Made by a program: the position numbers and the translations under genes | Assembly (NCBI RefSeq): GCF_001447785.1 | Contig: NW_015172015.1 | Coordinates: forward strand, 309,418-373,417 | Direction of reading: 5' to 3' | DNA: 64,000 bases | Origin: Gekko japonicus | Taxonomy: Eukaryota | Shown: positions 1 to 64,000 of the stretch, piece by piece | How positions within the stretch are numbered: position 1 is the stretch's first letter | How the letters are laid out: the number at the start of each line of letters is the position of its first letter | The notes under the pieces: model-generated | Seen by the model: the letters and a program-made list of their open reading frames with translations, nothing else | Told to the model about the DNA's origin: nothing | Database searches by the model: none

Positions 1-1
1 C

Positions 2-1834
2 CAGACGAGAAAAAACAGGGCAGCTCGTCTACACTTGGCCCTGATGGAGAAGGCATTATCTCCACAGTCCTCTTCGCCGTTAGACACGTCCGGGCACGCC
101 TCGATGTCTACCTTGGCTGCGGACACTTGTCCTCCCGTTCCGGGATCATCGACGTCGACGGTCGCAATCGATGCTTCGGCACCGAAACGATCGACGCCGA
201 TAAAGGACCACCCCGTACCTTCCAAGATCCGGAAGCAGGGGTCATCCGTTGCCGTACCTTCCAAGATCCGGAAGCAGGGCAAAGACTCACAGCAGTCGAA
301 GAAACCTAAAACGGACAAACCCAAAGTCCATAAGGTTTCGGCTAGTCAGGGTCGAGATCCCACGCAAGAACCTCACCCGATCGGTTCGGATCTCGACATC
401 GACCTTACTCAACAGACAAATCAGTCGCAATCTGATATGTCGAGCCGTCAATCCTCTCATGCCTCCCCAGAACGTGGAGTCGAGGATCGGCACCGACCAA
501 CTTCTCCTCCCCTGACTTGGGATGAGAGGCAATGGCATTATTTGTACGGGAATCGATACCCATACCCTTGGGCACTCCCGATACCACCCCCACCTGAATG
601 GGATCGTCAGTCGGTGTCATCCCGCATTTCGCGCTTTCAAGATCGACCATCGGTATCGAAGCAGTCGATACCGACGCATCCACCAGACCCGGTTGTGCCC
701 CCGATTAACACACCGGCACCGTCTCAACCTGAATTACTCGAATCATCTCCAGAACCATCCAATGTATCCTCCGATTCAGATGGCTTTTCTGAACATATCG
801 AGGATGTAGATGCACAGCCCACCTCGCAAGATGTGGAAGCGGATTTACCTATTTCTCCATCAGAGGATGTTAAGTCTTATGGAGATTTTATTCAACGCAT
901 GGCATTAGATCTATCTATGACTCCTACTCTCGTTGCCAGTTTTGTGGATGATAACGTTTTTGACATTATGCACTCTAACACTTCGCCCTCCGTGGCTCTA
1001 CCAATGACAAAAGTTCTCTTGCAAACTACCAAGGACTTTTGGACTCGTCCAGCCTCCATTAATGTCTCTAATAAGCGTCTGGATCACATGTACAAGGTCC
1101 AGGAATCAGGGGCTGAGTTTTTATACACACACCCAAAGCCCAATTCTTTGGTCGTCTCCTCATCCACAAAAGGAAAAGCGAGTCACTCTACTCCCTCAGA
1201 AAAAGAAGGGAAAAAGTTGGATTCGGTTGGTAGAAAATTCTACACTGTCGGTGCAATGGGCATTAAAACGGCGAACTATGCCGCCTGCATGGGCCGTTAT
1301 CAATTCAATTTATGGAAGCGTTTGAATGATTTCCTCCCGCACGTGCCCAAAGAGTGCCAACCTCAGATTAAAAGGATTCAGAATGAAGGGATGGTCTTGG
1401 CTAGACACCAAATTAGTGCTGCCAAGCATTCCCTGGAATCCGCTAGTAAGACTCTAGCAACCTCTGTAGCGTTACGCAGACATGCCTGGCTCCGCTCTTC
1501 ATCATTGCCATATGACACCAGATCCTCGGTGGAAGACCTTCCCTTTGAAGGTTCTGGATTGTTTAGCTCCACCACTGACACGGTTCTGCAGGAAATGGAT
1601 AAGAGTATCAAGACGTCCAAGAGTTTGGGGATCTCCCCCACGACCAAATACTCGAAATCCAAGCAGTGGCCTAGGCAACCTTGGTCGACCAGGCAACCGT
1701 ACAACAAATCACCTACGGATCAATGGCAAAGACCTCCCTCCTCTCAGTCACGGTCTTTTCCCCCGAAAAATAAGGGACAATCGTCCGGTGCCTATAAGTC
1801 GAAATTCCCTAAGAATCCCAAACAGGGACTTTGA
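2..1834 (+). CDS. DIRS gag-like ORF1 (5' partial; frame is open to the window edge)
   Basis: Frame reads QTRKNRAARLHLALMEKAL from position 2; low-complexity S/P-rich middle; C-terminal region with RRHAWLRSS...DLPFEGSGLF typical of vertebrate DIRS gag (LAP2alpha-like domain). Confidence 0.85.
   Translation, partial: QTRKNRAARLHLALMEKALSPQSSSPLDTSGHASMSTLAADTCPPVPGSSTSTVAIDASAPKRSTPIKDHPVPSKIRKQGSSVAVPSKIRKQGKDSQQSKKPKTDKPKVHKVSASQGRDPTQEPHPIGSDLDIDLTQQTNQSQSDMSSRQSSHASPERGVEDRHRPTSPPLTWDERQWHYLYGNRYPYPWALPIPPPPEWDRQSVSSRISRFQDRPSVSKQSIPTHPPDPVVPPINTPAPSQPELLESSPEPSNVSSDSDGFSEHIEDVDAQPTSQDVEADLPISPSEDVKSYGDFIQRMALDLSMTPTLVASFVDDNVFDIMHSNTSPSVALPMTKVLLQTTKDFWTRPASINVSNKRLDHMYKVQESGAEFLYTHPKPNSLVVSSSTKGKASHSTPSEKEGKKLDSVGRKFYTVGAMGIKTANYAACMGRYQFNLWKRLNDFLPHVPKECQPQIKRIQNEGMVLARHQISAAKHSLESASKTLATSVALRRHAWLRSSSLPYDTRSSVEDLPFEGSGLFSSTTDTVLQEMDKSIKTSKSLGISPTTKYSKSKQWPRQPWSTRQPYNKSPTDQWQRPPSSQSRSFPPKNKGQSSGAYKSKFPKNPKQGL
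213..279 (+). repeat. 28-bp direct repeat, 39-bp period, in gag (VPSKIRKQG twice)
   Basis: ccgtaccttccaagatccggaagcaggg at 213-240 and 252-279. Confidence 0.9.
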
Positions 1835-3710
1835 CTTCAACCTTACTGCTCAGACTCGCCTTGCACCCTTCCTGCACGCATGGCTCGCCATTTCTACGGA
1901 CAAATGGGTGCACTCTATAATAAGAGATGGCTATCTCATAGAGTTTTCTCTGACTCCCAGAATCTCCCGTTTCATCAGAACCCCGGCGTCTCCTGCCCTG
2001 CTACAGGAGGTACAATCGCTGACACAAAAAAACGCTATAGAGAAAGTCCCGATGGCGGATTGTTGCCGCGGGATTTATTCCAAATATTTCACAGTCCCCA
2101 AGAAGGACGGAGGACTTCGTCCAATCATGGACCTCCGTTTTCTCAATCGGTTCATCATTTACAGAAAGTTTCGCATGACCACGTTGCAAAGCATTTTACC
2201 ACTCCTGTCTCCAGGGACTTGGATGGTCACTTTAGATCTCAAAGACGCTTATTTTCACGTCTCCATCCATCCTCGTCACAGAAAGTTCCTCAGATTCGCA
2301 GTCGGGGAGGACCATTACCAATTCAAAGCCCTTCCATTCGGGCTCTCTACCGCCCCCAGGGTTTTTACGAAGGTAATGGTGGTTGTCGTCGCTCATCTTC
2401 GCCTTCAGGGCATTCAGATCTTTCCGTATATAGACGACTGGTTGATGGTGGCAGATTCAAGAGAATGTCTCCTTCAGCACATCACCATCACATTGTCGGT
2501 CCTATCCTCCCTTGGAATTCTGGTGAATTTACAGAAATCCATGCTGCAACCTGCAACTCGCGTGCAGTTCATAGGAGCTGTCATAGACTCCCTAGCCACT
2601 CGGGCGTACCTTCCTCGCCAACGGGCAGATACCATTCGTCTGGAAATTCAACGTTTGTTCCAGTCCAACGTGACATCAGCGGTCCACATTCAGCGGACCT
2701 TGGGTCTCATGGCAGCCACCACTTCCGTGATCGAATATGCACGCCTTCGCATGCGCCCGTTGCAGCTGTGGTTTCTAAAGAAATTTCGCCCTTCCATCCA
2801 TCCTCCGAGCCTTCAACTGGTAGTGCCTCCGCAGGTCCTCGTCTCCCTGCAGTGGTGGCTCGTGGACACCAATCTGTTGGCGGGTGCACCGTTCCAACCG
2901 ATCGTTCCCGTAATGTCCATCACCACAGATGCCTCCCTGTGGGGTTGGGGTGCTCATACAGACGACACTTGTGTGGGTGCTCCATGGCAACCCCTTTGGA
3001 AGAGTCATCATATCAACTATCTGGAACTGCTGGCCGTAAAGTTTGCCCTAAGATCCCTACTCAGACAGGTTGTAGGGAAGGATGTGTTGATTTTTACGGA
3101 CAACACAACTGCGATGGCTTATATCAATCGCCAGGGCGGGACCGTGTCCAGGTCCCTTTGCAGGCTAGCTATGGACATATGGGAAGAGTGCCTTCATTGG
3201 AACATCACTCTCCAAGCTGCCCATCTGCCAGGAACTTTGAACCAACAAGCGGATTTCCTGAGCAGAGGGGGAGCATCGGACCACGAATGGGAGTTGAACT
3301 CAAAGTATCTCCTTCCTCTTTTTCAACATCTGGGACATCCCCACATCGATGTTTTTGCAACTCGATTGAACAAGAAGTGTCCCAGGTTTTGCTCCAGAGC
3401 GGGGTTGGACCCTCTGTCAATGGGGGACGGTCTGTTGATGTCGTGGGCTCACGACTTTCTATACCTATTTCCTCCGATTCCGCTGCTCCACAGGGTGCTT
3501 GTGAAAATACAACAGGACAAGCCCCATTGTCTCCTGGTAGCCCCCTGGTGGCCTCGGCAGGTGTGGTTTCCGACACTGCTGCGGTTAGCCAAGGGATCCT
3601 TCGTACACTTCCCGCAGGAGTTGGATCTCCTCCAAGCTCAGGAAGGCCAGGTCCTTCACTACGATCCTCTGAGTCTCAAGTTGACTCTATGGGAAATACG
3701 CTTTCAGTGA
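1482..3710 (+). CDS. DIRS pol: reverse transcriptase, RNase H and C-terminal adenine-methyltransferase-like domain (true start uncertain; homology begins about 1833)
   Basis: RLAPFLHAW, KKDGGLRPIMDL, LDLKDAYFHV, LPFGLSTAPRVF, YIDD; RNase H TDASLWGWG, HINYLEL, TDNTT, NQQADFLSR; MT-like IDVFA...YLFPP...APWWPRQVWF. Confidence 0.95.
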   Translation: MPGSALHHCHMTPDPRWKTFPLKVLDCLAPPLTRFCRKWIRVSRRPRVWGSPPRPNTRNPSSGLGNLGRPGNRTTNHLRINGKDLPPLSHGLFPRKIRDNRPVPISRNSLRIPNRDFDFNLTAQTRLAPFLHAWLAISTDKWVHSIIRDGYLIEFSLTPRISRFIRTPASPALLQEVQSLTQKNAIEKVPMADCCRGIYSKYFTVPKKDGGLRPIMDLRFLNRFIIYRKFRMTTLQSILPLLSPGTWMVTLDLKDAYFHVSIHPRHRKFLRFAVGEDHYQFKALPFGLSTAPRVFTKVMVVVVAHLRLQGIQIFPYIDDWLMVADSRECLLQHITITLSVLSSLGILVNLQKSMLQPATRVQFIGAVIDSLATRAYLPRQRADTIRLEIQRLFQSNVTSAVHIQRTLGLMAATTSVIEYARLRMRPLQLWFLKKFRPSIHPPSLQLVVPPQVLVSLQWWLVDTNLLAGAPFQPIVPVMSITTDASLWGWGAHTDDTCVGAPWQPLWKSHHINYLELLAVKFALRSLLRQVVGKDVLIFTDNTTAMAYINRQGGTVSRSLCRLAMDIWEECLHWNITLQAAHLPGTLNQQADFLSRGGASDHEWELNSKYLLPLFQHLGHPHIDVFATRLNKKCPRFCSRAGLDPLSMGDGLLMSWAHDFLYLFPPIPLLHRVLVKIQQDKPHCLLVAPWWPRQVWFPTLLRLAKGSFVHFPQELDLLQAQEGQVLHYDPLSLKLTLWEIRFQ

Positions 3711-4723
3711 TGGATGACCGTATCAATGAGGTCCTGTTGAATTGTCGTAAACTGTCTACTAGGACGTCTTACGCAAAGAAGTGGGATTTATTCCTACAGT
3801 ACTTGAGTTCTTCCAATTTACCTCCTCCGCCAGTGGATTTGAGGTCTATTTTTGCGTTTATTTTGTCCAGAATGGACTTGGGACTCAGTTTTTCTTCAGT
3901 TAAGGTGTATTTAGCTGCGGTGTCAGCTTTTCATCCATCTATTGATGGGTTTTCAGTTTTCTCGCATCCTCAGACGAAACAGTTTTGTAAAGGTCTTATT
4001 CGCCTGTACCCTCCCCGTCGTTCTCCGACTCCGGCCTGGGATTTGGCTTTAGTTTTGCGGTTTTTGATGGGAAAACCCTTCGAACCACTGGCCACTTGCT
4101 CTCTAAAGTTGTTATCGCTCAAGACTGCGTTTCTGGTGGCCATTACTTCTGCTCGTCGAGTCAGTGAGTTGTCTGCTTTAAGGTGTGATCCACCATACTT
4201 GATTTTTTCCCCTCATGGGGTGTCGTTGTCTTTGGACATCTCCTTCTTACCGAAAGTCGTTTCGGAGTTTCATCTACGTTCAGATATAGTTTTGCCGTCA
4301 TTTTTCCCGTCTCCTGCCAATGAAGAGGAACGGAAATTGCACTCTCTGGATGTTAAGAGGGCGTTGCTGTTCTATTTGGGCAGGACCAAGTCTTTTCGTC
4401 AGTCTCCAGCCTTGTTTGTTGCTCACAGTATGCCCTCCCTAGGGAAGAAGATCTCTTCCCAGACGCTGTCCAGGTGGATTGTGGAAGTAATCAAGCTATG
4501 TTACGCTTTGGCTAAGAGACCTCTTCCAGGTCAACTTCGCGCCCACTCTACAAGGGCGGTGGCGGCTTCCACAGCTTTCCTGAGAGGGATGCCATTGGAG
4601 GACATCTGCAACGCTGCGACTTGGGCTACTCCGCTCACCTTCGTGAAGCATTATGCCCTTGATGTCCGGTCTACTCGTCGTGTGGCGTTGGGTCGGTCTA
4701 TCTTGCAGACGGCGCAGGTGTAG
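1880..4723 (+). CDS. DIRS ORF3: tyrosine recombinase (domain about 3710-4723) preceded by about 610 open codons overlapping pol
   Basis: SARRVSEL (Arg), AHSTRA (HxxR), FVKHY (catalytic Tyr); ATG at 3710 overlaps the pol stop (TGATG). Confidence 0.93.
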   Translation: MARHFYGQMGALYNKRWLSHRVFSDSQNLPFHQNPGVSCPATGGTIADTKKRYRESPDGGLLPRDLFQIFHSPQEGRRTSSNHGPPFSQSVHHLQKVSHDHVAKHFTTPVSRDLDGHFRSQRRLFSRLHPSSSQKVPQIRSRGGPLPIQSPSIRALYRPQGFYEGNGGCRRSSSPSGHSDLSVYRRLVDGGRFKRMSPSAHHHHIVGPILPWNSGEFTEIHAATCNSRAVHRSCHRLPSHSGVPSSPTGRYHSSGNSTFVPVQRDISGPHSADLGSHGSHHFRDRICTPSHAPVAAVVSKEISPFHPSSEPSTGSASAGPRLPAVVARGHQSVGGCTVPTDRSRNVHHHRCLPVGLGCSYRRHLCGCSMATPLEESSYQLSGTAGRKVCPKIPTQTGCREGCVDFYGQHNCDGLYQSPGRDRVQVPLQASYGHMGRVPSLEHHSPSCPSARNFEPTSGFPEQRGSIGPRMGVELKVSPSSFSTSGTSPHRCFCNSIEQEVSQVLLQSGVGPSVNGGRSVDVVGSRLSIPISSDSAAPQGACENTTGQAPLSPGSPLVASAGVVSDTAAVSQGILRTLPAGVGSPPSSGRPGPSLRSSESQVDSMGNTLSVMDDRINEVLLNCRKLSTRTSYAKKWDLFLQYLSSSNLPPPPVDLRSIFAFILSRMDLGLSFSSVKVYLAAVSAFHPSIDGFSVFSHPQTKQFCKGLIRLYPPRRSPTPAWDLALVLRFLMGKPFEPLATCSLKLLSLKTAFLVAITSARRVSELSALRCDPPYLIFSPHGVSLSLDISFLPKVVSEFHLRSDIVLPSFFPSPANEEERKLHSLDVKRALLFYLGRTKSFRQSPALFVAHSMPSLGKKISSQTLSRWIVEVIKLCYALAKRPLPGQLRAHSTRAVAASTAFLRGMPLEDICNAATWATPLTFVKHYALDVRSTRRVALGRSILQTAQV

Positions 4724-4767
4724 GGCCTCGGCCCCTCCTCCAGGTAAGAGTTATTGCTTGCTATTCT

Positions 4768-4861
4768 CCCAAGGGTGTGATGCACAGAGACCACGAAGAA
4801 GATAGACAGGTTGCTTACCTGTAACTGGTGATCTTCGAGTGGTCATCTGTGCATTCACACC
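4768..4861 (+). repeat. DIRS copy A internal complementary region (ICR)
   Basis: 4804-4861 is a perfect 58-bp reverse complement of the element terminus 5068-5125; 4768-4802 is an imperfect copy of 5062-5098 and should pair with the unseen left end. Confidence 0.9.
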
Positions 4862-5130
4862 ACCCGCCCTCCTTCCCCTCTGCTCTCGGCCCTTCATCTT
4901 GTTTCTTTGAAGGCTGTTGGGCGGCGGTCAGAAGGAACTGGCGGGATCTGCGTGCCCCTCCTTGGTCATGCGCAGTGGAGCCGGCGCGTGACCTGGGAGA
5001 GGCGCGAAAATCCCTTTTGCTAGCTATCGGTACCGAGAAGGTCAGCGCAGGCGCAGAGTATCCCAAGGGTGTGAATGCACAGATGACCACTCGAAGATCA
5101 CCAGTTACAGGTAAGCAACCTGTCTTTATC

Positions 5131-5914
5131 AGGATGTGTAACCATAACATTGAGAAGTAACTTTGCTACTATTTCAGTCCATATCTGAGTTATCAAGCAA
5201 GAAAATAACCTTAAAATCATCAGAGGTCTCTGAAAGTTGGGCTAATATGGAATAGAGAAGATCCCGACGGGACGCCAGATAGAGAGGACAATGAAGGAGA
5301 ACATAGGGGACAGTTTTGACACAGTCTTTCATACAAGGACAGCACCTGCTAGAATAGGGGATCCCCTGGAATCTACCAGATAGAAAAGCGGAAGGAAGAA
5401 CATTAAATCTGGACAAGGAGATGGCTCTGTGCAGATTTGGAGCTATGAGTTGATAAAGTATACAGCTGGAAGGTTTGCATTTGGAACAATCCCTAAGTTT
5501 AAGGGAGAACAGGTTCTGTTAGCCAGGCTATAGAGTTTGCAACTCTGAACCCAATAAACTAGATTTCTTTTTTTTTTTTTTAAGTCTCAGACTCAGAAAG
5601 CAAAAATAAGGATTCTAAAGATAAATTCAAGGAACTTTTTTTGGCTTCAATGTACGAAAGCCAACTAAAATTGACAGATTCAGAAAGTAGTTGGTACATA
5701 TAACTATGGGGGTCAGAGTTGAAGTGGAGTTGTAACCAGAATTTAATGGTGTGAATCCATGCCTTAGTAGCCAACAATTTCTGTTCGCACTCCAAACATA
5801 AAGTGGCATATGGAACACACCCCATGATCTTTCGCAAAAAAGTAGAGTGGACACATTCCACTGAAGTATCAATTGGGTCAATCCAGAGAGGTACCCCATA
5901 CAATAATTGAGCTC
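5131..5914 (-). pseudogene. 3' part of a decayed non-LTR retrotransposon ORF2 (clade uncertain; RTE-X/Crack/Daphne-like)
   Basis: Minus-strand GAQLLYGVPLW...FLRKIMG and C-terminal RCCPC...VLLHCPLY..SR zinc-knuckle-like motif. Confidence 0.7.
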
Positions 5915-6257
5915 CCGTTCTCCCTCTGAGGTGGAGGACATCTCCATGGGTTATTCCCATCCTTCCTTTAGGGAGGTAGGAAACACTTTTTTCACCTTCC
6001 TCTTGGCGCCTTGGGAATAGCCCGCCTTCAGTTCTATTCCTGCCTCTTAGGGAGTAGCAGCTAGGGTCAAGGCTCTGTTTTCTTGACTGAATTTCTTGCA
6101 CTTTTGCTAAAAACTTTTTACCTTTTTTCTCCCTTCTCAATCTCTCCTGCTTGTTTCCTCTATATCTGCTTCTATCTTTTTCCTTGCCTGCTCATCAACA
6201 AGAGTCAAGAGCGGCGAGGGAGTTCCGTGGAGGACGAATGCTGCTGCATTAGAGAGA

Positions 6258-7899
6258 TGGCGATGGGAGCAGAGCACTCAGACCATTTCTCCTTGGCTGA
6301 GGATGAAACATTCGCCGCGGTGGCTGTCAGTGAGACCAACTGGCCCTCCGGGCTTGCTTGTGCCTCCCCAACGGACCCAGCAGGGGCAGCGGCGGCGGTG
6401 CGGAACACACAGAAGTGCCGCAGGACACGAGAAGATGCAGAGTCCGGCAAAATTGGCTGGATGAAGACAAGTGGTGGCCATCTTGGATTGGTGGCACGGG
6501 AGTTCGGCGATGGCAAGATTCCTCTGATGGGCATTCAACAGTGCATGGGAGCCAGTAAGACCCCCGATACGTGTCTCCCCAGGCCTGACCCACTTCCCGG
6601 GGGGGGGGGGCAATTCCCGGCGCTACAGGGGCCAAAATTTATTCCTTCAATTTAATGAGGTTCTTTAGACAGGCCATGCAGGAGGAGATGTCCTCCTTTT
6701 GTAACAAGATAGGACTCACTGGACAAGTGGGTGCCCAGGTCTACCCATCTCAAGGCCCCTCTCCCTGGCCTACCAAGGCAGCAAAGAAGGCACCTCCCAA
6801 TTCCCACAAAAGGCATAGAGGGGAACATAGGGAGGAGGAGGAGGATTCTTCCGTTTCCAACGTTGAAGACAGGAAGGAGGGCGAATTCCTCTCGGAGGAG
6901 GAAGATGAAGAAATGAAAATTCCAGAACAAGTCAGTAGATTCTTTAAGGCTGAGGATTATCAGTATTTCCTCATCAAGGCCATGAAAGCCCTAGAGATTC
7001 AGGATTCCCCGGCTATTGAAGAGCAGGGCATATTAAGCCCAGATTTAAGTTTCATTCCAGGGGGGTATCTGAATCCTCCCCCCCCCCGAGGAACTAGTTG
7101 AGAACGGTGTCTTCCCATTCCCTGAATATTTTGAGAGATAGCTCAGAATGGCTTGGGACAAACCAGCAGCAAACAGTTTCCTGGGTTTGTAAAAAGGTTA
7201 TATGCCTTACCTTCATATGCAAATGAGCTTTTACAGGTACCACTTTTACAGGCAGCCATCCAATCCACAGGCCTTGTCTCGGAAGATGGGCACGGATCCA
7301 TACGGGACCCGATTGACAAGAAGGTAGACGCCACACTCAAGAAAATTTATGAGGCCGTTACCATGATGGTGAGAGCGGCAGCTACTACTTCTATAGCCTC
7401 CAGAGCATCAATTGTCTGGATCCATAAATTAATCCAGCTATTACCAGAGAGCCTCCTTGAGGGCACCTCACACATTCTGAAGGGCGCCTCCATCTCTGCT
7501 GACGCCACTCTGGACATTTTAGCCTTTGCTTCTACTAACATGGCCAGATGCCTGCTCTGGCTAAGGGCCTGGCAGGTTGACTTCCAGTCAAAGCTAATGG
7601 TATCTGCCTATCCGTTCCAGGGAGATAGACTCTTTGGTGACGCCCTTGACAGAATTCCTGTGGAGACTCGTGACAAGAAGAAGGCCATGCCGAGAAACTT
7701 TTGCCAAACTGAACGTCAGAACACGCATTCCTTTCGTTCCCAACACACCTTGTCCAGGTTCCGTCAGGACCAGAAGAAGGGCAATTGGAGTACATCCAAG
7801 ACTTTCAGTTGAAGGGGAATGTTCAATTCCAAATTCCACAAGCCTCTAATCAACAGAGCTGACCAAGGGGACCAAGATTCCAAACCCAAGCAACAATGA
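6258..7899 (+). pseudogene. DIRS copy B gag (disrupted; start approximate)
   Basis: RCLLWLRAW...YPFQGDRLFG motif; frame of ORF 7153 continues past a stop at 7810 to TGA 7897-7899. Confidence 0.75.
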
Positions 7900-9790
7900 C
7901 TATGCGTCCCTTCCCGTGGGGGCACACCTTCTCTCCTTCTCTGCAACCTGGACAGTATCACAAGCAGATGTCTGGGCACAGGAGGTGGTGTCCCACGGCC
8001 ACACGATAGAATTCCGTCACCCCCCTCCAGAAAGATTCCTGGTCTTGCCTGTCAGCAAGTCCATTGCCAAAAGAGCCTTAGTAGACAGGGCACTCCAACA
8101 TCTGCTGGCCATTCGGGCCATAGAGCCTGTTCCCCTGACAGAACGAGGTCAACGGGGTCTACTCCATTCTCTTTCTGGTCCCCAAGAGGAACAGCGACTG
8201 GAGGGCCATTTTGGACCTGAAATTCCTCAACAGGTTCATTCGGCTTCACCACTTTAGAATGGAGACGCTCAAGTCTATCACAGAGACCTTACTGCCAGGT
8301 GACTATCTAACCTCCATAGACCTCACAGAGGCCTATCTCCACGTTCCCATCCATCAGACACACAAGAGGTTCCTCCGGTTTTGTGTCGGACAAAGCCATT
8401 TTCAGTATCGAGCACTGCCGTTCGGTCTTTCAAGTGCACCTCGGCTGTTTTCCAAGCTCCTCATCAATCCAGTAGTTCACCTCAGGAAACAGGGAGTTCA
8501 CATTCACCCCTATTTCGACGACCTGCTGGTGAGGGGCAACGACCTGAATTCGGCCATCCAAAACACTTCAAGGACAGTTCAGTGTCTACAAGAACACGGA
8601 TTCATAATCAACCTTCAGAAGAGTTGTCTGTGTCCATCGCAGAAAATCGAGCACCTGGGAGCAATAATAGACACGGAGTGCAATTCGCTCTTCCTGCCCT
8701 TAGACAAGGCTGTCAAGATTCGAGACATGGCTGGCTCGGTGATTCAGAGTTCTTCCACTCCCCTGATGTCATTGGCCAAGCTACTGAGTCTAATGGTCTC
8801 CTGCATAGACCTGGCTCAGTGAGCCCGTTTCCACTCCAGGTTGCTTCAGTGGTTTCTCAGGTTATATCAGCACCAGATTATGGAGCGCAAGTTTGTGAAT
8901 CTACGCGTCACGGCACAAGTCAGCCTTCTCTGGTGGACATCTCTACAGAACTTGAGGCAGGGCAAAGTATACTATGCCCCATTCTTCAAGGAAATTTTTA
9001 CAGACTCCAGTCTCATGGGCTGGGAAGCAATCCTGGAAGGAATTCCGGTCCAGGGACGTTGGTCCAGGGAGGAACAAAGTCTCCCTATCAACTTGCTGGA
9101 GCTAAGAGCAATCTGCAACACCCTCAATCATTTCAGTTAGGCGATTCGCAGGCAGCACGTTTTGGTCCGAACGGACAACATCTCAGCCAAAGCGTATCTC
9201 AACAATCAGGGTGGTTCCAGGTCCTCTCGACTGCATTGGGAAGCTGTACAGATCCTCAGTTGGGCCAAGAAGAATGTGACGACACTCCAGGCCGAGCATG
9301 TGAAAGGAGTTACCAACGCCCAAGCGGACTGGCTCAGCTGGGAAACCATTCTAGAGGCGGAATGGGCACTCCATCCGAGGGTATTTCGACTTCATTGTGC
9401 AACATCTTGGTCGACCATTGGTGGATCTCTTTGCTTCACCAGAGAACCATCAAGTTCCTTGGTTCTTCTTGAGATATCATCATCTGGAAGCGGAAGCGAC
9501 GGATGCCCTCACTGCTGCCTGGCCCCAGGGGCTTTTTTATGCGTTCCCTCCACTTCCATTGATACCCAGAACCATCCGTCGGATCTGGGAGGAGAGGGCA
9601 CAAGTCATCCTGGTGGCCCCCTGTGGGCAAGGCGCCCCTGGTATTCAGCGCTGTTGGAGCTGGCCATCCTTCCTCCTCTACCTCTGATGAAGTCTGCGGA
9701 CATGCTGCTGCAGGGACCAATCTGGCACCCCCATCTGGAGTGGCTCTGTCTAACCGCCTGGAGATTGAGCGGCAACAGTTCTCCCAGCTG
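7898..9790 (+). pseudogene. DIRS copy B pol (RT-RNaseH-MT), with frameshifts and stops
   Basis: PVGAHLLSFSATW, IDLTEAYLHVP, LPFGLSSAPRLF, YFDD, TDSSLMGW, INLLEL, TDN, VDLFAS...YAFPP. Confidence 0.9.
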
Positions 9791-10832
9791 GGTTATTCTA
9801 CACAGGTGATGGATACGATGCTAGCCTCCAGACGACAATCCACCATCCATATATATAACACGACCTGGAAGGCCTTTGTCAGATGGTACAGGAGGAAGAA
9901 GGTCAACGCTGTCCTCCACAGTGGCCTCGGTGTTAGCCTTTCTGCAAGATGGTCTGGATTCCGGGTTGAAGGTCCCCACTCTTCGCAGAAAGTCAGTGGC
10001 ATTATCTACTGTCCTTCCATTACTGGGAGGATATAAATTAACCAAACACCCGCATCTCCAGTTGTTTCTACAGGGAGCGTCTGCCAAGTCTCCACCACAG
10101 GTCCATCGGTTCCCTGCGTGGAAACTAAACACAGTCCTGACTGCTCTGACCAAGTCTCCCTTCGAGCCTCTTAGGGAGGTTTCCTTGAAGTGGCTAAGAA
10201 TGAAGACACTCTTCCTGGTGGCCATAACATCGGCACATCGAGTCTCAGAGATTAGTGCCTTCTCTGTCAAGTCTACGCTGTGCGTCTTTCACAAGGACAA
10301 AATTGTCCTCAGGATTGATCCTACCTTCCAGCCAAAAGTGTTGTTCGTTTTCCACCATTCTCAGGAAGTCTACCTACCTTCATTTTGTCCTAATCCTAAG
10401 CACCCTAAAGAGGTCCTGTGGCATAAGCTAGACATTAGGCATGCTCTGAAGATTTACATCCTCAGGACGGAACCAATCAGGAAGACGGACTTTATGTTCA
10501 TCAATATATCTCCACACAGAGTAGGTGACAGCATGTCCAAGACGTCAATCAGCACGGTTCTTAGATCCTGCATATCAGAGGCCTACGAGGCAGCTGGCCT
10601 GGAGGTTCCTAAAGGGATCACGGCACATTCCCTGAGGAGTGCTTCCACCAACACAGCCTTTTCAAACCAGGCGACAGTCGATGAAGTGTGCAGAGCAGCA
10701 ACCTGGACTTCCATCTCTGCGTTAGTCCGGCACTATAAACTGAACACCTTTGCCTCTGCTGATGCAGCATTTGGAAGAAGATTCCTTCAGCACATCCTGA
10801 CTGCAACTGACGATGACGACTCACCCAAATGA
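9770..10832 (+). pseudogene. DIRS copy B tyrosine recombinase (one frameshift near 9910)
   Basis: SAHRVSEI, AHSLRS, LVRHY. Confidence 0.9.
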
Positions 10833-10853
10833 GGGACACTGCTCTGGGAGGTT

Positions 10854-10942
10854 CCATGGAGATGTCCTCCACCTCAGAGGGAGAACGGCCATTGGCACTT
10901 ACCATGAAGGGTCCTTCTCCTCTGAGGTCAGGAGGACATCTC
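10854..10942 (+). repeat. DIRS copy B ICR
   Basis: 10854-10888 is the exact reverse complement of 5915-5949; 10889-10942 is the near-exact reverse complement of 11245-11298. Confidence 0.93.
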
Positions 10943-11303
10943 GGCCCTCCCGTATTTCATTGTCTTCTCTATCTGTTGGTGCTGATCTCTTCTTCCTTCT
11001 GAGTTTTTCTCTTTTCTTCTGTCAGGCCATCTGTACTCAAGGGGGATCAGCACAGTGACTGTAATATAGTTCAAGTTAACAATGTTATCAGAGTTTTCTG
11101 TCCCTATACAGGAGAGTTAGTTTTGGTTAGAGTTTACTGCTTGCGGAGTCCCAGAACTGAAGGCGGGGCTATTCCCAAGGTGCCAAGAGGAAGGGGAAAA
11201 AAGTGTTTCCTGCCTCCCTAAAGGAATGATGGGAATAACCCATGGAGATGTCCTCCTGACCTCAGAGGAGAAGGACCCTTCACAGTAAGTGCCAATGGTC
11301 GTT

Positions 11304-12270
11304 TTAGCATTAAACACTTTAAGTGCAGCTGGCACATATTGGTTACCTCAATCAGAGAAAGCGAGAAATTGCCGCAGCACTAACTTTAGCTACATTAACA
11401 GCCATTCTGCGATGATAGGTCCAAGTAGCACTAGATTGAAAATAAACACCCAAGTATTTAAAGTGCTTGACCTATTCAAGTTTATTACCATTAATAGTCC
11501 ACTTATATGATTTTTGGGAATAGGGAAAGAATAAGGGAGTTAGGGCCCATATCTCCTGTAGAAGAACAATATCAAAGGAATTAAAATAGTCTATAAAATC
11601 ATGATCTTTGGCCTTGCTCCTCCATCCTGCTATATTCCTGGAGACAAGTTTAATTATCATGGGTGGAGAGCTATCCAGAAGTCAATTCATCTCAACTAAT
11701 TGATCTAAGGAATTGTTCTCATCAAAATTGACACATCCATTGCTAATGGTACCAGCATACTGGGAGGAGTCCTTTTTGCCTAAAAACTTAAAACTAGAAT
11801 CACCCCCCTCCCTTAGTACAGATGGAAAAATAGAACCAAGGGGCTCAGATTGATGAACTACTGCTTGGACCTGACACTCGATGTTAACTGAAGGAACTTT
11901 ATCCCCGGTCATTGAGCTAAAGGAGGAATTGGGCTTATCCAACATGTTTTTTAAAATATTAGTTCTTGCGACTTCCGGGCTGTCTGTGACCAACTTTTGC
12001 TCAGCCAGTGGAAGAGCCTTAAAGGATTCCAGAACTTCCTCATCCAATAGCTATCCATAAGGCAGGAGCTGGAAATAGAATCATTCCCTGTTCTTAGATC
12101 TTTTAGTGCATAAGGAGCATGAGCACTAGAGTCAGTCGCTACAGGATTATTGTTAAGCACAGTAGGTCGAATTATATTATCCCACTCTCTCTTAGAGTAA
12201 GAAAACATAGGCAGCAAAGGAGTTAAAAACATGTCCTTAAAAACATGGATAGGAAAAATTCCTTTAGAGT
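11304..12270 (-). pseudogene. 5' part of the same non-LTR element interrupted by DIRS copy B; endonuclease N-terminus joined to late RT
   Basis: MIIKLVSRNIAGW...DIVLLQEIW (APE start, 11660) runs into KWTINGNKLE.VKHFKYLGVYF (RT end); ORF1-like fragments upstream. Confidence 0.65.
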
Positions 12271-12273
12271 TAA

Positions 12274-12537
12274 GAAGAGAAGAAGAGATTGGATTTATAC
12301 CCCACCCTTCACTACCCAAAGGAGTCTCAGAGCGGCTTACAAACTCCTTTCCCTTCCCCTCCCCACAACAGACACCCTGTGAGGTAGGTCTCTGACAGAA
12401 ACTGCTCTTTTTCAAGAACAGCTGTGCCAGAACTACAGCTTGCCCAAGGTCATCCAGCATGTGCAAGTGGAGGAGTGGGAAATCAAACCCAGTTCTCCCA
12501 GATTAGTGTCTGCGCACTTAACCACTACACCAAACTG
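12274..12537 (-). mobile_element. tRNA-derived SINE, Squam3-like
   Basis: Minus-strand A box TGGTGTAGTGG, B box GGTTTGATTTCC, (CTT)n tail; closely similar to 42221-42506. Confidence 0.8.
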
Positions 12538-13077
12538 ACTTAACTTTCCAAAATGTGTTGTTCAGGGATTTGTCAGCTTACATTTCTGCGGGAGCATGGC
12601 TTCACTAATATACAAATTAAAGACATGCTGTAAAATACAAATATTTCTTAAGTATCATCAGCCCTAACATTAGTGTGCCATTTCTTCTGTTTGACCAAAA
12701 TCTTGCTGATCAGAAAGAATTTTTTTGGAAAAGTGAATGGATACAGACCAATAATTCTGACATAGGACTTCATTAGTGCTTTTCATTATCAATATTGCAT
12801 GGTGAAGAGAAAGTATGAGTAATGCCCAAAGGATAGGATGCTAGTTTGAAGAGAGAACTCCATGAAGAATAGGAACTCTTGTATATAAAAATAAAATTAT
12901 TAGGATATTAGTAAGAGTTTTCAAAGCAGTATATCTGCCGTCGGAGAGAACTGTGGCTGACCGGGGCGTGACATTGATAGTGGAGTAGGAGGATGTCAAT
13001 TTCCCTAGCTCCCTTATCCCCTCATCCTTTACCCTCTAAAATAATACAAACCGGACATCAAAATCATTTCACAGAGC

Positions 13078-14035
13078 ATGGGAAAATCTGTTCAACAGAA
13101 GGCTAAACTGATCTCAACAGAATCAAAAGCAATAACATCCTTTTTCACTTCAAAAACGCCTGGAGAATCCCGGCCTAGAATTATGGACCTAACAACTAAG
13201 ATGGCTGACAAGATGGAAATGGCAGCATCTCAAACGGACGTTTTGATGAAGCAAGATCTACATGACTCACTGAAAGCATTTAAAAATTGGATACTGTTAC
13301 TGAGATCCTTAAGCCACTGACAGAACAAATAAACTCTATGCAAGCAAACCTTCAAAAAATGTCACAAACTGCGGAATGGCAATGGAAATGGGGCAGACAC
13401 ACCAAACTGGAATCCAACAATTACAGCACCATGAGGGGTGGGCCACAGAAAAAAATTCTACCTCAGAAATAAATTAAAGGAATGGAATGTTAAACTACGA
13501 GGTTTTGCCGAAAATGTGGAGGAGTCGGCGGATCTGGCCAGCTTTGTTGTGACATGGCTCTCTAAGGCTCTCCAATTACAGGAAGGCATAACACCCCTGT
13601 GCATAAAGAATTGGTGCATTATACTCAGCTCGCATGAGAGGCCTGAGAGACATAATTATAGAACTGGCAGACCTCTGTGTAAAGAGAAAATTATTACAAC
13701 AAGCTAGAGTAAGGGGTGGCCTCACCTTCCAGGACATGACTATTATGGTTTTCCCAGATTTGTCATCAGAAATGCTGCAATTCTGTCATTCCTTAAAGCC
13801 AATTACTGCAAAACTGAGAGAGGCTGGCATAAAGTACCAGTGGTCACCACTAGGGAAATTACAAGTCTCCTTTCAAAATAAAAGCAAACAAGCATCAGAC
13901 ATCGAAGAAGACTACAATCTACTGCATGGGTTCGGCATAGAAGTCCCCTATGAAGCCGCAAGGAAATTGCAAAAAAGGAAACTTGATTCACCAGCAACTC
14001 CACAGAAGTGGAGCAAAATCCCCATCATAAATTAA
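13078..14035 (+). pseudogene. L1 ORF1 (frameshifted)
   Basis: NVKLRGFAE, RDIIIEL, VFPDLSSE, LREAGIKYQW motifs of L1 ORF1 RRM/CTD. Confidence 0.8.
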
Positions 14036-17000
14036 AAGTGATCTGTCTATGTTTGCCCTTCGATTTGGCTCTGCTAGATAAGATCCGGTTTGACTGAAGT
14101 GCATTCTCCCCCCCCCCTATTTAATGTAAAAGATTTTCTAGTTCTATTTTTCTTCGTTATAAAAGGTTATAAAACTTCATTCAATGCATATGGGGGATTG
14201 GGGGGGCAGGGCTTCCAAGCTCCTCAAGAGTAGCGGTTTTGGTGGTGAAGCTATGTCCGCTTCATCTTGGGTTTTCTGAGATCCGCGAGTGCTACAGGTA
14301 TAGCGTGCTTGGTTTCTTTTGTCAACACTATGGCTTTTTATTAGGAGCACACTATACTCTTAGATTTTGTTCTTGGGGTATGAGGAAGGGAGGAGGGAGA
14401 GGAATGGCTTGGGAAATAATCTGTAACTTGTTTATAATGCAATGCGAAGAATCCACTATGTTAAGAGTTTGGTTTTGTTCTGTTTACTCATTCAGACAGA
14501 GTTGGTTTATATACTCTATAGCACAGTTGCAGGTTTATACGCAACGATGGGTGGAGGATAATGTAAGAGAGACTTTAAAAGACACCAATGTTTTTCAGAC
14601 TGCATTCACTTTCATGATGAAGGTTCTTAAAGATACATACGCACTGTTATGGTTAGTGCTTAATGGACATAGCAAAACACACAGAAAACAGCCCGATTCA
14701 GTCAGTAGACTATCAATGAATCTTTCCACAATAATCTTAACTAGTTGGATATTAATTTTCTTTAGGTTTTGGTATGTCATAGCCCGAAGGCAAAGTTTGG
14801 TTTGATCCAATTTCCTCCTGTATACAGGGGGGAAATCAAATGTGGGTACATCATTCAAAGGCTCCTTTCAGGCAGCCATGTCATTTCAAATGGAGTTAGT
14901 TACTAAAACAATTATACCATTCAACTCTTTTATACAACTGCTCCTATGAAATCCTTAGGCAGCAAGATTGTTCTATCAGTTGGGAGGCATCAGCCTTGGA
15001 TTTTACTAAGCAATTCCAATAATACTTATCTATATGAAAATCCTCACATGACCTGCTTTTTTTGCTCACTATTTATGTTAGTATTTTCACTAATAGACCT
15101 GTTTTTACTAAACGTACAAGCCAAACTATGACGGATCTTTAAAACTATCTTATCTGAAGTCACAAAATACACATACTAGAGAAAAGATCTTTTCATCTAT
15201 TAGAAAAACCTCCTAGGCTTTTACATAGTTAAAAAAAAGCAAAATGTGAAACTGATTTGCATGTAATTAATGTAAACAAATGGTCCCTCAGGATTCATTT
15301 TCAGTAGGCTTTGACTTGACTGAGGATACTATGCACACATTGTACTTGATTAACTTTAATATGTAAATTAATTATATTAACTAATGAATTTTTAAAATTA
15401 TACTCACATAATTATTCTAATTCTCACATGCAAATCGTATTAACTATTGCCTTTTTCTTACTAGGTATTTGCACATTGCAAAGAGCACTTATTGGTTTTC
15501 TCTCTGGGAAATATGCACACAAATTACATCCTGTTATATTTTCACCGTGACACAGAAAAATCTGACTATAATATCTCTAAATTGTAGAGGTATTAGAGAC
15601 AAAATAAAGGCTAAACAGATCTTTTCATCTATTAGGCAGTATCACGCTGATATCATTTTCTTTCAAGAAACCCAACTAACAAGCAAACACAGCAATATAA
15701 GCAACTCAGATATGTACCCCAATCAATATATGGCCTATGGATCATCTAGCTCCAGAGGAGTAGCAATCTTAATCTCGAAAAACATTAGATTCACCCCTCA
15801 CACTTTGAATGCAGATGAAGATGGCGGATATATTTTCTTAAAAGGGGAATTAAATGGCTTTATGACAACTTTGGTATCAATGTATGTACGTAACTTGAGC
15901 CAACTTGGATATATCCAGAGCACCTTAAGAAATTAAAAACCTTTCATGAAGGTCCTATAATTATAGGTGGAGATCTTAACTATATAAGTGACCCCAAATT
16001 TGACAGATCCTCCCCAAAGAATAGATCTTCTAGAAAAAGGTCTCCACTAACTCAGCTGTCAGGTCTTCACAAACTCCTAATTGAATTAGGAGGTTAACTC
16101 ATGGTCTAGAATGTGACTACACTTAATTCTCATCTCAATTCAATATTCACATGAGAACTGATGGTATTTTAATATCAAAATCTCTGATATCAAAGATAGC
16201 CTCAATGGAAATAGGACAAAAATGTTGGTCAGACTATGCCCCGGTACTATGTAAACTTTATAACCAAGAACAACAACAAAAAAGCTTCAGTTGGTGACTT
16301 AACACTTCTTTATTAGCTAACAAAGAGTTCTGTAAAGAAATAGAAAAAGAAATTGCAGATTTCTTTGTCCATAATTTAAATAATAGTGTTGCATTGCCTG
16401 TGGTGTGGAATGCTTTCAGGGCAGTTCTCCGAGGGAAAATCATTTCTTTGTCATCAGCCTTTAAGAAAAAAAGAGAGCAATTAAAACATAATCTGGTAGC
16501 TTCGATACACGAATTAGAAATAGAACACAAAAAATCTTGTAGTAAGAAAATATACAAAAAACTGTTTGATGAACGAAAAAAAATTAGAAGTGCTTGAAGC
16601 CAATAATAATCAAAGAAATATATTATTTACAAAACTACGTTATTGGTATAAAAGCTCCCAATCCCTCCAGCTCCTCTCTTGGAAGGTGGAAAAATGCTTG
16701 ACTGATAGCCACATTAATAATATCAGAGATTCTAAAGGAGTCCTCCATTCCTCCACATCAAAGATCCTTAAAGTTTTTGAGCAATATTACTCTACCTTAT
16801 ACAGATCTGGGAACCCTTCACCTGAGAACATTACAGATTTCCTGAGTTCAAACAAAAACTTTGGAGCATTGACTATGGAACACCAAGAATTTTTGGAAAA
16901 GCCTATCTCAGAAATCAAAATTAACTATATCATAAAAACTTTTAAATGCAATAAGGCACCGGGGCCAGATGGATTTACTTCAGAGTATTACAAAAAGTTT

Positions 17001-18608
17001 TCTAAAAACCTTACTAAATACCTACAACAGATTATTAACTTATCTTTAAATAGTGGCATTAGTCCAGATTCATGGAAACTTGCAAATGTCATCGTTTTGC
17101 CTAAAAAAAGATAGGGATACAACAAACACCAAATCCTGTCGTCCAATATCCATACTCAATTCAGATTATAAGATATTTACGGCTGTCATGACATCACGAT
17201 TGAATAAGATAATAAATAATTATACCAATATAGACCAGACGGGTTTTATCCCACAGAGGGAACTAATTGACAATATTAGGAAAACAATCAATATCATTCA
17301 TTACAGGGATGAGCCTGCATGTATTCTGTCCTTTGATATTGAAAAAGCATTCGACATGGTTGAGATCATCTTTGTCCAAAAATTATTAGAAACTATAAAC
17401 TTTGGCATATAATTTAGGACAGCAATTAAATCACTCTATTCCTCCCTGAAAGCTCAAATTTGGATAAATGGTGCCCACTCAAACCCAATAAACGTATCAA
17501 GAGGCACCCGACAAGGGTGCCCTCTCTCACCATTGTTATTTGCTATGGCAATATAACCTTTAGCACACAAAATTCCTGCAATCTTAGGAATGCAAATTAA
17601 CAGAAAAATATTTAAAGTCTTATTATTTGCTGATGACCTAGTCCTTTATATAACACACCCAGACAAATCTTTACTGATCATCACTAATGTCCTTGACGCT
17701 TTCAGCAAGGTCGCAGGATTAAAAGTTAATTTATCCAAAACTCAACTTTACCCCATTAAAATGAGCATGTGAAACGTAAAATTCATTTTAGTATAAGCTG
17801 GATCACACATTATTGGGAATATCTGGGGTTAAAATTCCTTTGGATTTAAATGTGTTACTCCGTTTAAACTTTTTAGTACTAGCAAACAGATATCTACTGT
17901 GGTTAAGCAATGGACAGCTCAGCCATCATCCTTAACAGAACAAGTTGATCTAGTCAAAAGTTTTCTATTTCCTAAATTTTCTCCATGAGAACGCTACCTA
18001 TTCATATTCCAAATACTCTTCTAGATAAATGGCAAAAGGAATTTATCAAGTTCATATGGCAATCCAAACACTCCAGAGTAAACCTTACTACACTCAAAAG
18101 ACCAATAAAACAAGGAGGTTTAGGTGTCTGCGATCTCAAAATATACTACCAGATCATACTCTTGGCAAATATAGTGAAATATTACAACAATTCTTTTAAG
18201 GCAGACTGGAAACTCAGAGGATACTTACATTGCCCCATACTCATTTCAAGAAATATTATGGTGTTCACAAAATAATAGCAGCCATCCACAACATTATGAT
18301 AATCCTTTTCTGGATGCTATGCTTAGGGTATGGCATATAAGGCACAATCTAATTTCACCACCAACTTCATTACTTACTACCTTTGTAGGCCAACCCTGGT
18401 TCAAACCAGGAATGCATAAAACATCATTCCAACTTTGGCGTGAGGCACCCCTTACTTGGTTTATAGACGTCACTGCACATGGTTTATTGCAAGGTAAGGT
18501 GAAAATGGAAGACGATCATGATATCAAAATTCCCTGGTTTGAATATCTGCAGCTTAGTAGTCTCATCAATTTATTAAATCTTAATACTCCCCTGCATTTG
18601 TCCTATAC

Positions 18609-19036
18609 CAAGGGTGGCCAAACTGCAACTTGGGAACCACATGCGGCTCTTTCACACATATTGTGTGGCTCCCAGCAGGATGGCTGGGAAAGGGGAATCA
18701 TGCCTCCCCAACAGGTCTTCCCTTCCCTAGCCAGTGTCCCCCCCCCCTCGGAGCAGAGAAAGAAAGCAACTTTAACTTTAAATGTGTTCTCAAAGCCCCC
18801 CCCCCCCCGGCCGGCTTAGAGAAGACATTTGTCTCTTTAAATATCCTTATCAGTATCTGTTTTTACCCCTTTTGTTTTTATTTCTGGCCATATTATTTAA
18901 TGTTAACGTTAATAAAAAGCAAATTTGCATATTTTCCAATAAAAACGTGTGTAATATTTGTTCATGTCTTGCGGCTCTCAGACATCTGATGTTTCTTCAG
19001 TGTGGCTCTTACGTTAAGCAACTTTGGCTACCCCTG
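18609..19036. mobile_element. hAT-superfamily non-autonomous DNA transposon (MITE), copy 1
   Basis: TIRs CA(A)GGGTGGCCAAA / TTTGGCTACCCCTG; 8-bp TSD tcctatac at 18601-18608 and 19037-19044. Confidence 0.9.
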
Positions 19037-19110
19037 TCCTATACAGACTTTGAGAAACTATTAATTCAGAAGCAGACTCCTGTTAAAAATCTTACATCCA
19101 AAATCTATAC

Positions 19111-20232
19111 CAGGGGTGGCCTAACTTGTATAACGTAAGAGCCATATAGAATAAATGTCAGATGTTCGAGAGCTGCAAGACATGAACAAATATTACACAC
19201 GTTTTTATTGGAAAATATGCAAATTTGCTTTTTATTAACATTAAATGAGACTGCGAAGAGGTAAAGATATTGATAATGATATCTATTTGTCCAATGATAT
19301 TTATTTGTCTAAGAGAGAGAAAGAGAGAGAGAGGTGGAAAGAAATAATGAAAGAGGTAGAGAGAAAGAGAAAGCGAAACAAAGCAAATATATGGGGAGGG
19401 AGGAGAAGGAAGGAAGAGAGAGAAAGGAAGGAAGAAAGGGAAAAAGAGAAAGAAAGTTGGAAAGAAAGCAAATAGATGGGGAAGGAGACAGGAAGGGGGA
19501 AAGAGAGAGAGAAAACAAAGAAAGCAAATTGGATGGGAGGGAGGGGGAAGAAGGAAGGAAGAGAGAAAGAAAAAAGAAAGCAAATGGGGAGGAAGGAAGG
19601 AAGAGAAAGAGAAAGGTGGAAAGAATGAAAGAAGTGGGACGAAAGAAGGAGCGAGAGAAACAGAAAGAAACAAATAGATGGGGGAGAAAAGAAGGAAGGA
19701 AGGAAATAGATGAGGGAGGGGAGAAAGGAAGGAATGAAGAGAGAGAGAGAAGAAGGAAGGAAAGGAGAAAGAGAGAGAAAGGTGAAAAGAAAGAAAGAGG
19801 TTGGAAAGAAAGCAAATAGGGGAGGAAGGAAGGAAGCGGGAGAGAGAGCGAGAGAGGTGAAAAGAAAGCCAATAAACGGGGAGGGAGAAAGGGAGAGGTA
19901 GAAAGAAAGCAACTTTAGCTTTAAATGTGTTCTCCAACTCCCACCCCACACCCCATGACAGCTGGCTTGGCTTGGAGAAGTTATTTAAAGCGACAGATGC
20001 CTTCTCCAAGCCGGCCTGCGGGGGGGGGTGCTTTGAGAACACATTTAAAGTTGCTTGCTTTCTATTCCCCCCCACCTGAAGCCTGCCGAGGGAGGGGAAC
20101 ACTGGCAGGGGAAGGGAAGACCAATCAGGGAGACATGCCTCCCCTTCACTTCCCCAGCTGCCCTGCTGGGAGCCACACAATATTTGTGAAAGAGCCACAT
20201 GTGGCTCCCGAGCCGCAGTTTGGCCACCCCTG
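19111..20232. mobile_element. hAT MITE, copy 2, opposite orientation, with internal purine-rich expansion
   Basis: TIRs CAGGGGTGGCC / GGCCACCCCTG; 8-bp TSD atctatac at 19103-19110 and 20233-20240. Confidence 0.9.
19310..19910 (+). repeat. Polypurine (GA-rich) low-complexity tract with recurring GAAAGCAAATAGATGGGG units
   Basis: Direct reading of the sequence. Confidence 0.9.
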
Positions 20233-22181
20233 ATCTATACTATGCTGCTACAATCTAATAACTCCAATTTGTTACAATACCAAAAAGCCTGGCATACAGA
20301 TATCCAAAAGGAATTATCGGAATCACAATGGGCTCAAATATGGAGCTCCTCCGCTTACACTTTTAAATGTTATAATATCCAATTATTAATGTTTAAAGTT
20401 ATATCTAGATGGTATTTAACGCCTGCCAAGCTCTCTTGTGTTACTCCTACTATATCATCAGCATGTTGGAAACAATGTGAATAAATGTTTCTGCATAGCT
20501 GGTGGGAATGTAAAGAATTAACAAATACTGGACTCAAATACTGACATGCATTAAAGATTATACAGAATATGACATACCAAAAACATCAGAAGCAGTTCTT
20601 CTTAACTTGTAGGATATCCTGAGAATCCCTAGGGAACGTAAAGAACTACTCCTGATAATGGTGACTGTTGCAAAGAATCTTCTCGCCTTACAATTAAAAA
20701 ACCAAACACATCCCTACCTTACAACAGTGGATTAACAAATTCAAAGAATATTGGTATTCTTGATAAGATTTCAGATTGTATTGCAAGAACTGCGAACAAC
20801 CAGACTCAGACCGACCTGTTAGAAAAATGGTCTCTGATATTAAACGAACTGTGGTCAGGGTTCCCGAAATATGCATTAGTAGTATAAAATGTTTAACCTC
20901 TCCTACTAGATTTTATTAACTCTAGGCATTTATATAGGTCAATTCGAGGGTGTTAATTCTTGTATTCTATGGTATATAACTAACAAAAACAACCAAATAC
21001 TCTATACTCAATACTACGAAGTGCTGTGTTGACATGTAAACTGATAAAAACGTGCATGTATGTTTCAGCACCTGAGTATGATGCTTTATATGCTTTGTAC
21101 CTTTGCAATATATCTTTCAGTAAAATGCTATTAAAAAAATCTTATCTGCCATCAGTGTTTCATTTCTTCTTGACAGTTTGCTTCCTAGAAAAATAAACTT
21201 CCAAGATTATAATCCATTGTTGACCACACGACTGGATAAGAGGTGGATCTACAAAGACGTGCTGTTCTATTAATTATTTTGATTGGTGGACAAAAATATC
21301 TGAAGATCACCCTCCCAGGCTTTCTTTCAGCTATGAGTTAACCATTAATTTTGTGATGTTGATGATTTAATGTAGAAAGCCTTTGGCTCTTTAACTGATG
21401 CATTTTGTTTTTCCTGTTTTGACGAAGCATTTGTATGATTGAGATGTCATCATCTAACCTAAACTTCGACACAGATGCTTTTGTTTAAGTGCAATGTTTT
21501 ACTTTAATCACATAAGTGTTGAGTTTGGGATAAAGTCTTTCACTGGGATAAAATGTTGCATTTTTTCTGTAGTTTTCTCCATAGCTCTAACCTTTTCCCC
21601 AGGGTTAGCTCCTATGCACTAGAATGTACTGCCACCTTTCCCATTTCTTTGACCTCTCCTTCCTCTTATCCCTCTTATTTTCTCTTGCCTTCAGTTTGCT
21701 CCTGTAGAACGATGGAACACATGGGCCTATTTCTTTCTTCCTCCAATCTTCTTGTTCTTTCTTTCTCCACTTCTGTTTTTCAAGGAAAATAAGCCAGAGT
21801 GATTTTGCCTATAGCTCTTCTCTTCTTTGCAAAAACTGAGGGAATTCATGTGAGGGAAAGTTGCATGTGCAGAGCTGCTTGAGCCCCTCAGTGATTTGAG
21901 TGTGAATGCTGTTCTGCTGCAGGTGTGGTAGAGAACATTCTGCTCTTTTCCTGATACAATACTCAGTCCTGGCAACTGAGATACTGGAAATTTGAGCCTT
22001 TGCCTGTTAGCCATTTTTCCTTGAGATGCAGCAGGTATGTGGAGATGTCACAGAGTATAATTCTGTGATAACAACACTACTGAAGAGACAAGTTAAGATG
22101 CAGACTTGGTAAAGAAAATACGACTTGAAAATTAAGGAAGAAAATTATTTGGAAGTGTGATAAGGATTCCAAGAAGAGATG

Positions 22182-22693
22182 GGCCCCGGTCACACGGAGC
22201 ATTAGGCACGCTAGAGAGATGGAAAATAGGTGGATTTTCCGGGCGCGATCTCACTGCCACATCTGGGAAGCGTAGAGCTCCTGTGGCGCACCTGAGGCTT
22301 CCCACCGAAGATGCGGGGTAAAAAACTAGTACCTCGGAGGTACTAGTTTCTGGAAACTGCAGTGCAAAGGCGGGCATCTGATCACGTTTCCGGTGGTAGT
22401 TCCGGCGCCCGCCCATGTCCCCTCGCAAAAAGGTTTTTTCTCCCCCAAGTCTCCACGGATGCGCACAAGCACCCAATGGAGCATGCGCACATTTCAGTTT
22501 TAAAAACAAAACACAACCCCGTTTGCCGCGCCGCTCCGCTTCTTTGCCGCGTGTGTGATCGGCACCTCCCCCCAACCACGGGAGCGCGATGGGACCTCAA
22601 CCCGAAGCCTGATCGCGCAGTCGCGCGTTAGTTTGCTCCAGGGAAACAGCCATGCCCCCCCCCCCGCATTTTCCTGCCCGTGTGGCCGAGGCC
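22182..22693. mobile_element. CpG-rich MITE, PIF/Harbinger-like TIRs
   Basis: ggccccggtcacacgg at left versus ccgtgtggccgaggcc at right (14/16 inverted match); TSD not clear. Confidence 0.55.
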
Positions 22694-23752
22694 GTTATTG
22701 TGTTTGTAATTGGATTTATAACTTCAGTAATAGAAGCATGTGATACACAGATGTTATGTTATGCCAGGTGGCATGCCTGTGGCATGGCTGTCAAAAGTGG
22801 CCCAGGCAGTGGGGGCTTATGAACATTCCTAGAGATGGACAGGAGTGCCCGTGGGCCTGGTTGTGGCCTGTACTGCTGCTCCATGGTTCAGTTAGCAAGA
22901 GGTTACACTGCTCCGAGATTAGTTTAATATTGGCCATAGCTTTAAGTGTTGAAATATTTTTGTGTGTCATTTTTATTGTGTGTGTTTTGTGAGCTGCCTT
23001 GTCATTTTGGTTCAGGTTGGAAGTTGGGATGTAAAGTGAATAAATAAATAACTTGGGGTGCATGTGCAACTTTTCTTTAAAAAGGTGCTTTGTGCGTCAG
23101 TGTAAGGAAAAGCAGTTAACTGATATAGACATATTCTTGAGATTACTGTGGCATCTTCTGCTGTGCTATTTGAATAGCTTTGTGACAATATTGCTTTTAA
23201 CTTGCTGGAAGCAGGGAATAGTAGAGGGATATTAATTGTATTTCTGCTGTGCTTTTCTGGGGCATAGCACTGAGACTCTTTAAAGAGATTGCTTGATCTC
23301 TTTTGTTTCATTGGGGGGCTTTTAACCTGGGTCTGCGTGTGTGTGGCCTGTAGAACATGACCTTTTAGAGGCTGCTGCAAGCTGAGCCAGGCTGGGTCAA
23401 GCTTGTATATTCTAATTATTGTTGTGCTCTAAAATTATTTCCTTGATGTTGCTTGATGTAGTTGATCTACTATGATGATTTTTCTGAAGCAAAATAATGG
23501 AAAATATGTGGTAGCTGGCTCAGGCTTAGAAAGAAAATAGTGATTAGCATATTAAGGGTCAGCATTGATAGATGCAGGCTGGACTTGGAACACCTTCAGC
23601 TAAGGGATATTTGTACTGGGCTAGGGTGGACTGGGAAAACTTGCAGAATATATATTGGATTTGGGTTAATAGTCTGCTTTTTCAGTGGACTTGAAGCCAG
23701 AACAGTGTTTTGTTTTTAAACGGTGCTCCTTTGCTTTTTGCTTCTGTTTCAG

Positions 23753-23810
23753 ACAATATGTGGAGCAATACTGTGAAAACTCCCCTGTCTGTATTTACAT
23801 GCGAGATGAG
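23753..23810 (+). CDS. ASPSCR1: ASPSCR1 (TUG) internal exon: QYVEQYCENSPVCIYMRDE
   Basis: ttcag acceptor, GTAAGT donor; resembles human TUG TPVCVYTRDE. Confidence 0.88.
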
Positions 23811-24969
23811 GTAAGTCAACAAACCCTCTTCTCAGCCATCTCCCTTCATCTGCCACTGAAAATAACAGGGTATACCCAGTGCAGATTTCCAGCCTGGAAA
23901 ATTTGTTCCTTCTCTGAGCTCACTGGAGAGGGGAAATGGAAGAGCTTTGGTCTCTTCAAAGCTTGATGTGTTTGTAATGGGGGGAGGAAAACAAACCTCT
24001 GCTGGAACATAATCATGGGTAGCTCAGCACAAGCCTCTGAGCCCATAAAACATTTTCAATGACCTGTTTGTATGTTTTTTTCAAATTCTTTTAAAGCCCA
24101 AGAGTCACAACAGAGGTTTCATTTTAATAAATATTTGATTTTTCCATGTTTTGATCTCTGCTGCTTTTATGTTTTTGTTTAATATTTTTACGTCAGTATT
24201 TTGGAGTTTGCCCCCAAATAAATGCCAGCTTTCCCTTGTATTTCTTACTGGGCTTTGGGCAGATCACTCTAATGCTGAGGCCACAAGATAGTGGGTAATG
24301 GTTCTGCAATTTTTTGCTGGGTGGCTAGGTTTTTTCTTTCCACTCTCTTGTTTTTAACTCCTTTGGTGGAAATTGTCCCCCACAATCATACACAATTAAG
24401 TACATTTGAATTACTTAATCCTACAGAAAACATGAACATGTGAGGAGCCCTGAGATCTTTGAGTATCATTGCTAGTTAGAGTAGGAAGTATTGTGTTAAG
24501 TGACTAACCATGCCATCCTAAGCAGAGTTACACCCTGTACATTGAAGTCATCAATATATCTAATTCTTAACATGGCCGAATCTGTGGATACTTAAATACA
24601 GAGATTGGGGCCAAGAATGGACAAGGCAGACCTTTCTACAAATCTGAACAATGCCTGAGCTTTGCAGAAAAATCTGATTTTTTTTTAAAAAGGATTAACC
24701 TGCCAAAGAAGCTGTGCCCGTAGCTTTAAAAAATGAATGCCTTCAGTTGCCATTGCTAGGTAATCACAACAGTTTTGCCAGCATTCAAGCTTTGTTTTCT
24801 GTAAGAAAAAGGTGTGGGGGGGGGCAGGGCACTTTCCAGGGCTGTTTTAGCCTTTGCGGGAGGACTCATAGGCTTGGCAACAACCACCAGGTGATGTGCT
24901 ATCATACAACTTGCATGACTGTTCCAGGCCCGGCTGCTTGCTGCTGCTCAACAGCAACCACCCCATGCA

Positions 24970-25210
24970 AGCCAGTGTGGTGTAGCGGTTAGAGTTTTAG
25001 TCTAGGATCTGGGAGGGAGGTCCATGTTCACATCACCACTCTGCCATGGAAGCTTACTAGGTGACCTTGAGCTAGTTACATATTTTCAGGCTAACTTACC
25101 TCACAGTGTTGTTGTGAAGATAAAATGAAGGAAAAGAGAATGATATAAGCTGCTTTGGGCCCCCTTTGTGGAGAAAGGTAAGGTAAAAATGAAATAAATA
25201 AATAATAAAT
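24970..25210 (+). mobile_element. Squam3/MIR-like tRNA SINE, older copy
   Basis: gccagtgtggtgtagcggttagag head, core cctcacagtgttgttgtgaagataaaatg, (TAAA)n tail. Confidence 0.7.
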
Positions 25211-25685
25211 GTAGGTGAAGGTGAGGGGCAAATGAAAGGTAAGTTGATGGATGGTTGGGAACAAGAAAAGGGGAGTCTTTGGGGATTGCCAGGGTGGAAG
25301 AAAAAAGGAAATAGTGTGGGGGAGAGGGGATATAGGGGAAAATGAGGGCTATCTCACAAGTCCTTGCAGGTTCCCCACTCTGCAACTGGGCCTGGCCTGG
25401 TGACTGGCACTGCACTACTGGGTCACAGTTTTCCCAGGCAGAGGCTGCCAGGAAGAGGGAAGGAGAGAAAGCTGAAGAAAATGGGGCAGACAATGGTAGG
25501 TTTGCTGGTGGGTGGGAAGGAGAGAAGAAAGAAGGGAAAGGGGGAAAGGCTATGGGAATTTTCATGGAAGGCAAAGACATACTTGAGGGTACATGAGGGT
25601 AAGTTTCTAATTATTCCTTGGTGTCATTTTTCAGCATGGGGCCTCTTCAGAACTGATAAACAGTATCTGCTTCCATCTTTTGCAG

Positions 25686-25759
25686 GTGACTGGACAAACT
25701 GCTCTAGAGAAGACAACTCTGAAGTCACTTGGTCTGACGGGGGGCAGTGCTATCATCAG
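25686..25759 (+). CDS. ASPSCR1: ASPSCR1 exon: VTGQTALEKTTLKSLGLTGGSAIIR
   Basis: tgcag acceptor, GT donor, phase 0 to 2; matches human TTLQSLGLTGGSATIR. Confidence 0.93.
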
Positions 25760-27711
25760 GTTGGCGGAAATCACAGCTTTTCCCTATGAATGAACTCTTT
25801 TTTCCTCTGTTTTTCACATGGGATAGGTAGTTTTGTTTCACTTTTGAGAAGTGGGGGGGAAAGCATATAAGGAAATGTCCAAATATCAACATTTCTAGTG
25901 CTTAGTGATTATTTGTTGTTTATCTGAAGCTACTTCTTGTATGCACTTACTTCAGGCACTGGCTCTGACCCCTCAATGCTGCTGGAAGGAATTTGTGCAC
26001 AAAACCTGCCATTACATTGTCTTCATTTCTAGCAGCATAGACAGCTGTGTTTTGCACTAATTCTTGCTGTGCTGATCCTTGTATACATTAGGACAGTGGT
26101 TTTGAGACTGCGGGTTGGGACCCAGAACTGGATCATAACTCTTTGGCAGCTGGGTCATAAGGTCAGGAGGGAGGAATAATGGGATATGCTGGAGGAGGAG
26201 GCCCTTTGAGGCTTGATAAGTAATTTTGGTTTGCCTCTGCATAGTGTATGTGACACAGCCTGTTGTTCAGTAATGCTATATGTCTATAAATACTAAATAT
26301 GTAAATGTGTTCAGTGTTAACTGCTGTGAGAATCCTGCATTTTGTATTGGGGAGGGGGGAGGTAGTGTGGAGTTATATTGGAAGTGAGTCCCAACAAATA
26401 TAGTCATCCAGCCATCTGTGAATGTTTGTGGAGTGAGACCTCCCCCCCCTCCCCGTAGTTTCTTGCGCTTCCTGAAATGTTGCTGTTGGGAGGCAGCAGA
26501 CGCGCTCAGAAACAGCATGGGAAGCAAAGCAACTACTTGCGGGGGGGGGGGGAATGGTCTACAGAAGTTGCCACAATTTTCCCACAAATATGCCATTTTG
26601 TTGGAGGCACCGTTGAATATGTGTAAGCTTAAAAGTAGTTTACACTTCAAAAAGTTTGAGAACCACTGCATGAAGTGAATTCCTTTTACTAAATGCTGTT
26701 CTCCATACCTTGAGAATCAGCAGAATGCCTTAAATAAACTAAACAGATATTCATATTCTCTTCTTTACTGAGTGTGCTTGGTAAAGCTGTTGGGGCAGGG
26801 CATACTCTGTAGTGGCACACACTTTGTAGTGTTTTTCTCCTGACTCTTGTCCTTTCACTAACAGATATAAACCTTGTTTTTTTGTCATGCTGATGTGTGG
26901 TCCTTAATTTTTTGTTTTGTTTTGCTTGGAGCTGATTTTGTTTATTTTGACTTTTACTGACTTTTTAAAATCTTGGTTGTAGCTCTTAAGGTTATATCTT
27001 TCAACTGTTTATCAACATGGATGGCCTTTTATGATTTTTTTCTATTTTCTTTGTTGAAATTGCTTCAGAAGTCCTTTGATCATATAAGTACTTGGAATAA
27101 ATAAATACTTTCTCAAGCATGCTACTTAAATCCCTGACTAGATGTTTTAGCCTTTTTCTTTCACACACACTTTACTTCAGGATATCTCTCCTCACATGTT
27201 GTTGCTCTTTTTTTGTGATCCCTCTGAGAGTTGCTTCACATGTTACCTGAAAAGATTGGTTTCTGCTTTCTGAGTTTTTTAACCGTATGTTTTCTGTAAT
27301 GTCTGAAGGAAACAGAAATAGTTTCTTCCCTGTGTGTTTATGTGTATGTCTCCTGTTCATATAGTTGTACAGAAATGGTTTACACATTGGGGAATGATGG
27401 AAGACCTGTCTTTTCCTATGAAATAATCCTGGATTATGGCCTGAGAAAAACTACCTTCTATTAACAGATGCTTGCCCTGTTTTCATGGACCAAAAATTAG
27501 AGTCCTTAGGTCAAGACACCACTTTAGTTAATATAAAGGGTAGCACCTGTTTTTATTAATCAGTTGTGTGGAATACAACGTGCTCAGATTTGTTTGTAAC
27601 TCTTTGAAGGCATTATTTAATTTGTTTTCATTGAGCAGTTTGAGTTAGGGATGAAGTAAACATTTTCAGTGTCAGCAATGATTTCATTCTTCCTTGTATG
27701 TCTTTTTGTAG

Positions 27712-27818
27712 GGTAATCTCAAAGAAATCTACCCTCTGTGGCCATGCAGAAGCTAGGAATCATGGATCTCCCACTAAAGAGCTAATACCAAGGGCAGCTT
27801 CCAGGGAAGAACCAGAGG
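27712..27818 (+). CDS. ASPSCR1: ASPSCR1 exon (5' part of the large central exon): VISKKSTLCG...EEPE
   Basis: ttttgtag acceptor in phase 2; GTATGT donor at 27819 in phase 1 matches the next acceptor; weak protein similarity. Confidence 0.6.
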
Positions 27819-27984
27819 GTATGTCCCTGTTTTATACAAAAGTACATTCCCGACAAGCTTGGCCTGCGGTGATGAGACCTTCTCTGCCACCAGATGCATT
27901 GATAAGCAGGGCTGCAATAAAGGACAGCTCAGTCGAGCTTTTCTCCCTCAGAGCCTATACCTTCCTCATTTATTACTTTTATAG

Positions 27985-28145
27985 GCAGTGAACAGCATCT
28001 GGGCAGAAGTATTCCTGAACCTGTGACGCCTCCAGTGTCAGATGTGCCATTATCAAACCTAACAACGTTTCTGTCCAGTCCTGGTGGGCCCTCCAAGCCA
28101 AAGAAGTCAAAGAACAGCCAAGAAAAACTAAAGGTGCAAAAAAAG
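27985..28145 (+). CDS. ASPSCR1: ASPSCR1 exon (3' part of the large central exon): SEQHLG...SSPGGPSKPKKSK
   Basis: LSSPGGPSKPKKSK is identical to human TUG as I recall it; ttttatag acceptor; donor at 28146 (an in-phase alternative exists at 28134). Confidence 0.8.
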
Positions 28146-31100
28146 GTAGTGGTTTGACTTGCTTAGAGTATACCGGGTTGGAGCGATATTGCTATTTTTC
28201 TGTTGCTACTTCGTCTTCTCCAAATGGGCTCTTCTAACTACTTTGGCTCTGCAAGACTAGTGTCACTGCAAAACTTTCCCCAGCTAAGCCTTGCTTAGGC
28301 TGTCCTCCAGAAGTAGGAAATAGGGCTCTTCTGTCCCCCAAGGTAAACCTTGTCCTTGGTTCATCTGGCTTTGCTTCCCTCTCCATCTGACATCTAGTGG
28401 AATTTCTGAGGTCTTTGTTTCTGAGCTGAACAACGCATATAACTAAAGATTTTTTAAAAACATAAGCGTTTAGTAAAAGAAAGACATCTGGGAATTCTAG
28501 ACCAAGCTTATAGGGACAACAAGCACCAGTAGACATAGCTCCTTGGTTGTACCCAATATCTGTTCAGGAATGTAACAGTCCATTCTCCTGAAAAGCTCAT
28601 AGTAGAAATAGAAAATACTTTCCTAGTCAAATGATCCGTATTCATTTGTACTCAGAAATGGCTTGTCTTTTGTGGTCTCTGGAGTTTAATACCACCCAAC
28701 TATAACCCATTTTGAATGAACAAAACTTTTGTCACTGAACCAGGTGAAACAGTTCACTGTGGATACTGCTTGCCTGGTTCTATAGGAGAGGGGAGAGACC
28801 ACTTAATTCTGAAGGATATAGGTAAAGTGGTAGCTAATTGTCACTGATTTTATTCAGTTCTTATCCTAGATTGAGGCCCACCCTAGCTTTTTTTGCATAG
28901 TTTTGTTTATAGCTATGGAAACCTGTTGTTGCCTAGAGAAAAAGGTCCTTTCCCTGCCAAAATTATAGCTCACTTAAGAGATGCCCCTGGACTCTGCCTT
29001 CCCAGAGCTAGTGGAGAACAGTCTTGGGAACAGCTGCAGGTTCTGTTGGAGGTTTCCCTCCCTTATGTTAAACAGCATGTGACCTTGACTGCTGCTTTCA
29101 GGCTTTTTGATCTCGGGTGCCTTTGCCACTGATTGATTACATTGCACTCCCTCCTCCATTCTTTCCATTCCCTCTCCTTGCTCTCATCAGCAGCTCCAGG
29201 ATGGGGCTGGCCACATGGCATCTGCTTTTTGTCCCTTTTCAGTCCAGAGGAGGAAGAAAAAAAACCCAAAACAAAACAAATTATTTTTAAACATCAAAGG
29301 TCCATTTTTGCAAAAGAATCTTCCCATTAATGTTGTGCTTGTGTGTGGTTTTGGATTTGATGGAAGAGGCTGGATAAAATCTGTGCCAGCATCCGTCTAC
29401 TTCTAGGCTGGGGATGGTTTACAGACTAGTCATGTTTTGGCTTTGATGTCAAAACATTAATTATTAGAAGGTAGCTTTACTTCAAATTCCCCTAGAAATC
29501 AGAGAATTGTGCAGCAAGGAAGAAGCTCAGCCCCTTGCTGTAAAGTCACAGCATGCTGTACCTACAGTCATTTGACACAGTGATACTTAGGCATATAATA
29601 GGTAGCACTGAGTGGCATAGTTACAGTATGCCCCATGGAGAGCCTATAATCTGTTGGTGACAGATCTCTCAGAGGTTCATTTTAGGCATCAAAACTAAAG
29701 AGGATGGAAGATGACTACTAATTTCACATTTATCCTCTCCTCAAGTGTTTTTTGCGATGGATCACAGAATAAAAGAACCATGGTCACACCCTGCACGTGT
29801 TGCCTCTTAAGTGGTTCTTGTCCTCCTTCTCTGAAGGCTGTGATTGGATCATGGGACATCTGTCATGACTGGATGATACTGTAGTGAGAAATGCAGCTCT
29901 ATTAGCCCATTAGTTCCAGCTCCACATCCAAAGCTGATAGCTGACCTGGTAAATGACATACTATTGTGAGGCTGCTAGAAAGGCTTGGTATGTAAGAGGT
30001 CCTGTTCCTTTTGTCTCAGGTTTTTGGCAGCCATCCCTAGCCACACTAGAAGTTGCCAGTATCCTGCATTTGTTTAATATTCTGTAGAGAGGAATGTGTT
30101 GTATTGTTTTTGTCCTCAAGTCAATTACTTGTTTCTAGACATAGCCCTTCTGGGATATGCTTCAATTATTCACCAGTCAATGCTGTTGAGAGAAGAGCTG
30201 CAAGTTGACCGCTCTGAGTTTGGGAGTATTTCATATCAAACTAGTTGCACAACTGAATGGAAAAGACCGTAACATTCTGAAATCTATCTAGACTTCATTT
30301 TGTGCTCTCCATGGCAAGTGACATTGGAACATTGGAGAACTCAGTGCTTATTGTCTCTTTAGTGAAGATATAGTACATCAAAGCCAAGCCCAACTAAATA
30401 TGCAGTAGAATAGAATCTGAATTGAGAGTGCAGGAATATGGCACTTGCCTGTGGAGTTTGTATTTTACTATCTAATCATGTCCTCCATAATGAACATTTA
30501 CTTAATGTTTCTCTGTGTGTCCTCTTTGTCCCTCTGTGAGAGATTCAGCTGTAGAAGTAATGGTACTAGATGTTTTAGTTCATTGTTCTTAGAATAAAAT
30601 GCAGATGTGCTGGTAGGATATTAACTGATGGCTCAGTTCTAGATTCTTTCTTTCCATGCTCATATAGAACTCCAGAATATGGTGTGGGATTCATCTTTTC
30701 CTTCAGATTTTGCTTGAAGGGCTAGTGACATGGTGGAAAAGAGAACAACATGTTCTAAAAGGTGTGCAAGTGATCCCCATCATAGAAAACTTGGCCTAAT
30801 GGCTGGCTAATTTTATCAGAGTTGACTTCTATGACAGTTGAAAATAATTTGTCGGTACCACTAATACCTACTATACTACTCTGTTGGAGGATGACAACCA
30901 AGATTTTGTGATACAGGCAGCTCTCTTCTGGCAGTCTATTTGGAGGAGGAGCCCTAGGCTGTCAGTACAAGACACTCACCCACCCTGTTCTGCTGCTGGT
31001 GCCAGTCTCTAAACAGCCAGAGTTAGGCGACAGGAGTCTTTGGAAGAGGATAGATTGGCAGCTCACGGGTACTCCCTGTACTGTCTGCCCAGGGAAAGCT

Positions 31101-31537
31101 ACAATCAGGCTCCTTCACCCTCTAGTTAGACCCAACTCTCTTCAGCTTTCTAAAAGTAGCTGAGGGTCCCACCCACGCAACCTCCCTCTTTTAACTTTCC
31201 AAATTACCCTTCGGTGCCCACAAATAGAGGAAATCTTGCCTTGTAATTTGTGTTGTCTCTACTGACAATTGAGAGAGACTCCTTCTATTCCCAGAGGGCT
31301 TGTTCAGGGCTGGATGGGGGCTGTTCTGGGGAGAAATGAGAATAAGGTAGGACAGATGATGCTCAGGGATTGAGGGGGTGGGAAGGAATACACAGACAGG
31401 GATGTGCTAGAGACATCAGGGCGTGGGAGATACGGGTTATATAAATAAGGAATATTTAAGTTTATAAGTCTGGGGCCAAACCAGGCAAATCATTGATGGT
31501 CAAGGGTGTTGGGTTTAAAGCAGCCTATTAACACTAC

Positions 31538-31764
31538 CTCTGCCAACCTAGCAGTTAGAAAGCAAGAAATTGCAAGTAGATAAATAGGTACTGCTTCGGT
31601 GGGAAGGTAACAGCATTCCATGCACCTTGTCGTTTAGTCATGCTGGCCACATGAACACGGAAACGTCTTTGGACAGCACTGGCTCTTCAGCTCTGAAACA
31701 GAGATGAGCACCGCCCCCTAGAGTCGGATTCGACTAGCCTTTGAGCAAGGGAAACCTTTACCTT
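31538..31764 (+). mobile_element. Sauria SINE, 5'-truncated
   Basis: gcaagtagataaataggtac...gagatgagcaccgccccctagagtcgg...(ACCTTT)n tail; 12-bp TSD tattaacactac. Confidence 0.88.
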
Positions 31765-32626
31765 TATTAACACTACAGACCAAGTGGTGGTGTTGCTTTT
31801 TAACTTCGGATTCATTTGCTGTACAGCACCTAATCTAACCTCACAGAACCAATGCACCCTCACTGCTGTCATAAGCAAGTTTTATACACAAACGGAATGG
31901 AAACTTTGAGACACCAGTTAAAATATAATTCCGTGTATAGCTCAATATAGATTGGATGCTGTTCTGCTATAAAACCTCTGTGAATAACTTGTCAGCACTG
32001 GATGTGCCCGAACTGGTCTTTTACTCTTGCCTGGCATTTCCATATGAGGATTTTCAAAAGCTTCCAGTCTCCATGAATCTGAGGTTTTTCATCACAAGTC
32101 CAAATATTTTCATGTCTATACATCTGCTAGGCATCATTTCCAGTAGATATAGTGAGGAATGACCAGTAACTTGCAGAGCTGTTAAAGAAGAGATTCAGAA
32201 GTTTAGCAGGGTATATTCTAGGTCATCTCAGTTATGCACACTTTGGGGCCTGGGTCACTTGTTTAAAAGTACCCCCCTTCAGTATCTTCCTGCATGCGCA
32301 AAAGGTGTCACAAATAGGGGTGTGACAGTGTTATACATCTAAGGAGGTTTTTGTATGGCATATTCAAACATGAATTCTGAATTGGTACAATTCCACAAAG
32401 GCTGTGCCACATAAAACTCTTGGAAAAATTTATAGTAGTTCTTAAAGCATTGCACTAGGTCAAGGCATGTGTAGAACAGGCAAGCCTATATACAGTTAAA
32501 TGAGCAGATCCTTTTGTGGATAATTTAATAGGCTTTGCATGTACAAAGATCTAGTTCTTTATGCTGTGCTAGTTTTGTGTGTCTTTGGATTCAGTAACTG
32601 TAGCGAGATTTGTGCTTTGTCTGCAG

Positions 32627-32766
32627 AGTTTGGAGCGAGAGGCTGTTGTGTGCCATCCAGATCTCCAGAAGCCATTGGATTCTGGCCTACAAGAGCTTCC
32701 TGATGAATTCTTTGAAGTAACAGTAGATGATGTGAGAAAACGCTTGGCCCAGCTTAGAAGTGAGAG
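32627..32766 (+). CDS. ASPSCR1: ASPSCR1 exon: SLEREAVVCHPDL...ELPDEFFEVTVDDVRKRLAQLRSER
   Basis: ctgcag acceptor, GTCAGT donor; strong match to TUG ELPDEFFELTVDDVRRRLAQL. Confidence 0.95.
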
Positions 32767-32853
32767 GTCAGTTCCTTTTTCATTAGTGGTTGTCAACTAC
32801 AGAGCCTTTAATGGCTTTTCTGATGTAAAGTGAACCACAGTATTGGTCTTTAT

Positions 32854-33318
32854 TAGGGATGGGCATGAGCTGGAAAAATGTTGTTTGTGTTGGTTTGTGG
32901 CCGAACTATGGACCAAACCAGGAGGTTCGTTCACAAACCAAACTGGTTTGTGGCCTTGCAAACCCTGTTGAAAGGGGTCTCAGCCCCTTTAAACAGGGTT
33001 TGCAGAAAACCTGAAAACCAGCTGAGCAACAGGGAGCAGCGGGACTTTAATTTTAATGGGACTGCAGCAGACAGCCTGAAACAGCTGAGCAGTGGGAAGC
33101 GGCTCCCTGCTGCTCAGCTGTTTCTGTGGCTTTCGCGGGGAACAGAAAGCAGGGATTCAAAGGGAGTCCCTTTAAACCACTACTTTCTGATCTATCCAAG
33201 AACTGCCATGAACTGCTTTAAAAGTTTGTGGAAGTTCATGACAGTAGACCCATCATGAACTTTGGTTTGTGAATCATGAACAGGGTTTGCTTTGCGGTTC
33301 AGTTCATGCACATCCCAA
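32854..33318. mobile_element. hAT-like MITE
   Basis: TAGGGATGGGCATGA ... TCATGCACATCCCAA; degenerate 8-bp TSD gtctttat/gtctgcat. Confidence 0.6.
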
Positions 33319-33629
33319 GTCTGCATTGTGCTGGTTTTGGGAGAATCACCTGAACCTGCATACTGAGAAATCTTTGCCTGTCAGTTGTATATAAAGCTTG
33401 CTATGTTCTTGGAGATTTCAGGTCTTGTTTTTAGGTTTCCACTTAAGCAAGCATGCGTGACTGCCTAACACTGAATGTTAATGCTGTCCTGTAAGGGCTG
33501 AGGAATGTAGCTCAAGATGTGAAGTAGAAGCTGTGCAATCCCAAGCATGCTTACTCAAAAATAAGGTTCTCTGAGTTCAATGAGCCTGCCTTTCTCCCCT
33601 ATGTTCTGCCATGACAGCTGTGCTTATCA

Positions 33630-34085
33630 GAGCAGGGTCTTCTGCAGATGCCAGTCTGTAAATGGGCAAAACCAGAAACTTGCCTGTACACGTTCTGTCT
33701 CTTTTGTAGCCCCCACCTTATAGAATGGCCTGGCTGAGGAGGTCAGGAAGACTCCAACTCTCCTGGCTTTCTGCAAACTATGCAAAACTGAACTATTCAA
33801 GAGGGCTTGTTTACACAGGCAATAAAGTCGCACTGCACTAAATGTTTCAAAACTTATTTGGGTAAATTATTAGGGATTGTGGTCTGTACTACTGTGTATA
33901 CCTTACTGAAACTAGGGTCCTATTACATATTTTTTGCATCATTTAATGTGTCATGTTAATACTTTTCTTCAGGGTTTTTTTAGACTACTGGTTGATTCTA
34001 CAACCCTAATTCCTATTGCATTGTTTATTGAATCTCCATCCTGTCAATTGCATTGACTCACTCTGTGTAACCTACCTTGAGGGAA
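33630..34085 (+). mobile_element. L2 LINE 3' fragment (approximate bounds)
   Basis: AP.L.NGLAEEVRK...FCKLCKTELFKRA, similar to the L2 end at 49060-49200. Confidence 0.5.
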
Positions 34086-36945
34086 ACTATGAATAACCTA
34101 AATAAATAATTAAAAATATGGCCAAGTAAGTGGACATGGGATTGCAGACTTTGACATGGGTTAGAAAGTGATGTGAGCTATTTTTAAATTGGATGTAAGA
34201 TATAGAAAATCGATGTTTTATGTTCAGATTACATCTGTTTTTTAGATTTATATCCTGTACCATCCTATATGCTTGGAACAGGGTGAAGCAGTTTTTCTGC
34301 ATACACACATTCCTGTTTCCAAAGGCTCATAATTGCAATAAGAGGTTAATTTGCTGCCTCCTACAGGGCTGAAGGTTTGTTCCTTAGGCTGGGATTTTCC
34401 TAGGTGACTTTTAGGCCCATAAATCATATTGGTTTCCAGTAACTGCTGCATTTAGGTCACAGGTTCTTTGGAAATTCTTGGGAATTTTATCTATATTTTC
34501 TGTTATCTGCTTAGTTGCCTCTGTTATAAACACTGGAAAGAGAATATTAAGATAGATGAATGGACAACAAAGCTCATGGTTGCTTTGTTTATCTATTGGC
34601 AATCCAATTCAGTTTGCTTTGATCATAGGGCTAGTCTGGTCAGGTGCAGATCCAGAAAGCAAATCCCTGCTCCTTGTAAGTCAGAATTCTATTTCCTTTC
34701 ATTTTCTACACTGATTGTTAATATTAGTAATTTGAAAACTGGAATTTTCATGTCAACATGAGGAGCTATGCCCCAGAATGCAATGGTGGAAATAGTAAAT
34801 CAGTTTCTGATGAAGGACAATGCCCTACTGCTCCTGAAGGATATTTAAAATAGATATGAGCACATGTACTCTATGTATCAAAATACTGGAGAATTGTGTT
34901 TGTACCTAGATTAGTCTACATGATAGGCTGTCATTAGATCCTACTGATGCTGTTTGGATATTTGAAAAGAAAAATTAAATCCAAAGATAAGTAGTTACAA
35001 CCAGAGGGCCAAACAAGGCAAAATACTAGAAAAGATCTGTGATCAAATCTCCAACATGCTTTTTTGCTAAATAGCATTTGAATGGGGACCAGAATGGGAA
35101 CGCAAGGGTGAGGAAACACTCTGTTGTTTTTCTTCAGTGTTTGTCTTTGGGGGGGGGGGGGGTTTAGATTGTTTTCTGTCATTTCCCTCTCCACACAGTA
35201 GTGAGGTCCTGATCCAAACCTGTCTTCCTGTGCTTGGTATTTAGTAATCAAGAGCATGTGGAGATCACAACTCTTCCAGTGTATTCTCTGGTTTGGCCCC
35301 TAGATACAATACTTCCATGTGAAGACAAATTGGGAAGGAGGTTAGAATTGTGATACATTTCAGAACAAATGATGATATTTCATAGTTTTGTTTGGATTTT
35401 TTGGACTACTAGATACTTATAAGTGGAAAGTCTATATCAGTCTTCTGGTAAACACATATCATTGATACTTTATGCATGTTTGTATATTTTCATAGACTTT
35501 TCTCTTTAAAGCTTTGTGTTTAAAATTTTAAAAATTGCACTGTATCATGCTACTGAAAGCAGGGAGACAATAAGCTCATGTTGACCAAGGGTACTGTGCT
35601 GAGAGAACTGGACTGTGGGGCTGGAGATTGCTAAACAGATGAATCAATGAGAAAAACAGTTGGACTTTCTGTTATTTTTATAAGTTCACTGGTTATAGTA
35701 AGCCCCTTTACCTCTCATGAGTGTTTGTATTTGAGTACTCTGAGTTGGCTATCAAATGAATTGTTCCTTTGGAATTGTGGTGCAATGTAGGTAAAGCTGA
35801 ATGGAATTTTCTGTTTAAAGTTGAATTTTCCTTTGGGGACCCATTTGTTAGGTCCCATCCTGCCATTTCCCAAGAGCAGCTTGAAAATTATTATGTTGTT
35901 AAAATAAAGCTGGTAGTATAGGCCAGAGGACAGCTGTGAAAGGAGCTCCTAAAATATAAGCTCCCAGATTGCATGGTTTTGAGAGAGATGCTTGTTACAA
36001 CTTCTTTTCTACACCACAAGGGGGAAATGTGGCAAGGATGCACTATATCTGTTATCAGTGGACTTTTTTTTCCAAGAGAAAATTGCACAATAGATGACTT
36101 CAGAAGTTAGATTGTGTTGCAAAGAAGCACAAAGTGGGTGCAAACCAGAAGTGTTAAATTCCAGTCAAGGAAAGGCATGATGTGAAGAAAAAAATGTTGA
36201 TTTTTTTATTTCTTAAGAATACACACAACCTGAAAGTGTTTTAGTTTACAACCCAAATCACTTCAGCTCTGAAGTCTGCAAACTGCCATTCCTGATCTCT
36301 CCATTATTCAAATGCTGGACAGTTCAGTCTTAAAGGGGCAGTAGCATATAAACAAGCATAAAACTTGCGTCAGCTATTACTCCCTGTCACCTCCTCAGAA
36401 AAATAAAAAAAATTCTCATATTTACATATGACACAGCAGATAGCATACAGAGATCTGGTAGAAAAATGGCGGGTAGTATTGTGAGTAATACCAAGGTATT
36501 GTCTTCTGTGCCACAGTTAGAAAAGATGCTGGTAAGAGGCTGTTCCTAATTGATCATGTCAGCATCTGTGGGGCTCTTATTTCTCTAACCAGACAATTCA
36601 CATATGCAGGCACACTCAAATCTACCCAAAGATGCATAGGCATATTCATATAGGTATGAAATTTGCTAGGCCGTAGTAGATGTTAAGCTAAAATGATTTG
36701 GCTGTAGGGCTTCTGAGATCTGCTCAAGTGTCCACTACTTTTTGCATGTCTTTTGGGGACGTTTAGAAGTCTTTGGAGCACTGTGAGACTTTTGTAACAA
36801 AGTTGGGGGTATGTAGGGGAGTATGCCCAAACCTGAGGATATAGAACTTAAGGTGACAGCAGGCTTACTGGATTGTATGGAGTGCTGATAGCTGGCTGTA
36901 TTGATCTCTGGCAGCATTGGCCTGCTAAATTTCCTCTCTTCCTAG

Positions 36946-37027
36946 GAAGCATTTGGAAGAAGCTCCCTTGATGACACAGGCACAGCGAGATGCTCAAGTG
37001 AAGGAGAAGTTGGAGCGCTATCCAAAG
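36946..37027 (+). CDS. ASPSCR1: ASPSCR1 exon: KHLEEAPLMTQAQRDAQVKEKLERYPK
   Basis: cctag acceptor, GTAACT donor, phase 2 to 0. Confidence 0.95.
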
Positions 37028-37688
37028 GTAACTGTGTCTTAAGGTCTCTTCCATTTTTGCGTAAATTTTAAAGAGGGAGGTCAACTAGAAGGTGTACATG
37101 GTCTTAGGTGTCTAGGCTTTTATTACAACTGACTGTTTCCTCTTGGATACACATCTCCTTCAGTCTCACCAACCAGGTGAATTACTCAGTTGGCAAATGG
37201 TTTCATTGTGGCAAAGCATTTGTTCATTAAAGCTGGGTGTGTGACTGGGATGTCACCTCTTCTGCTCCCCTTCTTCACTTATGATATCCCCTTCTTCACT
37301 TGTGGCATGCAATTCCAGCACAGACATGATATCACTCTTGCCACATTTGTGGAATCCAGTGGGAATCCATGGTAGTAATAGCAATAACACTTAGCATTTA
37401 TATAGTACTTTTAGAGTGTTCAAAGGGCTTCACTTGTATTATCTTGTTGTAAGCCAGGTGAGTCGCTATTGCTCCTCATGTTACAGATGAATGGGAATAT
37501 TCTGGTTTGTAATTCAGTTCAATTACTTATCTTTTGTAATTTCTTATTTGCCATGACATTTTGGGAAGTCATGCTGCCTTGGTCTCAACTGCTGTTTTGT
37601 AGAAAGCTGCAGATTTTTGAGAATGAGTTTGTCATGCTCAAAGCCAGAGGGCTACCTGAATAAACACATGTTCTTTGTCTTCACCTAG

Positions 37689-37755
37689 GTGGTATTGAGA
37701 GTGTACTTCCCTGACCGTCATATTCTGCAGGGCTTCTTCCACCCCAATGAAACAA
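37689..37755 (+). CDS. ASPSCR1: ASPSCR1 exon (UBX domain): VVLRVYFPDRHILQGFFHPNET
   Basis: cctag acceptor, GTAAGA donor; UBX R..FPD motif. Confidence 0.95.
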
Positions 37756-39261
37756 GTAAGAGTATTTTGTTTTCCAGCTGCTGCCTTATAGAGACATCGA
37801 GCGACAGCTCTTCCTTTTAGACCCTAGTCTTGCCTCTAGGGTCTTTATTTGGGTGATGATTTAGAAGGATCCACTACAGCTTGGGCACTGTGAGCTATTT
37901 GGAGGAAGGCTGTGATTCTGCTTTAAACAGGATGTGTTTCTGACAACTGCTTGGTAGCTTCTCTTCCAGTCCACTTACAGCAGCATTAGTCATGCCCAGA
38001 TGAAGCTATTGAACAACAGGGTGTTGGTCCAGTATAGTGCCAGACGGAGCCCAAAAAAAGATTTGGAAATACTGAACTTGAATCAGTCACTCTGATTGAC
38101 CGTGCTGAGGCCAAAAGCAAAACCAGGCTTCCTGCACCTCTAAATAGCAAACAGCTAGAACTTCCTGGTGCATGACAGGGCACACACCCAACTGCGCTTT
38201 CTGGTTCTACCTTAGATCCAGGCTCTTCTTTAAAACTAATTGTCTGTTCCTCCCAATGAATACCTATTCCTCCTTAGGCCTGACATGTGTCATTGAAAAT
38301 TCTTGGAGGGTGGCAGTTCTTTTGCACATCAGCTTCTTCTACTAAGGCTGCCTAGGGTGGATTTCAGAAGCTTCTGCTTTCTTGATGTAAGGTGGTATCA
38401 CCAAGTCTATGGCCAGTCTATCGCCAGGATGCTGGGTTGGGGTAGGTAAAGATCTGACATGGTGCCATACAGATACTTGAGTGCAAAAGAAGAAAGATGG
38501 GTGGATCAGAGATCTCTGATTAACTGCTTTGAAATGACCAGTCATTTGTGTAACGGTTGTGTTTGACTTTTAAAGGAAAAGCCTGGTTATTTAAATGTAA
38601 AGAGAAATGTAAAGAGGACTCGACAATACTGTTTGTGGTGTTCAGTCTTTTGCTAGGTATTCATCTCAGTTTGACTGTCACCTCCATTTAGAAGCAGCCA
38701 TGTGCTTGCAGCATTATCTTTCTCTGATTCTGGTAGTATTAGTTGCTTGTGATAGTAAATGGATAGTAAATGGAAGTCTACTTAAGTTACTTCATTCAGA
38801 GAAACAGCAAAGCATTCACAAGGGCTGAGAGATGTTTTAGACAGACAGGTAATACTAGAAGAGATGTCATTTGAAGAGGCTTCTTCATCTGTCCCTAGCC
38901 CAAAGACTGGTTCATGTTGTGAGGCCCTTGTGTGTATTTTGGAAATGAAGCAGTGGTCTTCAGTAGGAAAACAGATTTTTTCCCCCCCATAATTGAAGGA
39001 TGGTTAAAGTTGGAGAGTTTTCTCTTGAATGGAGGAAAGAGACTTCTTTTGGGGCAGGAGGGGCAAGGATATTGCTCTTGGGAGCAAAGACTCCTTTTGG
39101 GGGGGTATCTTATAATAGTGCTATCTAATCAAGATCCCTGCTCTTGCACTTTCCTCTCCATGGGTCTTTAGGATACTGGTAGATGATCAATGACCCAAAG
39201 ATAATTGTATTCAAAATATCTCCTGTTCCATAAAGCCCTTTTCTGTTGCTCTCTTTAACAG

Positions 39262-39324
39262 TTGGTGCTTTGAGGTGTTTTGTCAGAAGCCACCTTGCTG
39301 ATCCAGAGATGTCATTTTATTTAT
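39262..39324 (+). CDS. ASPSCR1: ASPSCR1 exon (UBX): IGALRCFVRSHLADPEMSFYL
   Basis: aacag acceptor, GTAAGT donor, phase 1 to 1. Confidence 0.93.
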
Positions 39325-39577
39325 GTAAGTTTTGATTTATTTTAACTTTACAGCGGAAGTTTCAGAATAGTGTCCTACTGTTTATTATTGGAAAAAATGG
39401 TCTCTTCACTACTTAGATGAAGGTATTATATACTAACTCCAAATTTTAATTGTGATAGCCAGTAAGGCCTCTTGGATGTATGTATTTCTCGCCCACCCAC
39501 CCCCGGTTCTTTCCTGAACCAGCCTTTTTTCCCCCTTCTTGTTCACTTCCTAATCAAACTTTTGTGTTTCACTTTAG

Positions 39578-39630
39578 TTATTGCTCCTCCCAGATCCATC
39601 CTGAGTGATGACAGTTTGACCCTCTTCCAG
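39578..39630 (+). CDS. ASPSCR1: ASPSCR1 exon (UBX): FIAPPRSILSDDSLTLFQ
   Basis: tttag acceptor, GTAATG donor, phase 1 to 0. Confidence 0.93.
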
Positions 39631-41831
39631 GTAATGGTTATAGTCCCCTGTCCTGTTTAATTTGTTTTCCTTATTGCAAAAAGCATTGTTGTTTCTTTCT
39701 TTTTTTTAAGGATTTGAGTAATTACCACTGTGGTTCTTTATTAAAGCAAGAATAGATTGAATCTAAAGTTACAGAACCTAAGTGGTCTTCCCTCCCTTGT
39801 GCTGCAAAATATTGTGAGGACTACCCGTTGATGAGTATAGGTGCTTTTTGACAGGTCTCTTTTTGTAAGAGCAAGACATGATCTTTGATGGGAAAATCTT
39901 TGATGGGAAAAAAACTAAATTCTATGCTTCTGTGAAGAGCTTGCAAGACTGGGAAATCTGGACTACAGTACAGAGGGACATCACCAGCATGATAGGGGGG
40001 TGGGACATAATAAAGTGATCAAACTTTTAAAATGACAGATTATTATATCTGTGTTATAAAATTGGTTTGGCTTGGTACTGTTTTCAGTACCATGCAGGAG
40101 AGGTTGATTGCAGCTCATTTTAGTGCTGAAAGATACGATGTCTCAAACTCTTTCATAGCAAGTTAACCCAGCTATTCAACCCTGCACTGCAATTTGACTG
40201 TACCAAAACAAGAATATATAGCACATTATGCACACATCTGCTTGATGACTCAGAAATAAGCCTCGCTATGTTCAGTGGTGCTTGCTCACAGGTGAGTATG
40301 TGTAGGGTTTCAGCCATAGTCTTTCAGTGACCCTTACAGTGTCCACTTAGATCCTTTACACTGCAGATAATGCCAATGAATTAGGCAAGAAGGGTCTTCC
40401 TTTAAGGAACCTTTAGTCTGCACTTTTGACATTGTCTGCACCTCCCCTCAGAGGTGGCTTTCACATATTGGAGCTACTGTTGTAGCAGAACTGCAAAGTT
40501 CTGAATTGTTATACAATCTAAAATGTATCTTGTGTGAGCTGAATTCCTGTCAGGCAGCATTGTCTCACTTGATGATGCTGAGATGAACCTCTCTTTAGGA
40601 AAAGGGGATGGTTATTAAAGAAGGTATAAGCCCTCCCATCATACCTGCACCCCAAGCATGTGTATGTATCTTACTGAGTTGCACCTTGGCTTCTGGCACC
40701 GGTCACCTTTTAAGGCAATCCAAGAAGTTTGAGTTGATCATCAGTGCTGAAGATCATTGCAGTGACCTTCCCTTCTTCCCCTTTCTTGGGATTAATCTTC
40801 CAATTTCCCTAGAGATTTCCTCCTGATTGTGGGACCATGCAGACTTGTTTCCTCTTCTCGCCCCCATTCTTTCTTTTGATCTTCATGCCCCTGGGGCCTC
40901 AGACAAGAGTACACACTTGCCAAGTTAACAGTCTGTCTCTGTTTCAGGAGGCTTGAAAATTTGTGCTTTGATTTTAGAAGATGAAGAACTGCTTACGCAA
41001 AAGTGTTTTTAGTTGAACTAGCTGGGGTACTGATTTTTTGCAAAATTGGGTGGAACTGAAGCGTCTAAGCCAACAAACTAACTGGCTGTAGATTTCTTGC
41101 CCAAAAAACACTATGCAGAACTAGAGCTGTCATTTGAAGGGTATGATAAACCATCAGTCACTTGGAGGTTGAGGGGTCATACAGAGTGTAATGGGAACTG
41201 TTTGCATAGTGTATGTCAAAACCTCTCGGGCAGCATATTGAATTAGAAAAGGATTAGTGCTCCTCTGAAGTTGTTTATAATGGAGCTTTCCCAATTCCAT
41301 CTCTTCCTGGCCAGGCCATGTGGATGAGATACAAGTGCAGCTGCTGTGAAAATTACTGAACGTATAAAGATCCAATAGCAAGACTTCATCCAGGTTTTAG
41401 GCCTGTCCCCTTCTTGATGCATGTGCTTTGCTGTAGCCCCCCTGCCAAGAACCTTAGGTTCATCTTCCATCTTCAGTGCAGCCCTACATTGGGACTGTGC
41501 TTGTGCCGTTCTGCCTCAGATAGAATTTATTCTAGTTTTAAATGATCACAGGGGGGAGCCTCTCCCCTTTGGAGCTGACGTGACAGCGTTTTCCTGCCCA
41601 AACCATCATGTGCTCGAGGGGGGGGTGCCCCCCTCACCCTCAGTTTCTTTTCTGACACCATGTAGATAGAATCTCTCTAGCGATCACTTTGTGCTTCCCG
41701 CTCGTTTTTTCAACTGGAAGTTCTCCTTCTCAGTGTTTCCCTGTGAGTTGTGTCCTGTATTGGAACATTTTTCTTAGGTGGTGAGCTTGCTCTCACCAAC
41801 CTACCCCTCTTCCTGTGCCTTTTACTGGCCG

Positions 41832-43712
41832 ATGACTCCCTTTGGGGTCTTCGATGGCCTACAAAGCCCTGTTAAAGAAATGCATACAGTGTGCAACCAA
41901 AATGACCTGCAGCGATGAGCATGATCTGTGCCTGATATGTTTGGGAGAGTCCCACAATGTGACCTCCTGTAAGATTTGCCAGGGGTTTACCCCTGAAGAT
42001 TGCTCTGACAGGGCTTTTTGACTAAAGGCGGCTCTTTGGGAGAAGGCTCTCATCTCCCTCAAACCATCCAAATCAGGTCAGAAATCAGATCTGGTGAAGG
42101 CACCGTCCTCAGTTCATTCGGCCCCTTTGGTTCCCATTCCAGAGCCCTGTTCCAGCCCCTTGTGTGTATGTTCAGTTCCAAAGGGCCCAGCAGCGACCAA
42201 ACTTCATTCACAGCTAAAGAGAAGAAGAAGAAGAAGAGATTGGATTTATACCCCACCCTTCACTTCCCAAAGGTGTCTCAGAGTGGCTTACAAACTCCTT
42301 TCCCTTCCCCTCCCCACAACAGACACCCTGTGAGTAGGTGGGGCTGAGAGAACTCTTGACAGAAACTGCTCTTTTTCAAGAACAGCTGTGCCAGAGTTAT
42401 GGCTTGCCCAAGGTCATCCAGCCAGGTGGAAGTGGAATAGTGGGGAATCAAACCTGGTTCTCCTAGATTAGAGTCCGCGCACTTAACCACTACACCAAAC
42501 TGGCATCTAAAGATGTCTACATCTATGGTCTTGTCCTTGGCTCTGATGCATCCTATCTTGCCATCACCTTCACATCCCATTCCGGCTTCTAGTTCACCGG
42601 AACCCCCTTTAAAGAAGGCGAAGAAAAGCAAACACAAGGAAAAGACAACCTTTTCCTCTGAGCATCATAGGAAATCATCTTCTCCACCTAGATCCCCCTG
42701 GAATCTGATGTCATTTTGGTCCCTCCTCATACTCTGTCGCTGGACTTATACTTCCCGGACATGCAGATGTCAGAGGGTGAAGGAAAATGAGCTAGCCCTC
42801 CACTTGAGGACCCATTGTCTCTCAAGCTGGAACTGTCAAGACCCATTCTAAGGATGTAGTTGAGCCCTCCACAGTGGCATCCTTACTATATGTCCTCTAC
42901 CTATCTACAACAGTGGCCTGATTTTTACTCTCAACATCCTCACCTTGGTTCACCAGGTTATGGTCCCCCCAGGGAGAGTTTTGGTCAACAAGGATCTCAG
43001 CTTCATATGATACCTTCAGTGTCTCCAGAGTCTGAATCTGAAGAAGAAGGAGCTGTTGTCTCTTGTTTTAGCTCAGAGAGTCAATCTGAAACCTCCCCAG
43101 ATGGTAGGGTGGGGGATTCCACTCCTGTCTCTCCAAATGAGGATCTGTGCCTGTATGGTGAACAAATGTTAAGGATGGCTAAGGCATTGGAAATAGATGT
43201 CACGACATCCGATAACAAGCCCAAAGATAAGATTTTGAGCCATCTCTACTTGGATTCTCTGGGCATTGTGGCCTTTCCTGTTCTACAAAGCCTGGCTAAT
43301 CTCTCATCTCGGGTATGAGAGAAGCCCGAATCTATTCTGGCAACTTCGTGTAGGGTTGAAATGCTGTACAAAATCAAGCAGGACTCTTTCAAGTTTCTGG
43401 CAACCCATCCTCCACCTTTCTCCCCTGTCACCAAGGAGATGCAGTCACGTCAGAGGCAGGGCAACATTTGTCTCCATCAGACAAAGAGAGTAGACATCTA
43501 GACTGTTCTGTAGCCTTGAATTGCCAGGCTATCATGCTACCCCCTTCTATTGCAGCCTGTGTTAGCAGCATCAGAGTGTCCCCCAGTATCTTCACCGCCA
43601 CTACCAGCCTCCTCCTTTTCAAAAAAGGGAGAGCTTGACTTGACCTAGATCAGGAAGCCACCAGGTTCCGCAGAGGGACCCGAGTCAGCAGCAGCAGCAG
43701 CAGAAGTTCTGA
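41832..43712 (+). pseudogene. DIRS copy C gag remnant
   Basis: N-terminal KKCIQC...DEHDLCLICLGESH..TSCKIC finger, LKAALWEKAL, PVSPNEDL...RMAKALEI; ends QQQQQKF-TGA. Confidence 0.75.
42221..42506 (-). mobile_element. Squam3-like tRNA SINE inserted in DIRS gag
   Basis: A/B boxes on minus strand, (CTT)n tail, 7-bp TSD ctaaaga at 42214-42220 and 42507-42513. Confidence 0.85.
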
Positions 43713-44787
43713 CTAGAGGTTGAGCCCTAATCAGAAGCCCCCTTCTTTTGGGATAGGCTTGCCTGCTTTTATGCAGAGTGGCAGAGTATCTGTTTGGATA
43801 GTTGGGCTTTAACCATAGTTCATACCGGGTATTTTTTAGAGTTTACTTCGCTGCCCTCTTGCTCCTCTACTATAGCAGCAGCTGACAACCCGTTCCCCAA
43901 GCTCCAGGTGCAGCTTCATGAACTTTTGCAGAAAGGAACAGTTGAAAAAGTTTCCTCTGGCCTTCAAGCTCAAGGTTTTTGCTTCTTGACAAACAAAGAT
44001 GGGGGATGGGGGGCCATCTTTGATTTGAGGAGATCAAATAACTTTTTGAAAGTTTCAAATTTCTCTTTCACCAGTTGTGGAATTTCTTACTCTGGGCTTT
44101 TGTTTTGGGGTAATAGATCTTAAAGATACCTATTTCCACATAACCATTCATCCCGCACATAGGAAGTACCTCCACTTTAGGCATGGTTCTGAGGTTTTAC
44201 AGTATTCTTCTCTTCCCTTTGACCTAGCCACGGAATCTAGGGTTTGTACCAAGTGCATGGCTGTGGTGGTGGCACATTTGAGAACTCAGGGGTATGTCAT
44301 TTTTCCCTACTTGGATGACTGGCTCATTGTAGCTCCCTCCAGGGAACATGGGATGTCAGATATAAATTGGGTTTTGGTGACCTGCCAAAGGCTAGGGCTG
44401 GTAAGTTTGATTCTAAGAGACCTGCCCCGGGGTGCCCCAGGATCAGTAAACCTTGTGTGGTGGAATGAGGATGATAACCTGTTCAAAAGTGTTGGTTTTG
44501 GATTTTGGGTGCCAGAAACGACCCTTACCACTGAGGTGTCCTTGACAGGATGGGGAGCACATTGTGAGGGCCTTTCCGTACAAGGAAAATGGTCTTTGCT
44601 GAGCAGGGAGCTTCATATCAGTATTCTTGAGCTGCTAGCAGTTCATTTCGCCCTTACTTCCCTCGCAGATATTCTCCAGGGCAAGAAGGTCCTAATTCAG
44701 ACAGACAACACAACCTGCATGTTGTATTTAAAGAAGCAGTGGGGAACGGGATCAAAGACCCTGTGTGCTGGGAAGTGGCTTTCAAGA

Positions 44788-47137
44788 CACTAGGCAGGGC
44801 TGCCCTTTGTCCCCATTGTTGTTCGTGATAGCGATAGAACCCTTAGCAAATGCAATTAGGTAAAACCAAGATATCCATGCAGTAAAAATGGGGGGGGGGA
44901 TACATAAAATCAGCCTTTTTGCAGATGATTGTGCAATTTATTTTACTAACCCTTATGACTTGCTGAATTATCTGAATGATACTATAGCTCAGTTTTCTTT
45001 GGTATCTGGTCTATGTGTCAATCTCACGGAAACGGAAATTTATCCTGTTTTTCTCACATCGCAAACAGTAAAGCTAATCAAAAGGAAATTTAGGTATAAG
45101 TGGCTAGATAAACCATGGAGATCTCTGGGGATAATGATTCCACAACGCCTAGAAGAACTTTTTGAATGCAACCACAAAGCAGTGCATAAAAAGATAACTC
45201 TTAAAATAAAAGCATGGAGCACACAATTTTTTTACATGGACAGAGAAGCTTGATCTTATCAAGAGTATGCTCTTTCCACAATTTCTATTTCTTTTTCAAA
45301 ATGTTCCCATTCAGATTCCATCTAAGACCTTGAAAATTTGGCAATCCACTCTTAATTTTTTGTGGAATAACAAGAGACCAAGAATAGGGTCTAAACTTCT
45401 CAGTTGTCCACTGGACATGGGTGGTTATGGTTTTCCAGATCTGTCTAAATATTATGAGGCTGCACACTTAAGAAATCTCTTAGCCTATTTTAGTCTGGAT
45501 GACATGGGGGGGGGGGTTGGAAATAAAAAGTGATTGCCCGTGTTTCATTGGAGATATAGTTTGGGCTTCCCCCAAAAATAGACCCTGTGAGGTCAAATTA
45601 AACCCCTTCCTGGATGCTACTCAAAATGTTTGGGATGCACACAGAAAAACCTTAGCCCCTGGGATATCTCCAGCATCATCTTTCCTAGGGCAAGCTTGGT
45701 TTCCCCCAGGCAAGTCTTTAGCAGAATTTCATGTTTGAAGGAAAGCTTGTTAGACTTCGTGATATAACAAATAAGGGTATTATGAAAGAGAAATCTCAGT
45801 TAGAACAAGTAAGTTCTATGAAGATTCCATGGTATCAGTATTTTCAGGTGAGGCATTTACTTAGGTAATGGTAAAGGTTTCTCTTGCTCGAAAGCCAGTC
45901 GAATCCGACTCTAGGGATGCGGTGCTCATCTCCGTTTCCAAGCCAAAGAGCCAGCACTGTCCAAAGACGTTTCTGTGGTCATGTGGCCGGCATGTAGACG
46001 CCGAGCACATGGAACACTGTTACCTTCCCACTGAAGTGGTACCTATTTATCTACTTGCAATTTCTTCCTTTCGAACTGCTAGGTTGGCAGGAGCTGGGAC
46101 TAGAGATGAGAGGTCACTCCGTCATGCAGCACTTGGGTCTCGAACTGCTGAACTACCGATCTTCCGGTCTGCAGTTTCAGCATCTTAACCACTTGAGCCA
46201 CTGAAGCCCCAGGCATTTACTTACAGACCCAGTAATTTGATGGGGTCTTGAAAGGCCTAGCACAGAATTTGAGCGTCTAATTACACAATGGAAAGTAGGT
46301 AATAGAGGGCTCATTACAATGATTTACAAGTGGTTAAATGATAAATATTGGACAAAACCAGCAAATTATCAACAACACTGGCACCAGGATTGTGCAATGG
46401 ATGTCACTGAGCATCAGTGGGCAAAAATTTGGTCATCTACAGTCTCTCTAACGAGAGCTATTAATATATCGGTAAGTATCCAACTCTGAAAAATTGTTCA
46501 TAGATGGCATCTCACTCCATTACGTTTGCACCACATTTCACCCTCACATAGCCCCAATTGTTGGAGAGGATGTGGGCAGCCTGGTTCTTACATTCACTGC
46601 TGGTGGACGTGCCCTGTAATGGTGTAATATTGGACCACTATTTTTTAACTGATTTATGACATTACTGGGCACAATATCCCTATGAGGCCAGAACTTGTCT
46701 TGCTTAATTTATGGGGTGGGATAGATGTTCATGCTGTCAGGAAAGATCTCATTTCTTATATGTTGGTGGCAGCCAAGACTTTAGTGGCTAGGCATTGGAA
46801 AAATAGTAAACAACCCTCATCAATTATGTGGTTTAATAAGTTATGGGAATACCTAGTCATGGACAAAATATCAGAAGTTATAACCTTGGCAGAGAATCCA
46901 GATTTTTTTAAACACTGGTTTCCCTTTTTTGAATATATGGAAAGACATAGTAAGCTGAAAAAGGGACTTCCAGAGAATTTGAAGGTTATAGCTATATGCT
47001 GAATAGCTGTTTGGTTTTATTGCTCTTGTGTTTTCTGTATTTTTAATTCTGTTTTTATTGTAGCAGTTTCCTAATAGTATGTGCTACTGCAAATCGTTGC
47101 TATATTATATAAATAAAGGTTATTTATTTTTTAAAAA
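44788..47137 (+). mobile_element. 5'-truncated L1 inserted in DIRS RNase H
   Basis: Starts at [12 protein letters not shown], then LFADD, GGYGFPD, CWRGC...HCWWTCP, AATAAA and A-rich end. Confidence 0.88.
45864..46210 (-). mobile_element. Sauria SINE, full-length, inserted in the L1
   Basis: Perfect 13-bp TSD aggcatttactta at 45851-45863 and 46211-46223; ACCTTT-type tail; homologous to 31538-31764. Confidence 0.92.
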
Positions 47138-47584
47138 GAATCATATTTCCATCAGGGCCATTCATATAGCGGCTTCTCTGAACTCTACTGCTGATCAGCT
47201 AAGCAGGGTCTACCTTTCAAACTACAAATGGTCTATCCAGACCACGTATCTGGTTCAGGTGTTCAAAAGATGGACCTGTTCACTACCTATGAGTCCAGAA
47301 AAGCCCTAAGTTTCTGCTCTCTGGCAGGCAGTGACCCCACATCACTAGGGGAATGCATTCCAGATCCCCTGGAAGGGAGCTCTCTTCTATGCCTCCCCTC
47401 CAATTTCTCCTTTGGGGGAACGTTCTAGGGAAGATTATGATGGAGAGTGCAGACTGCATTCTTGTTTTGGCCATGGCAGATGTGGTTTGTGAGACTCCTT
47501 CAGTTGGCAGATTCGGAATACATAGAAATTCCTCTGAGCTGGGACCCCCTGTTACACCACAATGTAGAATGCCTGCATCTGACA

Positions 47585-48619
47585 GCATGGAGAATTTGGC
47601 CCAGGGCTCCACTTTTGCCCCTGAGGTCTATGACATATTGATTCAGGCTAGGAAGCCCTCTACAAGTTATTCCTACTCTAGGAAGTGGTCGTTGTTTGAG
47701 GACTGGGCTGGCACCAAGGGTGTCTCGCCTTTCACTTGCCCATTGACTTTAGTTTTCGAATATTTATTATCTTTAGCACATAGGGGGCTGGCAGTTTCCT
47801 CCATTAAGGTACACCTGGCAGCCATTTCAGCACATCATGACTTGGTTGCAGGTTCTTCTTTGTTTGCCCACAAGCTGTCCTGACGCTTCCTTGAGGCCCT
47901 AGTTAATGTTTCCCCCCCGGTTCCTAACATAGTTCCACAGTGGTCTCTCTCTCGCTGGTCTTAGCAAGTCTTATGGGAGCCCCCTTCGAGCCTTTAGCCT
48001 CTTTCTCATTGGCCATGCTGTCTAGAAAGGTGGCATTTCTAATAGCAGTTATGTCTGCTAGGAGGATGAGGGAGTTGGCAGCCCTTAGAGTGGACCTACA
48101 TTTCCTGAAGATTTTCAGTGAGAAGGCCATATTGCACTCTAGCTTTGAGTTTTTGCCCAAGGTGGTTTCTAAGTTCCACCTTGCTCAGGAGGTGGTTCTG
48201 CCTGTTTTTCCTCCATCTTCTACTTCAAGAGCAGAGAAAGCCTTACAGTCCCTGGATATCAGGGGGGCCCTATTATATTATATTGACAAAACAAAGTCTT
48301 TCTGACTGGACAAGAGCCTATTTATTATGCAGGTTCTAAGAAGGGCAAGTCAGCTTCTTCTCAGTCCGTAGCTAGGTGGGTTGTAGCAGCCATCCAATCC
48401 TGTTATGAGGCCTCTAGCAAGCCCTGTCCATTTGACATTAGGGCCCACTCCACCAGGGCACAGGGGTCCTTGGCAGCTTTCCATCTCAGTGTGCTGATCG
48501 TGGACATTTGTAAGGCTGCAACGTGGGCAGCTGAGGACACGTTTGTCAAGCACTATGTGCTGGACCTGCAATCGAGGAAGGAGGTCGGCAAGGCGGTTCT
48601 CCAATCGTTGTTTCAGTGA
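47585..48619 (+). pseudogene. DIRS copy C tyrosine recombinase remnant
   Basis: QARKPSTSYSY, SARRMRELAAL, AHSTRA, FVKHY. Confidence 0.88.
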
Positions 48620-48777
48620 AAATGTCTCCCCTCCTCCTTCTTGGTGAGCAACTCACTAAAATCCCACTGTGGGGCTGCACTGAAGATGGATGATGAAAAC
48701 AAAGTTACACTTATCTGTAACTGAAGTTAATAGATGTCTTCTGTGCGGACACACATTCCCTTCCTCCTTCCCCGCTT

Positions 48778-51078
48778 ACTTATTTATTTATTTGATTTTT
48801 ACCCTGCCCTCCCCGCCAAAGGCAGGCTTAGGGCAGCTTACATAAAAGTTAAAACAGTTAAAAACAAAACAATTATAAAACCAGTCATAAAGTGCTAGTA
48901 TACAATGTCATATAGTGATGGCGAGACATAATAATAATTGTCTTAATAACAGATCGGTCCAAGTAAGGTACAGTAAGGATTGATGTTATAACTATCTCGA
49001 TCTGTTCATACTAGTGAAGCACAGGCTGCTGATGGTAATACCAGGGGACAGGGTCCTATGGTGCAGCTCCTTGATCGAATGCCTGGCAGAAGAGCTCTGT
49101 CTTGCAGACTCTGCGGAACTGTAGGAGGTCCCTCAGGACCCTGATGTCTTCCGGGAGCTCGTTCCACCTGCGTGGAGCTGCCACCAAAAAGGCCCTGGCC
49201 CTGGTCATAGCCAGCCGGGACCCGGGAGGGCCAGACAGTTTTGAGACCCTGACCACAGTGTTCTCTGGGGAACGTGTGGGGAAAGGCAGTCCCACAGGTA
49301 TGTAGGCCCCTGAGCATAAAGGGCTTTAAAGGTGAAAACCAGCACCTTAAAGCAAATTTGGTATGCTATAGGTAGCCAGTGCTGTGCTTTTAGCGCAGGC
49401 TGCATGTGCTTCCACATGGGGCGGCCTAAGAGCATCCTGGCCGCAGCATTCTGCACCAGCTGAAGCTTCTGGATTTGGGTCAAGGGCAGCCCCATGTAGA
49501 GAGCATTACAGCAGTCTAGTCTTGAGGTGACCACTGCATGGATCACTGTTGCCAAGTCGTTGCACTCAAGGAAGGGAACCAACTGCCTAATCAGGTACAT
49601 CAAGTAATCAGGTAAAAGGCTGACTTAGCAGTGGCTGCTACTTGGGCCTCCATCGTTAAGGAGGCATCCAAGAGCACTCCCAGGCTCCTAACCTCTGGCG
49701 CTGGCACCAACAGTGCCCCGTCAAAGGTCGGGACTGGGATCCCTAAACCCAGGCCGCCCGGGTTTGAGCTCAGGACCTCCGTCTTCATCGGATTCAATTT
49801 CAGTTGGCTCAGTCTAAGCCAACCAGCCACGGCTTGTAGCACCAGGTCCAGATCTTCCGGTCTAGAGTCAGACTGGCCGTCCAACAACAGATAGAACTGA
49901 CTGTCATCCACATACTGGTGACAACCCAGCCCAACCCAGTGTCGGTGAGGAGGTGGATCAGTAGCTGATGGTCAGCCGTGCTGAACGCTGCCAACAGGTC
50001 TAACAGCAGCACCACCGTACCGCCTCAATCCAGATGCCTCCAGAGGTCGTCCATGAGGGCAACCAGTGCCGTCTCTGGCCTGGGTGAAAGCGGGACTGGA
50101 AGGGATCTAATGTGGAAATGTCATCCATAAAACTCTGCAGCTGGGCAAATTGGAAACCTGCTGATAGTTACCCAATTTGGCGGGATGGTTTTTTCAAGAG
50201 GGGGCGTACCAATGCTTCCTTAAGTGCCCTAGGGAACAGTCCGTCAGAGAGGGACGCGTTGATGATCTCCCTTAGGGCACTTTGTAGCCCATCACAACCA
50301 ACTTTAATTAGCCACAGTGGGCATGGATCAAGGCTACAAGTGGTAGGGCACACAGTTGAGAGTAATTTGTCGACTTCCTCTAGGCTGAGTGGATTGAAAT
50401 AATCCCAAACCTTACTAGAAGACGTGTATGGAGCCTCGAGGTCACTCACTGTCTCAACTGTGGTGGGGAGGTCGTGGTGGAGCGACAAGACTTTATCTGC
50501 AAAATAGCTTGCAAAGGCCTCACAGCCAATGTCCAATTCCCTAACATTTGGTCTGCCTTGTGGCAGAGTAGTCATGGACGGAATCGCTCTAAATAATTGG
50601 GCTGAGCGTGAGCTCACAGACGCAATTGTGGCCGCGTAATACTCTCTTTTAGCTGCTTTGACTGCCATCTCATAGGATCTCGTAAATGTCCTACAGGATG
50701 CTCTTGTAGCTTCGTCACGGGTGTGCGCCACTGTCTCTCTAGCCGTCTGAGTTTTTGCTTCCTGGGTGAAGCAAGGAGCCAGCCTAAAGCGAGGGTACAG
50801 AGGGCGTTGGGGAGCGATCTCATCGATGGCTGCTGAGAGTTGGCTATGTCAATCCTCAACGAGCTCATCAATCGGATCCCTCAGTGCCATCTGAAGTCAT
50901 ATAGGGGCCATTTGGCTCCATGGGCAAGCTAAAATGTGCTCGCTGCCCAAACAGGGTTGGGGTGGAACATTCACACAGGCCTTCAGGGCATGGTGGTCCA
51001 ACCGTGGCACTGCCATAGCAAAGATCCGGTCCACTGTATCCCCCGCCCAGGCATGTGCCCAGCCTGGTGTGGGGGCCG
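48778..51078 (-). mobile_element. L2 LINE, 5'-truncated, inserted between the ICR and right ITR of DIRS copy C
   Basis: TCSLDPCP, LLDLLAAFSTADH, VTSRLDCCNAL, KLQLVQNAAARML; (TAAA)n tail at the left edge. Confidence 0.88.
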
Positions 51079-52552
51079 TTAGGTTCTTCCTGCTCTGTTG
51101 AGTGCTCTGCAGCGGCCTGGGAGGAACTGAGGGTGGGGGGGTGCCCCCCAAGCATGAGACGGTTTGGGTGCAAAAGTGCTGTCACATCGGCTCCCTTGTG
51201 ATCGTTTAAAGCTAGAAAAACCCTATCCGGCAGACCTGTACAAGTGCAGTCCCAATGTGTGTCTGCACAGAAGACGTCGATGAACATCAGTTACAGGTAA
51301 GCACAACTTTGTTTTACCCCTGAAAACATGTCTGTCTCTGCATGGTTTACTAATAGACCTGTGATTATTATCACAGTATTTGTGTTGGCCTCCTTTCCCT
51401 GACCCAAGGGAATATGTTGGGTCAACTACACTTTACAGCATGGGCACGTATTTATTACTGAAGGTTCTGGAGCTCAAGCATGTTGGTTGTATTTTCTTCT
51501 GTCAAAGGCCTTTCTGCAGAATCAAAGGGAGTCCAACTACATTTAGCTCTTGTATGATGTGTTTGTAAATCCCTTTCCACTGCTGTTATACTCAGATGTA
51601 ACCTGAAGAGAAGGATTTTCTTGCTGTGAGAAGATAGCTTTGCTGCTGCTTTTTTATATTCTTATTAATGTGGTTAGATATGGACTCCAGCACAGGAAAG
51701 GAAACACGAACACTTTAAAGGTATTTTTAAAGCCAAAAATGGATCAACGCAAAATTCAAAAAACGCAGCTGTCAGGCCTGGGGAGGTGATAGTCATCAGT
51801 GCTGATTTTAGTTCCATGTTCCCTTCATTTTACCTGTATTTGTGCTCCAGAAAAAAGTGTGCTTATGTATCATAGTCATGTATAGCTTCCAGATAATGGG
51901 AAAGATAAACATGGGAAAGATAAACATGGGAAAGAATCACAAATGGGATAGAGGTACTTTTCTTTTAATTACCTCACCAAAAATACCCAGTTGTCAGCAA
52001 GCTGCCAAATGGTATTGTATGTTCCTGATCACACTCTGTGTATGTTTTATTTCATGAGGTACTTGCTGTATGTCCCCCCCCCCGTTTCAGTCATCGTCTT
52101 CAGCGGTCTGCTTCTATCCTCATGCACATGCCTAGACGCTGCTTGCTTGCAAGAAGATGCCTCGCTATTTACTGTACCGTTATCTGCTTCAAGGTCACAG
52201 GTGTTAGAACGGAGTACTCTGTGCTTTACTTTTAATGAGGGAAAACTGTGAGAACTGCTTTGCAATGATAACAACCTAGCTGTTGCTTTCTCAGGGAATT
52301 AGGCGCGTAAAACTGCTTTTTGGCTCGAGCGGGAATTATAATAATTGGCTGTCACCATTATGAATTTGCTTTATGCTTTCCAGCTCTGTGAGTTAACGTT
52401 ATTCTGAACAGAGAATCTGTTCAGTGACTCATGGCCTCAATAAAGTTATCCTTTTCTATGAGTGTGACTCCGTTGATTTCGTGAGACCTGACACCAGTAA
52501 CCACACGTAACACTCATAAAAGTGCATGCAGCATAGCCGCCACAACAGAAAT

Positions 52553-52745
52553 GGTTAGATTTGAGGCCAGTAGCACCTTAGGGACCAACAAGATTTTCAG
52601 GATGCAAGCTTTTGAGAGTCCAGGTTCCCTTTGTGAGATACTAAAGGGAGCTTTGACTCGAAAGCTTGTACCCTGCAACTCTTGTTGGTCTCTAAGGTGC
52701 TACTGATCCAGCTGTTCTACTGCAGACCAACACGGTTACCCTCCG
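52553..52745. mobile_element. Penelope-derived inverted-repeat (fold-back) element
   Basis: cagtagcaccttagggaccaacaag ... cttgttggtctctaaggtgctactg arms; same terminus as 55676-55770. Confidence 0.7.
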
Positions 52746-54092
52746 AAACAGAAGCTGATGTCCTATCTGACAGAGATGTGACATTATCTAGGATACAATA
52801 TATTTCAAAGGCTCTGAAGAAACAAAAAACTATTTCTGTGAGACCAAAGAAGTTTCTGACTTGTTTTACTTAATCCATAGACCTCCTGCTGCATGGCATG
52901 CTGCCTTTGAAACCTAAGGGGATTTGAGGCATGGATTGTGATACAGCATGGGATTCAGACATTTGGAGGGAATGTCAAGAGTTCCACTGGGCTAATAGAT
53001 GCTCCTTTTATGAGCTTAAGGAGCTCTTTGGATCCTGACTGCTAAGTCCTTGGAAGATGCAATTTTGCTGCAACAGAAGTGTGATCTCGAAGGTGACATG
53101 AGAACTGTGTGCAGCAAATGAGGATCAAATGCACTTTTTTGTGTGGGTATGTTAAACTTATCTGGCAAAGAAAGGCTTTGGAAGCCACTTAGCACCTGAG
53201 TCTGGCCTCTGCTCAGATGTGCTTGCAGCCCCTCCGTGCTGGAACAGAAGGCTCTGTGCCTTTGTTTTTGAGTCACAGTGTCATCTTGGTGGGGAGCAGC
53301 CAGTTCAGTTTCTCCCCCCCTTCAAAGTCACTTAAGATACTTTAATTAATAGCAGAAGTGCCAGTGGAAAGGTCCCTTGTGTCTTTGAACCGGGTGACTT
53401 TCCCACTTGTTTGGAAAGCAACTCCTCCCATCTTCTTTTGTTTTGTGCCATCTTGCCCACAGCTGCCACCCAGCTCATTTTCTGAGATTCCCACACAATT
53501 GTCTTGGTGGGAAGATGTGAAAATAAGATGTTTTCTATGGAACCCTGAGAAAACTTAGGGAAAATAGGACAACTGGGAATCTGATTTGAACTACTGATTT
53601 AAAATTCATATCTGAAAATGGTGGAAAACACAACAGTGGCCACAGTGGGATTGGAAAAGGTCAGTTTACATTCCAATCCCAAAGAAGGAATGTTCAAACT
53701 ATCACTCAATTATGTCATACACTAGCAAGGTCATGCTCAAAATCCTACAAGGTAGGCTTCAGCAGCATGTGAATAGAGAACTACCAGAAGTACAAGCTGG
53801 GTTTTGAAGAGGTAGAGGAACTAGAGATCAAATTGCCAACATTTGCTGGATTATGGAGAAAGCAAGGGAGTACAAGGAAAACATCTACTTCTGCTTCATT
53901 GACTTTGATTGTGTGGATCACCACAAACTGTGGCAAGTCCTTAAAGAGAAGGGAATACTAGACCACCTCACATGTCTCTTGAGAAACCTGTATAAGGGTC
54001 AAGAAGCAACAGTTAGAACTGGATATGAAACAACTGATTGGTGTAGCATAGGAAAAGGAGTATGGCAAGGATGTATATTGTCACCCTGCTTA

Positions 54093-54605
54093 TCTATATA
54101 TCTAATAGTGAACTTGCCCCCAGAGTGCGGATCGCTAAATCAGCGCTCCGGGGGCAGCTGGGGGGCCGGGGAGGTTTGTGCACACGTGGGCCAATCCCCA
54201 CGTGTGCACAAAAATAAAAAAAGTTTAAAAAATTTTCGGGGGGATGTTTAAATCCCCCCGAAAGTGCAAGAGCGTCTCCTGCACGTGCGCAGGAGACGCT
54301 CTGCGAACGCCAACGCCTCCTCCTCCTCCTCCTCCTCGGAGCCGGCAGGCCGGGTGGGTGGGTNNNNNNNNNNNNNNNNNNNNNNNNNNNNNNNNNNNNN
54401 NNNNNNNNNNNNNNNNNNNNNNNNNNNNNNNNNNNNNNNNNNNNNNNNNNNNNNNNNNNNNNNNNNNNNNNNNNNNNNNNNNNNNNNNNNNNNNNGGGGT
54501 GCACCGGCCTCGCCGCCGCCGCCGCCTCGGGCAGATCAAGTGGGGGGGGGGATGAAGGAGACGGAGCTCTTACCCTCCCCGCGAGTATCGCGGGTCCCCC
54601 TCTTG
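54093..54605 (+). mobile_element. Non-autonomous Helitron inserted in BovB (spans an assembly gap)
   Basis: Inserted between host A and T with no TSD; starts TCTATATATC; 3' hairpin cccgcga-gta-tcgcggg then CTTG (variant of CTAG). Confidence 0.8.
54364..54495. other. Assembly gap (N run)
   Basis: Run of n characters. Confidence 1.
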
Positions 54606-55675
54606 TTTAATAGATATGCAGAGTACATCATGTGAAATGCCGGCCTGGATGAATCACAAACCAGAATTAAGATTGTTAGGAAAAACATCAGCAACCTGAG
54701 ATATGCAGACGATACCACTCTAATGGCAGAAAGTGAAGAGGACCTACAGAGCCTCTTGCCAAGGATGAAAGAGGAGAGCGCAAAAGTTGGCTTGAAACTC
54801 AACATCAAAAAAACTAAGATCATGGCATCCGGCCCCATCACTCCTTGGCAAATAGAAAGTGAAGTCATGGAAGCAGCGACAGACTTCACATTCCTGGGAT
54901 CCAAGACCACTGCAGATGGTGACCACAGCCATGAAATTAAAAGACACCTTCTCCTTGGGAGGAAAGCTATGGCAAACCTTGACAGCATCATAAAAAGTAG
55001 AGACATTACCCTGCCAACAAAAGTCCGCACGGTCAAAGCAATGATATTCCCAGTAGTAATGTATGGCTGTGAGAGTTGGACCATGAGAAAGGCTGAGTGC
55101 TGAAGAATAGATCCTTTCAAATTATGGTGCTGTAGAAGACTCTTGAGAGTCCGTTGGACTGCAAGATCAAATCAGTCAATCCTAAAAGAAATCAACCCTG
55201 ACTGTTCCCTGGAAGGCCAGATACTGAAGCTGAAGCTCAAATACTTTGGCCACCAAATGAAAAGGGAGCACTCACTGGAGAAGACCCTGATGCTGGGAAA
55301 GATTGAAGGTAACAGAAGAAGGGGACAGCAAAGGATGAGATGGTCAGAGAGTGTTATCGATGCAACAAACATGAAATTGAACAAACCAGAGGACGGCAGA
55401 AGACAGGAGGGCCTGGCGTGATGTGGTCCATGGGGTCGTGAAGAGTCGGACTCAACTGTGTGACTGAACAACAACAACAATCTGAAAATGGGCAGTTATC
55501 TGTACTGTTTTCTTTGACCTTAGCCCAGAGGCCAAATCAGGCTTACAAAGCAATTTTAACTGAAGTTATGAAATTTTAATCCAGATGCAGTAAAATCTTT
55601 GACCATGGTCTTGAAAGGAAAATGAAATCCACTTTGGACCACTGTGAGAGACTGATACACCACACTTTAGTGGGA

Positions 55676-55870
55676 GAAAAGAGCAAGAGTCCAGTAGCAC
55701 CTTAAAGATTAACAAAATATGTGGCAGGGTATGAGCTTTCATGAGTCGCTGCTCACTTCTTCAGATACAGCTAAAATGTCAGTCCATCTGTCCTAATTAT
55801 TGGAAAGTGGAGTGATTTCAGATGCTGAATGACATTAGCAGGCAGATGACAATACCAGGTGAATGGCAGT
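55676..55870 (-). mobile_element. Penelope-like element fragment (pseudo-LTR)
   Basis: gagtccagtagcaccttaaagattaacaaaat...gagctttcatgagtcgctgctcacttcttcagatac terminus typical of reptile PLEs. Confidence 0.7.
55729..55768 (-). ncRNA. Minimal type I hammerhead ribozyme-like motif in the Penelope fragment
   Basis: Minus strand GUAU-CUGAAGA-A-GUGAG-cagcga-CUCAU-GAAA-GC-UC-AUAC: stem I, CUGANGA, stem II, GAAA, UH site. Confidence 0.6.
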
Positions 55871-58800
55871 TGCAATTCAGCAGTCTCTCTAATCTCCCTT
55901 TGAAATTCCTTTGTAACAGAACTGCTGTTCTTAGGTGACACTTTAACGATACAGCTCTCTTTTGGGCTGCACATATAATGTCTTGAGCATGCCCAAGCAT
56001 GTGTTCTACAAGTATGCAGCCCATATTGCTAAATAGCACTGTATTTGTGGCAGAGACTGACCGCCCGTAGTATAGCCAAATTGTGGGGTGAACATTTCCT
56101 TCTCTCCCCCCCCCTCCCAGATTGCTGTCTGGAGAATTTGAGTCATGTGTGGGAGGGGCTAGGAATATTCATCTACATGCATGAGACCTGGATAGAAAAC
56201 CTCCTCATCTCTAAACAGAAATATGGTAAGGTTGTCTCAGTGATGCAGTGGGATAATGGAATTATTTTATATTAAATGGCTGACCCTAGGCAAACTCTCT
56301 CTTCTTGTCCCAGTAGATGCTATGCGTTTCTTTATACTGTGAGTTTGTAGGCTGCATGGAGGAGCAGCCACAGATAAATCACTCAAGCCTCGGCTGCCAT
56401 GTCAAGTGAGGTGATCCTGTCATGGATGGATTTAAGAGTCAACAGGACTCCTGCCTGCAAGCAAATCTACTCATAAGTGCCCCAGCCTTCCATTTGAAGT
56501 GGTTAACGAAAGGAGTAGGAGCCTAGTTTGCTTGCGAGACTGAAAATGCTGAGAAATCTATGTGTGGACAAACTTTAGGTGCAGAAAAATACAGTGCTTT
56601 TATTACAAATGCCAGTGCTGTCTGGCACATTACTAAAGGACTGGGAATGCACCAAAATTTCACAATTCTGCATTTAAAAAGAAGAGCACCACACCAGGAT
56701 GAGGTGCAGACTGTTCTGAGGATACACCCCAGGAAAAACAGCTGGTGCAGACCCTGCCCAATCTCTTCTGGAAGGAATAGGAATATATGTGCTGTTTAGA
56801 AGAAGCATCAAATAGGAGTGAGTGATTCCTTCCTTATCCCTTTCCAAATTCTTGCTCTTCTTTGCCTGGGATCATATTGCTGTAACTTCCTAGGCAGCCA
56901 CTGCCTTTTCCCAGTTTAGGCTGGCTGATTCTGGATGACATTTTGCTCCCCATGACTGGTATAAACCTTCATTTCCCTCTCCCTCTCTCTCTCTCTCTAC
57001 TTGGAGTCAGTGAAGGCTCCATGCTGCAATGGCTTCTGCTTGGATAGCCTTTCCCTGCCGCCGGAGATCTGAGAGCTTGGCAGAGGCTGAAGGGGGCTTT
57101 CTTTTCTGGAGAGAAATGGGTGCGGAAGCTGCTCCGGCTTTCATGTCCCTGGCAACATTGTTGTTATTGTTGGATGCCCTTTTTATAGGCTGCTGTTACT
57201 AATCGGGCTGTTTTGCCTAAGCCCCTGTACTCCTGGGAGGAGGAGGAGGAGGTGTTTTTGTTATTGGACCTGTCTCGGCACCAGAGCTGGGGCAGTACTA
57301 AGGCGGGAACACGGGTTTCTGCTACCCCTGAATTATTTGTTGAGCAGTAAAATCATGGACCTGGGTGTGTATTGTGTAGAGTCCTGCTTTGGAGGTTTAA
57401 TGTAATTTAAATGGGAATAGAAATTTCTCTTATTTTTGGGTGGGGCAGGGAGGGCAATATGCAGAGGAGCACAGACCCCTGTTTAATGTAGGGCATATGC
57501 CAATATTTGAGAGAGGTTACACTCTTCTAAGGCACATATAAATTACTTTTACTTAGATTAATAAAAGAAATAATCAGACTTTTGGAAACACCTGATACAT
57601 AAGTGCCTAGGTAGATAGTCAAAGTGCTGTGATCTTTTGAGAATGTCTGGGGCTGGACCTGTGGTACAGTTGCTTGCATGCATTCTTTCTCACAATTTCA
57701 CTTGTCTCAGGCCTTCTGTAAACGAGGGAGACCAGTTCCAGTGAAGTGGAAAGGGAGAGAATGTAGGTTGTGGCTGACTCTCACTGAAGCAGACTAGTTG
57801 GAGTATTCAGCACTGTTAATAACTGCTGTACCTATGATTAAGAAATTGTTCTCTATGGCAGTCAGGTCTACTTAGTGTTGTTTAGCAGAGGTATTTCAGG
57901 TGGTGGACAGCCTGGTGAACCACGATTATATTTGCCAGAGTTAGCATCCTGCTTTGCAATCTGCAGAACAGTGGTGAGATTGTGAAAGCAAAATTCTACA
58001 TGAATGTATGAATTTGTCTTCTGCTTTGAAAAGTTGGGATTTTGTCAGCCCAAATAATGGCTACAGTTGAAGAGACTGTACTAGCATTAAAAAAATCTCT
58101 CTGACTTTATCTATCTGGGGACTCCCATTTGGATTTAAATTTTTTCATTGATCCCTAAGCCCTTCAACTCCTTCCTCACCAGTGCCCACCGTGTGCTGGA
58201 CAGCTCCTTTTCAAAGTGTGCAGCAAGCTGTGTATATACCATGGAGTACTGTCCTCAAAGCAATACAGTGAGAACCACATTGGCTACACTGTAAAAGCAA
58301 GTTTAAGTAAAATATTTGCATTGTCTATATGTGGCCATCAAGATCAGGTCTGAAAGGGCAGCTAATTCTGTGGGGCTGCAGCTCAAAAGGCCCTGACCCA
58401 ACTTCTGAATTTACTAATTGATTAATGACCTCTAGCTAGAGGTCAAGTGAACAAGAGTGCAAAGGGTTTGGAAAAATTTTCAGAGCTGCTCACTGAAATA
58501 GAAAAAGACCAGCAAGTATAAAACCCTAACCTCAGTATTCAATTGGAAACTGCCATTGGCTGTTACGGTTTATGGATGCAGAGTAACATCTCTCTATCTT
58601 GCAGTGAAATCTTTGCATTGGCAAAAAATAGTGAAACCCAGTTTAATCTTATGTCTGAAATATCTGTGATGACTGTATTAGGCTGCTGCCTCCTTGGTGC
58701 CATTCAGTCAATTAGAGTTCCTAGGGCTGAGCCACAAGAGCCTGACAAAGAGTCAGCATGCTTTCTTGCTAGCGCTGTCAGGAGATGTGGAAAAACACGT

Positions 58801-59959
58801 CTTTTTCCCCTAGAAGTCTTGAAGTGCTTCTCCCCCCCCCCCCCCCCCCACAGTTTTTCAAATATCTCTGGGCTCTGCTCAGTATAATGGATAGAGGTGC
58901 CTTGGACAGCACTAAAAAAACAGTCTGATCAAGGGCTGGATTTGAAGGACTATTGCTGATGCTTCTTACTCTTGCAAAATTGAAAATGCTTCTAGAGCAG
59001 CTATTGTAAACCTGATAGTTAAAGGGAAGTGGAGGGATTAACTGTTAGATCAGAGCTAGGAGAACAAATGTTGTCAACTTGTCTGAAGTGAACATCCTGC
59101 AATGTGTGTGTATTTACAGGAGGGCAGGCACTCAGACTGGCAGCAACTTGGGGTTTTTGGAAACCATAGAGACTTCAAGGCATTGCTTTGATATTTTGTT
59201 ATTGCTGTTTGTGCTGGCTACATTATCCCCATGTCCCATGAATTATTTTAAAGTGTTCTCGAGGGCAGAACTGATCAACTGCAGGCTTCTCCACTGCAGC
59301 ACTCAGCCAAGGGGTTTCTGCAGTTCCAGCTGTGTGTGCTTTTTCTTCCTAACCAGACCTTTCAAAATGCTACCCCCCAACCCCTTCCTGCACTTCATAC
59401 CAGGCACACAAACTGGCCTGACAGAGGCCTGAGGCTTAGGGAAGGCCAGTTCACAGATCTCTGAAGCTTGAACTGGGAAACATTGAGCAGAGGAAAGCAT
59501 CACAGTGTCTGCTGAAGGCAGACGACAGCTGCGGTCCCATCTTCAAAGGAAATGAAAAGGTCCCACATGCTTCCATCTAAATATTTTTTTCTAATTGGAT
59601 TTTCATCAAGGGAGGGGGGATAAAGCAGAGCTTGGCTTCTTTCTCTTTTTGCACTCTGTTGCAATTTTTTTTTTTCTTAGACTATTTCTGACACTGTTTG
59701 GTATCCGTAAAGCTAATGTGGGCTTGATGCTGATGAGAACTGTCCAGAGTGTGCCAGTCTGCTCCTGGACTTGCAATGCAGGGAAGAGCTTAGTAATCAC
59801 ATTTTTGGACTAAAAAGTGCTATTTCCAGATTGAATCTTTATTGATGTGCTTCCGTTGATATAAATCTTGAAAGAGAGCGTATGTGTGAGGCTAAGGAAG
59901 AGGAACAGATACTATGATTACTGTGCTTGCTGTATATTTCCAGTCTATGAAGTCTTCTT

Positions 59960-60145
59960 ATTTATTTAGTACATTTTAATCCTTCCCTTCCTCCAAGGTG
60001 CTCCAAGGTGCTCAGAACATTGTTCTCCCTCTTCTATTTCACCCTCACAACAACCCAGTTAGGCTGGGAGTGTATGACTGGCCCAAGATTACCCAGTTAA
60101 GCATCATAACAGAGTGGGGATTTGAACCCGGGTCTTCCAAATACT
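59960..60145 (-). mobile_element. MIR/Squam-type SINE remnant
   Basis: ccctcacaacaaccc...tgactggcccaag...ggatttgaacccgggtct (B box). Confidence 0.6.
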
Positions 60146-60146
60146 G

Positions 60147-60468
60147 AGAACATAAGAAGAGTTCTGCTGGATCAGACCAATGGTCCATCTAGTCCAGCAT
60201 CCCATCTCACACAGTGGCCAACCAGTTCTTCTGGATGGCCAACAACAGGGCATAGAGACCAAGACCTTCCCATGAGGTTGCCTCCTGGCTCTGGGATTCA
60301 GAGGATTAGTGCCTCTGAATGTGGAGGTTCCCCTCAGTCACCATGGCTAGTAGCCACTGATAGATTTATCCTCCATGAATCTATGTAATCCCCTTTTACA
60401 GCTGTTTATTCCTGTGGCCATCACTATATCCTCTGGCAGCGAATTCCACATTTTAATCCCTCTCTGTG
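60147..60468 (-). mobile_element. CR1 LINE 3' fragment
   Basis: agaacataagaaga...ctggatcagacc..tggtccatctagtccagcat terminus; minus strand WNSLPEDIV...CKRGLHRFMEDKSI. Confidence 0.75.
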
Positions 60469-61581
60469 TGATACTAGTCTGACACTGCACTTCACACTGG
60501 CTCCTTAAGTCTGTTCCTGTCTCTGGGATGCTCTTAGCACAGAGAGTGTGGATTACTTTTAAAAAATGCTGTTAATGTCATATTTTGGACTGTGGCATCT
60601 CTACAGTGTGAGACCAAAGATGGCATCCTGGATCTGGAGTACCCAGTCAAGCCACTTTTACTACCAGTTTTATTAGTACCCAGCAGTTAAAGCATGTCTG
60701 ATCTTTTGGTCTGGGAATATATTAGGAGATGTTGTTAATCACCACCCTTGGGTAAGGTTCTACTTTAAGACTTTATCTGAAAAGGGTAACAGACCAAAGT
60801 CCCCCTTTTCTAGCTGCTTTAGCTACTTCTATGTTTGATCAGAGTCGTCTCACTTTGGGAAGCTTTGTCTCTGAGTATTAAATGAGATGGAGTGTTAGGC
60901 AATGTTCCTTTGACCATGGCTCTTGTGTTTATTTCTGTTCCGGAGATGCTCTTTGCCTTTTGTCAGAGAAGCTTTTGATCCACTGGCTTTCTGATTGAAT
61001 TTTCCAAGCACTAGTTTCTGTGTTTGGTGAAGGGGTGGAGCGAGTGTTGTGTGGTAGTTCATGCTGGTAGTTTGGATTTCGACATTCACGTGTGTGTTCT
61101 CTTTGAAGTGCTCATTTCCTTATTAATCTTTAAACATCAAACTACCAGCGGACCTGTGGCACTCTAATCATTTCAGCTCATGTAATGGAAAGAATGCTTC
61201 CCCTTTTGGCAGCAGCAAGTTTCTCCTCCACCCCACTCCGACAGCAGCCTCTGCCTGATCTGAAGGCCTCCAAACAAACTTGGCAAACAGATTAGCAGTG
61301 CAGAGCATTGCATGCTTTTGCAGCAGGCTTTTGTTGCAAGAGTGTGCATATTAAGTATTTAGGAGTGGATTTATGAGGGCAAGGTAGCAAAAGTAGCCAG
61401 CTTTCCACTTTGAGCAGGGAACAAAGAAGTCCAGGCAGAAATAGCTTTCTTCAGCTGGTTGCCCTTGTTTGTTTTGCTTGAAAGCATTTGTCTGACATAA
61501 ATGCTTATAAGGTTACATTCAAGGCCAGTCTAGCATATCATGGACTTTCCTTTTGTGTCCCATATTTACAGCTGTATTTTT

Positions 61582-61990
61582 TTTTAAATTTATCTTTATT
61601 CATTTTTCATAACAAAGCAAACAAGAACATGCAAAGAATCCAATAATAAACACTCGACATTCCTACAAAAGAGTTACAGTATCATTCAGGTATTTTTGAA
61701 CTTAAAGCCCCAGAGATGATAATAACAAATAACGAAAGCATCCTTTAAATTTTGACTCTTAGTATGTTACATCAGAACCCATTTTTGGTAACAGGTATTT
61801 ATTGGCAATATGCCCCGTGAAGTAAGAAATGAAAATATCGGGAACCAGGTTGATTCAAATTTGAGATTAGAGGACCGTAAAATTTGAGCTCTATGTACTG
61901 TATCTGCTATCTTAGCCATCACAAATTGATCCCATATTTTTTCATGCCAGGCTGCTATCGTTGGAGGATGAGGAGACCTCCAACATGACG
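61582..61990 (-). mobile_element. Short 3' L1 fragment
   Basis: Minus strand CWRSPHPPTIAAWHEKIWDQFVMAKI; poly-T at left; TSD cagctgtattttt at 61569-61581 and 61991-62003. Confidence 0.75.
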
Positions 61991-62031
61991 CAGCTGTATT
62001 TTTAATTGACTTCTCACGTAAATATATGAGA

Positions 62032-63045
62032 CTAGCCTGATACCCGTGCTTCGCTATGGTATTGAAGTTCCATAAATCCAGCTATAATACTGATGATGTG
62101 AAGTCTGAAATGTAACATTTGTTGTAGGAATTCTAATGGAGAAGATTGTAGGGTAAAAAATGAAGTGAGACATATGTACTTTTTCTCTCTCTACTGAAGG
62201 ACTTATCTCTTGACCACATTGGCGGTTCTGCCGTCAGGTGCTTGGATCACCAGGCTGCTTGATGAGCTCACTCTGGAGCAGGCCACATAGAACTGTCCAT
62301 TTAAGAAGCAGTTGTCTGTTAAGTCAACTCCTGCCACCTTCCACAAAAGTGATGGCCTCTCTACTTGTGTTCCTGAATTGTTTTGCTCCTATGGAGACTG
62401 TATTGTTCTGAGCACCTCAGGGTGATCTCGCTGGTACCTGGCCTGCGCAGCTCAGTGCCCGGCAGGAGTACTATGTGCAAATGTCTTTGCCGCATTCCTA
62501 AGTTGCCTCCTCCTTGTAGCGTTGGTGTATCTGGCTCGACGTTTGCCAGGAGCTTTCTTGGGGGCAGTGAGAGGTGTGAAGGGGAGGTGGTGGACCTTTC
62601 TTCAGGCTCATGAGGGAGGCACACAACAAAATGGCTTCTAGAAAGGTCCTTTACTATCTCCCCATGAAAATTCATTAACTCAATTGCCATGCTGGCTTTT
62701 TTTAAAAAAAAGTCTGTTCGGGAGTCTTGAATGGCTGATTTCTGTAACCGTCCTCAACTGTATGCAGTCTTTTCTAACTGTGTTTTTACCTCAGAACACT
62801 GAGCTCTTCAGCTGACCAATCAGAGGGTGGGGGGTGCAAGGAGGCAACAGGCTGGCAGCTGCATAGGAATCAATGGGGGGAGCACATGTTACCCCTTTTG
62901 ACCCCCTTAGGGGTCGAATTTCTAAAAATCCATTCTTAGCGAGCACCTACACCACGGTGGGAGTGCTCTCCACGAATTTGGTGTCTCTAGGTCCAGCAGT
63001 TTGGCCTGCGCATTGATTTTATGATGAGGGAATTTTCTTTTTTAT

Positions 63046-63114
<69 letters not shown>
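62032..63114 (-). mobile_element. Internally deleted Helitron retaining the Pif1-helicase C-terminus
   Basis: 3' CTAG with subterminal hairpin (ccgtgcttcgctatgg); 62208-62340 minus reads KVAGVDLTDNCFLNGQFYVACSRVSS...TANVV; 5' TCTAT end merges with (TAGA)n. Confidence 0.88.

Positions 63115-63118
<4 letters not shown>
63047..63118. repeat. (TAGA)n microsatellite
   Basis: About 18 perfect units. Confidence 0.97.
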
Positions 63119-63121
63119 AGA

Positions 63122-63659
63122 TGTCACGGCTCAGGTGGGGTGTCACCTGACGCTGCCACTACTTTGGTTCCAGGCTCCTCTGAGAAGGCTCAGAGCACCC
63201 TCCCAGGCTTTTAGACTTTCTTTTTGGCCGAATAATAGGCGTGAGGATCACGCAGAGTGAGCAATGAAAATAGTTTATTTTATAGGAGGTTAAACAAACA
63301 AGGTGCAGAATATTAACAGTAAGTGGGTGAAAAGAAAAGAAATCAAATGCTCTAACGTGAATAAATATATACTGTCCCTAGCTCACTATTAAGTGGCCTT
63401 AGACTACTCACTCTCCCCTCAGGATGAGGGTTTCTTCTTCACAGCAGCTTCAGTCCTTTTTGGCTCTGTTCCCTGGGAAGAAGAACAGCTTTCCCTCTTG
63501 TACCAGTTCTTATATTTCCCAGCCCTCTTCTTTCTTATTGGTCAAAATTGGCACTAAAACTTCCCAAGGCCTTCTGGGGTTTGTAGGCTCAGCTTCCCTT
63601 ACTGCTAGCCAGGCTTCCTGGCCTAGTAGGCCTCTGGTGGCACAGCCCAGATCATGACA
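63122..63659 (-). mobile_element. Probable 3' LTR of an LTR retrotransposon (Gypsy-like) whose body continues to the right
   Basis: TGTCA...TGACA ends, minus-strand AATAAA near 63275, adjacent minus-strand purine-rich tract gtgtgtggggggg at 63660-63672. Confidence 0.6.
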
Positions 63660-64000
63660 CCCCCCCACACACCAGACTAAATCATGGGGTCCAGCTTTGG
63701 ATCCCCATTGATGCGGTCTACATATGGGATTTGGGCTGTGGTTTGCCCTTTCAACTTACTCAACATTAACATATAAATACAGTAATAAGTATTAACAAAT
63801 GAACCACAAATGAGATAGAAAATATACACAGTAAGGTGCTTAATCATCACAAGCTCTCATAAGTTTGGCGGTTGGGAGCCCCTTTCACCACCCTGGTTTA
63901 TTTTGCCACCAAAGCTTCCACGATTTTTCAGTAGCAACTTGCATTTCTCGCTTGGAGGGGGCTTTTTCCACTTCACAGTTATGTCCATCCATTTTATGTG

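What the first reader, a model, noticed from the sequence alone, without database searches (positions are those of the whole stretch)
1826..1882. Candidate translational recoding switch at the DIRS gag stop (CTT-TGA-C): terminate, +1 shift into RT, or read through into the recombinase
Seen: gag ends GGA CTT TGA CTT. The +1 frame reads TTT GAC and goes straight into the start of RT homology (DFNLTAQTRLAPFLHAW). The 0 frame after this single TGA has no further stop until 4723, the end of the tyrosine recombinase. Established: CUU-UGA-C is the +1 shift site of bacterial prfB, stop-dependent +1 shifting also occurs in eukaryotic antizyme, and UGA-C is a leaky termination context. Inference: one codon could yield Gag, Gag-Pol (+1) and Gag-ORF3-YR (readthrough). 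I do not know of this being described for vertebrate DIRS. A competing reading is that TTTGAC is a branch point ahead of the acceptor-like cttactgctcag at 1842-1853.
Basis: partly seen in the sequence, partly recalled or inferred. Interest (0 to 1): 0.85.

Follow-up and report, generated by a model that had tools for sequence, protein, structure and literature searches.

The report
DIRS gag stop: likely recoding hub
The single stop codon that ends gag in this DIRS retrotransposon sits exactly where the polymerase frame (+1) and the recombinase frame (same frame as gag) both begin. Comparison with about 30 other DIRS families indicates that ribosomes are diverted at this codon to make both enzymes, a decoding arrangement I could not find described for these elements.

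Summary
Gag ends GGA CTT TGA C (TGA at 1832-1834). Pol (RT/RNase H/MT-like) follows in the +1 frame. The gag frame has no other stop between position 1 and 4721, the end of the tyrosine recombinase (YR).

- **Shared architecture:** in 25 of 27 metagenomic DIRS1-like loci with a YR match, YR lies in the gag frame inside one roughly 3 kb open stretch that starts at the gag stop. Pol is overprinted in +1.
- **Open frame:** synonymous shuffles expect 8-38 gag-frame stops across pol per locus. 27 of 28 loci have none.
- **No early start codon:** about 87 stops are expected before the first in-frame ATG. None is seen.
- **Leaky stops:** TGA 21/29 and TGA-C 15/29 at gag stops, against 2/21 and 0/21 at YR stops.
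- **Slip codon:** in the window's clade gag ends [KR]-[QRK]-x-[VLFI]-stop (30/42, p 5e-28) and pol reads F-D there. This implies NUU-UGA, the antizyme-type +1 site.

My odds are 0.64 for a +1 shift at this codon, 0.5 for readthrough and 0.4 for both. First-stage readers noted the same idea on other DIRS copies of this genome (s1-833100, s1-818657).

The parts
2..1834 (+). gag ORF (5' end cut by the window start), ending KNPKQGL-TGA
   Evidence: open from position 2 to TGA 1832. Homologous to DIRS gag proteins of squamates and turtles. Weak Pfam LAP2alpha match (E 0.023).
1829..1835 (+). Proposed recoding site CTT TGA C: last sense codon, gag stop and +4 C. TTT GAC is read in the +1 frame.
   Evidence: In the clade, gag ends in [VLFI] in 30 of 42 cluster representatives. 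Pol N-termini read F-D or F-E at this point in 9 sauropsid families. TGA-C is enriched at gag stops.
1836..3710 (+). pol ORF (RT, RNase H, MT-like region) in the +1 frame. The frame is open from 1470. There is no ATG between 1509 and 2052.
   Evidence: 624 aa aligned with 24 DIRS pol proteins.
1835..3709 (+). X: 625 codons of the gag frame overprinted on pol, stop-free
   Evidence: 0 stops against 22.1 expected. In related pairs the X frame shows dN/dS 1.3-2.0, so it is not conserved as a protein.
3710..4723 (+). Tyrosine recombinase domain in the gag frame, ending TAG 4721
   Evidence: 58% identity to YR ORFs of reptiles, and hits named Tyr recombinase by UniRef. Weak Pfam Phage_int_SAM_1 and Phage_integrase matches in the right order. 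tblastn matches in 54 loci.
3708..3712 (+). The pol stop TGA overlaps an ATG of the YR frame (TGATG)
   Evidence: This kind of overlap occurs in only 4 of 25 loci.
4804..4861 (+). Internal complementary region (ICR)
   Evidence: 58 nt, 100% complementary to 5068-5125.
5068..5125 (+). Right terminus of the element

Best explanation
Window 1-5125 holds a young DIRS1-like retrotransposon with intact ORFs. Its 5' end is cut by the window.

Most ribosomes translating the genomic RNA terminate at UGA 1832 and release Gag. I propose two minority events at the same codon.

1. **+1 frameshift.** With CUU in the P site and the slowly decoded UGA-C in the A site, peptidyl-tRNA-Leu re-pairs on UUU, or the U is skipped. 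GAC is read next, giving a Gag-Pol fusion (...KQGL-DFNL...).
2. **Readthrough.** A near-cognate tRNA decodes UGA. The ribosome continues in frame 0 through the 625-codon spacer X that lies over pol and reaches the recombinase, giving Gag-X-YR.

DIRS elements have no protease. Fusion to Gag would be the way both enzymes reach the Gag particle.

**Shown:** the frames, the single stop, the selection against stops in X, the leaky stop contexts, and the conserved NUU before the stop in this clade.

**Inferred:** both decoding events, their site and their products.

**Odds:** +1 shift at this codon 0.64, readthrough 0.5, both 0.4.
For: **(1) Conserved architecture.**
- In 25 of 27 metagenomic DIRS1-like loci with a YR match, YR lies in the gag frame. 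It sits inside one 2.9-3.1 kb open stretch whose upstream boundary is exactly the gag stop. Pol is +1 of gag.

**(2) Selection keeps X open.**
- Gag-frame stops over pol sum to 4 observed against 600 expected from synonymous shuffles. 27 of 28 loci have none.
- The other overlapping frame matches expectation (1161 observed, 1060 expected).
- X is not conserved as a protein, so only translatability is selected.

**(3) Entry into X is upstream of any AUG.**
- The first in-frame ATG lies 24-1479 nt after the stop.
- 87 stops are expected in those 8,784 nt and 0 are seen.

**(4) Pol needs gag.**
- In at least 13 of 29 loci there is no ATG in the pol frame between the upstream pol-frame stop and the gag stop.
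- In the window there is none between 1509 and 2052.

**(5) Gag stops are leaky types.**
- TGA: 21/29 at gag stops against 2/21 at YR stops (p 1e-5).
- TGA-C: 15/29 against 0/21 (p 4e-5).
- TAA: 0/29 against 7/21.

**(6) Conserved slip codon in the window's own clade.**
- Gag ends [KR]-[QRK]-x-[VLFI]-stop. The last residue is V, L, F or I in 30 of 42 representatives, against 5.8% in the rest of the tail (p 5e-28).
- Pol-frame N-termini read F-D or F-E at that point.
- Together these imply NUU-UGA-C/G.

**(7) Published support for the site.**
- UUU-, GUU- and AUU-UGA are natural antizyme +1 sites.
- CUU-UGA shifts as well as UCC-UGA in COS-7 cells (PMC1874602).

**(8) Frameshifting elsewhere in the order.**
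- 7 of 9 loci with pol in the -1 frame carry canonical in-phase slippery heptamers in the gag/pol overlap (p 4e-7).
Against:
- No stimulatory RNA structure follows the stop in the window (z -0.7), and there is no Rfam match.
- Outside the window's clade the P-site codon is variable and often cannot re-pair in +1 (CAA, CAG, AAG, AGA). A single slip mechanism therefore cannot hold for all families.
- In the window itself an in-frame ATG lies only 48 nt after the stop, so this copy alone cannot separate readthrough from initiation at 1880.
- The pol stop overlaps a YR-frame ATG (TGATG, 3708-3712), which offers another route to YR.
- The loci share ancestry and are not independent, so the frame relations could be inherited.
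- Two recoding events at one codon have no precedent that I know of.
Confidence: 0.4

Rival explanations
1. Only the +1 frameshift happens at the gag stop. YR is made some other way: by termination-reinitiation at the TGATG overlap (3708-3712) after pol, by a -1 shift from pol near its end, or by initiation at ATG 1880.
For: - The TGATG overlap at 3708-3712 exists, and ATGA overlaps occur in L009, L032 and L037.
- ATG 1880 lies 48 nt after the stop.
- A published figure legend speculates on a frameshift joining pol and YR in DIRS-1, untested (PMC5006619).
Against: - None of these routes needs frame 0 to stay open over about 1.9 kb, yet it does in 27 of 28 loci.
- 8 loci have no YR-frame ATG within -150 to +200 nt of the pol stop.
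- The stretch before the first in-frame ATG is also stop-free (0 observed, 87 expected).
- ATG 1880 derives from the codon pair GCA TGG of an invariant pol tryptophan. It is present in about a quarter of families, as chance predicts.
Confidence: 0.25
2. Pol and/or YR are expressed from spliced or subgenomic mRNAs. TTTGAC and CTTAC act as branch points for the acceptor-like AG at 1853, which opens directly onto the pol frame.
For: - The acceptor-like tract at 1842-1853 is present.
- NCBI automatic gene models in Sceloporus, Pantherophis and Rhineura join gag to X-YR by skipping the stop region.
- First-stage notes report splice-like signals in other DIRS copies of this genome (s1-818800, s1-821547, unchecked).
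- A CAG|GTAAGC motif sits 15 nt from this element's right end.
Against: - The spacer after the stop is not conserved in length or sequence among sauropsid families, while the F-D at the stop is.
- After 1853 the pol frame has no ATG until 2052.
- Splicing would not require the stop to abut both frames or X to stay open from exactly the stop.
- Gene models are automatic predictions that avoid stops.
Confidence: 0.12
3. The frameshift to pol happens elsewhere in the 365-nt gag/pol overlap (1470-1834), or pol starts at ATG 1482. The stop codon itself is not the site.
For: The pol frame is open from 1470, and ATG 1482 lies near its start.
Against: - The openness is what the gag tail's composition gives by itself (P 0.25 in the window; only 1 of 21 loci has P below 0.05).
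- The first pol-frame ATG is at no conserved place, and none lies before the gag stop in at least 13 of 29 loci.
- The conserved positions are the last four gag codons and the stop.
Confidence: 0.1

Closest known systems
Antizyme (OAZ) +1 programmed frameshift
   Same: A stop-dependent +1 shift occurs at the codon before a UGA. Natural P-site codons include UUU, GUU and AUU, and CUU-UGA works equally well in mammalian cells (PMC1874602). The P-site codon also varies between lineages.
   Different: Antizyme shifting senses polyamines and uses 5' elements and 3' pseudoknots. Neither was found here. Antizyme ORF1 is short and no readthrough product is used.
Bacterial prfB (RF2) CUU UGA C +1 frameshift
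   Same: The heptanucleotide CUU UGA C is identical, and the logic is the same: a slow stop in the A site and Leu-tRNA slipping onto UUU.
   Different: prfB depends on an upstream Shine-Dalgarno-like pairing with 16S rRNA and on RF2 level. Neither applies to a vertebrate ribosome.
Ty1 and Ty3 gag-pol +1 frameshifting in yeast
   Same: A retroelement Gag-Pol fusion is made by a +1 shift. Ty1 uses CUU in the P site.
   Different: Ty1 and Ty3 pause on a rare sense codon (AGG, AGU), not on a stop. This statement rests on my own knowledge of the field and on review PMC5009743.
Gammaretrovirus (MuLV) gag-pol readthrough, and UGA-C / UGA-CUA readthrough of alphaviruses and plant viruses
   Same: A single leaky stop separates gag from a long downstream in-frame ORF. 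The UGA-C, UGA-CUN, UGA-CGG and UAG-G contexts seen at DIRS gag stops are the classical leaky contexts (from my own knowledge).
   Different: MuLV uses a pseudoknot 8 nt after UAG. No such structure was found in the window. In DIRS the downstream in-frame ORF leads to the recombinase, not to pol, and 1.9 kb of it is an overprinted spacer.
DIRS-1 of Dictyostelium and the 'long ORF overlap' of DIRS1-like elements
   Same: The element has gag, RT/RH/MT and YR ORFs, with the YR ORF overlapping pol. Such an overlap is noted in half of 28 annotated elements (PMC3266345). It also has an ICR complementary to the terminus.
   Different: The papers I could read give no mechanism. They do not state that the YR ORF starts exactly at the gag stop in gag's frame. 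The only remark found is an untested frameshift between pol and YR (PMC5006619).

Membership tests
DIRS1-like retrotransposon | gag-like ORF1 | tested here: met
   Homologous to DIRS gag proteins of reptiles. Weak LAP2alpha match, as reported for Xenopus DIRS ORF1.
DIRS1-like retrotransposon | pol with RT, RNase H and a methyltransferase-like region, and no protease or DDE integrase | tested here: met
   RVT_1 at E 3e-23. Full-length alignment to 24 DIRS pol proteins that carry RVT_1 and RNase H Pfam domains. The MT-like part aligns but has no Pfam match.
DIRS1-like retrotransposon | Tyrosine recombinase ORF | tested here: met
   Sub-threshold Pfam Phage_int_SAM_1 and Phage_integrase matches. 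R, HxxR and Y motifs can be read in the translation.
DIRS1-like retrotransposon | Inverted terminal repeats plus an internal region complementary to the termini | tested here: inconclusive
   The ICR at 4804-4861 is 100% complementary to the right terminus at 5068-5125. The left terminus lies outside the window.
Stop-dependent +1 frameshift site (antizyme type) | A shift-prone codon immediately 5' of a UGA, with the downstream ORF in +1 | tested here: met
   CTT TGA C with pol in +1. NUU is conserved in the clade.
Stop-dependent +1 frameshift site (antizyme type) | Stimulatory 5' element and/or 3' structure | tested here: inconclusive
   No 3' structure (z -0.7) and no Rfam match. The conserved AAR CAR upstream ([KR]-[QRK]) could be a 5' element or a gag peptide motif.
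Stop-dependent +1 frameshift site (antizyme type) | A measured trans-frame product | not testable with these tools
Programmed stop-codon readthrough | A leaky stop context with a long in-frame ORF downstream that is kept open by selection | tested here: met
   UGA-C. 0 stops against 22 expected in the window and 4 against 600 over 28 loci. TGA-C is enriched at gag stops.
Programmed stop-codon readthrough | A known 3' motif (CUAG, CGG, CARYYA) or a downstream structure | tested here: not met
   The window has UGA CUU CAA and no structure. Some other loci have UGA CUA or UGA CGG.
Programmed stop-codon readthrough | A measured extended product | not testable with these tools
   No reads or proteomics were available.

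The most novel reading that the evidence does not exclude
In the main clade of DIRS1-like retrotransposons of animals, one leaky stop codon is a conserved three-way decoding switch.

- Termination gives Gag.
- A stop-dependent +1 shift gives Gag-Pol.
- Readthrough gives Gag-X-YR.

The roughly 600-codon frame laid over pol would be kept free of stops only so that ribosomes can travel through it to the recombinase. Related clades appear to use permuted solutions. Some have gag and pol in one frame separated by a stop, with X-YR in -1. Others have pol in -1 with classical slippery heptamers.
Probability: 0.35. Interest if true: 0.85.

Novelty: new variant of a known kind. Interest (0 to 1): 0.72.

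Why it matters
- **An open question in the papers I could read.** How DIRS elements express pol and the recombinase is not explained in any paper I could read. The long ORF overlap is recorded there without a mechanism.
- **A possible new case in recoding.** Two recoding events on one stop codon would be new, as would a 1.9 kb overprinted frame selected only for being translatable.
- **Directly testable.** A 150-nt reporter insert would test the idea.
- **Use in annotation.** Automatic gene models of these elements currently invent introns to skip the stop. The single-stop rule gives a simple test for intact DIRS copies.

Tried and rejected
- **A downstream RNA structure.** None in general or in the window. 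One family (L028, L031) has a strong hairpin. There is no Rfam match.
- **dS comparison to test constraint on X.** Pairs are saturated in dS. Only the ratio pattern is usable.
- **First YR tblastn.** It was run in the wrong frame through my own error and was redone.
- **Gag tblastn.** Gag is too divergent to find in the metagenomic loci, so gag there is defined by ORF structure.
- **-1 heptamers in L023 and L058.** None found in the overlap.
- **Gag-X-YR gene models at NCBI.** Judged to be pipeline artefacts or unverifiable.
Full report
**What is in the window.** Positions 1-5125 hold one DIRS1-like retrotransposon on the + strand, with its 5' end cut by the window start.
- Gag runs in the frame where position mod 3 = 2 and ends GGA CTT TGA at 1826-1834.
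- Pol carries RVT_1 (E 3e-23) and aligns over 624 residues with DIRS pol proteins. It runs in the +1 frame from the stop to TGA 3708.
- The recombinase domain (3710-4723) is back in the gag frame.
- A 58-nt internal region (4804-4861) is perfectly complementary to the right terminus (5068-5125).
- All three ORFs are intact, so this is a young copy.
- A second, decayed DIRS of another family lies at about 5933-11256. It has CAA TGA C at 7897 and pol also in +1.

**Check of the observation.** A stop map of the three forward frames shows the following.
- TGA 1832 is the only stop of the gag frame between position 1 and 4721.
- The pol frame is open from 1470 to 3708.
- The third frame has about 85 stops.
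- Shuffling synonymous codons of pol, which keeps its protein and codon usage, gives 22.1 gag-frame stops on average between 1835 and 3708. None is observed, and no shuffle reached zero.

**Related sequences.** I therefore used two other sources.
- *Proteins.* Gag, pol and YR searches found squamate, turtle, amphibian and fish DIRS proteins. The nearest are 50-60% identical, so this family itself is not in the databases.
- *DNA.* A scan of metagenome contigs with a pol alignment returned 80 DIRS-like loci with 27-46% pol identity. Their host organisms are unknown.

**The architecture is general.**
- In about 30 loci with a long upstream ORF, pol is +1 of that ORF. The ORF's stop lies 4-154 nt before the first aligned pol residue.
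- In 25 of 27 loci with a YR match, YR is in the gag frame. It sits inside one 2.9-3.1 kb open stretch whose upstream limit is exactly the gag stop.
- Summed over 28 loci, the gag frame has 4 stops across pol where 600 are expected. The other overlapping frame has 1161 against 1060 expected.
- In related pairs pol shows dN/dS of 0.1-0.3 with saturated dS. The overprinted frame shows a ratio of 1.3-2.0. It is therefore not conserved as a protein, only kept free of stops.

**Where translation enters frame 0.**
- The first in-frame ATG after the gag stop lies anywhere from 24 to 1479 nt downstream.
- The 8,784 nt that precede it in 26 loci should hold about 87 stops and hold none.
- No YR-frame ATG is conserved at the pol stop.
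- The ATG at 1880 in the window comes from the codon pair GCA TGG of an invariant pol tryptophan. It is present in about a quarter of families, which is what chance gives.
- The simplest reading is that ribosomes enter X from gag, through the stop.

**How pol is reached.**
- In at least 13 of 29 loci the pol frame has no ATG between its upstream stop and the gag stop. In the window there is none between 1509 and 2052. Pol therefore needs to be joined to gag.
- The long pol-frame openness upstream of the stop is not a clue to the site. The gag tail has few hydrophobic codons, and shuffles give the same length.
- What is conserved is the very end of gag. Among 42 cluster representatives whose alignment reaches the C-terminus, the tail ends [KR]-[QRK]-x-[VLFI]. 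The last residue is V, L, F or I in 30, against 5.8% in the preceding 36 positions (p 5e-28).
- Pol-frame N-termini of nine sauropsid families read F-D or F-E at the matching point. The window lies with them in a 99%-supported clade.
- An F codon in +1 that spans the last two bases of gag and the first base of the stop implies NTT TGA. The slip target UUU is therefore conserved.
- UUU-, GUU- and AUU-UGA are natural antizyme shift sites. CUU-UGA is as good as UCC-UGA in COS-7 cells (PMC1874602).

**Stop contexts.**
- Gag stops are TGA in 21 of 29 loci, TAG in 8 and never TAA.
- TGA-C makes up 15 and TAG-G makes up 6.
- Terminal YR stops in the same loci are TGA in 2 of 21, TAA in 7 and never TGA-C (p 1e-5 to 1e-3).
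- These loci are related, so the tests overstate independence. The contrast is nevertheless within the same elements.

**Other clades.**
- Nine loci have pol in -1 of gag. Seven of them carry in-phase classical slippery heptamers in the short overlap (A_AAA_AAG, U_UUA_AAC, G_GGA_AAC and others; p 4e-7).
- Five loci have gag and pol in one frame separated by a single stop (CAA TGA CTT, TGA CTA, TAG GGG).
- In two of those five, X-YR starts in the -1 frame 100-250 nt before that stop.
- Recoding at the end of gag therefore looks like the rule in this order, with different frame permutations.

**What argues against.**
- There is no expression evidence.
- No 3' structure follows the stop in the window (z -0.7), and there is no Rfam match.
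- Outside the window's clade the codon before the stop varies between close relatives and often cannot re-pair. A stop-dependent shift without slippage would be needed there.
- In the window, ATG 1880 and the TGATG overlap at 3708-3712 offer other routes to YR.
- Automatic NCBI models join gag to X-YR by skipping the stop. This shows only that pipelines avoid stops.
- Splicing cannot be excluded without RNA data. However, the spacer after the stop is not conserved, and an acceptor at 1853 would leave pol without a start codon.

**Literature.**
- Searches of the held library found the 'long ORF overlap' recorded without a mechanism (PMC3266345).
- ORF overlaps are noted in Xenopus DIRS (PMC9210276).
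- One untested remark proposes a frameshift joining pol to YR in DIRS-1 (PMC5006619).
- DIRS is not mentioned in the part of the large frameshifting review that the library holds, the first 300,000 of its 449,034 characters (PMC5009743).
- The founding DIRS papers of 2001-2005 are not in the library, so an earlier statement there cannot be excluded.

**Verdict.**
- My odds are 0.64 for a +1 shift at CUU-UGA, 0.5 for readthrough into X-YR and 0.4 for both.
- First-stage readers noted the same idea on other DIRS copies of this genome (s1-833100, s1-818657). Those notes are unchecked.

Noticed in passing
window 3708-3712: The pol stop TGA overlaps an ATG of the recombinase frame (TGATG). The YR homology starts at that Met. 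Similar ATGA overlaps occur in L009, L032 and L037 but not in most loci. This could be a termination-reinitiation route in a minority of families.
   Followed up: partly
window 5108-5116: A consensus 5' splice donor (CAG|GTAAGC) lies 15 nt from the right terminus of the element, inside the arm that pairs with the ICR. Another first-stage note reports the same in other DIRS copies.
   Followed up: no
window 5933-11256: A second, decayed DIRS of a different family is bounded by 91-nt inverted repeats (96% complementary). Its gag frame shows TGA at 7810 and CAA TGA C at 7897, pol is in +1, and there are many frameshifts.
   Followed up: partly
L017, L035, L040, L041, L048, L049, L052: These are DIRS-like loci with pol in the -1 frame. 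They carry canonical -1 slippery heptamers in phase within the gag/pol overlap (7 of 9 loci).
   Followed up: partly
L023, L058, L012, L065, L067: These are DIRS-like loci with gag and pol in one frame separated by a single stop (CAA TGA CTT, TGA CTA, TAG GGG). In L023 and L058 the long YR frame begins in -1, 100-250 nt before that stop.
   Followed up: partly
L028:2090-2160 and L031:3570-3640: A hairpin of about 23 bp lies 45-90 nt after the gag stop (AAG TGA CTT family). MFE z-scores are -5 and -6, with three compensatory pairs. It overlaps the conserved PVGG pol motif.
   Followed up: partly
L035, L044, L048, L052: The frame that ends in YR is open for about 3.7 kb and also overlaps most of the upstream gag-like ORF. 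This is a third arrangement that I did not resolve.
   Followed up: no
window 205-281: A short tandem duplication inside gag encodes PVPSKIRKQG twice.
   Followed up: no

Follow-up and report, generated by a model that had tools for sequence, protein, structure and literature searches.

A conserved TGA-CT at the gag stop of DIRS1-like retrotransposons is a candidate site for readthrough into the recombinase and a +1 shift into pol

In two lineages of DIRS1-like retrotransposons represented in a 64,000-nucleotide stretch of Gekko japonicus DNA (the window), the gag frame is closed by a TGA followed by CT. The sequences themselves establish a conserved motif, the layout of the frames around it, a lead-in to the tyrosine recombinase (YR) that is free of stop codons and the lack of an ATG for pol. 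Based on these features, TGA-CT would form a three-way switch, at which translation would mostly terminate with release of Gag, while a share of the ribosomes would read through into a lead-in of ~630 codons to give Gag-linker-recombinase and another share would shift by +1 at the same stop to give Gag-Pol. Readthrough of TGA-CT to give Gag-recombinase seems probable. For Gag-Pol made by shifting +1 at this stop the chances are even or marginally better, and the combination of the two at a single stop is evenly balanced. The features are listed in Table 1.

Table 1. Positions of the DIRS features in the window.
Feature	Position	Strand	Remarks
Copy A, young family	1 to ~5130	+	39/40 scored matches 100% identical over 501 nt
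TGACT junction, copy A	1832..1836	+	no stop in frame 0 for 962 codons, as far as the recombinase end; pol in +1
Copy B, DIRS1-like retrotransposon, 5.4 kb	~5915-11303	+	inverted terminal repeats (ITRs) and an internal complementary region (ICR), LAP2alpha-bearing gag, RT, YR
Left inverted terminal repeat	5933..6023	+	91 nt, 96% complementary to 11166-11256
gag-like ORF1, copy B	6257..7899	+	frame interrupted by frameshifts and stops; position of start approximate
TGACT core	7897..7901	+	TGA 7897-7899, closing gag, and the CT behind it; candidate for a leaky and shifty stop
pol, copy B	7898..9788	+	RT, RNase H region, methyltransferase-like motif; opens in +1 at GAC
Lead-in (linker), copy B	7900..9904	+	in gag frame, overlapping pol, reaching recombinase
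Tyrosine recombinase domain, copy B	9909..10832	+	
Internal complementary region	10854..10942	+	two arms, 10854-10888 and 10884-10942, overlapping at 10884-10888
Right inverted terminal repeat	11166..11256	+	pairs with 5933-6023
Copy C, third DIRS copy, decayed	near 41.6-48.5 kb		
TGA-CTA junction, copy C	43710..43715	+	pol in same frame as stop

The site lies in copy B, where it reads CAA (7894-7896), TGA (7897-7899) and CTA (7900-7902). An earlier note on this DNA had taken the gag frame to end at this TGA. The letters are correct and, as seen from the relatives, this is the gag stop of the family, although it is not the working stop of copy B itself, in which gag is already interrupted at 7099, 7123, 7132 and 7810. 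The +1 frame does begin with GAC and enter the conserved RT motif as the note described, reading DYASLPVGAHLLSFSATW from 7898. The stop that it placed upstream in this frame, at 7847-7849, is present in copy B but is decay specific to this copy, being a sense codon in 6/6 relatives compared. No ATG separates that position from the RT motif, the +1 frame being free of ATG from 7350 to 9361, and frame 0 is indeed open for more than 80 codons past the stop (7900-8217, 106 codons). The copy is dead as an element, and the signal of the family is preserved in it.

The assignment of the copy B frames is consistent with a DIRS1-like element. ORF1 has a LAP2alpha Pfam match of 27.2 bits (cut-off 25) and the gag is 57% identical to that of a relative, L141. 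The pol matches RVT_1 above the Pfam cut-off (E 5e-20) and aligns by tblastn to the pol of L141 over 7898-8152 and 8154-9788, with a frame break near 8130-8155 and further stops later; the first ATG of the pol frame is at 8259, within the RT domain. A Pfam search for a methyltransferase domain after the RNase H gave no match; DLFAS and YAFPP motifs, which we take to be methyltransferase-like, are present. The recombinase is 77% identical to that of L141, with a Phage_integrase match (E 4.6e-4) under the curated cut-off. Copy A gives no Phage_integrase match and the family D element L211 passes Phage_int_SAM_1 (Pfam); the YR homology and the overlap with pol are established. Even in this decayed copy the lead-in is mostly still open, in ORFs at 7900-8220, 8303-9472 and 9563-10036. 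The ICR is complementary to 5915-5949 and 11245-11303, matching both ends of the element, and its arms overlap at the circle junction. No long direct repeats of the split Ngaro type were found in copy B, which has inverted repeats instead. Its closest relatives are no more than 90% identical, and the RNA reads on it (598, 35 and 213, with a depth at the junction of ~1-5) are too thin to inform. An ATG at 7896-7898, overlapping the stop, was considered as a re-initiation site and rejected: its frame is the third one and stays open for just 37 codons, and it depends on an A found in 40% of copies.

Conservation of the motif was examined at 93 loci of the A and B lineages, which gave 74 distinct junction windows, the tallies being samples of the best-scoring candidates of each search rather than censuses. 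TGACT stands at the end of gag in 70 of the 74 (66 at the anchor and four displaced by a neighbouring indel), while three of the others are one base off TGACT and one has no site. Since TGACT occurs in 5.5% of similar-sized windows (304/5508), this is far beyond chance. Grouped at 90, 85 and 80% identity, the junctions make up 53, 41 and 30 clusters, respectively, and kinship among clusters means that p-values overstate their independence. Among 67 TGA junctions, the +4 base is C in 66 and the +5 base is T in all 67, so that TGA-CT is found in 66/67; with the +6 base included, TGA-CTA is found in 49/67. The codon before the stop is of 14 kinds, with GCA in 19, AAT in 16, GCG in 10 and CAA in five of the 67 in the copy B lineage. 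The CAA-TGA-CTA architecture of the earlier note is thus upheld in its TGA and the CT that follows, but not in its CAA, and the variable preceding codon beside a fixed CT indicates that the signal is TGA-CT. The +5 T is invariant while the second residue of pol varies between Y, F, S, C and L. In each of the 11 relatives whose pol and lead-in are both unbroken, gag ends in TGA-CT; at control stops of the same 11, TGA-C is found at none of the recombinase ends and at one of the pol ends. In one decayed copy, L157, the gag stop has been lost, giving a fused frame of 1187 codons that is broken further downstream.

Pol lies in the +1 frame relative to gag and its conserved part starts 8-10 codons past the stop. 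There is no ATG in the pol frame through codon 12 in 40/67 junctions, and no ATG position is shared by more than five of the 67, so a conserved initiator is lacking. In 5/11 relatives the first pol ATG is codon 121, and RVT_1 begins near codon 88-90.

Frame 0 past the stop leads to the recombinase. The earlier note had associated readthrough with the RT motif that it quoted; in-frame readthrough instead leads to the tyrosine recombinase and pol needs a separate +1 step. Pol and lead-in are both unbroken in 11 of the 45 elements examined, most of them chosen for their long pol frames, and in all 11 frame 0 runs 962-979 codons past the stop to the end of the YR, the ~630 codons before the recombinase being free of stops. 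The first ATG in frame 0 is at codon 16 in three of these relatives, 17 in three, 84 in one, 228 in three and 346 in one. When pol was re-drawn synonymously in 38 elements (11 own and 27 metagenome, selected for long frames), 8-25 stops per 300 codons were predicted in the lead-in frame and never fewer than two, and the third frame carries 13-39 stops in the same comparison. For 13 of the 38, none of 300 re-draws was free of stops even as far as the first ATG. Between elements the lead-in shares 22-34% identity and the pol encoded by the same DNA 38-72%, so that the lead-in is kept open rather than conserved in sequence. Openness with neither a fixed start nor much sequence conservation is, we infer, what would be expected of a conduit for ribosomes arriving from gag.

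The frames are arranged differently in other families. The copy B lineage is a second, divergent DIRS lineage with the TGA-CT stop, as the earlier note had it, its pol being 38-39% identical to that of family A on a long separate branch. In the A lineage the codon before the stop is CTT or TTT; the protein search with family A was filled by near-identical copies. In the young family D (L211:3197-3203) a gag frame of 675 codons ends in CCG-TGA-CTA-G, a junction common to 12/12 copies, with pol in the same frame and its first ATG at codon 117. Here the +1 frame is closed immediately and 300 codons of the -1 frame contain 16 stops, and from this layout readthrough would be the simplest route to Pol. 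The YR frame of family D contains 19 stops before opening near pol codon 368; the first ATG is codon 38 of that frame, and a heptamer slip site was looked for but not found for the family D recombinase. Of 49 windows of families C and D, 22 have TGACT in frame with pol, eight have it out of frame and 19 lack it, the copies of both latter groups being decayed. With pol in frame in C and D, the motif is kept where no Asp is needed in +1. In a tree of 52 rows made by a quick method, lineage B stands well apart from A and D, and no fewer than three changes are required for the in-frame-pol layout.

Several further observations were made on these copies. The gag of families A, C and D opens with a Cys/His-rich zinc-finger-like stretch, seen from L061:3801 on, upstream of the first base of the window, and at window 41860-42000, and lineage B gag is without one. 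A peak of RNA depth lies over the family A junction at L061:5774-5960 (window ~1774-1960), where 125 reads diverge from copy A at L061:5950; a related family seems to be most similar right there. A SINE-like repeat is present in two similar copies, at 12234-12530 and at 42230-42505, the second inserted in the gag of copy C. Fragments at 13045-14035 (ORF1-like, 13-14 kb) and 44800-47130 (an insertion interrupting copy C pol) presumably belong to a LINE-like family. The stretch 19001-20000 has strong GC skew (0.53) and AT skew (0.48) and is probably a simple repeat.

The pattern was also seen in metagenome elements. A scan gave 80 loci. Anchoring succeeded for 76 of them, which fall into 62 clusters; the call was clean for 42 of these clusters and not for the other 20. 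Each of the 42 has gag, one stop and a long frame, with the YR in the gag frame in 39 and pol in three. The stop at these junctions is TGA-C in 19, another TGA in nine, TAG-G in 10, TAG-C in three and TAA in one, compared with two TGA-C, 10 TAG-G and 15 TAA among the terminal stops of pol and YR in the same elements (n=62). The difference gives Fisher p values, uncorrected for kinship, of 2e-7 for TGA-C and 0.002 for TAA; TAG-G is about equally frequent in the control stops (10/62). A pol-frame ATG ahead of the conserved motif is absent from 22/39 clusters and present in 17/39. TCC or CCC precedes the stop in 12/39 against a background of 6.7%, rising to 18/39 when TTT, AAA and CTT are added, the list of shift-prone codons having been chosen after the data were seen. 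These codons are scattered over several separate branches of the tree.

In three metagenome elements (L263, L291 and L320) gag, stop and pol are in frame and a recombinase frame in -1 is also open from the stop, with open lengths of 979 and 1000 codons and that of L291 reaching the end of the scanned stretch; these are either a mirror layout or single-copy indels. A search of viral contigs for the pattern gave 62 matches, none confirmed. Long natural Gag-recombinase fusions gave five matches in 2797 candidates, four of them named as host genes, and are uninformative. Reptile and frog gene models for DNAJC13, collagen IV alpha-3, DOCK7 and BRCA2 (P0001, P0003, P0004 and P0005) carry DIRS recombinase sequence, probably as mis-called exons.

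The stop contexts found here are those of known readthrough types. UGA followed by CUA or CGG (type II, alphavirus) and UAG-G (type III, gammaretrovirus gag-pol) are described as such, and readthrough of UGA-CUAG is reported in mammals, in the sections consulted of PMC3542737 and PMC4615788, in agreement with the earlier note's description of UGA-CUA as a readthrough context. The elements show the type II arrangement, with UGA followed in most by CUA and an open frame beyond. Most viral cases of the UGA-CUA type are accompanied by 3' structure according to the part of PMC3542737 consulted, whereas no consistent 3' structure was found here: the mean z was -0.55 in 14 own elements and -0.59 in 21 of the 42 metagenome elements, and z-scores of 70-nt windows, which cover local folds only, were no better than those of control windows as evidence for a 3' stem-loop stimulator. 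In the 21 metagenome elements the lowest folding z-scores fall immediately upstream of the stop, over 70 nt (mean -1.33, with 48% under -1.5), a minimum absent from own-genome elements. Family D, with gag-UGA-CUAG-pol in frame, can be likened to gammaretroviral gag-pol, but uses UGA. In the A and B lineages, unlike types II and III, the predicted product is Gag-linker-recombinase and not a polymerase.

For the +1 step, the closest likeness is to antizyme, where ORF2 also begins in +1 at the stop of ORF1. The shift sites of antizyme include UCC-UGA, CCC-UGA and GCG-UGA-C, the last being shift-prone in budding yeast owing to a yeast-specific tRNA (PMC5009743, relevant portion). By analogy, the enrichment of TCC and CCC before the metagenome stops would match these sites and favour the shift. 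Against it, the codons of the copy B lineage (GCA, AAT, GCG and CAA) mostly give little +1 re-pairing, so that this lineage is mostly without shift codons, and in contrast to antizyme this stop would need to leak in frame as well.

Within the element class, the DIRS1-like elements described in PMC3266345 and in Xenopus (bioRxiv 10.1101/2021.08.05.455354) share the three ORFs (LAP2alpha gag, RT/RH/MT and YR), the ITRs, the ICR and the long overlap of pol and YR; the portions consulted describe the overlap and do not address translation of pol or YR. The elements studied here differ from those descriptions in having the YR in frame with gag, its frame beginning precisely where gag stops. For Ngaro, a frameshift in the short pol-YR overlap has been proposed for YR expression (Poulter and Butler 2015, as quoted in the part of PMC13003380 consulted). 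The order of elements is the same and recoding is suggested for the YR in both, but here there are ITRs rather than split direct repeats and the YR frame runs from the gag stop. DIRS layouts and readthrough or shifty-stop contexts are also treated in bioRxiv 2021.04.08.439009, PMC7192593 and PMC5633606, again consulted in excerpt. Recoding at a DIRS gag stop was not described in the portions of the literature searched, and the reviews of Poulter and Goodwin may mention an in-frame stop.

The alternative that fares best, although it is unlikely, keeps readthrough to the recombinase and has Pol made by a shift elsewhere (+1 or -2 within the last 65-120 codons of gag) or by non-AUG re-initiation just past the stop. 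The slip-poor codons preceding the stop in the B lineage would favour this, as would a pol frame that is open upstream of the stop for a median of 75 codons (67 junctions), but such openness is as predicted from gag composition (36 elements, combined p 0.56) and so is explained without selection, and none of 18 upstream positions examined is more than 90% conserved. A near-cognate codon is found at pol codon 7 in 51/67 junctions; however, L154 and L156, whose pol is unbroken, have GTC or GTA there, the A lineage is without the site, and the Pro codon preceding codon 7 is ~90% conserved, which suggests that it is translated.

Somewhat less likely again is that pol, the recombinase or both are expressed from spliced RNAs, with TGAC as a branch point or intronic. 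TGAC resembles the branch-point consensus, and acceptor-like sites occur within -300 to +90 of the stop in 13/17 elements, but their place and phase differ and they are absent from L061, L160, L214 and L211. An AG 10-45 nt behind the branch-point-like A is not conserved at any position, the best being 17/67, and a branch point with a conserved acceptor at the stop was rejected on this count. Ahead of the recombinase, an AG also recurs in 13/15 own elements, its end lying 26 nt inside the FPP motif (as YAG in 8/15, and as the first AG in 8/37 metagenome elements); this is probably no acceptor, the AG being accounted for by a pyrimidine-rich motif with an Arg codon beginning behind it. No spliced joint was found in 5750, 92 and 1969 raw RNA reads on the full family A copy, although the reads are 3-12% of three runs from one study, come from both strands and mostly from other copies, so that a rare splice could escape. 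Nothing was listed in the output of four runs beyond a single strand-switch joint and some skips that were confined to contigs and lacked GT-AG ends. In addition, TAG-G junctions cannot be branch points, and splicing would not maintain 630 open codons.

Finally, it is very improbable that there is no recoding and that expression of pol and the recombinase begins from promoters within the element and from ATGs further downstream, with TGA-CT inherited by descent or imposed by overlapping frames: GAC could encode a required Asp of pol and a frame-0 ATG is present at codon 16-17 in 6/11 relatives, but that ATG accompanies a conserved Trp of pol and is absent from the other five, an RT begun at codon 121 would miss its first motifs, family D keeps the motif although its +1 frame stops immediately, and the junction stops are unlike the terminal stops of the same elements.

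How DIRS elements make a pol that has no ATG, and their recombinase, and why these two have an overlap of ~2 kb, is left unexplained in those parts of the literature that were examined. For DIRS1-like elements generally, it is a possibility falling a little short of even that a single stop sets how much Gag, Gag-linker-recombinase and Gag-Pol is made from one RNA and, as part of the same proposal, that the long pol-recombinase overlap serves as a ribosome conduit, with lineages swapping the gene reached by readthrough through a one-base change of phase. ORF calls based on ATG would on this reading truncate DIRS proteins. If both outputs were true, this would be a natural vertebrate stop codon with simultaneous readthrough and frameshifting, and it would offer dozens of natural variants for mapping the rules.

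Follow-up and report, generated by a model that had tools for sequence, protein, structure and literature searches.

ASPSCR1 in the Gekko japonicus window

The window, by which we mean the whole 64,000-nucleotide stretch of Gekko japonicus DNA that was analysed, carries the middle part of ASPSCR1 (TUG, ASPL, UBXD9) on its + strand, to which all features described here belong. Seven exons were mapped between 23753 and 37755, every one with AG/GT borders, and when these are joined with the segment 27819–27984 left out, the translation is free of stops and equals residues 126–354 of P0002, a protein named ASPSCR1/TUG of Gekko japonicus by its source. P0002 scored above cut-off for both PF11470 (TUG-UBL1) and PF00789 (UBX), its lariat region matched chains of PDB entries 5IFW, 5IFS and 7OAT, and UBL1 and UBX are intact in geckos. 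A search of the genome with a lizard orthologue gave ten matches, all collinear on the contig of the window, with no second ASPSCR1 copy seen in this assembly; with a single gene copy, the assembly offers no other ASPSCR1 that could make up for a change in this one. In total the gene extends over some 123 kb (G000:C12305:270593-393656); the window does not reach its first exons or its last, and about 34 kb separates the gene matches at 299085 and 333168.

The exon upstream of the region of interest (25686–25759, 74 nt) has AG/GT borders and is joined to 27712 by RNA in runs X21, X23 and X24. It retains Gly-Gly-Ser at the position of the TUG cleavage site, reported as Gly164-Ser165 (PMC9556833), and Gly-Gly-Asn occupies this position in Heteronotia, Eublepharis, Euleptes and most of the other squamates and turtles compared. 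A G>A difference at 25724, found in three of seven reads of run X24 only, is likely an allele.

Positions 27712–28145 comprise 434 nt, and read as one exon the frame entering from upstream ends at a TGA (27989–27991). Removal of the 166 nt from 27819 to 27984, which begin with GTATGT and end with TTTTATAG, leaves 107 + 161 = 268 nt joined without a stop. The original prediction, that a single 434-nt exon is out of phase with its neighbours and a 268-nt one in phase, is borne out by this stop and by the agreement of the joined exons with P0002. We refer to the two exonic parts as the 5′ remnant (27712–27818, 107 nt), which is translated in P0002 and covered by X23 RNA at a depth of about 60–73, and the 3′ remnant (27985–28145, 161 nt) of an ancestral large exon, the latter delimited by RNA depth and loose read ends. 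Loose ends behind 28145 read into the next exon (32627–32766), which encodes the helical-lariat region and matches PDB ASPL constructs. A second donor, GTGCAA, lies at 28134, 12 nt before the exon end (28134–28145), and its use would yield P0001, an isoform four residues shorter; Heteronotia has a matching isoform pair of 500 and 496 aa. No RNA reads using the donor at 28134 were found in the 601-nt and 5-kb stretches compared.

The segment 27819–27984 is spliced from mRNA

Raw RNA reads joining 27818 directly to 27985, the junction on which the original prediction had proposed to be judged, numbered 7 in X21, 51 in X23 and 11 in X24, a total of 69 from three runs of one study of which 3–12% each was read. 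A contig of X18, presumed to be RNA and originating from a second study, carries the identical joint. Within the segment, depth in X23, the deepest run, was zero in all seven 21-nt bins between 27829 and 27975 and about 70 just upstream, in the same reads that gave the junction count. Coarse depth bins could be read as partial retention, and this reading was ruled out by the zero depth in the fine bins; in poly(A)-type RNA such a lack of retention may in part be due to degradation of the transcripts that keep the segment. The segment is thus excised as an intron, and its GT-AG borders and removal from mRNA are as expected of a spliceosomal intron of the U2 type.

The original prediction had also offered a 1-bp assembly error within one continuous exon as its own alternative. 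Raw DNA depth in X22 is about two-fold, too thin to list indels, and the question is answered by other data. RNA skips the segment and leaves zero depth inside it, and a DNA contig of a related species (organism B, X3) covers 27640–28240 without a break, differing by 20 substitutions and by no gap, so that a second genome has the same length here. Moreover, one base could not restore homology to the orthologues, for which at least two changes of frame are needed. These observations refute the alternative, to which practically no probability can be assigned.

Coding origin of the intron

At this junction the orthologues of lizards, snakes, turtles, birds and one rodent carry about 58 residues, ending in F-x-P-F-x-G-x-G-Q-x-L; the length is 58 residues, or 174 nt, in most species. 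The intron was compared with a 58-column profile of 21 outgroup proteins by frameshift-aware alignment and scored 72.3, in comparison to a mean of −32.4 (sd 7.4, maximum −4.2; z of about 14) for 150 dinucleotide shuffles, a maximum of −16.8 for 74 real intron pieces of ASPSCR1 and −44 for the reverse strand. The best path uses all three frames and accounts for the reduction from 174 to 166 nt by three apparent indels: an insertion of 2 nt in a run of A (27839–27840, although its place varies over 27821–27869 with the outgroup used), a deletion of about 8 nt at 27922 and a deletion of 2 nt at 27941. Between the first two lies a putative fossil coding block of 27 codons in a shifted frame (27841–27921), which as a block scores 42.8 when aligned with the outgroup profile. 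How many indels are needed varies with the frameshift penalty: three at −4 and −6, where the 27922 deletion is on the best path, and two at −8 and −10, where the 27941 deletion merges with that at 27922; pairwise paths against individual outgroups also differ in detail. In the three-indel reading the intron has a mean identity of 0.43 to 14 squamates, about that of the 5′ remnant (0.40) and close to the value between the squamates themselves (0.51).

Three snake-like Logan ORFs (P0206, P0220 and P0221), called on contigs, continue across the whole segment and on into the next intron. Their last residues are VAV or VAI, which resembles the read-through past the donor in the window and not the spliced continuation. 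These ORFs indirectly suggest an unbroken outgroup exon at the DNA level. Short database proteins translated across the border of the intron and the 3′ exon were sought, and no candidate turned up. Between the window and organism B, six of eight differences in the intron change a fossil residue, as would fit release from coding, and five of seven in the exons also change a residue, so that these proportions do not discriminate.

The intron is therefore homologous to coding sequence of the orthologues, its gain is the derived state, and the ancestral segment was a multiple of three in length. That former coding sequence became an intron here, as had been proposed, is supported jointly by the profile score, the RNA splice and the gecko-specific gap in the protein described below, and we consider it nearly certain irrespective of the order of events. 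An old intron also present in outgroups, or an insertion of foreign sequence, is extremely improbable: the intron itself aligns with residues that outgroups encode, and the snake-like ORFs run unbroken across the site. At the protein level, the comparison of squamates, turtles and birds named in the original prediction gave the same picture, with the outgroup proteins encoding the segment.

Distribution and age of the intron

The protein comparison comprised 258 sequences, many of them isoforms, made up of the best 120 of 232 matches, the best 120 of 582 matches and the members of 20 clusters; the set is without pygopodoids, phyllodactylids, dibamids, tuatara and crocodilians. Anchors on both sides of the site were placed in 243 of the 258, and the remaining 15 were one gecko protein (P0005), ten proteins that show the segment and four that do not cover the site. 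In all 11 anchored gecko proteins the linker has 65–68 residues, and alignment reveals the same gap in P0005. Among the anchored non-gecko proteins the linker has 112–187 residues in 229 of 232. The three short linkers outside geckos have other causes: that of P0086 is a pattern artefact with the segment present, and those of P0076 and P0102 come from owl gene models that lack the 5′ start of the exon and keep the SHP box. A 58-residue deletion or an isoform lacking the segment was found in none of the 232 anchored non-gecko proteins.

The 12 gecko proteins come from seven species: Gekko japonicus, G. kuhli and members of Heteronotia, Paroedura, Euleptes, Sphaerodactylus and Eublepharis. These genera we take to represent Gekkonidae, Sphaerodactylidae and Eublepharidae. 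The intronisation likely predates the split of gekkonids and eublepharids and is likely common to most geckos, judging from the shared gap in these protein sequences. The gecko evidence consists of DNA for organisms A and B and of proteins for the other geckos, and this leaves some room for an intron confined to Gekko and its close kin, with genomic deletions or wrong gene models in the others, as five of the seven species are known here from proteins alone. Against this, the borders of the gap are identical in all 12 gecko proteins and are the borders of the intron in the window, making a Gekko-only origin very improbable. Eublepharidae form the sister group of the remaining gekkonoids, and the crown group of geckos is dated to about 104 Ma (bioRxiv 10.64898/2026.10.21.760521); on this basis the event is likely Cretaceous or older. 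The original prediction was thus right that the intronisation is real and missed its age and its sharing, as the same protein gap is found in seven gecko species.

Splice sites and decay of the SHP box

In the ancestral frame, each splice site interrupts a Gly codon behind its first base, and 58 codons (174 nt) separate the two. The donor GTATGT (27819–27824) lies on fossil Gly-Met-Ser codons, at a site where the outgroup residues vary (Gly, Asp, Ser, Ala, Asn; Asp-Met-Pro or similar in turtles). The acceptor region (27965–27984) consists of a candidate branch point CTCAT (27965–27969), a pyrimidine tract with 14 of 18 pyrimidines and the AG, and overlies fossil S-S-F-I-T-F-I codons; the tract likely derives from the Phe, Pro and Ser codons of the SHP box itself.

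The downstream frame across the end of the intron reads PSSFITFI-GSEQHLG. Here the acceptor splits the SHP motif mid-way (27969–28001), as indicated by sequence and protein alignment, leaving the hydrophobic half in the last 16 bases of the intron and an exonic half that lacks the second glycine in geckos (GSEQHL, GSKQPL or GIEQHL). The motif has been given as h(x)1-2F/W(x)0-1GxGx2L in a passage of PMC5389986 and as FXGXGQRU in one of PMC8495200. Neither consensus is matched by any of the 11 anchored gecko proteins, and of the 232 non-gecko proteins 214 match the loose and 156 the strict form. The loss or decay of the SHP box that had been read from this stretch therefore stands. The SHP box of human and mouse ASPL/TUG/UBXD9, as treated in portions of PMC8495200, PMC5389986 and PMC10641518, is the same motif that is seen at this place in non-gecko orthologues and in none of the 11 anchored gecko proteins.

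The loose consensus is also absent from 18 of the 232 non-gecko proteins. In Varanus, vipers, rhea and several birds (P0013, P0016, P0017, P0109, P0111, P0175 and others) point changes or small deletions have eroded it, with the segment kept. This suggests that the box is weakly constrained across the sauropsid sequences compared. Passages of PMC8495200 report that it is absent from the orthologues of fly, worm, yeast and Dictyostelium, that p97 binding does not require it and that residues 313–500 are enough for p97 disassembly. Residues 1–311 also pull down p97, in a passage of bioRxiv 10.1101/2023.09.29.560242 that leaves the share of the box unmapped. Loss of the box is likely of mild effect because it is called dispensable for p97 binding in published work, and the effect of losing all 58 residues on the protein is likewise likely mild to modest. 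In a predicted fold of a lizard orthologue the segment (residues 204–261) lies in low-confidence coil (175–338), a hint only, as the model is poor (pTM 0.28).

The site does lie, as had been noted, within the part of ASPSCR1 retained in the ASPSCR1-TFE3 fusion, which keeps residues 1–311 according to the relevant passage of bioRxiv 10.1101/2023.09.29.560242, and the next exon matches the start of a solved ASPL construct; this adds nothing to the mechanism in geckos.

Order of splicing and frameshifts

The succession of events that we favour, and hold to be reasonably probable as a complete chain, has in-frame cryptic splicing first and the frameshifts later. Two latent in-frame splice sites within the exon would have come into use, and the first excisions would have cleanly removed 58 residues from the linker that connects the ubiquitin-like domains to the lariat-UBX module. 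Such a loss may have been tolerated with p97 binding resting on the lariat-UBX module, and the segment, freed from coding constraint, could then have taken its +2, −8 and −2 indels. After these, retention would have led to the stop at 27989 and likely to nonsense-mediated decay, making splicing obligatory. The two sites share the same ancestral codon phase and lie 174 nt apart, so that splicing would have been in frame from the start.

In the reverse order, a frameshift came first, decay removed the unspliced RNA, and rare cryptic splicing between same-phase sites brought the frame back and later became stronger, a route described as a model (Catania-Lynch) in a passage of PMC2586383. This is also how the original prediction had seen the intron, as the rescue of a single frameshift. 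Retention does stop at 27989 now, the intron borders enclose all the putative indels, and no surviving in-frame variant is apparent in the outgroups, an isoform lacking the segment being absent from the 232 non-gecko proteins. Same-phase borders fit both orders, as rescue needs them too. However, rescue was not needed, the ancestral segment being a multiple of three with matched phases, and it would demand that a near-null allele of a single-copy gene persisted until splicing improved. With two to three indels present, at least one to two would in any case postdate splicing even under rescue. A rescued frameshift is thus possible but rather unlikely. The single frameshift of the original proposal is not borne out in number, the intron having two or three indels, and in-frame splicing over 174 nt could have preceded all of them.

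A more specific form of the splicing-first reading is that the SHP box spliced itself out. In the ancestor of squamates its Ser, Phe, Pro and Val codons would already have supplied the branch point, the pyrimidine tract and the AG, with a latent donor 58 codons upstream, and an exitron-like cut would have been fixed in geckos about 100 million years ago. We put this forward tentatively. If it is true, one could predict that new vertebrate introns arise from Phe/Pro-rich binding motifs within long exons.

Comparison with known intronisations

Intronisation is a known mechanism, and gecko ASPSCR1 is a new and unusually legible vertebrate example of it. In a human screen of 19,120 genes (Hoh and Salzberg 2025, PMC12124190), the part of the report consulted gives 342 intron gains, of which three were intronisations, with similarity in one. 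Those three genes, CYP21A2, RPGR and HELZ2, resemble the gecko case in that they are ordinary multi-exon vertebrate genes in which sequence that is exonic in the orthologues has turned into an intron, and the lost residues are predicted coil, as far as described there (PMC12124190). The same account (PMC12124190) has similarity detectable in CYP21A2 only, whereas the gecko intron is readable throughout. Unlike the human trio, the gecko case is also reptilian, removes a named binding motif and is common to gecko families. In human retrogenes (Kang et al. 2012, PMC3565874) cryptic sites likewise lay in coding sequence, and in the portion of that study concerned with reading frame, introns whose length is not divisible by three nevertheless, combined with indels close by, take a whole number of codons out of the ancestral frame (eight of ten without frameshift). 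Those retrogenes are described as young retrocopies with an intact parent (same portion of PMC3565874), whereas gecko ASPSCR1 is the only copy found.

Exitrons, in the definition taken from part of Marquez et al. 2015 (PMC4484396), are still able to code for protein and undergo alternative retention; the gecko segment is frameshifted and has zero retention in X23. As its retained form stops at 27989 and depth inside it is zero, the segment falls outside that definition, and by analogy it looks like the end state of an exitron-like event. Rodent MsrB1 (PMC2901347) offers another clade-specific intron derived from exonic sequence in a vertebrate gene; in the passages describing it, the sequence is mostly 3′ UTR, both forms are still made and there is no internal protein deletion, unlike in geckos.

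The spliced gecko protein is already in public gene models. A search of the open-access literature, with supplements (including the 342-gain table of PMC12124190) outside its scope, found no earlier paper on the origin of this intron among the papers listed, and that origin seems to have been so far unremarked. Proven vertebrate intron gains with a readable source are scarce, and here one conserved single-copy gene still shows the source of the intron, its two splice sites and the later indels. As many gecko genomes exist, the question of splicing first or frame break first is addressable at one locus, and if the SHP box did splice itself out, the steps of intron birth would be legible across gecko families and geckos would carry a natural SHP-less TUG. 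In either order of events the gecko gene provides a naturally occurring deletion of the SHP box of TUG, a motif over whose part in p97 binding there is disagreement.
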